From Nitrosopumilus maritimus SCM1 (lineage in GTDB: Archaea; Thermoproteota; Nitrososphaeria; Nitrososphaerales; Nitrosopumilaceae), in the NCBI RefSeq assembly GCF_000018465.1, contig NC_010085.1:1230001-1262000 (forward strand): a stretch of DNA of 32,000 nt, given 5' to 3'. Shown here one piece after another: positions 1 to 32,000 of this stretch (position 1 is its first letter; each line of letters starts with the position of its first letter). Under the pieces are notes generated by a model that was not told the DNA's origin, did no database searches, and saw only the letters and a program-made list of their open reading frames with translations. Position numbers and translations under genes: made by a program.

Positions 1-2
1 TG

Positions 3-119
3 GCAAAAATTTCAAAGGTAACCAACATAAGCACAGTTACAATTAGAAAAATAATAAAACTAGTAAGACCATTTGCTGCCAAATACATCAAAAGCATTGA
101 TGTTGGAATAACACAGTAA
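3..119 (+). CDS. 3' end of a gene entering from upstream; HTH-like C-terminal tail (TFB- or Lrp-like, not resolvable)
   Basis: Frame 3 is open from the window edge to TAA 117-119 (AKISKVTNISTVTIRKIIKLVRPFAAKYIKSIDVGITQ). STVTIRK resembles an HTH recognition helix. Only 38 aa are visible. Confidence 0.35.
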   Translation, partial: AKISKVTNISTVTIRKIIKLVRPFAAKYIKSIDVGITQ

Positions 120-120
120 G

Positions 121-312
121 ATGTCTCAAAATGAATTTGAAAAAATAAAAAGATACGAAAGTTTGCAGGACGAATACAAGAATCTCCTTTCAGAATACGA
201 AGAGCTTAAAACAAGCAATCCTTACAATTTGCAGTTAACAAATAAAATTGTCGAACTTACCGCAAAACAGAAAGAAATTGAAACATCTTTGTCAGAACTC
301 AAAGAAATCTAG
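121..312 (+). CDS. small coiled-coil protein, 63 aa, unknown function
   Basis: ATG lies 1 nt after the upstream stop. Heptad-like charged sequence (EYKNLLSEYEELK...LTAKQKEIETSLSELKEI). No recognisable domain. Confidence 0.45.
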   Translation: MSQNEFEKIKRYESLQDEYKNLLSEYEELKTSNPYNLQLTNKIVELTAKQKEIETSLSELKEI

Positions 313-806
313 TTTTTATTTTCTAGATTAATCGTAGAGGGTTTTTGTTCTTTGCGAGAAATTGAAACAAGAACCTCGTCAAATTTTTTATTTGGAATCC
401 AGATTCTTTTTTTATCTTCATCAATCTCAATTATTGTTTTTGTCAAACCCAGCTTGAGAATAGTTCCTTTGCGATTTTCTATTTCAATCTTGGAACCGAC
501 ATGAATGTTTGTGCTTAATGCTATGCTTATGCCAGATGCGGCATTTTGTAATTTGTTGAGATACACAAATGCTGCAAAAATCAGTATTGCACTAAGGGAC
601 GTTACAGTCTCCAAGGCATACGTTAGAAGATCAAAATTTATTGAAAGATAGATTCCCTCTGCAATAACTATTAACAATATAATGACGACTAGTGCCTTGT
701 AGGATCCTTCTAGCTTTTTGAACTTGTAAAAATCAACAAGTTTTGCAGATGCAATGGCAACAACAGTAACTAGAATTGATATTATTGCATGGATTTCTAA
801 AGCCAT
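309..806 (-). CDS. mscS: small MscS-type mechanosensitive channel, last gene of the ectoine operon
   Basis: 165 aa. Three N-terminal hydrophobic helices, then an MscS beta-domain-like segment (IHVGSKIEIENRKGTILKLGLTKTIIEIDEDKKRIWIPNKKF). Position directly downstream of ectD matches the hyp-ectABCD-mscS arrangement known from Nitrosopumilus maritimus. Confidence 0.75.
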   Translation of the reverse strand: MALEIHAIISILVTVVAIASAKLVDFYKFKKLEGSYKALVVIILLIVIAEGIYLSINFDLLTYALETVTSLSAILIFAAFVYLNKLQNAASGISIALSTNIHVGSKIEIENRKGTILKLGLTKTIIEIDEDKKRIWIPNKKFDEVLVSISRKEQKPSTINLENKN

Positions 807-830
807 TTTCTTCTCACATGCGTTTCAAGT

Positions 831-1745
831 TTAGTTTAGAAAGTTTTCTATAGGATCCAATACAGAAAACTCTCTGGATCCAATGTAGTTGGGGCGAGGT
901 TCCAATCCACAAAATGGTGTGATTAGTTTATTGTGAATACTATTGAATACAATAAACGCGTTGCTTCGCGGATAAGGGGAAATATTTCCATTAGAGCCAT
1001 GCATGATATTGCAGTCAAAGAATATTGCAGAGCCTGCATCACCTTTGGCAGATACAATTCCTCCTTTTTCTACCATATCCTCAAGGATTTTCTTGTCAGG
1101 AGTACCTATCTCTTGTCTTTTTAGGGATTGTTTGTAGTGTTTGTCAGGAGTTGTACCAGAACACGAGACAAATTCTTTGTGAGATCCTGGAATGACCATC
1201 AGAGGACCGTTAAACTCATAGTTTTTTGTAAGACTGACAGAGCACGAGACAGCACGCATGTTTGGCATGCCATCCTCAGAGTGCCACGTCTCAAAGTCCG
1301 AATGCCAGTAGAACTCTTTTCCATCAAATCCAGGTTTCAGATTAACTCGGGATTGATGTACGTACACTTTGCTTCCTAAAAGCTGCTGAGCCACATCTAC
1401 AAGTCTACTGTCTTTGCAAAGTCTGCTAAAAATCTCACTTAGTTTATGTATTTCAAATATGGAACGTACATCTTTTTTTGTTTCCTCCAAGATGAATTGA
1501 GGCAGTTCTTTTTTAGAGTCATCTTTTGACAATGCCTTTAGTTCATCAAGTAATGCAGTCACCTCATCTATAGAAAACAGATTCTCAAATACAAGATATC
1601 CGTTTTTCTCAAAAAAATCCTCTTGTTTCCTAGTCAAAGAGGTTAAAGAACTTGGATATACCACAGGATCAGTCCTTGGGATAATTTTTGATTCAGAATT
1701 CATTCTTGTTGGATAAAAATCCATTTCAGTGTTATTTTGATACAT
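831..1745 (-). CDS. ectD: ectoine hydroxylase (non-haem Fe(II)/2-oxoglutarate dioxygenase)
   Basis: 304 aa. Contains the EctD signature stretch FYWHSDFETWHSEDGMP. Sits 1 nt downstream of ectC. Confidence 0.93.
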   Translation of the reverse strand: MYQNNTEMDFYPTRMNSESKIIPRTDPVVYPSSLTSLTRKQEDFFEKNGYLVFENLFSIDEVTALLDELKALSKDDSKKELPQFILEETKKDVRSIFEIHKLSEIFSRLCKDSRLVDVAQQLLGSKVYVHQSRVNLKPGFDGKEFYWHSDFETWHSEDGMPNMRAVSCSVSLTKNYEFNGPLMVIPGSHKEFVSCSGTTPDKHYKQSLKRQEIGTPDKKILEDMVEKGGIVSAKGDAGSAIFFDCNIMHGSNGNISPYPRSNAFIVFNSIHNKLITPFCGLEPRPNYIGSREFSVLDPIENFLN

Positions 1746-1746
1746 T

Positions 1747-2133
1747 TTACTTCTCCGTTAATAATGGATACACTCCTTGGGTATCATGAGTTTCAGGACC
1801 CACAAGTGGAGGATTAAAGACGCATATCATCTTCATTTCTGAAAATGCGCGTAGTACATGCTTGTCATGTTTGTCTAATGCATAAATTGTTCCTGGATGA
1901 ATTTCATGTCTAGTCCCGTCTTCTTCTTCAATTTCGCCGACTCCTTCCAGACAAAACACAGCTTCGAGGTGATGCTTGTACCAAATCTTTGTTTCTGTTT
2001 TGGGAAAAACAGTTGTCTGGTGAAACGAAAATCCCATCCCATCATCTTTTAGCAACAGTCTTGTGCTAGACCAATTATCAGAAGTGACTTTTCTTTCTGC
2101 ATCATGCAACGAGTCAATGTTACGGACAATCAT
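1747..2133 (-). CDS. ectC: L-ectoine synthase (cupin)
   Basis: 128 aa. MIVRNIDSL...WSSTRLLLKDDGMGFSFHQTTV...YKHHLEAVFCLEG...VFNPPLVGPETHD is the typical EctC pattern. 4-nt overlap with ectB. Confidence 0.95.
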   Translation of the reverse strand: MIVRNIDSLHDAERKVTSDNWSSTRLLLKDDGMGFSFHQTTVFPKTETKIWYKHHLEAVFCLEGVGEIEEEDGTRHEIHPGTIYALDKHDKHVLRAFSEMKMICVFNPPLVGPETHDTQGVYPLLTEK

Positions 2134-3425
2134 TTTTGCACAGTCACCATAGTCAATTTTTTATCAAAATCAGATTCTTGCATAACTTCTTTGATGCTTT
2201 TTTCCAAAATATCCAACCCCTTTGTCAGATTGCTTTCGGAAATGGTCAGAGGTGGAAGAAGTTTTACAACCTGATCATCAGGACCGCATGTCTCCAATAT
2301 CAGACCGTTTTCAAAGCATTTTTGTTTAATTTCGCTAGCCAAATCTTCTAGTATGCAATCAATACCATACACCATTCCCTTCCCCCTAACCTGAATATCT
2401 GAAGAAGGAAATTCATCGGATATTTCCTCTAACCTATGTTTTAGAATATTAGATTTTGTGGCAATTTGTTTTTCAAGATCATCATTTGCCCAGTATTGCT
2501 CAATGGCAGTTTTTGCAGTAACAAAAGCCATATTGTTTCCCCTAAACGTGCCATTGTGTTCACCAGGCTCCCATTTGTCTATGCCAGGCTTTAACAGCAG
2601 TAATGAAAATGGCAATCCAAAACCACTAAGTGATTTTGACAAGGTTATCATGTCTGGCTCTATCCCCATCCCTTCAAAGCTGAAAAAGCTTCCAGTTCTT
2701 CCACAGCCGACTTGGATGTCATCAACTATCACCAAAATTCCAAATTCTTTGCACAGTTCTTGTAATGATTGAAGCCATTTTGAGCTTGCAATATTAATTC
2801 CACCCTCACCTTGAACAGTTTCTAAGACTACAGCTGCAGGAAGATCAACTCCGCTGCTGTTGTCTTCTAGTAAGCGTCTAAGATAATCAATTGTGTTTAG
2901 TTTCTTTCCCATGTAACCATCATACGGCATAAACACGACATCATTTAGAGGAATTCCAGAACCACCTCTATGATGACTGTTTCCCGTAGCTGCAAGCGCT
3001 CCCAGCGTTACGCCGTGAAAGCCGTTTGTAAAAGAAATTATTTTTGTTCTGCCAGTAATTTTTCTTGCAATTTTAAATGCCGCCTCTACAGCATTAGTGC
3101 CAGTAGGGCCAGTAAATTGTAATTTGTAATCCAAATTTCTTGGCTCCAAAATGTATTTTGAAAATGAATTCAAGAAATCTTCTTTTGATCTTGTTGCAAG
3201 ATCCAAACTATGGGTGATGCCATCTTCGTTCAGATAATCAATGATTTCTTTTTTGAGTATGTGGTTGTTGTGTCCATAATTCAATGACCCAGCACCGCAA
3301 AGAAAGTCAAAATATTTTTTTCCGTCTTTGTCAATTAAGAGATGATCTTTTGCTTTTTCAAACATTACAGGATATGCCCTACAGTAGGATCTCACCTGAG
3401 ATTCAATTGTGTTGATTTGTTTCAT
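2130..3425 (-). CDS. ectB: diaminobutyrate-2-oxoglutarate aminotransferase (PLP class III)
   Basis: 431 aa. ESQVRSYCRAYPVMFEKAKD N-terminus, GAGSLNYGHNN, FTGPTGTNAVEAA, DDIQVGCGRTG and TLSKSLSG (PLP lysine) motifs. Flanked by ectA and ectC with 4-nt overlaps. Confidence 0.93.
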   Translation of the reverse strand: MKQINTIESQVRSYCRAYPVMFEKAKDHLLIDKDGKKYFDFLCGAGSLNYGHNNHILKKEIIDYLNEDGITHSLDLATRSKEDFLNSFSKYILEPRNLDYKLQFTGPTGTNAVEAAFKIARKITGRTKIISFTNGFHGVTLGALAATGNSHHRGGSGIPLNDVVFMPYDGYMGKKLNTIDYLRRLLEDNSSGVDLPAAVVLETVQGEGGINIASSKWLQSLQELCKEFGILVIVDDIQVGCGRTGSFFSFEGMGIEPDMITLSKSLSGFGLPFSLLLLKPGIDKWEPGEHNGTFRGNNMAFVTAKTAIEQYWANDDLEKQIATKSNILKHRLEEISDEFPSSDIQVRGKGMVYGIDCILEDLASEIKQKCFENGLILETCGPDDQVVKLLPPLTISESNLTKGLDILEKSIKEVMQESDFDKKLTMVTVQK

Positions 3426-3931
3426 GCGGTAACCTCCAAAAGACTTTTTTGAATAGGACCAATCCTTACTAGATCTTCTTGCTCGTGGCCATCACCCAAC
3501 ACATCTGATGAAAACAACGGAGTCTTTACAAAATCAGCATCCAGTTGTGCTGCAAAGTTTTGTAAAAATTTCAAAGATGCCTTGTTAGAAGGAGTGACGG
3601 TAGCCTCTACAAATCTAACATCATAATCCGTTTGAGAAAATGCTTTAAAGACAAGCTCTTTTGCCACGCCCTTGTTTCTATACGAGTCATCTACTGCTGC
3701 CTGCCAGACAAAGAGGGTATCATGGTTTTTTGGAGAGATAAAGCCTGAAAGAAATCCAACAATTTTTGAATCATATTCTGCAACTACGCATGTTTTTGAA
3801 AATTGGTGGCACAAGAGCACATAGAGGTATTTAGAATTCTCGTCAAGAGGCTTGTTGTTTTGCACCAACTCCCAAATCTTGTTAGCGTCATCAACTCGAG
3901 GCTCTCTAAATGTAATAGAAGTCATGATCAA
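3422..3931 (-). CDS. ectA: L-2,4-diaminobutyrate acetyltransferase (GNAT)
   Basis: 169 aa. GNAT core (VWQAAVDDSYRNKGVAKELV). Position upstream of ectB. Confidence 0.85.
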   Translation of the reverse strand: MIMTSITFREPRVDDANKIWELVQNNKPLDENSKYLYVLLCHQFSKTCVVAEYDSKIVGFLSGFISPKNHDTLFVWQAAVDDSYRNKGVAKELVFKAFSQTDYDVRFVEATVTPSNKASLKFLQNFAAQLDADFVKTPLFSSDVLGDGHEQEDLVRIGPIQKSLLEVTA

Positions 3932-4305
3932 AGTATGATTTTTTGAGCGTTTCCTTGAGAGTTGATCTCATTTTCTTGAAATGTCTTGTCTACGGCATTA
4001 CTTGCTTCAGGTGGAACACCAATTACAAACGGCAGGCGTTTGCCTTCAGAAGCACCACGTCCCATCATTAGTTTAGACAGGGTTAAGATTTTTTGTTTAG
4101 TTAAATCAGATGAGACTGTTTGAGAATCCGCCACGATTCCAATATGATACAGCTCTTTGTGAGGATTCCACCAGATCACATCAGGTGCCACACCTTCAAC
4201 ATCAGTAGGATTTTCAAAACCAGTACAGTTGGCTTGAATGACTTGTAATTCATCTTTTTCAAATATGTTGATTAAATTTTTTACCAGATATTCTGAAACA
4301 CTCAT
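3928..4305 (-). CDS. hypothetical protein, first gene of the ect operon ('hyp')
   Basis: The ORF track starts at a TTG (4329). The first ATG is at 4305 (MSVSEYLVKN...). 4-nt overlap with ectA. No domain recognised. Confidence 0.6.
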   Translation of the reverse strand: MSVSEYLVKNLINIFEKDELQVIQANCTGFENPTDVEGVAPDVIWWNPHKELYHIGIVADSQTVSSDLTKQKILTLSKLMMGRGASEGKRLPFVIGVPPEASNAVDKTFQENEINSQGNAQKIIL

Positions 4306-4430
4306 CAAATATAATTTGGAGTAAAACAAGTTAATCTTTTGTAAGCTAATGTATGGAAATTAAATTTCAAAACATAATTTACTGTTTTTTCCATAAACAG
4401 TGTTAATTAAACTAGAGGACTGTTGCAAAC

Positions 4431-4745
4431 ATGGGAAAACGCCAAATAAAAAACGAAAGTGCTCTAAAAAAGATCAAACTTCCTGAAACACAGGAGGAGA
4501 TGTTTGGCAGAGTTATCAAAATGATGGGCGGAGAAAATGTCATGGTAAAATGCTCTGACAACATAGCAAGAAGAGGAAGGATAAGAGGTAAGCTGAAAAG
4601 AAGGGTATGGATCAGAGACAACGACGTGGTAATCATTGCGCCTTGGGAATTTGGCAAGGAACAAAGAGGAGATATTTTATGGAGATATACATTGCCTCAA
4701 GTAGACTGGTTAAAACAAAACAAGTACATCCCGTTGGATTTTTAG
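4431..4745 (+). CDS. eif1a: translation initiation factor aIF-1A (S1/OB fold)
   Basis: 104 aa. LPETQEEMFGRVIKMMGGENVMVKCSDNIARRGRIRGKLKRRVWIRDNDVVIIAPWEF is the canonical eIF-1A core. Confidence 0.92.
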   Translation: MGKRQIKNESALKKIKLPETQEEMFGRVIKMMGGENVMVKCSDNIARRGRIRGKLKRRVWIRDNDVVIIAPWEFGKEQRGDILWRYTLPQVDWLKQNKYIPLDF

Positions 4746-4842
4746 AGAATTTACATTCATTTTACAAATAACAAGTTAATTTAACAAAAACTCTCACAAC
4801 TGGAAAAAACGCAGTAATCGTCAGTTGTTAATTTTAAAATAT

Positions 4843-6567
4843 TTAGAACTTGGAGGATACCACAAAAATAGTAAATTCCAAACCTTTGATTATACTTCTA
4901 GCAATTTTGGTAAATTCAAAACCAGATTCACTTGCCTTTTCATAGATAGAATGATCTACTACTACAGTATTAGGCAGTGCGTACTGATTAATCTTAAAGA
5001 CAGCATTTACAGGCTCTCCAAAAATATCATCCAATTTTGAATCAGAGGTCTTAGATTCATTTACTGACCCAAATGCAGAGCTGATTCTATACGCTAGTCC
5101 AGGAAGGTTTTCAGAAGCTGTTTTCTCATTGAGTTCATGCTCTAGCTTTGTAATCTCTAGACAACAATTCAAAGTATTTGATAGAGATTCCAGATTATCA
5201 GCAGAGATTGGGAAGTAGAACAAGATTGCATCATCTATGATTTTGATTGGTATTCCTTCGTGTTTTTTGATAATTGGAAGAACAGACTCTGTAAAGATTT
5301 CAGTGTAGCGTTTTTTCTTATCATCAGAAAGATTTTGTGTCAACTTGAGTGACCCTACCAAGTCAACAAGACACACATATCCTTCTCTTTTTTGTTCAGA
5401 GAACTTTAAGAGAATATCTTGCTGTTGTTTGATAATATTTTCTCGTTTTCCAATTGCAGATATTGTCTCTTGCAAAGTCTTTGCCATGTTATCAAATGAT
5501 GTAGATAATTCTTCAATCTCATCATTTGTCTGAATATTTGTTCTGACCTCAAAGTTGCCTGCAGATAGTTGTTTTGATGCATCACGTAATTTGATGATGG
5601 GTTTTGAGATTCTCTTTGAGAGAACAAATGTGACTATACTTGCAACAATTATGAGGCTAATTCCAACAATCACTATGTTAGTTTGTAGTTCAGTTATTGG
5701 TTTGAGTATGCCTGCTTCATCCACTTCTGTAAGCAAAACAAATCCTAAATCAGGTTTACAATAAGAGTATCCAAAAATATCCACATTCCTATAATCAGTA
5801 TACTCTGATGCTTCTACATTGTTTCCGTTCTCAAAGCATTCTGAGACAGCAAACGTATCTACTTTTTGATTAAAAGGAGTGTTTTCCAGAAATATTGATT
5901 CTGAAATCATCATTCTGTTATGATTAACAAGGTACACTTCTCCTGTATCATGTAAGCCAAATCTATTCATCAAAATGTCGTCAAAAATCGAAGTTCCCAT
6001 TGTTGCAATCATTACTGCTTCTTGCTTTCCAGAATCAGAATAAACGGGTAATGAGATTTTCATAATGCGCGATTTATCTAAAGATTGTACAAACTCTACA
6101 GTGGGTTCTGATACCTTGTAGTTTCCTTTAACATATTTCAGAGGGTCAACCTGCTCGTTTAATGAAAAAATGGGCTTTCCTCGCATGTTAATAATTTGAA
6201 GATCACGAATACCTGCTTCAAACTCATTTAACTGGAATGAGTGAAATTCATGGTGCAGTAGTGGGGTTTGCTCTTCTAAAGCCCTGTTAAAGGAAACATC
6301 ATCCAACACAGGAATTAAAACATCAAATGAACTAACAAGGGATTCGTTTTGTGCAAAGTTTCCCAACTTGTCAATTCTTGATTCAATGATTGAGGCTATT
6401 GTATTTCCTCTAGTTTCAGATTCATCTTTGAGTGATTCTTTGAAATTTTCTTTGATAATTGAATCTGCAAAATTGTATGCCAGCCCAGTAGTTACTGCAA
6501 TGGATGTTATGCTAATTGCAAGCACTAAAAAAATTAATTTTGTACTGATGCTTACAAATGAACCCAT
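4843..6567 (-). CDS. membrane sensor: extracytoplasmic Cache-like domain, HAMP, then a class III nucleotidyl-cyclase-like domain
   Basis: I prefer ATG 6567 (Met23 of the track ORF) because it is followed directly by a TM helix (FVSISTKLIFLVLAISITSIAVTTGLA). A second TM (IVIVGISLIIVASIVTFVL) is followed by a HAMP-like PIIKLRDASKQLSAGNFEVRTNIQTNDEIEELSTSFDNMAKTL. The C-terminus matches cyclase-homology motifs: VCLVDLVGS, KIIDDAILFYF, YRISSAFGSV, GEPVNAVFKI. Confidence 0.7.
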   Translation of the reverse strand: MGSFVSISTKLIFLVLAISITSIAVTTGLAYNFADSIIKENFKESLKDESETRGNTIASIIESRIDKLGNFAQNESLVSSFDVLIPVLDDVSFNRALEEQTPLLHHEFHSFQLNEFEAGIRDLQIINMRGKPIFSLNEQVDPLKYVKGNYKVSEPTVEFVQSLDKSRIMKISLPVYSDSGKQEAVMIATMGTSIFDDILMNRFGLHDTGEVYLVNHNRMMISESIFLENTPFNQKVDTFAVSECFENGNNVEASEYTDYRNVDIFGYSYCKPDLGFVLLTEVDEAGILKPITELQTNIVIVGISLIIVASIVTFVLSKRISKPIIKLRDASKQLSAGNFEVRTNIQTNDEIEELSTSFDNMAKTLQETISAIGKRENIIKQQQDILLKFSEQKREGYVCLVDLVGSLKLTQNLSDDKKKRYTEIFTESVLPIIKKHEGIPIKIIDDAILFYFPISADNLESLSNTLNCCLEITKLEHELNEKTASENLPGLAYRISSAFGSVNESKTSDSKLDDIFGEPVNAVFKINQYALPNTVVVDHSIYEKASESGFEFTKIARSIIKGLEFTIFVVSSKF

Positions 6568-6679
6568 GTATCGTATGGAAGTTATGAGTATTTTAATTAT
6601 GATTAATAATTTGGTATTTGTACCACATGTCAAACTTGCACGATCTATGTTTTAATAGAAATTTGAAGTAGAATGGTAA

Positions 6680-7030
6680 ATGGATTACGAAAGGATTTGC
6701 AAGGATATTTTACATTTTGACTCTAAAATTCGATTTTGTGGGGTTACAAATGCAAAAAGTGAGTTAATTGCAAGCATTTCCAAAAATCCTGAAGAGAAAT
6801 TTCTTAGCAAAGACGAAATGATGATGTCAATTCATTATACGCTGGATAGGTCTGAAAAGCATACCAATCTATCATACAAGATAGGTAATGAAAAATCAGC
6901 AGTGATTGAATATGATAAAGTTACAATGATTACTATTCCTCTTGAAAAAAAAGAATTATTGTTAATCAGTACTGAGCCAGAAGCAGACTATTACAAGATT
7001 ATTGCTAAAGCAAGAGAATCACTTTCTTAA
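6680..7030 (+). CDS. small cytoplasmic protein, Roadblock/LC7-like pattern (tentative)
   Basis: 116 aa. Alternating pattern IRFCGVTNAKSELIASIS ... SAVIEYDKVTMITIPLEKKELLLISTEPEADYYKIIAKARE resembles Roadblock/MglB-type folds. Divergent from the sensor gene. Confidence 0.45.
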   Translation: MDYERICKDILHFDSKIRFCGVTNAKSELIASISKNPEEKFLSKDEMMMSIHYTLDRSEKHTNLSYKIGNEKSAVIEYDKVTMITIPLEKKELLLISTEPEADYYKIIAKARESLS

Positions 7031-7399
7031 CGATTTTTTTGTTTTATGTGCAACTTTTGTTCCCATTTTTACTGTCTTTAATTTTTTAATTATACTTATT
7101 CCTATTTTCAAAAACTTGAATGCAGAAAAAATTGGAATCAAGGTCAGCATTACAATGTCAATCCAGTATTTTTTTACAAATTTTTTTGGATCCCTTACCT
7201 TGTTATACTTGAAGTACAGATCAAACACCAACAAAATTATCAAAGGCCAAATCAGAAAATCAAAAAACTGTTTTGATTCATAAGGAAGAGATAGTATAGG
7301 CTCTGAAAGTCCAATTGTACTGTACTCAAATGAAACAATACCTGCAAAAAACATCAGCCCTATTGCAATTATTGCAAAATCAAGAATTTTGTAGATCAT
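7019..7399 (-). CDS. 4-TM membrane protein resembling an isolated voltage-sensor domain (S1-S4) with no pore
   Basis: 126 aa. Four hydrophobic segments. S2-like FFDFLIWPLIILLVFDLYF. S3-like KKYWIDIVMLTLIPIF (the wNxiD-type motif of Ion_trans proteins). Lys-rich S4-like FKFLKIGISIIKKLKTVKMGTKV. ATGA overlap with the upstream small ORF. Confidence 0.5.
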   Translation of the reverse strand: MIYKILDFAIIAIGLMFFAGIVSFEYSTIGLSEPILSLPYESKQFFDFLIWPLIILLVFDLYFKYNKVRDPKKFVKKYWIDIVMLTLIPIFSAFKFLKIGISIIKKLKTVKMGTKVAHKTKKSLRK

Positions 7400-7590
7400 A
7401 GCATTGCAGAAAGTATAACAATCAATGCTGCTGAAATCAGATAGAATCCATAAAATGACTTTTTGTAACGCGGTCTGGCCAAAGCGAATTTTCTAGCAGA
7501 GTGTTTTGATTTTTTGAAAGAAAAGATACGAGAACATTGTGAGAAAAAAGACTCACAGCCGGTCTGGTCTAGGGAAGAATGTTCTCGCAT
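7396..7590 (-). CDS. small tail-anchored protein, paralogue 1 (about 64 aa)
   Basis: Paralogous to 10625-10822: shared MREH/MQEH start, PRYKKSFYGFY vs PRHKKSFYIFY, and a C-terminal hydrophobic tail. The internal ATG 7590 sits ~26 nt downstream of a conserved TATATGAT box. The track ORF extends to 7605. Confidence 0.6.
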   Translation of the reverse strand: MREHSSLDQTGCESFFSQCSRIFSFKKSKHSARKFALARPRYKKSFYGFYLISAALIVILSAML

Positions 7591-7624
7591 GGTTTTGATA
7601 TGCATAATGTGATCATATACCTTG

Positions 7625-7642
7625 GTCAGCTGTTTAGCTTAC
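7625..7642 (-). promoter_or_regulatory. inverted repeat GTCAGCT-N4-AGCTTAC just upstream of a TATA-like box (copy 1)
   Basis: Imperfect 7-4-7 inverted repeat. Its centre is 43.5 nt upstream of ATG 7590. It lies inside a 44-nt block conserved with 10842-10884. Confidence 0.6.
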
Positions 7643-7696
7643 TTGTAGTGAGGACATCTTACCAGACTCTATGAGACTCTACAACTTATCACAAAC

Positions 7697-7846
7697 ATGA
7701 AAACACAACAAATCTCAAACTGGGATAAGATGGTTCACGCCCCATTCAAGAAGGTCGTAAAGTTTGATCTCATATGCATGGGAATGGGAGCAGTGATGGG
7801 AATGGGCGTAGGCGCCTACCTTGTTGCTAGCGGAATGTTCGTCTAG
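7697..7846 (+). CDS. unannotated 49-aa Met/Gly-rich membrane peptide
   Basis: ATG 7697 to TAG 7844-7846: MKTQQISNWDKMVHAPFKKVVKFDLICMGMGAVMGMGVGAYLVASGMFV. Locally GC-enriched codons in an AT-rich intergenic context. Below the 60-aa cutoff of the ORF track. Confidence 0.45.
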   Translation: MKTQQISNWDKMVHAPFKKVVKFDLICMGMGAVMGMGVGAYLVASGMFV

Positions 7847-7859
7847 CAAAACTATTTTT

Positions 7860-8660
7860 TTATTCTTTTAGCTTGCTTTCCTGGAATACGTCAGAGCCAT
7901 ACCAGCAGTATCTGAAATAGTCAAGACACCATTCGTGAAACATTGGATCCTTTGAATAGAACATTTCAGTAATGTCAGACTCGCCCTCGTTGTCAGGAAA
8001 CATGACACATGCCTCCTTTTCGTTTAGTACAAGCGATGTCTGTATGTTAGATATCATTTTTCTCTCAACTAGCCCTGCCTCAAGCAATTTGTCAAAGCCC
8101 AGTTTTTTCAATAACGCCTTTCTTCCTTTTGGAACTATTGTGGACTCTGAAAAGACATAGTTGAATTTTACGCCTTTCTTAACTTGCTTTACCAACGGCT
8201 CAATAATATCCAGAGGCACTTCTGCAATTACCTCGTAGACATACTCATCAGAATTCTTGTAGATATTTTTCCATTGCTCTATGACTTTTGATACGCCTTT
8301 GACATGAGTGCTCATTGCAAGCTGGCCGCAACGCATGTTGAATTTGTGTGGAAGATCACCAAAGTCATGGCCCTCAAAATATTTTCTGTTTTGTAAAAGA
8401 AATACCAGCGATGGCACTTGCGTGCAGATGCTCTTGCCAAACGTTGTCAGAGTGTACTTTCCGTCAAGAGTTTTTTTTACCAGTCCATTTTTTTCAAGAC
8501 GTGCAAAATTTCGGTGCACTTCCTGTCTTGTTGAGTCGACTTCCTTGGCACATTCAGAAGGTGTTAAATTTTTACTTAGCAATTTGAATAAAATGTTCAG
8601 TCTCTGAGGACTTGCTAATTCCAGAACATAGTCTGCTGCCTCATCAATAAGATCTTCCAT
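7860..8660 (-). CDS. winged-HTH transcriptional regulator with a ~170-aa C-terminal domain (ArsR-like HTH plus DUF1724-like architecture)
   Basis: 266 aa. N-terminal PQRLNILFKLLSKNLTPSECAKEVDSTRQEVHRNFARLEKNGLVKKTLDGKYTLTTFG is a wHTH. The domain family of the C-terminal part is assigned from memory only. Confidence 0.7.
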   Translation of the reverse strand: MEDLIDEAADYVLELASPQRLNILFKLLSKNLTPSECAKEVDSTRQEVHRNFARLEKNGLVKKTLDGKYTLTTFGKSICTQVPSLVFLLQNRKYFEGHDFGDLPHKFNMRCGQLAMSTHVKGVSKVIEQWKNIYKNSDEYVYEVIAEVPLDIIEPLVKQVKKGVKFNYVFSESTIVPKGRKALLKKLGFDKLLEAGLVERKMISNIQTSLVLNEKEACVMFPDNEGESDITEMFYSKDPMFHEWCLDYFRYCWYGSDVFQESKLKE

Positions 8661-8682
8661 GTATGATCATCTGATATACACT

Positions 8683-8711
8683 AAAAAAACTAGTTGAAAA
8701 TGAGCTTCAAC
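8683..8711 (-). terminator. hairpin plus T7 tract after the hemerythrin gene
   Basis: Minus strand reads GTTGAAGCTCATTTTCAAC (6-bp stem, 7-nt loop), then TAG, then TTTTTTT, starting 17 nt after the stop at 8728. Confidence 0.5.
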
Positions 8712-8727
8712 TAAGACAGGAAACATT

Positions 8728-9270
8728 TTACTTTTGATACCACGGACAGGATTCCAGATAATCAATTTCCTTAATCATGTCCTCAACTTTTTTTACAACT
8801 GCAAAAATTGAGCGGTACTGCTCGTACATGTCTATCTCTTCTTGTTCTGAAAGTACTTTTTCTTCTGCATCATCAAAGAACTTGTTCTCTTTGTTTAGAT
8901 GATCATTTAGAAATACTGCATATGTTTTGAGATACCTTGACACTGACTCTCGTGCATCTTCTCCTGCCTTCCATCGTTTCAAATGATGGTGAATTTTCTT
9001 TGCAACGTTTCTTCCAAACTCGTGCTCTACTAGAAATTTGTGAATCTCATCTTTTAGAGAATCATGACTTGCCACGCACGGAAAATAAGAGTCCTCTTCT
9101 CGGGAATGGTGAATTGTATCAACAAATTCAGATATTACAATGGTGATTTTTGTAAGATCAGAAAACGGAATGTCCTCCCCGTTTTTTAATTCCTCAGCAC
9201 ATTTGAAGACAATCTTTTCTAGTCTTCTTACCTGAATGTGATCTGCACGTAATTCATCTGTGGCGCTCAT
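8728..9270 (-). CDS. hemerythrin-like (HHE cation-binding) protein
   Basis: 180 aa. LRADHIQVRRLEKI, TIHHSREEDSYFP, LVEHEFGR and FLNDHLNKENKFF follow the His/Glu spacing of hemerythrin-like domains. Lies 10 nt downstream of the oxidase gene. Confidence 0.75.
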   Translation of the reverse strand: MSATDELRADHIQVRRLEKIVFKCAEELKNGEDIPFSDLTKITIVISEFVDTIHHSREEDSYFPCVASHDSLKDEIHKFLVEHEFGRNVAKKIHHHLKRWKAGEDARESVSRYLKTYAVFLNDHLNKENKFFDDAEEKVLSEQEEIDMYEQYRSIFAVVKKVEDMIKEIDYLESCPWYQK

Positions 9271-9280
9271 GATGATAAAG

Positions 9281-10615
9281 TCAGTTCACGCTAATTGTAC
9301 CTTTCATCCAAGGATGCAAAGTACAGATGTAATCAAACTCTCCTGGATTGTCAAAGGAGTAGCTCCATGTATTTCCTGCCTGTATGAATCCAGAGTCAAA
9401 TGAATTTTCATTGTCAGTTACAGTATGCACTACAGAGTCATCATTTGTCCACGTTACGGTAGTACCAGAGTCAACTTGTATTGCAATAGGATCATATGAC
9501 TCTGTGATTTCAGGATTCCAGGAATCCTTTACAATTGATACCTTGTCAGCAGATACTTTTTCAGATGATATGGCAGCAGACTCTCCCAAGTTTTCATATG
9601 AGATTAGCTGTGGTTGCTCCAAAGTTCTGATTAGGTCTTCTTGCCACTCTACCATGGAATAGCTTCCCTTGTTGTTGCTTGGTCTTTGAACGTCTGATAA
9701 TGATGATGCATCCTCAAGCACTTCAATCATTGCCATGGAGCCACGTTCCTCTTGTATTCCATGTACATGGAAGAGGTACATTCCAGGCTGTGTCCATGTA
9801 GCTTCAATTATTGCAGTGTCACCGTTTCCTATCAGATGTGTCTGTGCATAGTATGGCTCATTCCACAGTATTCCTGACGGGTACACCTTCATGATTGTGC
9901 TGTGAACATGGAACGGTGACTGTAAAACTCCCCCAATACCTACAACATAAAATCTGGTCAATTCTCCTGAAACAACTCGTATTGGATTATCCATGTACTG
10001 ACCGGCATATCCATTAATTGGATAAAATTCAGTAAAATGCTCCAATGCGTTATTTGGATCAAATTCGCTTAAAGTAAAAAAGTATTCACGTGCAGGATCC
10101 ATTGGACGTATTGCAGGATCAATTATCATGGTGCCAAACATGCCCATTCTAACATGCTCGGACGTAGGAAATGCATGACAGTGATACATGAACAGTCCTG
10201 CTTCTTCTGCTACAAAGTGATACGTGTATTCCTCTCCAGGCATTATCATTGGAAAGACTCCGTCATTTGCAGAATCATGGGTTCCATGAAAATGAATGGT
10301 ATGTGCATATGGAGTATCATTTACAAATTTTACGGTAACGTCATCTCCCTCAGAGAATCTAAGCGTTGGTGCAGGAACCGTTCCATTGTACGTCCAAACC
10401 TTGGCCCTGACTCCAGGAGACACCTCAATTTCGGCATCTTGTGCAATCAAAGTATAAGACAGTGTTTGCGGATTTGGGTTTTTGAATTTTGGAAAAGTGT
10501 CAGACGAGTCTGCAACAGTTGTTTGAATCTCAGGGGACTGTAAGAGTATTGCAAATGCTATGCTAAATCCAATTATGATTCCTGCAACAATATAGATTGT
10601 ATTTGGCTTTACCAC
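9281..10615 (-). CDS. two-domain multicopper oxidase (NirK-related) with a fused C-terminal plastocyanin-like domain
   Basis: 444 aa, GTG start, N-terminal TM/signal anchor. Copper motifs HTIHFHG, MYHCHAFPTSEHVRMGMFG, FHVHS, LFHVHG. The C-terminal ~100 aa carry a type-1 Cu ligand set (VVHTV ... YICTLHPWMKG). Confidence 0.85.
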   Translation of the reverse strand: MVKPNTIYIVAGIIIGFSIAFAILLQSPEIQTTVADSSDTFPKFKNPNPQTLSYTLIAQDAEIEVSPGVRAKVWTYNGTVPAPTLRFSEGDDVTVKFVNDTPYAHTIHFHGTHDSANDGVFPMIMPGEEYTYHFVAEEAGLFMYHCHAFPTSEHVRMGMFGTMIIDPAIRPMDPAREYFFTLSEFDPNNALEHFTEFYPINGYAGQYMDNPIRVVSGELTRFYVVGIGGVLQSPFHVHSTIMKVYPSGILWNEPYYAQTHLIGNGDTAIIEATWTQPGMYLFHVHGIQEERGSMAMIEVLEDASSLSDVQRPSNNKGSYSMVEWQEDLIRTLEQPQLISYENLGESAAISSEKVSADKVSIVKDSWNPEITESYDPIAIQVDSGTTVTWTNDDSVVHTVTDNENSFDSGFIQAGNTWSYSFDNPGEFDYICTLHPWMKGTISVN

Positions 10616-10624
10616 GATGACTCA

Positions 10625-10822
10625 CTACAGTCCCAATGTGAGAAGTACTACAGATATTGCAGAAAAAGCATAGAAAATGTAAAATGATTTTTTGTGACGT
10701 GGTAAGGATGATTTTGAATTGTTTGAAAATAGATTTGATAGTTTTTGCGGAAAATATGCAAGAACATTATGAATATCAGATTCATAATTTTCTTCTTGTC
10801 TAGGGAAGCAGTGCTCTTGCAT
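10625..10822 (-). CDS. small tail-anchored protein, paralogue 2 (about 65 aa)
   Basis: See 7396-7590. Ends 9 nt before the oxidase GTG. ATG 10822 is ~26 nt downstream of a conserved TATATGAT box. The track ORF extends to 10837. Confidence 0.6.
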   Translation of the reverse strand: MQEHCFPRQEENYESDIHNVLAYFPQKLSNLFSNNSKSSLPRHKKSFYIFYAFSAISVVLLTLGL

Positions 10823-10856
10823 GAGAAGTATACGCAACTGTAAATCATATACATTG

Positions 10857-10874
10857 GTAAGCTGCCAAGCTTAC
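10857..10874 (-). promoter_or_regulatory. perfect inverted repeat GTAAGCT-N4-AGCTTAC upstream of a TATA-like box (copy 2)
   Basis: Perfect 7-4-7 palindrome. Its centre is 43.5 nt upstream of ATG 10822, the same spacing as copy 1. Confidence 0.65.
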
Positions 10875-10960
10875 ATGTAGTGAGATGTTTTTACAACAGG
10901 GGTTTTGACAAATGGCAAATCCAATCTCATAGTTTGCCAATGTTGTGGCAAGAAATTATT

Positions 10961-11136
10961 TTAGTTATGTTTTTGCAGATATTTGCGCAATATCACATTA
11001 ATCACTGCAGAATAGCTGTAGGATTTTTGTCTCTTTGCATCCATTGCGCTTGAATTGTTCGTATTTTTTTATCCAAAGAGCTGTCAATTACAAATGTAAC
11101 GCGTCTTGCCACAGTCAATCCCAATAAAAAATACAT
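10961..11136 (-). pseudogene. ribbon-helix-helix (CopG/Arc-like) gene interrupted by a frameshift in an A5 run
   Basis: Frame a (ATG 11136): MYFLLGLTVARRVTFVIDSSLDKKIRTIQAQWMQRDKNPTAILQ*, stop at 11002-11004. A different frame continues KSYSYSAVINVILRKYLQKHN* to 10961, which is the expected RHH helix B. The two join at the homopolymer at 11024-11028 (TTTTT on plus). One extra A would restore a ~58-aa RHH protein. Confidence 0.5.
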
Positions 11137-11239
11137 AATAAATTCATACCTGTGTCAAGTAATATCTTGAGGTAATTCTCAAAGGACAAAAATAAGACAA
11201 ACTAGTATATGTGACCATTTTTCAAATTAGGTCAATTTT

Positions 11240-11368
11240 ATGACATCTCATGCCAAAGCCAAGAAAGTTGTTTGTCCCGATTGTGGATATTCCATGAATG
11301 AAGAAAATTACAAAAACAGGCACAAAAACTCAAAGAAATGCAAGAGAAATCAAAAATCGCAGTCTTGA
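11240..11368 (+). CDS. 42-aa basic Cys-containing peptide (possible zinc finger)
   Basis: MTSHAKAKKVVCPDCGYSMNEENYKNRHKNSKKCKRNQKSQS. CxxC plus distal H/C. Short, with no other support. Confidence 0.3.
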   Translation: MTSHAKAKKVVCPDCGYSMNEENYKNRHKNSKKCKRNQKSQS

Positions 11369-11423
11369 ATATACGGAATTAAAAAAATACAAAGTGGAAT
11401 TCCAAGAATTGGATGTTTTCAAT

Positions 11424-11519
11424 TCATGAAATCTCTTTTCCACATTTGTTTGAGCATATGTTTTCAAACAAGCTTGCAAACTCTCTTCCACAATGAATAC
11501 ACGTTCTAAAGATTTTCAT
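11424..11519 (-). CDS. 31-aa zinc-ribbon-like peptide
   Basis: MKIFRTCIHCGREFASLFENICSNKCGKEIS. CxxC ... CxxxC pairs. Confidence 0.3.
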   Translation of the reverse strand: MKIFRTCIHCGREFASLFENICSNKCGKEIS

Positions 11520-11693
11520 GATTAGTTATGGAATAATTCTACAAAATCACAGCCAGAGCATATTTTTGCTTGAATCTTTCTCCAAGGCTGTTCTGCTTGT
11601 AGAGAGATGTTTGTCTCGCTTCTTTGAACAAGATTTGAACATTTTGGACATGTTTCCATGCTTTTGTATTCTTGTGCTCAGATATTATTAGCT

Positions 11694-11711
11694 GTAAGCT
11701 TGACAGCTTAC
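11694..11711 (+). promoter_or_regulatory. third copy of GTAAGCT-N4-AGCTTAC, opposite orientation, with no intact downstream gene
   Basis: Perfect 7-4-7 palindrome. The flank CCAATGTTTTTGATCAC (11711-11727) matches the minus-strand flank CCAAGGTATATGATCAC of copy 1. Only an 11-codon ORF follows. Confidence 0.5.
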
Positions 11712-11820
11712 CAATGTTTTTGATCACAATTGCAAAACGGAATTGACTTCTAGTTGTGCAATGACAAATTTCATTTGAAAAATTAGATCTGATTGAACAG
11801 ACTATACCTTGTTTTCATTT

Positions 11821-12507
11821 TTAATTCACGGTTAGTTTTGTCACTTCTTGTTCCAATGTTGTTGGAAACTTCATGACACCGCGATGCCAAAAGTTGTACT
11901 CTGTCATCTCATCTCTTTCAAACGTGTGCTCCTTGACGTCCAGGAATAGTTCTACCTCATGCTCTGCCAGACTCTGAAGTGCAGATAGATAATTTTCTTG
12001 AGGCATATTGCCTGATGAAAACTCTTCTTTTAGCAATTCAAACTCTTTGTGTATTTGGTCATATCTGTCACGAAGTTCTTGTGTTGTGTATTTGTTGCCA
12101 AGATCAACGGGTTCCAACTCTACAATATCATTGACAAATATCACCTGCTTTGTCCTGTCCTGTTCTGGATAGTACCAGTCAGGGGCTTCTGGATCATAGA
12201 ATCCTGAAACTTGGACATGTTGGAGATTTTCTGGCAGAGTACCTACATTATACAGTGCAATTTGGATGGCACCATGCAATTCTGAATAGATTTTGTTAGG
12301 AATCAGCACATATTCTGGTTTTCTGTCACTTTGCGGTGCATTGAGTGGTGTCTCGTATGGTTTTATCTTACCATCAATTTGCACATGCAAAAGATCTTCA
12401 GGAACGTCCATTGTTGTAACGACAAACAGATTGGGTGCAAGATAGAAAATTCCAACAATTATTGCAACAACTACAATACCTATGCCAATTGGAACTGTCT
12501 TATTCAT
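11821..12507 (-). CDS. membrane-anchored hypothetical protein, 228 aa
   Basis: N-terminal TM (VPIGIGIVVVAIIVGIFYLA). Acidic extracytoplasmic body. No domain recognised. Confidence 0.6.
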   Translation of the reverse strand: MNKTVPIGIGIVVVAIIVGIFYLAPNLFVVTTMDVPEDLLHVQIDGKIKPYETPLNAPQSDRKPEYVLIPNKIYSELHGAIQIALYNVGTLPENLQHVQVSGFYDPEAPDWYYPEQDRTKQVIFVNDIVELEPVDLGNKYTTQELRDRYDQIHKEFELLKEEFSSGNMPQENYLSALQSLAEHEVELFLDVKEHTFERDEMTEYNFWHRGVMKFPTTLEQEVTKLTVN

Positions 12508-12609
12508 AATATTCTCACTTTGTTTACACCCATATACCGTTTTACAAGTATTTCTTAATTCACAAATATTGCTTGTTGTAGAAAATCATTTGTTAGAAAA
12601 TAATTTCAA

Positions 12610-13134
12610 TTACAATCCCATTTCAGATTTTAGTTGGGAACACCACTTTGTGACTCTTTCATCAGTATGTTCTGATTCACTGTCTTCATCAACTGGCAGT
12701 CCACAAAACTTGCCATCAATAACGCTTTTTGAACCTGTGAAAGTATAACCATCAGTGCTCACATATCCTACCATTTTTGCACCAGCTTTTTGAAAATACC
12801 TGTGCAACTCTTCCATTGCATCAACAAAATTGTCAGCATAACCTGCAGCATCACCCAAGCCACATATTGCAACGGGTTTGCCTTTGAGGTCTAACTCGCC
12901 AATTTTTTCCAACAGATCATCCCAAGCAGTACCTGATCTGTTTTCATCTTCACCAGTATTCCATGTTGGTATGGCACAAATGAGTCCATCCATTTCTAGG
13001 AATTGACTTGGATCTTCTCCAAGCTCAGAAACGTCTTTTGGGTCTGTAACTGCATCACCCAATTCGCTTTTTATCTTAGCACATACCAACTCAGTCTTGC
13101 CAGTCTGTGAGCCAAAGTAAATTCCAACTGTCAT
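12610..13134 (-). CDS. long-chain flavodoxin
   Basis: 174 aa. MTVGIYFGSQTGKTE FMN-phosphate loop, PTWNTGE, GLGDAAGYADNF. Confidence 0.9.
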   Translation of the reverse strand: MTVGIYFGSQTGKTELVCAKIKSELGDAVTDPKDVSELGEDPSQFLEMDGLICAIPTWNTGEDENRSGTAWDDLLEKIGELDLKGKPVAICGLGDAAGYADNFVDAMEELHRYFQKAGAKMVGYVSTDGYTFTGSKSVIDGKFCGLPVDEDSESEHTDERVTKWCSQLKSEMGL

Positions 13135-13213
13135 AAATTGGGATTAACCATTACAGTATTTATCTAATTTGCTTTTTGAATAAATAAATAAGATAATTAC
13201 AGTATCGGGTTTA

Positions 13214-13858
13214 TTGGAGCAAGACAATCCAAAGAAGATTTATCCTCAGGGTTATGAGCCAAAAATAAAAGTTGATGAGAATCCAAATATCAGAAATCAG
13301 CTTCTAAATGAAATTCTAAAGGCATCACCTACAGAAGTTGTCGATACGGACTTGTTTGCAGTAATGGCAAAGAGACGCTCTACAAGAAAATTCAAAAAGC
13401 AAATTGTAGAAACAGAAAAGGTAGACAAAATTATTGCCGCAGCAGACACTGCACCTACTGCAAGAAACTTTCAGGGATTTGAGATATTTTACATCAAGAG
13501 TCCCCAAAAGAAAAAAGAGCTCATAGAAGCATGCAACAAACAGCCATATGTTAATGCACCACTAGTGCTGGTGTTTTGCAAAAATCCTGACAGGGTAAAG
13601 CTAGACTTTCCAGAGCATATTTTGAAAAAATTTGCAATTCAGGATGCGACATTGGCTGCTGCATATTCCCAATTGGCAGCACAGGCCTTGGGCTTGAGTT
13701 CCATATGGATTGGAATGTTAGACGAGCAAAAGGTGATGGATGTGATAGGAACAGATCTGACGCCCTCATCTGTCCTGTGTATTGGGTATCCTGAACAGGT
13801 AAAATTCCCAAAACCACGAAGAAATCTCAAAGAACTGGTACACGTTGTGTGGGATTGA
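13214..13858 (+). CDS. nitroreductase-family flavoprotein
   Basis: RRSTRKF motif, then NFQGFEIFYI ... QDATLAAAYSQLAAQALGLSSIWIG. The track start is a TTG; an alternative ATG at 13364 (MAKRRSTRKF) would give 164 aa. Confidence 0.8.
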   Translation: MEQDNPKKIYPQGYEPKIKVDENPNIRNQLLNEILKASPTEVVDTDLFAVMAKRRSTRKFKKQIVETEKVDKIIAAADTAPTARNFQGFEIFYIKSPQKKKELIEACNKQPYVNAPLVLVFCKNPDRVKLDFPEHILKKFAIQDATLAAAYSQLAAQALGLSSIWIGMLDEQKVMDVIGTDLTPSSVLCIGYPEQVKFPKPRRNLKELVHVVWD

Positions 13859-13962
13859 AATCAAAATACTGATGCAAAGAGGATTTTTGGGTAAGCTTTC
13901 TTGTTGACTGGTACTTAACATGTATTCTAGTTAACATACATCATGGGTGAGAAATACTGGGC

Positions 13963-14190
13963 ATAGTCTGTAATGGAATCTGCAACAAGTACAAAGCCAA
14001 AAAGCCTTCCAATGAGGGCAGATATACAGCAGGGCAAAAGAGATGCAATTCATGTGAAATTTTTATTCACTGGGAGGGATTGTTTTGCCCATGCTGCAAA
14101 TACAGATTAAGATCTTGTCCTCGTAATTCTAAAAACAAGGAGAAATTTCTCAAAGTTTCATCCCATAGAAAAAACATGCTACAAAAATAA
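13963..14190 (+). pseudogene. Cys-rich zinc-ribbon paralogue of 19080-19250 whose start codon reads ATA
   Basis: The frame is open from 13951 to TAA 14188-14190: (I)VCNGICNKYKAKKPSNEGRYTAGQKRCNSCEIFIHWEGLFCPCCKYRLRSCPRNSK... ATA GTC TGT here aligns with ATG GCA TGT of the paralogue. There is no ATG/GTG/TTG in frame upstream. Confidence 0.4.
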
Positions 14191-14214
14191 ATATTTCATA
14201 TCATGCTATAGATT

Positions 14215-14388
14215 ATGGCAAAAGAATTTAGCTGCTCACATGTGCATTCAGAATGCTCATGGAGTGCAACAGAAGAAACAGAAGACGAGTTGATGAAAAA
14301 AGTAACAGAGCACGCAAAACTCCACGGACACGATGAGATGACATCAGACCTTACTGCAAAAGTAAAATCCCTCATAAAAGAGGTTTAA
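14215..14388 (+). CDS. DUF1059-like small metal-binding protein, 57 aa
   Basis: MAKEFSCSHVHSECSWSATEETEDELMKKVTEHAKLHGHDEMTSDLTAKVKSLIKEV matches the DUF1059 pattern (xFxC ... C ... eeElm..v.eHa...Hg). Confidence 0.6.
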   Translation: MAKEFSCSHVHSECSWSATEETEDELMKKVTEHAKLHGHDEMTSDLTAKVKSLIKEV

Positions 14389-14408
14389 TTTTTTCTTTAA
14401 CGTCCAAC

Positions 14409-14455
14409 ATTCAAGTATACATACCAAATGTTATTTTGTAAGTATGTGTTTGAAT
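14409..14455. repeat. conserved intergenic hairpin element, copy C
   Basis: ATTCAA(GT)ATACATACCAAA[TGTTAT]TTTG(TAA)GTATGTGTTTGAAT gives about 18 bp of pairing with a 2-nt 5' bulge. The 3' half TTTGTAAGTATGTGTTTGAATCC resembles copies A and B. Confidence 0.55.
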
Positions 14456-14510
14456 CCTAAAAGATTAAAACTATTTTGCAGACTAGTTTAATCCTGTTTA
14501 ATATCACATG

Positions 14511-15893
14511 TTATTGCGTCAGGTATTCAATCATGGCATTGCAATGATCATCCATGAATGCATCAAGATTTCCAAGTTTGCCTTCCCATTGTTCAATGGT
14601 AAGTGTTGTACAAACATCCAATGCTTCAGAATCAACAGAATCTAGTCCCAGTTGTGCGTTATCCATGACGCTTTGTGTAAACTGTTTGTTTGTTTTGATG
14701 TGGTCTTTTGTTGCAAGAAGATTTGTGTGACCTGAAATCAAAACCTCAAAATCATAATTTTGTAATGTGTCATGTGTATCCAAGTAAAGATCAATATCAG
14801 GAGTAACTCCAAATGCACGATATGGGGACTCTGCAGGACGCAAAAGGTCAACTAGCATTGCAACCTTATAGTTAGGAAGTAGAATTAACAAATTACCTTT
14901 GGAATGAAAGTCACCAAGATTGTAAAACTCGATAGTTTTGTTGCCAATTTCAAGAGTGTTAAAGTCTCCTTCTAGGATTTGAGTTGGAATAGGCCTGTCA
15001 GGATTATTTTCAGATTTTAATTCATCTGCAGCATCTTTGTGTGATATGTATGTAATATCTTGGGAAAATATTTCTCCAGCTGCACCAGTGTGGTCTTGAT
15101 GATGATGCGAGTAGATCATATGAGTAATGGGTTCATCAGTTACCTCATCTATTGCACTAAGATACTTTTCGCCTATAGGTTGCGGTGCATCAACTGCAAC
15201 AACTCCTTGTCCGGTAGTTAGAAACATTGTCTGGTAGCCACTTCCAACTAGCCAGTATACACCATCAGCAATTTCTAGAACAGCATATCCCTTATCAGGA
15301 TCAGTTTGAATAGGAACCAGAGTGTGTTGTAACACAGTTTCATCTAATTCAAATTCCGTTGGAATTACATCAGAACATTCTCCTGCATGTTTGACTGCAA
15401 CGTGACTTGAGTCTATGGCACATTTGTTGCCATATGTCTTTCCGTCAATTCCACATACGGGGGCATATTCTAGTGTACATGCAATTACAGGATACTGTGT
15501 TTGCCATCCGCGTTGTTCAAGTTTATCTGCAGAATCAGGAGTGACACATGCAGGGGAGGCGTCACGAGACTTGAAGATCAGATTCAATCCTTCTGCACAT
15601 ATTACATCAGAAGCTGCAATTCCAGCATTTCCTTGCTGAGTGGGTCTAAGGTATGGTTGTTTGACACCATCCATCACACAAACCTTTCCAGCATAGACAC
15701 TTGGACCGCATCTGTCATTTAGTACACAGAGGTCCCCAAGAGATGCAAATCCTGGTGCACATACATTGTTGTATGGAATATGTTTTTCATGTATCCTGAC
15801 ATCATCTGCATACGAATACGACACAAGAGAAACCGCCAATACAGCAACCAAACTAAATAGTGAAAAGCTAAATACCAAAAAATTATTTTTCAT
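14511..15893 (-). CDS. secreted Cys-rich protein with a Kazal-type domain and a metallo-beta-lactamase fold domain
   Basis: I prefer ATG 15893 ([29 protein letters not shown] signal peptide). Kazal consensus [35 protein letters not shown] (15375-15479). MBL motif [12 protein letters not shown], with LISGHTN later. Confidence 0.8.
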
Positions 15894-16065
15894 GTATTTT
15901 TGGAATTTGTCATATCTTTTATTGTTTTTTGCCACAGCAGTATCTTGCATGAGATACGACAGAAGAGAATTAAGATATACGTTTGTCAACTGTAGAAATT
16001 ACCAGTAATTATTACATCGTCTGATGACAAGTTTGTGGCAGGAATTCTGCCCATCAATATTTCAT

Positions 16066-16743
16066 TTATCTATTTTTTCTAGACTTTAATGCAACTTCAA
16101 TTCCAAGCCCGATTACAACTATTGCAAGGACCACAATCACAGACAAGAAAACATCAACTGCCACATCTCCTGTCATTACAGCAGAATCTGCTCCAGAAGA
16201 TTCCATGTTTCCTGCAGGTACCCGTGCAGTCATTTCTGAATCCGCACTTCTTGACATGAACGGTGCAGATGATGGAGCAGGCTGGCTTGGACTAGAAACT
16301 GTTGATGTCTTTTGCATGAATTGTGATGTGAACCACGCAGCAACAGACACTCCGCCAAGTGTAGCCAGTCTGTGAATTCTGTTAAATGAGTTAAACAAAG
16401 ATTTGCTCTTTTTTGCGGGCTGGGACATTGCGTTTGGAAGTATTACAAGTGCGACTTTGTCAACAATGTAGAACTTCATGTCGTGTGATTTTGAATTTTT
16501 TCCCACGTTTGTTATTTTTACCACTCCAACTGACTGCATTTTTTTTAAATGGTGTATTACAAGCGGCAAGGACAGTTCTGTTTTTTGTGCAAGCTGATTT
16601 GCAGTAAAGGATTGATTAAACAATAATTGCAGTATTTTTCTGCTAGAATCAGATGATAGTATTTCTCCGATAACTTTTAGTCTGTCGTCTTCTGTTGATA
16701 TAATGTCAACCTTGTCAGAAATGTTTGGTTCATCGGAATCCAT
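16066..16743 (-). CDS. membrane-tethered ArsR-like wHTH regulator
   Basis: 225 aa. SRKILQLLFNQSFTANQLAQKTELSLPLVIHHLKKMQSVGVVKI wHTH, a Ser/Pro/Ala-rich linker, and a C-terminal TM (VFLSVIVVLAIVVIGLGIEVAL). Confidence 0.7.
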   Translation of the reverse strand: MDSDEPNISDKVDIISTEDDRLKVIGEILSSDSSRKILQLLFNQSFTANQLAQKTELSLPLVIHHLKKMQSVGVVKITNVGKNSKSHDMKFYIVDKVALVILPNAMSQPAKKSKSLFNSFNRIHRLATLGGVSVAAWFTSQFMQKTSTVSSPSQPAPSSAPFMSRSADSEMTARVPAGNMESSGADSAVMTGDVAVDVFLSVIVVLAIVVIGLGIEVALKSRKNR

Positions 16744-16834
16744 AAAAAAAGTGTGGGCACTAGTGTATTATTAAGACTTCTTGTTAAATCCAAATTTAAT
16801 CAAACGTTATAATCAAAATTCACCCACACACATC

Positions 16835-17611
16835 ATGAATAAAAAACAACTAACAGTTGTAATGCTTTCTGTATTGGTAGTTGCAGTGTCTGCAACTGCC
16901 GTATCATCAGAGGCAGATGCACAAAAGCCAACATCAATGCTATCTTTTGAAAAAACCATTGACGTTGTAGGAATAGGAATGATTTCCACAGATCCTGATC
17001 TTCTAACAATTCGATTGGGACTGGAGACCAAAGGCGATACTGCAAATGATGCACTGACTGCAAATTCTGCCCAGATGAGCAAAATACTACAGGCCTTAAA
17101 GAGCGTGGGCATTTCTGAATCAGAAATCAGCACGTCATCACTAAACATTCGTCCACAGTACGAATACGTTTACGATGAAACACGTGACAGAGACACAAGA
17201 ACGCTTGTAGGATACGAGGCATCCAACATCGTCACAGTAGAGACAAAGAGTCTTGACTTGGCAGCATCAATCATTGACGCATCAGTTAATGCAGGCGCAA
17301 ACAAAGTAGACTCTGTTTACTATTCACTGTCTACTGAAACCCAGATGAGTCTCAAAGACCAGCTTCTTGAGCAGGCCGTAATCAATGCACAGGAAAAGGC
17401 CAAAAATGTATTAGCTCCACTTGACCAGAAAATAATTGGTGTAAAGAGCATCTCTGTTTCTGAATTTGGAATTCCAACACCATATCCAGTATTTAGCGGC
17501 AGCAATATGGTCTTTGATGCAGCAATGAAGAGCAGTTCAACACAGCTGTTCTCATCAGAACAAGATGTCACAGCATCAGTTCACGTTGTCTTCCACATAG
17601 GAAGCAACTAA
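16835..17611 (+). CDS. SIMPL/DUF541-family secreted protein
   Basis: ATG 16835 gives MNKKQLTVVMLSVLVVAVSATAV (signal). STDPDLLTIRLGLETKGDTANDALTANSAQMSKILQALKSVGISESEISTSSLNIRPQYEY is the typical DUF541 pattern. Confidence 0.75.
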   Translation: MNKKQLTVVMLSVLVVAVSATAVSSEADAQKPTSMLSFEKTIDVVGIGMISTDPDLLTIRLGLETKGDTANDALTANSAQMSKILQALKSVGISESEISTSSLNIRPQYEYVYDETRDRDTRTLVGYEASNIVTVETKSLDLAASIIDASVNAGANKVDSVYYSLSTETQMSLKDQLLEQAVINAQEKAKNVLAPLDQKIIGVKSISVSEFGIPTPYPVFSGSNMVFDAAMKSSSTQLFSSEQDVTASVHVVFHIGSN

Positions 17612-17641
17612 TTTTTTCTTTTTTGTTGAATCGCATAATGG

Positions 17642-17680
17642 TTCACAGATCAATAATTGTTTTATGAATATTGGTCTGAA
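17642..17680. repeat. conserved intergenic hairpin element, copy A
   Basis: TTCA(CA)GATCAATAATTG[TTTTA]TGAATATTGGTCTGAA. The conserved flank continues as TCCCATTAG. Confidence 0.6.
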
Positions 17681-17713
17681 TCCCATTAGATTGAACTGTT
17701 TTTAGGAATAAAA

Positions 17714-17821
17714 TTAATTTTCATTTTCAAGTATCTTTTCTACTTCTTTTCTATGAGTGGTGCAGTATAGCCCCGATTCTTTACACTTTGGACATTGTAG
17801 ATACTTGTAATAATCAATCAT
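17714..17821 (-). CDS. 35-aa Cys/His peptide (possible zinc finger)
   Basis: MIDYYKYLQCPKCKESGLYCTTHRKEVEKILENEN. CxxC ... CxxH. Confidence 0.3.
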   Translation of the reverse strand: MIDYYKYLQCPKCKESGLYCTTHRKEVEKILENEN

Positions 17822-17959
17822 ACAAAAAACCATAATTCGTCAATTAAAAGATATTTCGATGTAATCATACTAGTAGAAGTATGGAGTCTTATTTTGGGAG
17901 GAAAAGAATTCAAAAAAAATCACATCCATTTTTGTACAAAAAATAAAAAAATCTTTCAA

Positions 17960-18259
17960 TTATTTTGATAAAACTGAAAGAATAGGCATTGCATCCCACT
18001 GATACATGTGATGTACTAGAACTCCATCACATTCTTTGGAATATTCCGCATAGAATTTTTTTGCATCTTGTTCTGTTGCTTCAAAAACTGCCATACTGCT
18101 TGGCTGGTTGTTAAAAGAACCAGACCACATTGTGCCCTTTGATGACTGCCAGTCATCCACCAGTGATATGATTTTTGGTCTAATTCTCTCAATGTCTTTC
18201 TCTGAGGCATCATCTCCAATTGAGCTTACTATAACCCATGGTTTTAGTTGATCATACAT
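17960..18259 (-). CDS. hypothetical cytoplasmic protein, 99 aa
   Basis: Clean ORF with an ATG start. No recognisable motif. Confidence 0.55.
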   Translation of the reverse strand: MYDQLKPWVIVSSIGDDASEKDIERIRPKIISLVDDWQSSKGTMWSGSFNNQPSSMAVFEATEQDAKKFYAEYSKECDGVLVHHMYQWDAMPILSVLSK

Positions 18260-18623
18260 GATACACCATATGCAAATTTGAAATTAAAGATAGAGATGAT
18301 TGTAATGGTATGATACAGTTTGTTATGTCAAAACTCTAGAATAGAAAAAGAAAATAATCATCTATTTTATTACAATTACTATACATCAAAACATGTTCAA
18401 ACCATGTTTTCTTACCCTGACACTTTTTTGCAAGCAAGGTTTGATCCAGAGAAAGCATTAACACAATTCAAGGTTCATCCACATGGAAGTTGCTATTGGC
18501 ATAACTTCGAGTAAACTGTGTTAATGTTTTCTTTGTTAAAATCAAATTTCATTTTGCAGTCATATTCTAGAGAATTGGAATGTCTAGTTTTTTTATATCT
18601 GATTTATTTTTGCTCAAGTTTGG

Positions 18624-18965
18624 ATGGCAAAAAAAATAACACCATTACTTGTAGAAAAATACGATATTTCTCACAAAATTTTCAGTGAACTTGCAAACTT
18701 GGAATCAAGACACATTTTGTTTGCAATTATAAAAAAGCCAAAACGTGCTCAGGATATTTCAAAGGAGACAAAAATCCCACTAAGCTCAGTATACAATAGA
18801 ATATCCAGTCTCAAAGAATGCTCACTAATGTATGAAAAATCAGATTTCGCAGACAATGGACATGTTGTTACACTATATCAGAGCTTGATCAAGGACGCAG
18901 AGATAAACGTCGCAAAACTGGAACCGACAATCGCGTTGACTAAAAATCAAAGTGTAAAAAAATGA
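18624..18965 (+). CDS. small wHTH (ArsR-like) regulator, 113 aa
   Basis: LESRHILFAIIKKPKRAQDISKETKIPLSSVYNRISSLKECSLM. Confidence 0.65.
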   Translation: MAKKITPLLVEKYDISHKIFSELANLESRHILFAIIKKPKRAQDISKETKIPLSSVYNRISSLKECSLMYEKSDFADNGHVVTLYQSLIKDAEINVAKLEPTIALTKNQSVKK

Positions 18966-19078
18966 GCAAGTTAACATCTTTGAAAATCTGTGTTTTGTGT
19001 GGGAGCATCTACACAATATATCCAATGACAAAGTCAAGGGATTCCTGTCCCAAATGCAAAGGTCTTTTGGTGCCATAG
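18962..19078 (+). CDS. 38-aa zinc-ribbon protein
   Basis: ATGA overlap with the wHTH gene stop. MSKLTSLKICVLCGSIYTIYPMTKSRDSCPKCKGLLVP (CxxC ... CxxC). Confidence 0.5.
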   Translation: MSKLTSLKICVLCGSIYTIYPMTKSRDSCPKCKGLLVP

Positions 19079-19079
19079 A

Positions 19080-19250
19080 ATGGCATGTAGGGGAATTTGT
19101 GAGAGATTTCGCTCAGAGACCAAGAGGTACAAGATTGGCGTGAAGAGATGTACTTCTTGTGACACATATCTTGAATATGATGGAGTTCAATGTCCTTGTT
19201 GCAGAACACATCTGCGTGCTAAAAGAAAAACCAAAGGATACAGAACTTGA
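19080..19250 (+). CDS. 56-aa Cys-rich zinc-ribbon protein
   Basis: Starts 1 nt after the previous stop. MACRGICERFRSETKRYKIGVKRCTSCDTYLEYDGVQCPCCRTHLRAKRKTKGYRT. Paralogue of 13963-14190. Confidence 0.55.
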   Translation: MACRGICERFRSETKRYKIGVKRCTSCDTYLEYDGVQCPCCRTHLRAKRKTKGYRT

Positions 19251-19341
19251 ATGGAGTTTGTTATGGGTTTGAATTTCTCATTTCCATACATGTTGTATCT
19301 CAAAAAAAGTCCCAATCAGATGTGAAAAGATCCAGTTTGAT

Positions 19342-20667
19342 TTAGTTACGGGGCGTGTAATACTGATATTCATCATCATCTACTTTTTCAGGAACATAAT
19401 TTTCAATAAACAAGACCATCTCTATTGAGGATGAGTCTGTGGGCACTTTGAAAATATAATCGGTGTGGTGTTGAGGATATGGCGCATCAGGTGCCCTGAT
19501 GAATGGTTGTTCTTTGTAATCTACCTCTATTCCATCAACTAGAATTAATACGCTTAACAGATCACCCTGATTCCAGTCATTAGGCCCGTACATCATATAG
19601 TAATTTCCGCCATTTTCTGGCACCCTGATTTTTGCAAAAGTATCATAAGCGGTTGGCTCAAAATTCCAAATCGTATTACTGTCCTCGGGCACAAACTCTA
19701 TGAGGTTTATCGTAAATGGTGCTGAATATTCAAAGATGTTGTAACGCATCGTTTCAGGAAACATGTAGTTTCTCTCCAAGAGTTTTTCAATTGAGTTTTG
19801 CTTTAAGAATACAGTCTCCATTCTGAGATTTTTCCATGCTTGCAGGTCTGGAGGAACGTCTGATTTTTGATTAACTTTGATTGAATGTATCTTTGCATCA
19901 TCTCCCATTGCACATAAAGGGGACAATTTGTCATCCAAGTGAAAATCTGTCAGAACATTATTTTTCAGCGAGCCTCCAAAATATTTCAGACCAGCCTTTG
20001 GCTTTTGAAATTCACCACAAAAAGAAACAACATTCTCGCCATAATCAAAGTTAAACTTTCCAACCGTAAACTCTTGGTTGTTGAGATTTGGATTTCCTCT
20101 TAACTCATGTTTTATGGCAGCAGCCACAAAGGCTTCTTGATCATCAGCAAAGTATGATTTTTCTTCAAGAAATATTGCAGCTACTTGTTGTTTTAGTGGA
20201 CCAAAACACCATCCATAGTTGGATTCATCAACCACATGTCCGTGAATTGATTCTGGAGTTGGAGTTTCAGTAAATATCTTGGTGTATTGGATGTCTGTAC
20301 TGTTAATTGCAGCTTCCAACCAATACACTTGATTATCGGCATAATCAATTACATATCCGCAGTTGTAACTTGACTCTTGGTATATTGCACGTTGTGGACC
20401 ACGATTAAGCACAATGTCTTCAACAGAAATATACACATCATGCTCTATTCTCAGATTCTTTTGAAAAATTTCAGGCATTATTTTTGCAATCAACAAGTCA
20501 TAGTCTATTTTCCCATCATGAGTAAATGAGACATTGTAATTTTCAGTATAGGGTACATAGTCTCTTCCAGAAGAACTGAATTCCTGAGATTGGGCATATG
20601 CCAGAGTAAATACGCCCAGTCCCAAAGCAATACATGTAATTATCAAGAATTTAGTTTTCATTTTCAT
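19342..20667 (-). CDS. secreted hypothetical protein, about 441 aa
   Basis: I prefer Met47 of the track ORF (ATG 20667; MKMKTKFLIITCIALGLGVFTLAYA signal peptide). No domain recognised. Confidence 0.7.
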   Translation of the reverse strand: MKMKTKFLIITCIALGLGVFTLAYAQSQEFSSSGRDYVPYTENYNVSFTHDGKIDYDLLIAKIMPEIFQKNLRIEHDVYISVEDIVLNRGPQRAIYQESSYNCGYVIDYADNQVYWLEAAINSTDIQYTKIFTETPTPESIHGHVVDESNYGWCFGPLKQQVAAIFLEEKSYFADDQEAFVAAAIKHELRGNPNLNNQEFTVGKFNFDYGENVVSFCGEFQKPKAGLKYFGGSLKNNVLTDFHLDDKLSPLCAMGDDAKIHSIKVNQKSDVPPDLQAWKNLRMETVFLKQNSIEKLLERNYMFPETMRYNIFEYSAPFTINLIEFVPEDSNTIWNFEPTAYDTFAKIRVPENGGNYYMMYGPNDWNQGDLLSVLILVDGIEVDYKEQPFIRAPDAPYPQHHTDYIFKVPTDSSSIEMVLFIENYVPEKVDDDEYQYYTPRN

Positions 20668-21124
20668 ATTCTTCCATTGTTTGCCATTCACACGAACTGT
20701 TGGTAATAATATGAGTGTCATTTGAATACATATATCCAATACTAGGTTGAATTCCAGTTGCATTACAACTGTCCAAAACTTTTTGGTATTGCAGCATGGC
20801 ATCAATATCTAAAATCAATTCAGATGGATTGTCAGGATGGGTTTTGTATATTGGCTTTTGATCTCCAAAATCATCTGAATGCACCCAACCCACACCAGGA
20901 TACAGTTTGTATCCAGCAGCTAATTTTGCATCTCTTTCTGCATTTGGAATTGTTAGACTGTCAGTTATCTTTGATTCAGATTCTACAACATAATTAGTAT
21001 CTAAAAACAAGTTCATTACACCATAAAATGCAAAGAGAATCAAGACGGCAATACCAACATTTCTTGCAAATTTTTTCTTGTATCCAGAACCAACAGGTGT
21101 GAAAAAATAATTGAAATTGTTCAT
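20651..21124 (-). CDS. membrane-anchored hypothetical protein, 157 aa
   Basis: N-terminal TM (NVGIAVLILFAFYGVMNLF). ATGA overlap with the upstream gene. 17-nt overlap with the next gene if that one starts at 20667. Confidence 0.6.
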   Translation of the reverse strand: MNNFNYFFTPVGSGYKKKFARNVGIAVLILFAFYGVMNLFLDTNYVVESESKITDSLTIPNAERDAKLAAGYKLYPGVGWVHSDDFGDQKPIYKTHPDNPSELILDIDAMLQYQKVLDSCNATGIQPSIGYMYSNDTHIITNSSCEWQTMEEYENEN

Positions 21125-21375
21125 TTTGTAAACTCCTCATACTCTATCTTCTCACCGCAGTAAGGGCAGTAATTCATTGAAAAAAATGCAATGTTGCCAT
21201 CAACACTCGTATCCTTAAAGTGAAATTTTGCCCACTTTACATTCCACAGCTGAAAGTGCTTGTCATGCTCCTTGAGTTGTTTGCAACACCACCATGTTCT
21301 GTGAGTATCTACATGAAATTCTGTGAATTTATCACAAGTAGGATCATCAAAGTGTCTGGTGAAAAATACTTTCAA
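21121..21375 (-). CDS. 84-aa Cys/His-rich cytoplasmic protein (C-terminal CPYC zinc knuckle)
   Basis: DPTCDKF, WWCCKQL and NYCPYCGEKI. First gene of a three-gene minus-strand operon. Confidence 0.55.
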   Translation of the reverse strand: MKVFFTRHFDDPTCDKFTEFHVDTHRTWWCCKQLKEHDKHFQLWNVKWAKFHFKDTSVDGNIAFFSMNYCPYCGEKIEYEEFTK

Positions 21376-21451
21376 TAATTCAAGCTAAAAATATGAGGTT
21401 CATAAATACTTCTAATCTTTGTTTTGGACTCACTCTCTTATTTTTTATTGA

Positions 21452-21490
21452 TTCACAGACCAGTATTCGTTTTACGAGTATTGGTTTGAA
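21452..21490. repeat. conserved intergenic hairpin element, copy B
   Basis: TTCA(CA)GACCAGTATTCG[TTTTA]CGAGTATTGGTTTGAA. The same architecture as copy A, with pair-preserving substitutions. Flank TCCCTACAG. Confidence 0.6.
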
Positions 21491-21726
21491 TCCCTACAGT
21501 TCCAGATACTAAGTTGTAATAGTTTGAATCTTTTTTTGACACAAAATTTGATTCAATACAAATTATTTTGAGAAAAATTAATTTTGTTTATAAACAAAAG
21601 TGTGCGGCATCAAACTAAGTTCACAAAACCCGCCCCCGGCACACAATTTTAGAAAGTATTATGCATTTTTCATGTTGATTTTAAGATCTAATGTCTTTAA
21701 GGGTAAAAGTGGCATCATAATACAAA

Positions 21727-22203
21727 GTGAAGCAAAATGACAGAATTTTGATTATTGCAGGACTAGTTTCAGGAGTGATGGGTCTTATAGTAATGGTGGG
21801 ATTTATCGGACAAGGGAACATAAGACATGTTGAGATATTTTGGACTGAAAAAGTAGAACAAACAGTAGTATTCCAAGAGATTGATGGAGAAACACAAATT
21901 CAGGCAATCAAAGGAGTCAAAGGAGACAACAACCCAACATTGATTTCAAGAACAGCTTTTGCATATGTCCTTACTGTAATTAATAATGGAACAACACATC
22001 ACAGACTATACATTGATGGATTTAATGTTCAGACAGACTTGTTAGAACCAGGACAACAAGATACAATTACATTTTATCCAGAAAATGAAGGAGAGTTTAC
22101 CTATTATGACAAGAGACAACATCTAGAGCCATTAGGTAAGATCAAAATTTTCTCCGTAGTTCCAAGTGACGAGTTTACTGGAGTTTGGAAAGATTTAGTT
22201 TAG
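21727..22203 (+). CDS. membrane-anchored cupredoxin-like protein lacking the Cys ligand
   Basis: 158 aa, GTG start, N-terminal TM. VLTVINNGTTHHRLYIDGFNVQTDLLEPGQQDTITFYPENEGEFTYYDKRQHLEPLGKIKI follows the cupredoxin strand pattern, but has D where the Cu-binding C is expected. Confidence 0.5.
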   Translation: MKQNDRILIIAGLVSGVMGLIVMVGFIGQGNIRHVEIFWTEKVEQTVVFQEIDGETQIQAIKGVKGDNNPTLISRTAFAYVLTVINNGTTHHRLYIDGFNVQTDLLEPGQQDTITFYPENEGEFTYYDKRQHLEPLGKIKIFSVVPSDEFTGVWKDLV

Positions 22204-23066
22204 GATTTTTGTGACATGATTAAATCTACTTTGTAGTTTAGCGTTGCTCGTGGATTTAGTTTAAGAGTCCATGGAATGTAGGATGGCTTTTTTGTAGAAT
22301 TTGAAATCTTAAATCCTAAATTCTTCAAATCAGTGCGTAAACTAGATGCATCTACAGGATTTTTCACAGAACTAGGTCCCCTATCAAAATCATAAGGATC
22401 AGATATTACAAAGTATCCTTTTGTGATTTGTTTTGATATTGATTTGAGTAAAACATTTGGTTCGATTATTTCTAGTACATTTAGGGCCAAGATTAAATCA
22501 AATTGCAATTTACCAAATACAGGACTCAATGAATCAGCTACAAAATAATCCAAGTTGTCGTTGAATTGTTTTTTTGCAATTTGAATTGCAGAAAACGAAC
22601 GGTCTACACCAAATACTAATTCATTAGAATTTGCCAAATGACTAGTTACAATTCCAATAGAGCAACCATGCTCTAAGACAAATTTTGAAGAAGGTAAAGT
22701 ATCTAAATTCTGCTTTATTGTAGAATAAAATTTTGAAGTTTCACTATTTTGATAGATTCTAGCCCACTTTTCTTCAATATCACTACGGTCATTGGTTTTA
22801 GCATTAAGGGATTTTTTTACAAAACTCTTGAGTTTAGATGTTGTAGATAACTTGTAGAGTTTCCCACCAAGAATTCTTCTAGAAGAAAGATACTTTGAGA
22901 AATCATTCCACATTATTGGGATTTTTTGTATGATTGGAAATTCTAAATTACATTTTTTACATTGAAGAATACCTTCTTCAATTTCTTTTTTGGATTCAAA
23001 TACATCAAGTTCAAGTTTAGCACCACATTTCATACATCTTAAAAATTCAAGACTTGATTGAATCAT
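22200..23066 (-). CDS. class I SAM-dependent methyltransferase with an N-terminal Trm112-like zinc ribbon
   Basis: LRCMKCGAKLE ... LQCKKCNLEFPIIQKIPIM (Trm112-like), then VLEHGCSIGIVT (motif I) and VFGVDRS (motif II). Confidence 0.75.
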   Translation of the reverse strand: MIQSSLEFLRCMKCGAKLELDVFESKKEIEEGILQCKKCNLEFPIIQKIPIMWNDFSKYLSSRRILGGKLYKLSTTSKLKSFVKKSLNAKTNDRSDIEEKWARIYQNSETSKFYSTIKQNLDTLPSSKFVLEHGCSIGIVTSHLANSNELVFGVDRSFSAIQIAKKQFNDNLDYFVADSLSPVFGKLQFDLILALNVLEIIEPNVLLKSISKQITKGYFVISDPYDFDRGPSSVKNPVDASSLRTDLKNLGFKISNSTKKPSYIPWTLKLNPRATLNYKVDLIMSQKS

Positions 23067-23149
23067 GAGAAATTAATTATTCCAAGCTATATTTCTTTGA
23101 TGCAAAATCAAGATAATGTTAAATGTAGTAATCCAAGATTAATTCTAAA

Positions 23150-24346
23150 ATGGGCGAATATGAGGAATTTGCAGAAGCACTATTTGGTCAATTATCAGTA
23201 GAAATTGATGAGGAAAAAGAAATTTCGAGCCTAGCAGTTAAGGCCAAAGAAGATCTTGCAGGCAAAGTAGAGTTCAAAGATATTGAAGAGATTACAAAGG
23301 ATGTAGTACCTCAGTTCAAAGAAAAAATAAAAGACTTTCTTGGAATTGAAGTACCAAACAACATAGAATTCAAGTTTCCAGAATTAGAAGATCTGAAGAG
23401 ACTCAAAGGAGAAAAGGTATTTGCAGATAATGAATCAAAAGAATTTGTCAGAGATTTATTTGATGCAGTTGCAAAAGAGAATAATGCAAAGATTGCTGAA
23501 TTAATGAAAAAAGATACTGCAAAGTATTTAGTGTATTCTACTTACGCAATTCAATACATCTCAAAGATTACAACAACTTATGGAGATTATCTTGATGGTG
23601 TGATTTACCTTAACAGATTCATATTATCACGTTATCCACAAATTATTTTACATAAACAAGGAGAGCCATACGAATCAAGATTTGAGAATGTAAATTCTGG
23701 ATATACAGGTGGAATAAAGATGGCAGTGTTAGAAGAGTTAATTCACTCCACACAAGAAAAGTTACATCAAATTAACAAGGATGCAGCAATGCAAGTAAAC
23801 AAAATCAATGAAGAACTAGCAGGAATTATTCTAGAATTAGATACAGAAACTGTTAACATGTTAGCTGAATATTGTCAATTACAAACAGTACCAGATGATT
23901 TTCCATTTGCAAAAAGGGCAAACCTATTTTTCTTTTTGAATCCAGATCATTTCTTAATTGAACAAATAGGACCTGATGTCATGACATTCACACATGTAGA
24001 GATGGACCCGAAAATCAAAGAAGCAATTCCACAACTATTAGACATTTACAAGAGATGGCTTGCACCAATACAACATCATCATGCAGCATTTACTGCAATG
24101 GAAGGCATGGCAGGATTTGCAATTGAAAATATTCTCAAAGATGATCAAGACTTTCAGAATTATCTGACCACATTCATGGGAACAGACTTTTCGTCATATC
24201 AGGTAAGAAAGAGCATGGGTAAGGACTTTACAAAGGCAATATATGAAAAACTAGGCTCAAATACCTTCAAAAAAATCATAGACATTCCCCCAAATACTAG
24301 AGAACTCAAAGATCCTCAACTATACCTTAGCAAGTTGAGTCAGTAA
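23150..24346 (+). CDS. acidic hypothetical protein, 398 aa
   Basis: Clean ORF. Its stop is 3 nt before the next gene. No confident domain (VLEELIHSTQE is only a degenerate zincin-like string). Confidence 0.6.
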   Translation: MGEYEEFAEALFGQLSVEIDEEKEISSLAVKAKEDLAGKVEFKDIEEITKDVVPQFKEKIKDFLGIEVPNNIEFKFPELEDLKRLKGEKVFADNESKEFVRDLFDAVAKENNAKIAELMKKDTAKYLVYSTYAIQYISKITTTYGDYLDGVIYLNRFILSRYPQIILHKQGEPYESRFENVNSGYTGGIKMAVLEELIHSTQEKLHQINKDAAMQVNKINEELAGIILELDTETVNMLAEYCQLQTVPDDFPFAKRANLFFFLNPDHFLIEQIGPDVMTFTHVEMDPKIKEAIPQLLDIYKRWLAPIQHHHAAFTAMEGMAGFAIENILKDDQDFQNYLTTFMGTDFSSYQVRKSMGKDFTKAIYEKLGSNTFKKIIDIPPNTRELKDPQLYLSKLSQ

Positions 24347-24349
24347 TAA

Positions 24350-25168
24350 TTGGAAAAAGAGTTTGATCCATTTGTTGCAGAATGGTTTTCATTTGTAAAA
24401 AATCCAAATTTCAATCTAGTTGAAAAGTGTCTCAAGTTTGCACAGATTCTAGAATATCCAGATCTTGATATTGAAAAACACATTGAAAAGATCACCAAAA
24501 TTGGAATGTCTCTTAAAGAGTCAATTAGTGATGTAAAAAATCCAACATATCTCATATCAATGCTAAATGAACATCTCTTTGAAAATCTAGGATATAGTGG
24601 AGATGATGATGACTATTACAATCCAAAAAATAATTTTCTAAACGAAGTAATAGATAAAAAAACAGGACTGCCAATTACAATATCGATTCTTTATGCAGAA
24701 GTAGCAAAGTTTATTGGATTGGATCTCAAAATTGTAGGATTTCCAAGTCATATTCTGGTAAAATACAATGAAGAGATGATACTAGACCCATTCTATGATG
24801 GACGATTATTAGACATTGATGACTTGCAAGAGATTCTTGATACAAATTATGGTGGAGAGATAGAGTTTAAACCTGAATTTTTAGACGAGATAACACATGA
24901 ACAAATTCTGGTTAGACTAACTCGTAACTTGAAGAATTCCTATGTTCAATCTTTTGTTTATGACAAAGCATTACGTTGCGTCAATATGGTATTAGCAATT
25001 GAGCCAGAATCACCTGATGACATAAGGGACAAAGGAATACTAGAAGAAAGATTGCTAAATTATGATAGTGCTTTAAAATATTTGAATAAATATTTGGAAA
25101 TTAATCCAAATGCAGAAGATGTAGATTTTATTTTAGAATTGATTAGAAGTATAAAGACAAAAAATTAA
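24350..25168 (+). CDS. SirB1-like protein (transglutaminase-like fold plus TPR; COG2912 type)
   Basis: TTG start. NNFLNEVIDKKTGLPITISILYAEVAKFIGLDLKIVGFPSHILVKY is the family core. C-terminal TPR-like ALKYLNKYLEINPNAEDV. Confidence 0.7.
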   Translation: MEKEFDPFVAEWFSFVKNPNFNLVEKCLKFAQILEYPDLDIEKHIEKITKIGMSLKESISDVKNPTYLISMLNEHLFENLGYSGDDDDYYNPKNNFLNEVIDKKTGLPITISILYAEVAKFIGLDLKIVGFPSHILVKYNEEMILDPFYDGRLLDIDDLQEILDTNYGGEIEFKPEFLDEITHEQILVRLTRNLKNSYVQSFVYDKALRCVNMVLAIEPESPDDIRDKGILEERLLNYDSALKYLNKYLEINPNAEDVDFILELIRSIKTKN

Positions 25169-25335
25169 TCAATAATAGAATCTATGTCGTTTCCTTTCTT
25201 AATCATTGAGATTTCATGACGAGCAATTTTGTTTCTCAATGCTCTTTTTAGGATGTCGACTTCACTTCTGAGCAATGCAATTTCATCTTCAAGTTTTGCA
25301 ACTCTTTCATAGATAGTTTCAGCTTCTGAACTCAT
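25165..25335 (-). CDS. 56-aa coiled-coil protein
   Basis: MSSEAETIYERVAKLEDEIALLRSEVDILKRALRNKIARHEISMIKKGNDIDSIID. Convergent 4-nt overlap with the SirB1-like gene. Confidence 0.4.
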   Translation of the reverse strand: MSSEAETIYERVAKLEDEIALLRSEVDILKRALRNKIARHEISMIKKGNDIDSIID

Positions 25336-25510
25336 GATTATCTATCATGAAAAAATTGTCTTAAAAAGTTATGGGTAAATAATTTGATGCGAAGGTTAGC
25401 TTTTTAGACTATAATTTAACATAGGAAATATTGACTTTTTCTTTAAATGACTGACTTTTAAGGCTACTAAAATAGACACTAATCCAAATCTAGAATTAAA
25501 GTTAGATTTT

Positions 25511-26839
25511 TCACGGACTATTCAAAGTCTGCATAAACTGTTGATTATTCATCATGTTGTTCATCATCTGAGGGTGCATCATCATGTTGTCCATCATTTG
25601 TTGACGTAATTCTGGATCATCCATCATGGTATTCATCATTGGACTCATCATGTTGCCCATCATTCCCTGCATATGCCAAGGATTGTTTAACATCATGTCA
25701 TGCATGTTCTGCATTACTTGAGGATCATTCATCATCTGACCCATCATGTTGTTCATCATTTGGGGGTTGTTCATAGTCCAATTACTATTCATCATAGTTC
25801 CCATATTCATCATGTTCATCATTTGTTTATTGTTCATCATGTCATACATCATCTGTGGATGATTCATCATGTCATACATCATTTGTTGTCTTAGTTCAGG
25901 ATCACTCATTGCAGTTCCCATAGCACTCATGTTATTCATATTTGACATCATACCGTGATTCATTCCCATCATGTTGCCCATCATCATTCCTTTGCCCATC
26001 ATGTTGTTACCCATCATAGAACCACCCATCATGTTGTTACCCATCATGCCTTGGTTCATTCCAGAACCCATCATGTTGCCATTCATCATGTTGTTTCCCA
26101 TCATGTTATTGTTCATCATCATATTACCCATCATGTTGCCCATCATCATTTTACCATTCATCATGTTCATCATCATTCCATTGTTCATCATGTCTTGCAT
26201 CATCTGTTGATTATTCATCATCATATCCATCATCTGTTGTCTTAGTTCAGGATCATTCATCATTCCCATCATTCCATGATTCATTGTACCTCCCATCATC
26301 ATGTCCATCATAGTGCTATTTCCTCGCATTGCTTGCATCATTGGTTGATGTTGTGCCATCATATCCATCATCTGTTGTCGTAGTTCTGGATTATCCATCA
26401 TTGTGTTCATCATCGGACTCATCATCTGAGGATTTTTCATCATTGTTGCTTTCATTTGATCAGTCATTGTCTGCAAATGCTGAGGATCATTTGCCATAGT
26501 ATCATACCAAAGTTTTCCAGTTTGCTGATTGCTTAACATGCTATTCATTACACGTTGCATTTGTTGTGGGTCGTTTGTCATCATGTTCAAATCCCAATTA
26601 CCCCATCCTCTATCTGCCAATCTCAGATAGCTGTCAGGATTAACACACGCAGGCATTCCCATGTTTTTCATCATGAGAACCTTACCGTCAGCACATACGA
26701 TTTGGTTTGGATTTGTTCCCATCATCATCTGCTGTTTTGGACTCATCATGGTTTGTGCCATAACTTGCTCAGAAAGTAACGATAGTGAAATTGTAGCAAT
26801 AGTGAAAATTAAGATTACAGAAAATAATGCCCTTTTCAT
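25511..26839 (-). CDS. secreted, extremely methionine-rich repeat protein (about 31 percent Met)
   Basis: 442-aa uninterrupted ORF. Signal peptide MKRALFSVILIFTIATISLSLLSEQVMAQ. Two-Cys N-terminal module. Then M/N/Q/G low complexity with repeated (D/N)PELRQQMM units. My hand count is ~138 Met. Confidence 0.8.
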   Translation of the reverse strand: MKRALFSVILIFTIATISLSLLSEQVMAQTMMSPKQQMMMGTNPNQIVCADGKVLMMKNMGMPACVNPDSYLRLADRGWGNWDLNMMTNDPQQMQRVMNSMLSNQQTGKLWYDTMANDPQHLQTMTDQMKATMMKNPQMMSPMMNTMMDNPELRQQMMDMMAQHQPMMQAMRGNSTMMDMMMGGTMNHGMMGMMNDPELRQQMMDMMMNNQQMMQDMMNNGMMMNMMNGKMMMGNMMGNMMMNNNMMGNNMMNGNMMGSGMNQGMMGNNMMGGSMMGNNMMGKGMMMGNMMGMNHGMMSNMNNMSAMGTAMSDPELRQQMMYDMMNHPQMMYDMMNNKQMMNMMNMGTMMNSNWTMNNPQMMNNMMGQMMNDPQVMQNMHDMMLNNPWHMQGMMGNMMSPMMNTMMDDPELRQQMMDNMMMHPQMMNNMMNNQQFMQTLNSP

Positions 26840-26917
26840 ACTTTATTGATAGTGTTTTTGTTAAATTTAAAGTATATACCATATTTCACAGATGATTCTC
26901 AGATGATGTAATGAGAA

Positions 26918-27538
26918 TTATGATGACTCGGATTGTTTTAGATCATTTCTAGCGTCCTTAATGATTGAGAATGATGATTGTAAAAAGAGACTTGCAATTA
27001 TTCCAGCTACTATAAGATCAGGGTAGGATGTTCCTGTCAAAAATACAAAACCTGCACCAACTATTACCAAAATATTGCCAAGTGCGTCATTGCGACTAAA
27101 GAGCCATACTGCACGTACATTTGCGTCACCTTTTCGATGTGGAAGCAATATGATAACTGCAATTACATTTATCAAAAGTGCACCAAAGCCAAAGACTCCC
27201 ATCATTCCAGCTTCTGGAACATGCAAAACTTGTGTGCGATATATTGTATATCCAAGTACTGCAATTCCCATTGCACCAAGGAATATTCCTTGGAGTAAAG
27301 CTGAGCGAGCACGTAATCTAAGACCCCATCCTATTGCAAGTAATCCTAAAAATGTGATTGACCCGTCACCTAGAAAATCAAGTGCGTCAGCTTTGAGTGC
27401 TTGAGAATCTGCCAAGAATCCCCCAATCATTTCGGCAACCCCGTAACCTACATTGATTAAAACGACAACCCATAATGCGCGTTTGTATGCAGGTGTGATA
27501 TGAGCAAGATCTTTTGGTAAATCATCATCGTCTGGCAT
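26918..27538 (-). CDS. cation diffusion facilitator (CDF) transporter, membrane domain only
   Basis: 206 aa. CDF signature SQALKADALDFLGD (TM2) and NVRAVWLFSRNDALGN (TM5). Ends right after TM6, with no cytoplasmic C-terminal domain. Confidence 0.8.
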   Translation of the reverse strand: MPDDDDLPKDLAHITPAYKRALWVVVLINVGYGVAEMIGGFLADSQALKADALDFLGDGSITFLGLLAIGWGLRLRARSALLQGIFLGAMGIAVLGYTIYRTQVLHVPEAGMMGVFGFGALLINVIAVIILLPHRKGDANVRAVWLFSRNDALGNILVIVGAGFVFLTGTSYPDLIVAGIIASLFLQSSFSIIKDARNDLKQSESS

Positions 27539-27575
27539 TAACTTTACCTCTCAAATTCAATTAGAGTTAAATAAT

Positions 27576-27601
27576 AACATATCATTAATTAATGATATGT
27601 T
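27576..27601. promoter_or_regulatory. perfect 12-2-12 palindrome AACATATCATTA-AT-TAATGATATGTT (ArsR/SmtB-type operator)
   Basis: A 26-bp perfect palindrome between the divergent CDF and ArsR genes. It covers the ArsR ATG (27597) and abuts the shared AT-rich TATA-like region 27566-27576. Confidence 0.75.
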
Positions 27602-27926
27602 AAAACAAGAGACAGACAAACTTGAATTAAAAGCAAAACTGTTTCGAGGTTTTGGAGACATGACAAGACTATCCATACTAGAATCCATCATAGATGAAGA
27701 AAAGACGGTCACAGATATTTCTCAAAAAGTAAAGCAAAGCCAATCAAATGTGTCTAATCACCTATCATGTTTACTAGAATGTGGGCTTGTGAAGATTAGA
27801 AAAGATGGCAAAAACAGGTTTTACAGTATTGGAGATAAGCGAGTTGTCAAGCTTCTCAAGCAGGGAGACGACATATTGTCTGATATTGCAGATGGAATCT
27901 ATTCCTGTGTGAATTACAAAAAATAA
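27597..27926 (+). CDS. ArsR/SmtB-family metalloregulator with a CmtR-like Cys arrangement
   Basis: 109 aa. FGDMTRLSILESI ... SQSNVSNHLSCLLECGLVK closely matches M. tuberculosis CmtR SNVSNHLSCLRGCGLVV as I recall it. Cys58 and Cys62 lie in the recognition helix, and Cys104 lies near the C-terminus. Confidence 0.85.
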   Translation: MLKQETDKLELKAKLFRGFGDMTRLSILESIIDEEKTVTDISQKVKQSQSNVSNHLSCLLECGLVKIRKDGKNRFYSIGDKRVVKLLKQGDDILSDIADGIYSCVNYKK

Positions 27927-27998
27927 TTTTAAATCGTATTATGCAGAATAAATTAATTCCAACATCGTATTCATTAGGCATAAAATTACATCAATTTT

Positions 27999-28292
27999 AT
28001 GGCTAAATCAGCAGGATTAATCCCCACAGCAGTGATTCAAGGATTTTCTCTAGGAATACTAATGCGATTCAATATCGACATCACTCCAGCTGGAATTTTG
28101 AAGATGATTTCGCCTGCATTAGAGCCATTAGTAGTAGAGCAAACTGCATGGATAATTCCAGTTGTTTTATTGGTGTTAACTATACTTCCAATCATTGCAA
28201 TAATCAAAATTTTTCAAAGATTTGGAATACTTGGAATTATTGTATATGCAGTAATTGCTATTGGAGTATGGTATCTTGTAATGACTAGTTAA
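27999..28292 (+). CDS. small integral membrane protein, 97 aa
   Basis: Three hydrophobic helices. No motif. Confidence 0.5.
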   Translation: MAKSAGLIPTAVIQGFSLGILMRFNIDITPAGILKMISPALEPLVVEQTAWIIPVVLLVLTILPIIAIIKIFQRFGILGIIVYAVIAIGVWYLVMTS

Positions 28293-28296
28293 GTTA

Positions 28297-28431
28297 TCAT
28301 ATTGTCCATTCAAGTTTTTGTGCATAATTAAGACCATGACCACAATGAGGACAACGTTGTATGTTACGTAAATGAATATGAAAAATATTTCCACAATAAG
28401 TACATCCAAAAAGTTGGTGTAAAGATATCAT
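28297..28431 (-). CDS. 44-aa zinc-ribbon protein
   Basis: MISLHQLFGCTYCGNIFHIHLRNIQRCPHCGHGLNYAQKLEWTI (CxxC ... CxxC). Preferred over the overlapping track ORF 28176-28409. Confidence 0.45.
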   Translation of the reverse strand: MISLHQLFGCTYCGNIFHIHLRNIQRCPHCGHGLNYAQKLEWTI

Positions 28432-28584
28432 AGAATAAATTAACAATGATCACATTTAGACATTTTTTATATTGTATACTGTAACATCTTGTATGGAAAT
28501 TTCAAAAGTCTCACAAAATGTATAAAAACTGTGACTAAAATAAAAATCAGTTCCATTAAAAATTACTGGATTTTACAAACTGTA

Positions 28585-28893
28585 TCATTTTGAATCAGAT
28601 TGATATGATTTAGTTTGTTCTTTAAAGAAAGAATTTGTCATATTCAATTCATTCTCGATAGTCTTTCTTCTATCTCTACTCTCTGCTTTAATTTTTCTTA
28701 GTTGTGATTTTATTGAATTATGTTTTTCTTTTTGTAATTGTTCTTGCTCTTCTTTTTGCAGATCAAGTGGTTCAAACTGCTTGCATTCAGAACCATAGTG
28801 ACCAATTCGAGTCCATTTACCATCTATCCGTACATATGCAACTAATCTAGTACAGTCTTCGTTACATTCTTCATGATATTGTCTGTAAACCAT
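28585..28893 (-). CDS. hypothetical protein, 102 aa (N-terminal Cys/His cluster, C-terminal charged coiled coil)
   Basis: HEECNEDCTRL ... HYGSECKQF, then QKEEQEQLQKEKH. Confidence 0.5.
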   Translation of the reverse strand: MVYRQYHEECNEDCTRLVAYVRIDGKWTRIGHYGSECKQFEPLDLQKEEQEQLQKEKHNSIKSQLRKIKAESRDRRKTIENELNMTNSFFKEQTKSYQSDSK

Positions 28894-28901
28894 AAAATCA
28901 C

Positions 28902-29879
28902 CTAAAGAGAAAAGAATCCTCCTTGTAATGGATTATGCATAGAAGATATTTTTTCAACTGTTTTTGCAAATTGGTTTAGGCTGAGTATTTCTGAAGGCAT
29001 AATATTTGAAATGTCTCTCTTTTCTGAGTGTAGATATTTTCCAACATTTTGCATGTCTTCAATTTGATTTTTTACGCTTGTTTTAGGCGTGATTATACGC
29101 TCTAAACGTACCCGAGTTGATTTGTCTGGGAATTTTTTAGCATAAATTCGGATAAACCCTCCCACCATATCAGAAATTGTTCTCTTAAACGGTTCACCTG
29201 TAAATTCTGTTTGTCCATCCTGATTTAGATGGTAGTGATTTACTATCCAATCCAAACTATGAGGCATGTCTTTTGTTTTAAATTCTACATACAAGTATGC
29301 TCGAATAAATTCCACATGACCTAGAAATTCTTGTGCTCCACGTATATCATAAATTATTGGTTCCCAAGTACAACCAATGTCGATAGATATTGTTTTTGGA
29401 TATATTACAATTTTAGCATAGATGTCTTTTGACAGAGTTAAAGAATCAAGGAATATTCCTTTGTTGTGTTTGTTTGGAACCATTCCTTTCTTAATTGCAT
29501 TTTTGTAAATTTGTACTGAAGGGAAATTCATTTTGATGTCATGTATTGTAGGAACTTGTTTGCTTGCTTCATTGATAATCTCTTGCATGTTAGTGCCGAC
29601 CACCATACCCTCGTTTGTTACAGTTCTCTTTGTTCTACCTGTATTTTCTCCTTTAATTTTGTAATGACAAAATGTTCCTTTGATTACCGTTATGATGAGT
29701 CCCTTGTCTTTTAATCTCTTAATTCTCTGCCTAAATGCGCCTTCTTTTAGTTCTGGAAAATCTCTAACACAAACATCTTGACCCATTCTATTCTTACTTT
29801 GTATCTTTTTTGCAAATTCTTTTAGTGTTGGTGAAAGGCTGTTAATACTATGGTTGTTACTTTCGTCTGTTACATTCAA
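28902..29879 (-). CDS. hypothetical 325-aa protein: N-terminal wHTH, C-terminal region with weak Rep_trans-like motifs
   Basis: FRQRIKRLKDKGLIITVIKG (wHTH-like). TIHDIKMNF and GGFIRIYAKKFPDKSTRVRLERI resemble the RxDxAxD and RiYdK...RxE strings of rolling-circle Rep_trans initiators. Motif-level resemblance only. Confidence 0.55.
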   Translation of the reverse strand: MNVTDESNNHSINSLSPTLKEFAKKIQSKNRMGQDVCVRDFPELKEGAFRQRIKRLKDKGLIITVIKGTFCHYKIKGENTGRTKRTVTNEGMVVGTNMQEIINEASKQVPTIHDIKMNFPSVQIYKNAIKKGMVPNKHNKGIFLDSLTLSKDIYAKIVIYPKTISIDIGCTWEPIIYDIRGAQEFLGHVEFIRAYLYVEFKTKDMPHSLDWIVNHYHLNQDGQTEFTGEPFKRTISDMVGGFIRIYAKKFPDKSTRVRLERIITPKTSVKNQIEDMQNVGKYLHSEKRDISNIMPSEILSLNQFAKTVEKISSMHNPLQGGFFSL

Positions 29880-30097
29880 AGTAATACCTCCGTTGAAATT
29901 AGAAATTGTTTATCATCAGAATCATAACATTTTTGACAATATTCTATAATGTAATTTCCAGTAGAATCTCCATCAAATACAATTCTGAATTTTTTCTTTT
30001 CCAGACATTCACATTCGTATTCGATTGGTTTCAAGGCACTTTGGCTCATGTAAGCAGTTGAAAAAAATCCCTTATATTCGACGAAGTATACATACAC
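29876..30097 (-). CDS. small zinc-ribbon protein (73 aa, or 57 aa from Met17)
   Basis: YECECLEKK ... EYCQKCYDSD. 4-nt overlap with the downstream gene. Confidence 0.5.
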   Translation of the reverse strand: MYVYFVEYKGFFSTAYMSQSALKPIEYECECLEKKKFRIVFDGDSTGNYIIEYCQKCYDSDDKQFLISTEVLL

Positions 30098-30106
30098 CTA
30101 TACACA

Positions 30107-31366
30107 TTGACAGCGTCAAAGAAACAAGTCGTATTTGAAAAAATTAGCGAGGTACTATCAGAGTACGAGTTAACAGGAATTACAAAAAATGAGCTTGTTA
30201 GGATACTTCAGCAGGAAGGAATTGCTTCCAGAATGACATTTTACGAGTATTTCAAGGAAATGGCAGATCCAAAGAAAGCAAACATCATTCAGATGAGGAT
30301 CCCCAAAGGTAAAATCAACGCGGTTTGCTTCCCAACACCAGAAAATCAGGCAATAGTGAAACTCAAGAAGAAATTCAAATCAATTTGTAATTTACTTGGT
30401 TTGATCAAAAAGTACCCAGAGTTAGGGGATTGTTTTATTCCACTTCCAAGACTAAAGGGAGTTTACAATAGCAAAAAAATCCCACCAGACACAGGATTTG
30501 CATACAATACTTCGTTGTATTCAGAAATAATTCATTCAGAAAAGACATCATTTGGAGAATCTAGATCATATATCACATTAAGGTCTCATAGAGCTAGACA
30601 TGACATTTTAAAAGAACTCTCGGTGTTTTTGACTCACTATCTAAATTCTCCAAAAAGAAAGTACTCAAAACAGATTAAAGAAGAGTGTGTTAAAATTTTA
30701 ACACCAACTTTTTTACAAGCATTAAAAATTCTAAGTGATGATTATGTAGACACAGTTAACGTATCAAAAGATCTTAAAAAAACAATTCAATCAACAGCCC
30801 CAAAAGATTCAGCAGTATTCATAGGGTTGGTGAGGGCACCAATAATGCCACAAGTTGAAGTTGAATTTTTGAAAATTCTTGGAAGATATTACTATACAAT
30901 AAGCAAGCAGTTTTCAAAAAACATGAAGATGGATTCATGTAAGGAACAAAAAATAATTTCGCAAGTGTTAAGAGATTTTTATTGTGTAGAAGAAGACTCA
31001 AATGAAAAATTAGATTCACAAGACATTAAAAGAATATTTCAATTAAACAACAATCTAGTTACAAATAGGGGCAAAGAAACTGAAATTAAAAATGAATACG
31101 GTTTTGATGAAAATTCTCTAGCCATAAAACTTGTCAAAACATTTTCAAAAGACGAGGAAGATACGGATGATTCATTACACATCAAAATTTACTATACAAA
31201 ATTATTTTTGTCATTAGGCATATTCACTAAGAAAGAACAGCAAATCATCGAATATGATTTGAAACATGATGAGAAAGTTTTCAAATCAAAAGAGTGGGAT
31301 GACCCAAAAGAAGGAAGAGAAGTGTTAGAGGCGTTGTTTCCAAGCGAAGTATCCAAATATGAATAG
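30107..31366 (+). CDS. hypothetical 419-aa protein with an N-terminal HTH-like segment
   Basis: TTG start. ITKNELVRILQQEGIASRMTFYEYFKEM. No other motif. Confidence 0.55.
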   Translation: MTASKKQVVFEKISEVLSEYELTGITKNELVRILQQEGIASRMTFYEYFKEMADPKKANIIQMRIPKGKINAVCFPTPENQAIVKLKKKFKSICNLLGLIKKYPELGDCFIPLPRLKGVYNSKKIPPDTGFAYNTSLYSEIIHSEKTSFGESRSYITLRSHRARHDILKELSVFLTHYLNSPKRKYSKQIKEECVKILTPTFLQALKILSDDYVDTVNVSKDLKKTIQSTAPKDSAVFIGLVRAPIMPQVEVEFLKILGRYYYTISKQFSKNMKMDSCKEQKIISQVLRDFYCVEEDSNEKLDSQDIKRIFQLNNNLVTNRGKETEIKNEYGFDENSLAIKLVKTFSKDEEDTDDSLHIKIYYTKLFLSLGIFTKKEQQIIEYDLKHDEKVFKSKEWDDPKEGREVLEALFPSEVSKYE

Positions 31367-31371
31367 AAGTG

Positions 31372-32000
31372 TTATTTTTTACGTCTGAGTTTACTGGTTC
31401 TAGAGATTTTCTTGTCCATTTTCTGCATTTTTAACCTCATTTCCTCAATTTTTGCCTCCAAATCTTCATTTGAACTAGCACCCTTGGAAATTTCCTTAAA
31501 CTTTGAAAAGATATTCAATCTTCCAGAGGCTTTGATGTACTCTTTTCGCAATGTAGCAGTAAACAGATGTGCTTGTTTTTCATACGAGTCTTTTGTCTTG
31601 TGTCCAATGAACTCTTCAGCCAAATCATATCGTACATCAGAGTCTATCAGTACAGATTTCAAAAGATCACGTGTTTCATGAGGAGTTATTCGGTATTTCT
31701 TTCTTGACCCATTTCCTACTGATTTTGAGTTTAAAATTTCATCTAACCCTGAATTTTTTCGCATTCTCTCAAAACTTTTGGTTATCCAAGTTTCTTTGAT
31801 AGGTTTTTGGAAATTATTTAAGAAAAGTGCACTCTTGTTACTCATTTCTTGCCCTGTGATTTTTTTTCTGTAAGGAAGATAATCAATTATTGCAGAAACT
31901 GCGTCTCTATCTAAGAAACCAAAATGAGATACATTAGTCTTTACTCTAGTTAGTTCTATTAGAATTGGGCATTTCTTCAAATCCCATTTTTTATAATCTT
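31372..32000 (-). CDS. tyrosine recombinase/integrase, C-terminal catalytic part (N-terminus lies beyond the window)
   Basis: ITPHETRDLL (HxxR) and FIGHKTKDSYEKQ (GH ... Y). The reading frame stays open upstream of the track start (...DYKKWD-LKKCP...) to position 32000. Confidence 0.75.
   Translation of the reverse strand, partial: DYKKWDLKKCPILIELTRVKTNVSHFGFLDRDAVSAIIDYLPYRKKITGQEMSNKSALFLNNFQKPIKETWITKSFERMRKNSGLDEILNSKSVGNGSRKKYRITPHETRDLLKSVLIDSDVRYDLAEEFIGHKTKDSYEKQAHLFTATLRKEYIKASGRLNIFSKFKEISKGASSNEDLEAKIEEMRLKMQKMDKKISRTSKLRRKK

Follow-up and report, generated by a model that had tools for sequence, protein, structure and literature searches.

A palindrome at a fixed distance from the start codon marks a putative, apparently undescribed small regulon in Nitrosopumilaceae

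Two related small genes of the marine ammonia-oxidising archaeon Nitrosopumilus maritimus SCM1 lie on either side of a winged helix-turn-helix (wHTH) regulator and share their upstream sequence, which raises the question of what the duplicated module encodes and what controls it. Both lie in the window analysed here, a stretch of 32,000 nt (Table 1). An initial annotation proposed paralogous ORFs at 7396-7605 and 10625-10837 (minus strand), each with a TATA box upstream of an internal ATG and a palindrome centred exactly 43.5 nt from it; copy B was placed before multicopper oxidase and hemerythrin genes, the other copy was described as ATGA-coupled to a membrane protein, and the regulator was placed between them. 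All of this anatomy is borne out. Translated from their internal ATGs, the two ORFs are similar (BLASTP E=2e-7, 56% identity over the last 25 aa), and the stop of ORF A overlaps the next start as ATGA at 7396-7399.

Table 1. Features of the locus, in window coordinates
Feature	Position	Strand	Remarks
126-aa multi-pass membrane protein (by order, Nmar_1351)	7019..7399	-	translationally coupled to ORF A
ORF A, 64 aa	7396..7590	-	leader fused in frame to conserved TM mini-protein; PRYKKSFYGFY... core about 7399-7473
Leader A, 65 nt	7526..7590	-	from presumed transcription start (start codon)
TATA box TATATGAT, promoter A	7612..7619	-	-29..-22 relative to ATG 7590
Operator O1-A, GTCAGCTGTTTAGCTTAC	7625..7642		centre 7633.5, 43.5 nt 5' of ATG 7590 (minus)
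Degenerate operator O2-A, GTAGTGAGGACATCTTAC	7645..7662		2 bp from O1; read from sequence
p49, 49-aa glycine-zipper-like membrane peptide (MKTQQISNWD...)	7697..7846	+	
266-aa wHTH regulator (by order, Nmar_1352)	7860..8660	-	
Hemerythrin-domain protein Nmar_1353	8728..9270	-	downstream of multicopper oxidase; PMC12448741
Multicopper oxidase Nmar_1354	9281..10615	-	
ORF B, 65 aa	10625..10822	-	leader fused in frame to TM mini-protein; NCBI: hypothetical protein
Leader B, 67 nt	10756..10822	-	P2 = AUUAUGAAU/AUUCAUAAU
TATA box TATATGAT, promoter B	10844..10851	-	-29..-22 relative to ATG 10822
Operator O1-B, GTAAGCTGCCAAGCTTAC	10857..10874		centre 10865.5, 43.5 nt 5' of ATG 10822
Relic O2-B, GTAGTGAGATGTTTTTAC	10877..10894		copied with module; no p49 gene behind
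45-aa zinc-ribbon protein (METCPKC...CSGC)	11522..11659	-	gene behind operator C; orthologue in locus L003
Operator O1-C, GTAAGCTTGACAGCTTAC	11694..11711		perfect site; centre 43.5 nt 5' of ATG 11659
Variant operator GTAAGCTTTCTTGTTGAC	13891..13908		fourth window site; centre 43.5 nt 5' of ATG 13943
Double-zinc-ribbon gene	13943..14190	+	frame broken near start

The palindrome, here called the operator, recurs far more often than chance allows and keeps its distance from start codons. GTMAGCT-N4-WGYTKAC occurs four times in the window, always centred 43.5 nt 5' of an ATG and always with a TATA box at -29..-22. Allowing two mismatches gives 7 strand-matches in the window against 0.18 expected from shuffles, and O1-A has a PWM score of 38.9 where the shuffle maximum is 5.5. 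Across 83 related loci (1.2 Mb), 41 sites have at most one mismatch, against none in shuffles, and the distance to an ATG is exactly 43.5 nt for 34 of the 47 strict sites (chance would give fewer than 2). In 62 operator-to-ATG promoters, the operator ends 34 nt (49 cases) or 35 nt (13 cases) before the ATG, so that its centre lies at a distance of 43.5 or 44.5 nt. Their consensus is GATTAC-NN-GGTAAGCT-N4-AGCTGACCAAGGTATATG, with CCAAGGTATATG as the TATA consensus. Half-site spacing is 11 bp, roughly one turn of the helix, and the operator occupies -52..-35, directly 5' of BRE/TATA. The constant spacing could partly stem from shared descent of duplicated promoter modules rather than from stereospecific contact. 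More distant Nitrosopumilaceae share the TGTTGAC variant of the fourth site. Literature searches yielded no paper on the operator.

In Nitrosopumilus and Nitrosarchaeum, the promoters of orthologues and paralogues retain site and spacing. An operator precedes orthologues of the multicopper oxidase gene in 5 further loci (two of these are the same contig, leaving four distinct), those of the 126-aa membrane-protein gene, and a 60-aa zinc-ribbon gene (ZnR60) in most Nitrosopumilus and Nitrosarchaeum loci examined. The conserved core locus comprises this zinc-ribbon gene, the operator, p49, usually a nitroreductase, and the wHTH regulator, in the canonical order ZnR60 <- O1 O2 -> p49 - nitroreductase - regulator. 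The double-zinc-ribbon gene behind the fourth window site is a paralogue of the 73-aa partner of ZnR60. The nitroreductase Nmar_1357 has no operator in the window and is co-induced according to the literature. These conserved sites support the view that the palindrome marks a small, apparently undescribed regulon that includes Nmar_1354. Such a regulon had been proposed from two promoters, a number that proved too small: the window has four, and a conserved core of zinc-ribbon gene, p49 and nitroreductase at other loci adds to these. The sites at 11694-11711 and 13891-13908 are additions to the initial annotation, as are the O2 palindromes and the nested stems within the "N-terminal" parts of the ORFs.

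Nucleotide conservation had also been noted upstream of both ORFs; the DNA alignment displays it, and the weaker palindrome O2 accounts for it. O2-A is centred 43.5 nt 5' of ATG 7697 of p49 on the plus strand. p49 is the operator's most conserved neighbour (56 loci), with an operator 43-78 nt 5' of its ATG in 44 of 56 copies, and the layout O1-NN-O2-34 nt-ATG is also visible upstream of p49 in related loci. Its promoter pairs a weak TATA box (TCTATG) with the weak O2. The weaker palindrome, 20 bp from O1 (centre to centre), may act on the divergently oriented p49 gene in the same geometry.

Guilt by association makes the 266-aa regulator a plausible binder of the operator. All window sites lie <6 kb from its gene, which has its own T-rich TATA box 30 nt 5' of the ATG, and two operator sites are found at the locus of a 75%-identical paralogue. 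A dimer of Nmar_1352 or of this paralogue would most likely occupy the palindrome, with the C-terminal domain sensing the signal. The predicted structure of the regulator (pLDDT 48) is too poor to interpret, and Nitrosotenuis orthologues at loci without an operator have the same recognition helix, QEVHRNF. With Msr (Methanosarcina) and FilR1 (Methanosaeta), wHTH+DUF1724 proteins, it shares an N-terminal ArsR-type winged helix, an uncharacterised ~180-aa C-terminal domain and a total size of about 24-30 kDa; it matches HVO_A0261_N above cut-off and FilR1_middle/DUF1724 weakly (21.0 bits against a cut-off of 27). It differs from them in its thaumarchaeal host and in its apparent targets, which are nitrogen-oxide/redox genes and tiny proteins rather than methyltransferases. 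Literature searches on the Msr/FilR1 family found the operator, the -43.5 geometry and the tandem O1/O2 layout for no member. ArsR/SmtB proteins resemble the regulator in the HTH_5 match (29.7 bits, cut-off 22) and in a palindromic operator with half-sites about one helical turn apart, but the N. maritimus protein has a long extra C-terminal domain and scores far below the cut-off of the NCBIfam metalloregulator model (27.5 against 55). As de-repressors, ArsR/SmtB proteins also mostly cover the promoter.

Activation by recruiting or stabilising TFB/TBP is moderately favoured over repression, because the operator lies next to the TATA box instead of over it, at a fixed spacing. Ptr2, TFB-RF1 and, at gluconeogenic promoters, TrmBL1 are archaeal activators that bind just 5' of BRE/TATA. 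The N. maritimus promoters resemble theirs in a palindrome right before the BRE, a fixed phase and a weak core promoter on one side (p49), although the regulator belongs to an unrelated protein family. Alternatively, and with less probability, the palindrome is a repressor operator, at which the same wHTH protein or another factor would sit by the BRE and block TFB/TBP until a signal relieves repression. The 3' half-site ends at -35, touching the expected BRE position; the good TATA boxes of the O1 promoters (GGTATATGAT, AAGTATAATG) are not obviously in need of an activator; a tandem O1/O2 suits cooperative repression of a divergent pair; and many ArsR-type regulators are repressors. Most characterised archaeal repressors, however, act over the TATA box or start site, neither of which is covered here. 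The p49 promoter, weak in both TATA and O2, looks activator-dependent, and HTH+DUF1724 (Msr) regulators, to which Nmar_1352 bears a weak resemblance, have been described as activating the transcription of specific operons (bioRxiv 10.1101/2021.03.04.434021), both of which count against repression.

Transcripts of operator promoters most probably start at the A of the start codon, since the promoter geometry read from the sequence fits leaderless mRNAs. At some of these promoters in the genus Nitrosopumilus, this start codon opens a conserved element, here called the leader. In copy A, stem P1 is AUGCGAGAACA/UGUUCUCGUAU, stem P2 is UGUGAG/CUCACA and the internal loop holds CCCUAGAC (fold -21.9 kcal/mol, z -3.9); copy B folds with -19.4 kcal/mol (z -3.3), and its P1 shows a compensatory change (G-C to A-U) as well as a G.U pair. 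In the genome loci a covariance model recovers 16 copies, each of which follows an operator directly; it also matches 8 of 8 metagenome contigs, a set preselected by a pattern search that required operator, spacing and CCTAGAC. A test for a third stem around CCCUAGAC gave no support, the standard P2 is missing from two copies (loci L033 and L086), and a comparison with Rfam 15 gave no family match.

The leader probably acts as RNA, to judge from how its stems vary. P1 cells are 99% paired, and P1 has compensatory changes from G-C to A-U (window copy B) and from C-G to G-C (L086); P2 has both-sided changes at 4 pairs. It is improbable that the nested inverted repeats at +3..+65 (GCGAGAACA...TGTTCTCGC; TGTGA-N5-8-TCACA) are instead DNA operators for a second protein, such as the roadblock repressor type. 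In favour of that view, the sequence of P1 and of the P2 core (UGUGA/UCACA) is largely invariant and covariation is modest, TGTGA...TCACA resembles a classical protein-binding palindrome, and P2 has nearly equal counts of G.U and A.C pairs (9:8). Yet nested, length-variable repeats with loops of 5-11 nt are atypical of dimer-binding sites, compensatory changes keep the pairing in window copy B, L086, L039 and L085, and G.U pairs exceed A.C pairs in P1 (5:1 with two degenerate copies set aside, a weak excess). The upstream ORF and stop/start overlaps described below also show selection at the mRNA level.

The initial annotation had taken the unit to be a tail-anchored protein of ~65 aa, a reading that calls for revision. 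The 5' part of the ORFs is better explained as a conserved structured, translated leader than as an N-terminal domain. That the module encodes a genuine ~65-aa protein and lacks any RNA element is, if anything, slightly more doubtful than the DNA-repeat view. In both SCM1 copies the frame does run uninterrupted from the 5' ATG into the TM tail, NCBI annotates a 65-aa product, in-frame versions also occur in loci L016 and L086, and P0122, P0124 and P0125 are among the full-length database proteins. In 17 of 21 copies, however, translation from the 5' ATG would end after 23-33 codons, which makes a separate upstream ORF. Leaders of 62, 63, 65 and 66 nt differ by non-multiples of three, and the invariant CCCTAGAC, read as PR or as LD, and the 3' arm fall in different frames among copies, so that peptides differ while nucleotides are conserved. 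The same leader precedes unrelated zinc-ribbon genes. As for the small ORFs as conserved coding sequence in relatives, this applies to the C-terminal ~38 aa (PRHKKxFYGFY and a hydrophobic helix) and not to the first ~65 nt, although the DNA alignment of the two copies is conserved there and further upstream. The C-terminal differences are of coding type (196/70/257 by codon position), and most homologues are 37-55 aa long, matching positions ~36-67 only. Finally, a mere recent segmental duplication within SCM1 devoid of regulatory meaning, to which the shared block (about 7396-7662 and 10625-10894, with a relic O2 that has no gene behind it) might point, is extremely improbable, given that operator, spacing and leader are kept in many species and before non-homologous genes and that shuffled controls contain no strict sites.

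The leader would be a short upstream ORF from the 5'-terminal AUG and a two-stem RNA at once. P1 would pair the start-codon region with a downstream arm that the P2 hairpin adjoins. The upstream ORF stop overlaps the next start (NTGA: ATGA, GTGA or TTGA) in 12 of 21 copies, and in 4 of 21 the ORF is fused in frame to the next gene, which suggests that the downstream gene relies on a start at the 5' AUG to be translated. By gating this step, P1 would provide a second layer of control, at the post-transcriptional level. Leader peptides coupled by termination-reinitiation are similar in their short ORF and in a stop that overlaps the next start (12/21). Unlike theirs, this upstream ORF opens directly at the 5' terminus of an mRNA that is presumably leaderless, with its start codon inside a conserved stem; alternative terminator/antiterminator pairing is not evident on inspection, and no conserved run of regulatory codons is apparent because the peptide is not conserved. 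In the manner of riboswitches, RNA thermometers and other cis-regulatory 5' RNA structures, the leader is a conserved 5' fold of ~65 nt whose closing stem takes in the initiation codon and which keeps an unpaired motif (CCCUAGAC) conserved, but here the structure lies inside a translated ORF, covaries modestly and lacks an Rfam 15 match.

Taken together, an operator regulon with an adjacent wHTH binder and a structured, translated leader is the best joint explanation and a reasonably probable one. Its SCM1 targets would include the pair of TM mini-protein and 126-aa membrane protein (with no Pfam match above cut-off and no NCBIfam match), p49, small zinc-ribbon proteins, and the operon of TM mini-protein, Nmar_1354 and hemerythrin. 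Nmar_1354 is identical to PDB 9CCK, a copper enzyme that oxidises NH2OH to HNO, and Nmar_1353 and Nmar_1354 are both up in biofilm (PMC12448741). Published proteomics and transcriptomics tie the cluster to anoxia, NO accumulation and biofilm, which suggests that the regulon may respond to a nitrosative or redox signal.

The palindrome GTMAGCT-N4-WGYTKAC (the operator, O1) occurs in the window far above chance, with 7 strand-matches to the pattern at up to 2 mismatches against 0.18 expected. From base composition, the perfect form GTAAGCT-N4-AGCTTAC should arise by chance about 0.005 times in the 1.65-Mb SCM1 chromosome, and the degenerate form somewhat more often. The initial annotation placed two palindromes 43.5 nt before the internal ATGs of the paralogous small ORFs A and B, with a TATA box upstream of each ATG; both are found at that distance, and the box, TATATGAT, lies at -29 to -22. 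A third, perfect operator and a fourth of variant form, GTAAGCTTTCTTGTTGAC, sit 43.5 nt before the start codons of a 45-aa CxxC...CxxC protein and a double-zinc-ribbon gene, respectively. A position weight matrix built solely from other genomes recovers exactly these four sites in the window, with scores of 16.6-38.9 in gene orientation versus a shuffle maximum of 5.5, and finds no others, including upstream of the nitroreductase or flavodoxin genes. Relative to the ATG, the promoter layout read from the sequence has the operator at -52 to -35 and the BRE/TATA element at -34 to -22, and the TATA position is consistent with leaderless transcripts. Longer ORFs starting at 7605 and 10837 were ruled out, because the internal ATGs are the starts that agree with the TATA position, the conserved spacing and the 65-aa annotation at NCBI.

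Positions of the features discussed, in window coordinates or in those of related regulator loci from other contigs or genomes (L numbers). Locus tags other than Nmar_1354 are inferred from gene order and are consistent with published data.
Sequence	Feature	Position	Strand	Locus tag	Remark
Window	Ectoine/hydroxyectoine cluster	309-4329	minus
Window	ORF A	7396-7590	minus		64 aa
Window	ATGA common to ORF A and 126-aa gene	7396-7399
Window	Operator of ORF A	7625-7642			ATG at 7590
Window	p49	7697-7846			49 aa
Window	Regulator	7860-8660	minus	Nmar_1352	266 aa
Window	T-rich box of regulator	8661-8700
Window	Hemerythrin			Nmar_1353
Window	Multicopper oxidase	9281-10615		Nmar_1354
Window	ORF B	10625-10822	minus		65 aa
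Window	Operator of ORF B	10857-10874			ATG at 10822
Window	Cys-rich ORF	11240-11368	plus		MTSHAKAKKVVCPDCGY...
Window	Cys-rich ORF	11440-11520	minus		MKIFRTCIHCGREF...
Window	Third operator (C)	11694-11711			ATG at 11659
Window	Operator C with plus-side flank	11694-11760	plus
Window	Fourth operator	13891-13908			ATG at 13943
Window	Double-zinc-ribbon gene	13943-14190	plus
Window	228-aa protein			Nmar_1355
Window	Flavodoxin			Nmar_1356
Window	Nitroreductase			Nmar_1357
L001	T-rich box of paralogue	3160-3208
L001	71-aa protein	4010-4225	minus
L003	T-run after P1 3' arm	7612-7616
L003	51-aa protein	11076-11231
L016	71-aa protein	~10800-11016
L021	Leader copies	8396-8470; 8617-8691

Two of the window sites have unusual surroundings. 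For operator C the plus orientation gives the higher score, owing to a CCAATGTTTTTGAT flank that resembles a decayed TATA box; because no gene follows on the plus strand, this side is probably the relic of a former divergent promoter. Tiny Cys-rich ORFs surround the 45-aa zinc-ribbon gene behind this operator, and zinc-finger mini-proteins are unusually frequent in the region. Behind the fourth operator, the reading frame of the double-zinc-ribbon gene is broken: frame 0 gives MGEKYWA and then a stop, and the conserved CxxC...CPCC protein lies in a different frame. Candidate explanations are a pseudogene, a -1 frameshift at TGGG and an error in the sequence. Orthologues in three related loci (L003, L004 and L090) begin MSRNSGPHP... 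and are intact, except for an internal stop in L090.

The operator is retained in relatives. In 80 regulator loci fetched from named genomes, 41 sites with at most one mismatch occur over 1.2 Mb, against none in shuffles, and for 34 of the 47 strict sites an ATG lies exactly 43.5 nt away in one direction. Allowing a variant half-site yields 62 promoters with the consensus GATTAC-NN-GGTAAGCT-N4-AGCTGACCAAGGTATATG, in which the gap from operator end to ATG is 34 nt (49 promoters) or 35 nt (13), so that 43.5 or 44.5 nt separate the operator centre from the ATG. Sites are present in Nitrosopumilus and Nitrosarchaeum, and more distant Nitrosopumilaceae carry the form GTCAGCT-N4-TGTTGAC; Nitrosotenuis-type loci have no operator near the regulator. 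An assembly contig distinct from the reference chromosome (L001), which encodes a protein identical to the SCM1 paralogue of the regulator, has two sites, both placed 43.5 nt ahead of an ATG on the minus strand. In the orthologous locus L003 the site is kept before the oxidase, an orthologous promoter whose lack of the palindrome would have spoken against a regulon, and also before a gene pair ending in a 126/130-aa membrane protein. There a 51-aa protein (MAKKVTIVLDDDLVKKLR...) occupies the place of the leader and transmembrane peptide between operator and 130-aa protein, so the operator has been kept and the first gene swapped; this 51-aa protein looks ribbon-helix-helix-like by eye and has no Pfam match. 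The motif is thus over-represented, fixed in promoter position and kept in orthologous promoters, which supports the proposal of a small regulon, and no description of the operator or regulon was found in the literature.

The most widely conserved target is a protein of ~60 aa with four Cys pairs (MRIDSCRKCG...), encoded beside the regulator (ZnR60). Across the operator from it is p49, a glycine-rich membrane peptide gene present in 56 loci; in 44 of these an operator precedes the p49 ATG by 43-78 nt, most often by ~63 nt. A further palindrome of degenerate form (O2, GTAATCT-N4-GTTTTAC-like) is separated from O1 by 2 bp, and the p49 ATG comes 34 nt after it. The reported nucleotide conservation upstream of both small ORFs is present (...GTAGTGAG...), and the extra stretch can now be read more precisely as O2; at ORF B, O2 has no gene behind it and is a relic. 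The canonical gene order is ZnR60 <- O1 O2 -> p49 - nitroreductase - regulator. The SCM1 set is expanded and rearranged, with an oxidase-hemerythrin operon, the 126-aa membrane protein, the 45-aa zinc ribbon, the double-zinc-ribbon gene and, on L001, a 71-aa protein. The last, an operator target adjoining the paralogous regulator and also found in L016, is His-rich and predicted to be secreted: its N-terminus resembles a signal peptide, and its tail (CEGGSCEEKGDHRHEHKKKK) is rich in Cys and His. It may bind metal.

ORF B and the regulator each match a Nitrosopumilus maritimus protein at 100% identity. The oxidase is Nmar_1354, since its residues 36-444 are identical to the structure of that protein (PDB 9CCK), whose oxidation of hydroxylamine to nitroxyl has been demonstrated (PMC11761707). 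The proteins most strongly induced in anoxic O2/NO production include Nmar_1354 and Nmar_1357, a role in 'nitric oxide processing' has been proposed for Nmar_1352-1357, and Nmar_1353 and Nmar_1354 rise in biofilms (PMC12448741). These published data are compatible with a common control. The small, 126-aa and 228-aa proteins have no match above cut-off in Pfam or NCBIfam. Just upstream of the studied region lies an ectoine/hydroxyectoine cluster (ectD-ectC-ectB-ectA and an upstream hypothetical gene), assigned by size, order and sequence.

The candidate binder is the wHTH regulator, to which the co-localisation of its gene and of its paralogue with the sites points. It matches the ArsR-type wHTH model HTH_5 (PF01022, 29.7 bits versus a cut-off of 22, residues 17-63) and HVO_A0261_N (PF25213, 45.7 versus 35, residues 15-85), the latter given for every orthologue shown. 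The match to FilR1_middle/DUF1724 (PF08350) is weak (21.0 bits versus a cut-off of 27, residues 141-253), and this family is among the precomputed matches of some orthologues. The ArsR/SmtB metalloregulator model NF033788 (NCBIfam) scores 27.5 bits, below its cut-off of 55. Close homologues of the regulator number more than 1,300, among them the 75%-identical SCM1 paralogue. A PDB profile search gave generic wHTH matches only, with E > 0.01, and the AlphaFold model (18 close homologues) is too poor to compare folds, at pLDDT 48. The recognition helix is unchanged even in orthologues whose loci lack the operator, so co-evolution of helix and operator is not readable from comparison. A conserved T-rich box (CAACTAGTTTTTTTAG or CATCATTTTTTTA) begins 30 nt before the regulator ATG, both in SCM1 and in L001 and the related loci L057-L083, and is common to the regulator, its paralogue and the Nitrosotenuis orthologues, suggesting that the regulator genes have their own leaderless promoter, independent of the palindrome.

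The regulator would bind O1 as a dimer and O2 more weakly, and probably activates. Activation is favoured because the site abuts the core promoter instead of covering it, its distance is constant, and on the p49 side a weak operator goes with a weak TATA box. Relatives of HTH+DUF1724 architecture are described as activators (bioRxiv 10.1101/2021.03.04.434021), although the regulator's own FilR1_middle match is weak, and repression is a serious rival. On the literature context, the signal for the probable activator may be nitrosative or redox.

The two small ORFs had been taken as a duplicated ~65-aa tail-anchored protein. They are paralogous and share a C-terminal tail (56% identity over 25 aa, E=2e-7), but conservation as protein is limited to the C-terminal ~38 aa, and at the DNA level the two copies are also conserved across the initial ~65 nt and before the ATG. 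A profile of ORFs A and B searched against 1.84 billion proteins gave 16 matches, mostly of 37-55 aa, which cover only the last ~30 positions. The tail is K-rich, with PRHKKxFYGFY and a hydrophobic helix, and homologues finish in a hydrophobic stretch (...VLSLVL). Differences by codon position 1/2/3 number 196/70/257 among seven DNA copies, a coding signature for the tail, so that coding conservation of the ORFs in relatives, on which the original reading depended, holds for the tail and fails for the 5' part. Only the C-terminal ~38 aa thus qualify as a predicted tail-anchored membrane protein, and in one genome (L010) this peptide of 38 aa begins right at +43.5. A better account of the '65-aa protein' is a series of three parts: an operator-promoter, a translated, probably structured leader, and a membrane peptide of 38 aa.

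The leader, the first ~65 nt from the 5' ATG, is conserved as nucleotides: ATGCGAGAACA...CCCTAGAC...TGTGA-loop-TCACA..TGTTCTCGC, with a length to the end of the 3' arm of 62, 63, 65 or 66 nt. Its CCCTAGAC is translated Pro-Arg in some copies and Leu-Asp in others, and the 3' arm reads SQCSR, HNVLA or TSSR by copy. The same leader also lies upstream of an unrelated zinc-ribbon operon in several species. The frame from the 5' ATG runs for 23-33 codons before its stop in 17 of 21 copies and is in frame with the transmembrane tail in the remaining four (both SCM1 copies, L016 and L086). In 12 of the 21 the stop overlaps the next start (NTGA: ATGA, GTGA or TTGA), as had been noted for ORF A and the gene of the 126-aa membrane protein; other leader ORFs are followed by a Shine-Dalgarno-like AGGAG/AGGTGA. 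These overlaps and fusions are hard to explain unless the leader ORF is translated and coupled to the next gene. A metagenome-assembled locus (L021) has near-identical leader copies 220 bp apart around a run of N, probably an assembly artefact and not a true tandem duplication. A MITE-like mobile element, an idea drawn from the terminal inverted repeats, was rejected, as every copy lies exactly at +1 of an operator promoter, in register with the start codon.

Each leader copy can form a stem of the start-codon region with the 3' arm (P1) and a hairpin adjoining that arm (P2), with CCCUAGAC in the loop between. The window copies fold at -21.9 and -19.4 kcal/mol (z -3.9 and -3.3); two further copies fold less well (z -1.2 and -2.2). 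A covariance model detects 16 copies among the genome loci, every one from Nitrosopumilus and immediately preceded by an operator. It also matches 8 of 8 metagenome contigs, which were pattern-selected beforehand for operator, spacing and CCTAGAC; they provide no independent test of the operator link and are too few for a strong covariation test. The pattern scan gave 0 matches in viral contigs. P1 cells are 99% paired; window copy B shows a double change from G-C to A-U, L086 a change from C-G to G-C, and G.U pairs occur several times. In P2, both sides have changed at four pairs, and the hairpin reaches at least 5 bp in 17 of 19 copies. The covariation score was reached by 3 of 500 shuffles, and the G.U versus A.C strand asymmetry weakly favours the sense strand. 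RNA-structure support appears real but modest, because P1 and the core of P2 are largely invariant. A third stem (P3), a hairpin around CCCUAGAC, did no better than shuffled flanks, and Rfam 15 has no relevant family in 7000-12000, even at E up to 10. In L003, L004 and L090 the P1 3' arm is followed by a run of 6-7 T (GTTCTCGCTTTTTTCTA), resembling a hairpin-plus-U terminator; attenuation is not taken as the general mechanism because the T-run is absent from zinc-ribbon-type leaders.

P1 would restrict initiation at the 5' AUG and hence also expression of the coupled downstream genes. A tentative extension, on balance doubtful, is that the leader represents a novel type of cis-regulatory element in archaea: a uORF on a leaderless mRNA whose 5' AUG lies in a conserved stem, with a signal, a protein or co-transcriptional timing acting as the gate for initiation, and stop/start coupling controlling downstream genes including Nmar_1354. 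Together with the operator and regulator, it would form a two-tier switch of nitrogen-oxide metabolism in marine ammonia oxidisers.

Ammonia-oxidising archaea dominate marine nitrification and are a major source of N2O. Essentially nothing on their gene regulation was found in the literature, and both the regulon and the leader appear undescribed. The locus offers a concrete, testable circuit, with an operator, a candidate regulator with a paralogue and a fixed promoter geometry, placed before Nmar_1354 (hydroxylamine to nitroxyl, thus N2O) and genes induced in anoxic NO/O2 production and in biofilms. It also holds a conserved unit of tiny genes largely missed by standard annotation: the 38-aa transmembrane peptide, the 49-aa peptide and zinc ribbons of 45-73 aa. 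The leader is a candidate for something rare among archaea, a 5' leader of conserved structure that is linked to leaderless translation, and the link to an HNO/N2O-forming oxidase gives regulon and leader their interest for experiment.

Follow-up and report, generated by a model that had tools for sequence, protein, structure and literature searches.

A methionine-rich, putatively exported protein of Nitrosopumilus maritimus SCM1, linked to a CDF exporter and an ArsR-type regulator, as a candidate extracytoplasmic soft-metal buffer

SilE and PcoE are periplasmic proteins that bind silver and copper; they are exported, Met-rich, and partly disordered, contain helix-forming repeats, are encoded in the sil/pco resistance operons beside a sensor and an exporter, and have been proposed to act as sponges. 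SilE is ~140 a.a. long, pairs His with Met (HxxM/MxxH), and has a far lower Met density than the protein described here. Among metal sensors, CmtR of M. tuberculosis detects Cd and Pb, and its Cys residues act as metal ligands; CDF exporters normally move divalent cations. Met-only motifs, for instance the Mets motifs of Ctr1 and those of CusF, CopC/PcoC, and SilE, select Cu(I) and Ag(I) and survive in oxidising compartments (see also PMC11840665). MrpX of Azospira suillum is a periplasmic hypochlorite sink with a signal peptide and 20% Met; it is small, 44% of its residues are charged, and its gene shares a transcript with yedYZ (msrPQ), which encode a periplasmic Met-sulfoxide reductase, under the control of a sigma factor that senses oxidants (PMC4436054). 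CopI of Rubrivivax gelatinosus is a periplasmic, cupredoxin-like copper-tolerance protein with His/Met-rich regions, which has been described as a modular copper buffer with functional disordered regions (PMC13308877). N. maritimus probably uses an unidentified chaperone in copper handling (Reyes et al.; PMC7785015). The initial annotation of the locus described below named no characterised equivalent of its Met-rich protein, which was too strong, as MrpX, CopI, and SilE/PcoE are functional, albeit non-homologous, analogues.

The window analysed here is a stretch of 32,000 nt from the genome of N. maritimus SCM1, an ammonia-oxidising archaeon. An ORF on its minus strand (25511–26839) encodes a protein of 442 a.a., of which exactly 138 (31.2%) are Met, in agreement with an earlier count by hand. 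Mean Met content in the other 34 ORFs of the window is 2.35%, and the binomial probability of 138 Met in 442 residues is ~1e–110, so that the composition statistics proposed in the initial annotation bear out its impression. We know of no other natural protein with a composition of 31% Met, which exceeds that of the Met-rich seed storage proteins. As had also been described, the remainder is mostly Asn (14.5%), Gln (9.0%), Gly (7.7%), Asp (5.0%; n = 22), and Pro (4.5%), His is scarce (n = 8), and Cys is confined to the N-terminal module (Cys49 and Cys65). Only ~10% of the residues are Asp, Glu, Lys, or Arg. Spacings of i+1, i+4, i+5, and i+10 between Met residues are enriched, and i+2 is depleted. 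The protein ends in NSP, and inspection of its C-terminus reveals neither an anchor nor a sorting signal. It is also devoid of a catalytic motif. Lys and Arg are sparse, and the predicted tryptic fragments range from 4 to 74 residues, with several above 50 and all heavily laden with Met; such proteins are therefore easily missed in homology searches and shotgun proteomics.

The exact protein is absent from a collection of 15 billion proteins, in which all of its neighbors are present. Six shorter versions from alternative start codons were looked up in the same collection and none was found. Antisense His-rich ORFs (e.g., 25955–26245, plus strand) mirror the ATG repeats, have neither a signal peptide nor a domain, are likewise absent from the collection, and were rejected. 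The neighboring proteins match ABX13263-65 and ABX13267-68 exactly, and since only one accession fits between the flanking ABX13265 and ABX13267, Nmar_1370 (ABX13266; A9A2M7) is the probable identity of the gene. A literature search, whose reach did not extend to the SCM1 stress study of Qin et al. 2018, returned no experiment or expression datum on this gene and nothing on the WING-49 domain discussed below.

The Met-rich gene adjoins a metal sensor and a CDF exporter, as the initial annotation had stated. The exporter is a short CDF protein (206 a.a., ABX13267; 26918–27538, minus strand; Pfam Cation_efflux, 1.3e–16), whose gene precedes the Met-rich gene in the same orientation at a distance of 78 nt, and the sensor is an ArsR/SmtB metalloregulator (109 a.a., ABX13268; 27597–27926, plus strand; NF033788, 2.2e–22). 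Like CmtR, this ArsR protein has a pair of cysteines at the DNA-recognition-proximal helix (Cys58 and Cys62) and a third in the C-terminal tail (Cys104), which together give a CmtR-like three-thiolate pattern, and all three are kept in four orthologues. Residues 12–89 align to residues 11–88 of CmtR (2jsc) over spans of equal length, and Cys58 and Cys62 fall on CmtR positions 57 and 61 as judged by these spans rather than by a residue-level alignment. CmtR is also its best equivalog match; however, the score of 57.9 bits is under the cut-off of 150, and the protein is therefore not a CmtR orthologue by the NCBI criterion.

A perfect 28-bp palindrome (TAACATATCATTAA followed by TTAATGATATGTTA; 27575–27602) overlaps the ArsR start codon in the region from which the ArsR and CDF genes are divergently transcribed. 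No second copy exists in the window, where chance predicts 0, and the core of the palindrome is kept at the ArsR start in L006, L010, L016, and L089/L090; the palindrome is presumed to be the ArsR operator. A second ArsR operator was sought upstream of the Met-rich gene and none was found; the sole operator of SCM1 lies upstream of the CDF gene. The Met-rich gene is preceded by a TATA-like box (TTTAAATTT; 26863–26871, minus strand) centered ~28 nt upstream of its ATG, which is shared by SCM1, L006-L008, and L009 (in the last of these, a plastocyanin-fused relative is encoded downstream). By analogy with archaeal promoter architecture, this suggests transcription of the gene from a promoter of its own, into an mRNA with a short leader or none. 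An imperfect inverted repeat with 10-nt arms and a 10-nt spacer (26892–26921) spans the CDF stop codon and is mostly kept in L006 and L007. There is no T-run terminator between the CDF and Met-rich genes, and read-through is therefore possible.

Compared with MrpX, the protein likewise combines a signal peptide and a very high Met content with no other obvious function, but it has 442 a.a., 31% Met, and few charged residues, and it is accompanied by a metal sensor and a pump, with no msr gene in the part of the window scanned with Pfam (14.5–32 kb). Like SilE and PcoE, it is Met-rich, predicted to be partly disordered, and encoded beside a sensor and an exporter. On the other hand, it contains only 8 His, and its partner is a CDF rather than a P-type ATPase or an RND system. 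The SilE/PcoE models gave no match to it in Pfam (E up to 10) or NCBIfam.

The layout proposed in the initial annotation, a signal peptide followed by a two-Cys module and then repeats, agrees with the domain assignment. A Sec-type signal peptide (a.a. 1–28; 26756–26839, minus strand) is assigned from its MKR start, hydrophobic core, and VMA|Q junction by eye, from the family alignment, and from a helix at residues 2–26 in the AlphaFold2 (AF2) model, rather than by a dedicated predictor; the hydrophobic N-terminus and the A-Q junction are kept throughout the family alignment. The two-Cys module corresponds by profile match to an already known, curated NCBIfam domain, WING-49 (NF058652), with residues 34–80 (26600–26740, minus strand) covering positions 1–48 of the 49-position model (E-value 6.5e–20, 71 bits against a curated cut-off of 22). 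Both conserved Cys residues and the end motif (L)xDRG(W/Y)G of the domain are present. Among 41 sequences, C49, C65, L74, D76, and R77 are invariant, as is Q37 in the alignment, and a Cys49–Cys65 disulfide is probable. WING-49 forms a small alpha/beta unit in the AF2 model (pLDDT ~88). The domain also occurs in P0010, P0053, P0076, P0031, and P0002, and is common to exported plastocyanins, DsbA-like proteins, and one dehydrogenase.

The rest of the protein is predicted to consist of two confident all-helical regions around a disordered loop, all on the minus strand. Helical region I (a.a. 84–231; 26147–26590) has short helices begun by Asn/Asp-Pro and two DPELRQQMM units, aligns to the family core until ~a.a. 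180, and has a pLDDT of 79–95 at residues 84–180 and of 55–69 at residues 181–230. Residues 231–304 are predicted to be disordered, with helices on both sides: within the (MMG/MMN)n tract (a.a. 232–304; 25928–26146), pLDDT is below 50 at 231–248 and 250–304. Helical region II (a.a. 305–442; 25514–25927) carries two more DPELRQQMM units, and its residues 355–440 align to the family core (pLDDT 71–94 at residues 351–440). The core family fold is predicted with confidence (pTM 0.75). Foldseek did not find a PDB structural match for the predicted protein, and Pfam matches to TetR_C and BID domains are below cut-off and were put down to helical and compositional bias. Many of the Met residues in the confident helical parts may form a hydrophobic core instead of binding ligands.

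The repeats are fewer and more degenerate than they had appeared. The motif [DN]PELRQQMM occurs four times (a.a. 150, 196, 313, and 408), rather than five times as in the initial annotation, which was right about the two copies of the longer unit MMSPMMNTMMD[ND]PELRQQMMD (a.a. 139 and 397) and about a central MMG/MMN tract of ~100 a.a. (~a.a. 206–304). At the DNA level, a 40-a.a. unit is present in four degenerate 120-nt copies (25505–25624, 25790–25909, 26141–26260, and 26279–26398). The description of the gene as ~1.2 kb of near-continuous CATCAT does not hold, as ATGATG accounts for 26% of its bases, exact DNA repeats do not exceed 24 nt, and perfect tandems do not exceed 18 nt. The codons for Gly and Asn are intermixed, and Tandem Repeats Finder (TRF) detects degenerate arrays only (58–90% matches). 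The proneness to slippage had thus been overstated, although the MMG tract does show three in-frame indels among five orthologues.

The gene is real and under strong purifying constraint. The identical ORF is found in 7 other assembled contigs (Logan), and orthologues of 442, 438, 426, and 455 a.a. with 30–31% Met are present in four other genomes. Against these orthologues dN/dS is 0.06–0.10 (dS 0.34–0.95), and pooled pN/pS is lowest (0.064) at residues 206–312, which include the MMG/MMN tract. An artefact of assembly or frame is ruled out by the identical contigs, the orthologous genomes, and the in-frame dN/dS of ~0.06–0.10. Length polymorphism, which the initial annotation had suggested checking, amounts to 426–455 a.a. 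among orthologues, and all of it lies in the MMG tract, to which the in-frame indels (5 and 15–16 a.a.) are confined. There is no obvious compositional island signature near the gene and no tRNA in the window. Four assemblies are all interrupted ~316 nt upstream of the gene.

A homologue search, also proposed at the outset, retrieved 213 homologues, and every one with a named source is from Nitrosopumilaceae or Thaumarchaeota. The family members are true homologues, with E-values of 1e–30 to 1e–100. Examples are NKOR_00905 (Ca. N. koreensis) and BD31_I1829 (Ca. N. salaria); members are annotated as hypothetical proteins, and some are labelled 'plastocyanin'. A profile search recovers the same WING-49/Met-rich family. 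The SCM1 protein is not a one-off, but the extreme case within an uncharacterised family that is confined to ammonia-oxidising archaea. From the N-terminus, members of this family have a signal peptide, WING-49, helical region I, a linker, and helical region II, and the SCM1 protein fits this layout in the full-length alignment. A recurring motif, (M)MxDPELRQQM(I/M), is shared by members, and DPELRQQM stands near the end of both helical regions across the family. Many of the conserved columns are Met, and conserved positions include M157, M161, M167, M379, M383, H389, and M415. Met content across homologues is 6–26%; in shared columns it is 29% in the SCM1 protein vs. 15% in its relatives, and Met has been gained there from every residue class. 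Relative to the family, the SCM1 protein also has a ~170-a.a. insertion that carries the disordered MMG/MMN tract. The family motifs C(P/A/S)WC and HWH, in or near the linker, are missing (KLWYD replaces HWH, and no Cys follows C65), as they are from P0001-P0003 and the syntenic orthologues.

A large subset of the family has a C-terminal plastocyanin, which is absent from the SCM1 protein; a plastocyanin remnant was searched for downstream of its stop codon, and none was found. The close relatives P0001 and P0005-P0012 have a C-terminal plastocyanin domain with a C-x2-H-x2-M site, and a class of Met-rich proteins anchored by a transmembrane segment carries Cupredoxin_1 (P0081). P0003, the closest full-length relative, adjoins a multicopper oxidase. 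These fusions, together with the multicopper oxidase neighbor, support a copper connection. Like CopI, the plastocyanin-fused relatives (P0001, P0005-P0012, and L009) join a type-1 copper domain to extracytoplasmic His/Met-rich segments, and the disordered MMG/MMN loop of the SCM1 protein resembles disordered His/Met regions of known copper buffers (PMC13308877). Unlike CopI, the SCM1 protein lacks a cupredoxin domain, and its Met-rich part, far from being a short loop, extends over hundreds of mostly helical residues; apart from the cupredoxin domain, no homology to CopI was detected. A rhodanese domain is fused to one close relative, whose gene lies among DsbA-like genes, which hints at sulfur or redox chemistry as an alternative.

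Linkage of Met-rich exported proteins to the CDF extends beyond the single genome. Among 15 Nitrosopumilaceae loci anchored on the CDF, 12 have such a protein beside the same CDF, at no more than ~500 bp from the CDF/ArsR unit, in four architectures and at least four gene orders; the remaining flanks of these loci contain only one other Met-rich ORF. The CDF/ArsR link recurs in Nitrosopumilus, Nitrosarchaeum, and Nitrosotenuis loci, and in five genomes a CmtR-like three-Cys ArsR with a conserved palindromic operator is adjacent. P0010 (WING, a Met/His region, and plastocyanin) is divergent from an orthologous ArsR gene at a distance of 63 bp, with the operator in the gap and no CDF. In genomes other than SCM1, the ArsR operator falls within a promoter region that Met-rich genes share. 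This conserved linkage supports the view of the initial annotation that the gene encodes a genuine Met-rich protein tied to metal homeostasis. The link is not universal, as P0002 and P0003 are located away from the CDF locus, near DsbA-like, DUF302, and multicopper oxidase genes, and it therefore fails for some family members; the canonical members of ~290 a.a. are not in metal contexts. Bacterial CDFs with a GMDCPSC domain (ZntA-like, heavy-metal) share 64–70% identity with the SCM1 CDF; we take the motif of this domain to be of the Zn/Cd/Pb type, and these CDFs occur with the same ArsR type on metal-resistance islands. A Met-rich ORF longer than 179 a.a. is found in 0 of 65 bacterial loci with a homologous CDF. 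A few small ORFs with 9–15% Met are present in the bacterial loci, mostly far from the CDF, and two of them (97 a.a.) lie just downstream.

Because the gene sits with a metal-sensing repressor and an exporter, scavenging of a soft metal (e.g., copper) outside the cell is its most likely role. We propose that the protein is a thioether-based extracytoplasmic soft-metal buffer in a metal-stress module, with Cu(I) favored, a reading that we hold with belief and doubt in about equal measure. Beyond the family membership, conserved linkage, and conserved operator observed here, we infer export, metal binding, metal identity, and regulation in SCM1 as follows. Upon binding metal, the CmtR-like three-Cys ArsR repressor would come off its palindromic operator, and the CDF would then export the metal from the cytoplasm. 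The Met-rich protein would form the extracytoplasmic arm of the module: as a soluble protein exported by Sec to the compartment that lies between membrane and S-layer, it would use clusters of Met sulfur (MMxxMM and MMxxxMM spacings) to bind soft metal ions there, and this high-capacity, oxidation-tolerant buffer would shield exposed copper enzymes and the membrane from free ions of the Cu(I) type. As to the protein itself, the Cys/His-bearing linker of the family (CxWC, HWH) was replaced in the SCM1 lineage by the ~170-a.a. insertion, which brought extra DPELRQQMM units and the disordered (MMG/MMN)n loop, and elsewhere hydrophobic, polar, and charged positions turned into Met, leaving a nearly thioether-only surface. 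Cu(I) or Ag(I) would be the likeliest ligand. The case for Cu(I) derives from thioether chemistry and from the cupredoxin and plastocyanin fusions, whereas the sensor and exporter look to be of a Cd/Pb/Zn type. In the relatives, this scaffold is joined to a type-1 copper domain, to which the bound copper could be passed or by which it could be oxidised.

The CmtR pattern and the type of CDF are more in keeping with divalent thiophilic metals than with Cu(I), and the protein might handle the ion exported by the CDF (Cd(II), Pb(II), or Zn(II)) instead of copper, preventing its re-entry or the mis-metallation of exposed copper enzymes. The best equivalog match of the ArsR protein, the close bacterial CDF homologues beside the same ArsR type on resistance islands, and the tight linkage of the CDF and Met-rich genes across genera would fit this reading, and the 22 Asp and many Asn and Gln residues could supply harder ligands. 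However, by established coordination chemistry Zn(II) is bound poorly by thioethers, and Cd(II) and Pb(II) only weakly, the SCM1 lineage has lost the His and Cys residues suited to those ions, the fusion partners in the family are copper domains rather than Zn or Cd domains, and a large Met-rich partner of this kind is absent from the bacterial cassettes; we regard this reading as unlikely. The exposed Met residues might also serve, as in MrpX, to scavenge H2O2, HOCl, or reactive nitrogen species sacrificially outside the membrane of a catalase-less organism. A signal-peptide-bearing periplasmic precedent exists in MrpX (PMC4436054), catalase is missing from most marine ammonia oxidisers, which are sensitive to H2O2 (PMC6593220), an exported and partly disordered protein with 31% Met would react fast, and a close relative has the rhodanese fusion and DsbA-like flanks. 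The initial annotation had listed an oxidant sink beside a Cu(I) sponge and a matrix protein, and had looked to nearby Msr genes; a Pfam scan of 14.5–32 kb of the window and the family-annotated genes of related loci revealed neither an Msr nor a molybdoenzyme gene, which weakens the oxidant-sink idea, while the tie to metal homeostasis gains from the conserved CDF and ArsR. Since the conserved partners are a metal sensor and a metal pump, since ~10% of residues are charged vs. 44% in MrpX, and since 138 Met would be a costly single-use sink without extracytoplasmic repair, we find such a role improbable.

Two further readings take the Met residues as something other than ligands or oxidant targets. 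Flexible Met-lined helices could offer a binding surface to clients that are unfolded or hydrophobic, much like the SRP54 M-domain, Sgt2, and the STI1 DP domains, or the protein could be a maturation or docking factor for exported cupredoxins. The short-helix repeats capped by Asn/Asp-Pro and the NPxxMxxMM motifs resemble STI1/DP and the Sgt2 C-domain, and the only non-cupredoxin sequence matches in the PDB are of these types; moreover, the core family folds confidently, its canonical members are outside metal contexts, and the occurrence of WING-49 in plastocyanins, DsbA-like proteins, and a dehydrogenase suggests that all of them share a docking site. Those matches are nevertheless not significant (E-values of 0.22 and 0.74), Pfam STI1-type models miss the protein, and Foldseek gives no structural match, so that identity as an STI1/DP or Sgt2 domain was rejected. 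A chaperone would leave unexplained the conserved CDF/ArsR pairing, as well as the drive to 31% Met and the Gly-rich disordered tract, and we hold it to be quite improbable. A structural, surface-matrix, or storage protein, such as a low-complexity filler of the pseudo-periplasm or a reserve of methionine or sulfur with no ligand-specific role, would suit the low-complexity composition, the disordered central tract, and the lack of a catalytic motif; yet purifying selection is strong on the exact sequence, the low-complexity tract included, individual Met and His positions are conserved in the family, the regulator and transporter linkage is conserved, and a C-terminal anchor or sorting signal is missing. 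This last explanation seems to us very improbable indeed.

If, on the other hand, the preferred soft-metal buffer is taken to its fullest extent, the protein would be the first of a new class of extracytoplasmic Cu(I) sponge, high in capacity and based on thioethers alone, with a CmtR-like repressor that senses Cu(I) and a descent shared with copper-handing plastocyanin-fused forms, a proposal that we consider possible but rather doubtful. At three or four Met per ion, the 138 Met could then hold tens of ions per molecule, the plastocyanin-fused relatives would hand over or oxidise the captured copper, and the sponge would be a central, overlooked part of the copper economy in marine ammonia-oxidising archaea. 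In the ocean, these organisms rank among the most abundant cells, and their respiratory chain is based on copper. The gene is present in the model strain and is thus directly testable; it is strongly conserved and tied to a metal sensor and a pump. If Cu(I) is bound, the protein would provide a natural scaffold for Met-only metal coordination and a handle on copper limitation and toxicity in marine nitrification.

The methionine-rich ORF at 25511-26839 (minus strand) encodes a product of 442 a.a. with 138 Met (31.2%), 64 Asn, 40 Gln, 34 Gly, 22 Asp, 20 Pro, 8 His, and only two cysteines (Cys49 and Cys65). The mean Met content of the 34 other ORFs in the window is 2.35%, which places this protein ~13-fold above them (binomial P ~1e-110). 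The initial annotation is confirmed in this observation with two minor corrections. Its hand count of ~138 Met was exact, and the unit MMSPMMNTMMD[ND]PELRQQMMD does occur twice, but [DN]PELRQQMM is present four times instead of the five claimed. Likewise, "near-continuous CATCAT" overstates the DNA, because its repeats are degenerate: ATGATG makes up 26% of the bases, no exact repeat exceeds 24 nt, perfect tandems reach at most 18 nt, and Gly and Asn codons are mixed. The repetition is upheld at the protein level. Met-Met spacings of i+1, i+4, i+5, and i+10 are enriched and i+2 is depleted, giving the patterns MMxxMM (18 times) and MMxxxMM (14 times).

Exact SCM1 matches flank the gene on one side (ABX13263, ABX13264, and ABX13265) and on the other (ABX13267, a cation diffusion facilitator (CDF) exporter, and ABX13268, an ArsR/SmtB regulator). 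Since a single accession slot is left between them, the ORF is almost certainly annotated as ABX13266/A9A2M7, and we infer that it is Nmar_1370. A collection of 15 billion proteins contains every neighbor but lacks the ORF and six shorter start variants of it; such resources may systematically omit proteins of extremely low complexity. Assemblies of other sequencing runs yield 7 contigs on which the identical ORF is called. Anchoring on the CDF, with one genome per species, recovers syntenic orthologs of 442, 438, 426, and 455 a.a. (30-31% Met; 83-94% identity to the SCM1 protein). Their length polymorphism consists of indels that are all in frame and all within the MMG tract. The dN/dS against these orthologs is 0.06-0.10 at dS 0.34-0.95, and the strongest constraint falls on aa 206-312, including the low-complexity tract (pooled pN/pS 0.064). 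Therefore, together with the 7 identical calls, the orthologs, and the in-frame indels, this dN/dS rules out an assembly artifact or a decaying repeat.

The protein begins with a putative Sec signal peptide (aa 1-28, VMA/Q, read by eye; AlphaFold2 helix 2-26), followed by the two-Cys WING-49 domain (NCBIfam NF058652; aa 34-80, E-value 6.5e-20), in which Q37, C49, C65, L74, D76, and R77 are invariant across the family alignment. Outside WING-49, Pfam returns no above-threshold family. An AlphaFold2 model built with a 41-sequence alignment (mean pLDDT 71) predicts helical regions at aa 84-180 (pLDDT 79-95) and aa 351-440 (pLDDT 71-94), and disorder at aa 231-304 (pLDDT below 50). One canonical family member, P0053, models better (pLDDT 81.5, pTM 0.75), as a predicted small alpha/beta WING-49 unit with ~17 short helices; no solved structural relative of the family was found. 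WING-49 also occurs as a mobile module, N- or C-terminal, in many exported archaeal proteins (P0200, P0244, P0272, P0274, and P0309), its carriers including plastocyanins, double DsbA-like thioredoxins, and a glucose/sorbosone dehydrogenase; docking or anchoring are possible roles.

A total of 213 homologs were found, and all those with a source name are from Nitrosopumilaceae/Thaumarchaeota. Only ~24 clusters (50% clustering) match at E ≤ 1e-30, and many weaker matches cover WING-49 alone or the plastocyanin part alone. Met content among the best 120 of the 213 is 6-26%, making the SCM1 protein the family extreme. The family core (~290-320 a.a.) consists of a signal peptide, WING-49, and two helical regions, each closing with DPELRQQMI, separated by a Gly/Met-type linker that carries C(P/A/S)WC. 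In many members the C-terminus is extended by a plastocyanin domain with a C-x2-H-x2-M site; one member carries two additional rhodanese domains, and another a CuA-like cupredoxin and a heme domain. A second class (P0081) has an N-terminal membrane anchor, MMNDPQxMQQMM-type repeats, MMG runs, and a Cupredoxin_1 domain. Compared with canonical members, the SCM1 protein has exchanged the Cys-bearing linker for a ~170-aa insertion and lost the HWH motif, and Met in shared columns has doubled from 15 to 29%. The mature protein has 136 Met; relative to these members, 33 are ancestral, 22 replace hydrophobic residues, 25 replace polar, charged, or His residues, and 56 lie within lineage-specific insertions.

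The closest relatives outside the CDF locus, P0002 and P0003 (contexts L005 and L086), share a BNR/sortilin-like neighbor, and their surroundings include a DUF302 protein, a three-domain multicopper oxidase, and DsbA-like thioredoxins; two rhodanese domains form the C-terminal end of P0002. In P0055 (Nitrosopumilus sp. S6, "Vgb family protein," 328 a.a.), a beta-propeller-type N-terminal part is joined to a final ~100 residues containing a segment (15% of the query) with 84% identity to the SCM1 C-terminus, which reflects either a genuine domain shuffle or a frameshift/assembly chimera at the repeat. Within the window, a 444-aa ORF (9281-10615, minus strand) has two plastocyanin-like domains that share 41-45% identity with the domain found at the C-terminus of fused relatives of the Met-rich protein, and 3.3 kb separate the Met-rich gene from a 158-aa membrane-anchored cupredoxin-like ORF (21727-22203, plus strand). 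A 43-nt inverted repeat (10844-10886 and 11682-11724; 81% complementary, 795 nt between arms) may be a small mobile or structured element.

The strongest functional evidence comes from gene context. In SCM1, ArsR (27597-27926, plus strand) is followed by the divergent CDF (26918-27538, minus strand) and, 78 nt on, by the Met-rich gene. At 12 of 15 archaeal CDF-anchored loci, a Met-rich exported or anchored protein lies within ~500 bp of the CDF/ArsR unit, and the remaining flanks hold only one additional Met-rich ORF. The partner is a hyper-Met WING protein (SCM1, L006-L008, L010, L016), a WING, Met/His, and plastocyanin protein (L009), an anchored Met-rich protein with or without a cupredoxin (L011, L014, L018, L022), or a Met-rich YtkA-like protein (L012/L013; weak Pfam match); depending on the locus, its gene follows the CDF, precedes it, or diverges from ArsR. 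P0010, which also combines WING, Met/His, and plastocyanin parts, is encoded divergently to an orthologous ArsR at a distance of 63 bp, with the CDF absent. That different Met-rich proteins have repeatedly been recruited to one transporter argues that the module needs Met-richness as such. The interpretation in the initial annotation is partly supported: its link to metal homeostasis is now well founded on comparative evidence, and the metal involved and the mechanism are still inferences.

A perfect 28-bp palindrome (27575-27602), unique in the window, overlaps the ArsR start, and its core is kept at the ArsR start of L006, L010, L016, and L089/L090. No second copy of this presumed ArsR operator precedes the SCM1 Met-rich gene, no T-run separates it from the CDF, and a conserved TATA-like box lies ~28 nt upstream of its ATG; ArsR control by read-through is thus plausible. 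Four displayed contigs from separate read sets (L001-L004) all break off within the CDF gene at ~27155, a point 316 nt upstream of the Met-rich gene. Strain heterogeneity or a repeat, perhaps a second copy of the CDF, may lie behind this; the window holds no second copy of this sequence. A 202-aa ORF near the window end (31372-31980, minus strand) matches the phage integrase family (E-value 5.7e-9) and could mark a mobile island including the module, around which no GC anomaly was seen. Another ArsR-type HTH protein (16066-16743, minus strand, 225 a.a.) neighbors a SIMPL/DUF541 protein (16781-17611, plus strand) and a Kazal and metallo-beta-lactamase protein (14511-15989, minus strand).

In oxidizing compartments, thioether-only sites are the hallmark of Cu(I)/Ag(I) binding. 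Such sites are also treated in PMC11840665. The fusion partners of Met-rich relatives are type-1 copper domains, WING-49 is common to other exported plastocyanins, and a multicopper oxidase adjoins the gene of the closest full-length relative. On the other hand, the best match of ArsR is CmtR, the Cd/Pb-sensing repressor of M. tuberculosis; alignment to the CmtR structure over equal-length spans places Cys58 and Cys62 on CmtR residues 57 and 61, and a third Cys lies in the C-terminal tail. The CDF shares 64-70% identity with its alphaproteobacterial counterparts, and a Jiella pelagia plasmid homolog has an N-terminal GMDCPSC domain and is paired with an ArsR that shows the same Cys pattern; the island around them also contains cueR, lspA, and lgt. 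Because the copper and Cd/Pb/Zn evidence disagree, the protein is best regarded as a soft-metal buffer, with Cu(I) favored and a Cd/Pb-type ligand kept as a separate rival. None of 65 bacterial loci with a homologous CDF has a Met-rich ORF above 179 a.a. The CDF relatives occur in Roseomonas, Phenylobacterium, and Aurantimonas, and the sole bacterial copy inspected, that of the J. pelagia plasmid (NZ_CP114030.1, 4971-6265), combines the extra GMDCPSC heavy-metal domain with a divergent ArsR bearing C-x3-C and a C-terminal Cys; the cassette looks like one exchanged between bacteria and archaea.

Other functions must be weighed against a buffer. MrpX, the 20%-Met periplasmic hypochlorite sink of Azospira suillum (PMC4436054), is a characterized precedent for an oxidant sink that the initial annotation, which knew of no characterized equivalent, had missed. 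However, MrpX is defined by its operon with a periplasmic Met-sulfoxide reductase, a gene absent from the part of the window scanned with Pfam (14.5-32 kb) and from the family-annotated genes of related loci, and the two compositions are unlike. A chaperone is a further rival, suggested by a non-significant resemblance to STI1/Sgt2 and by the confidently modeled core fold, while a structural or storage role fits poorly with the strong sequence constraint. A literature search, supplements included, returned no mention of the gene, its neighbors, or its family. According to Reyes et al. (PMC7785015), copper in N. maritimus is probably delivered by an unidentified chaperone. The SCM1 protein is probably an extreme form among the exported Met-rich buffer proteins of metal modules, in an uncharacterized archaeal family.
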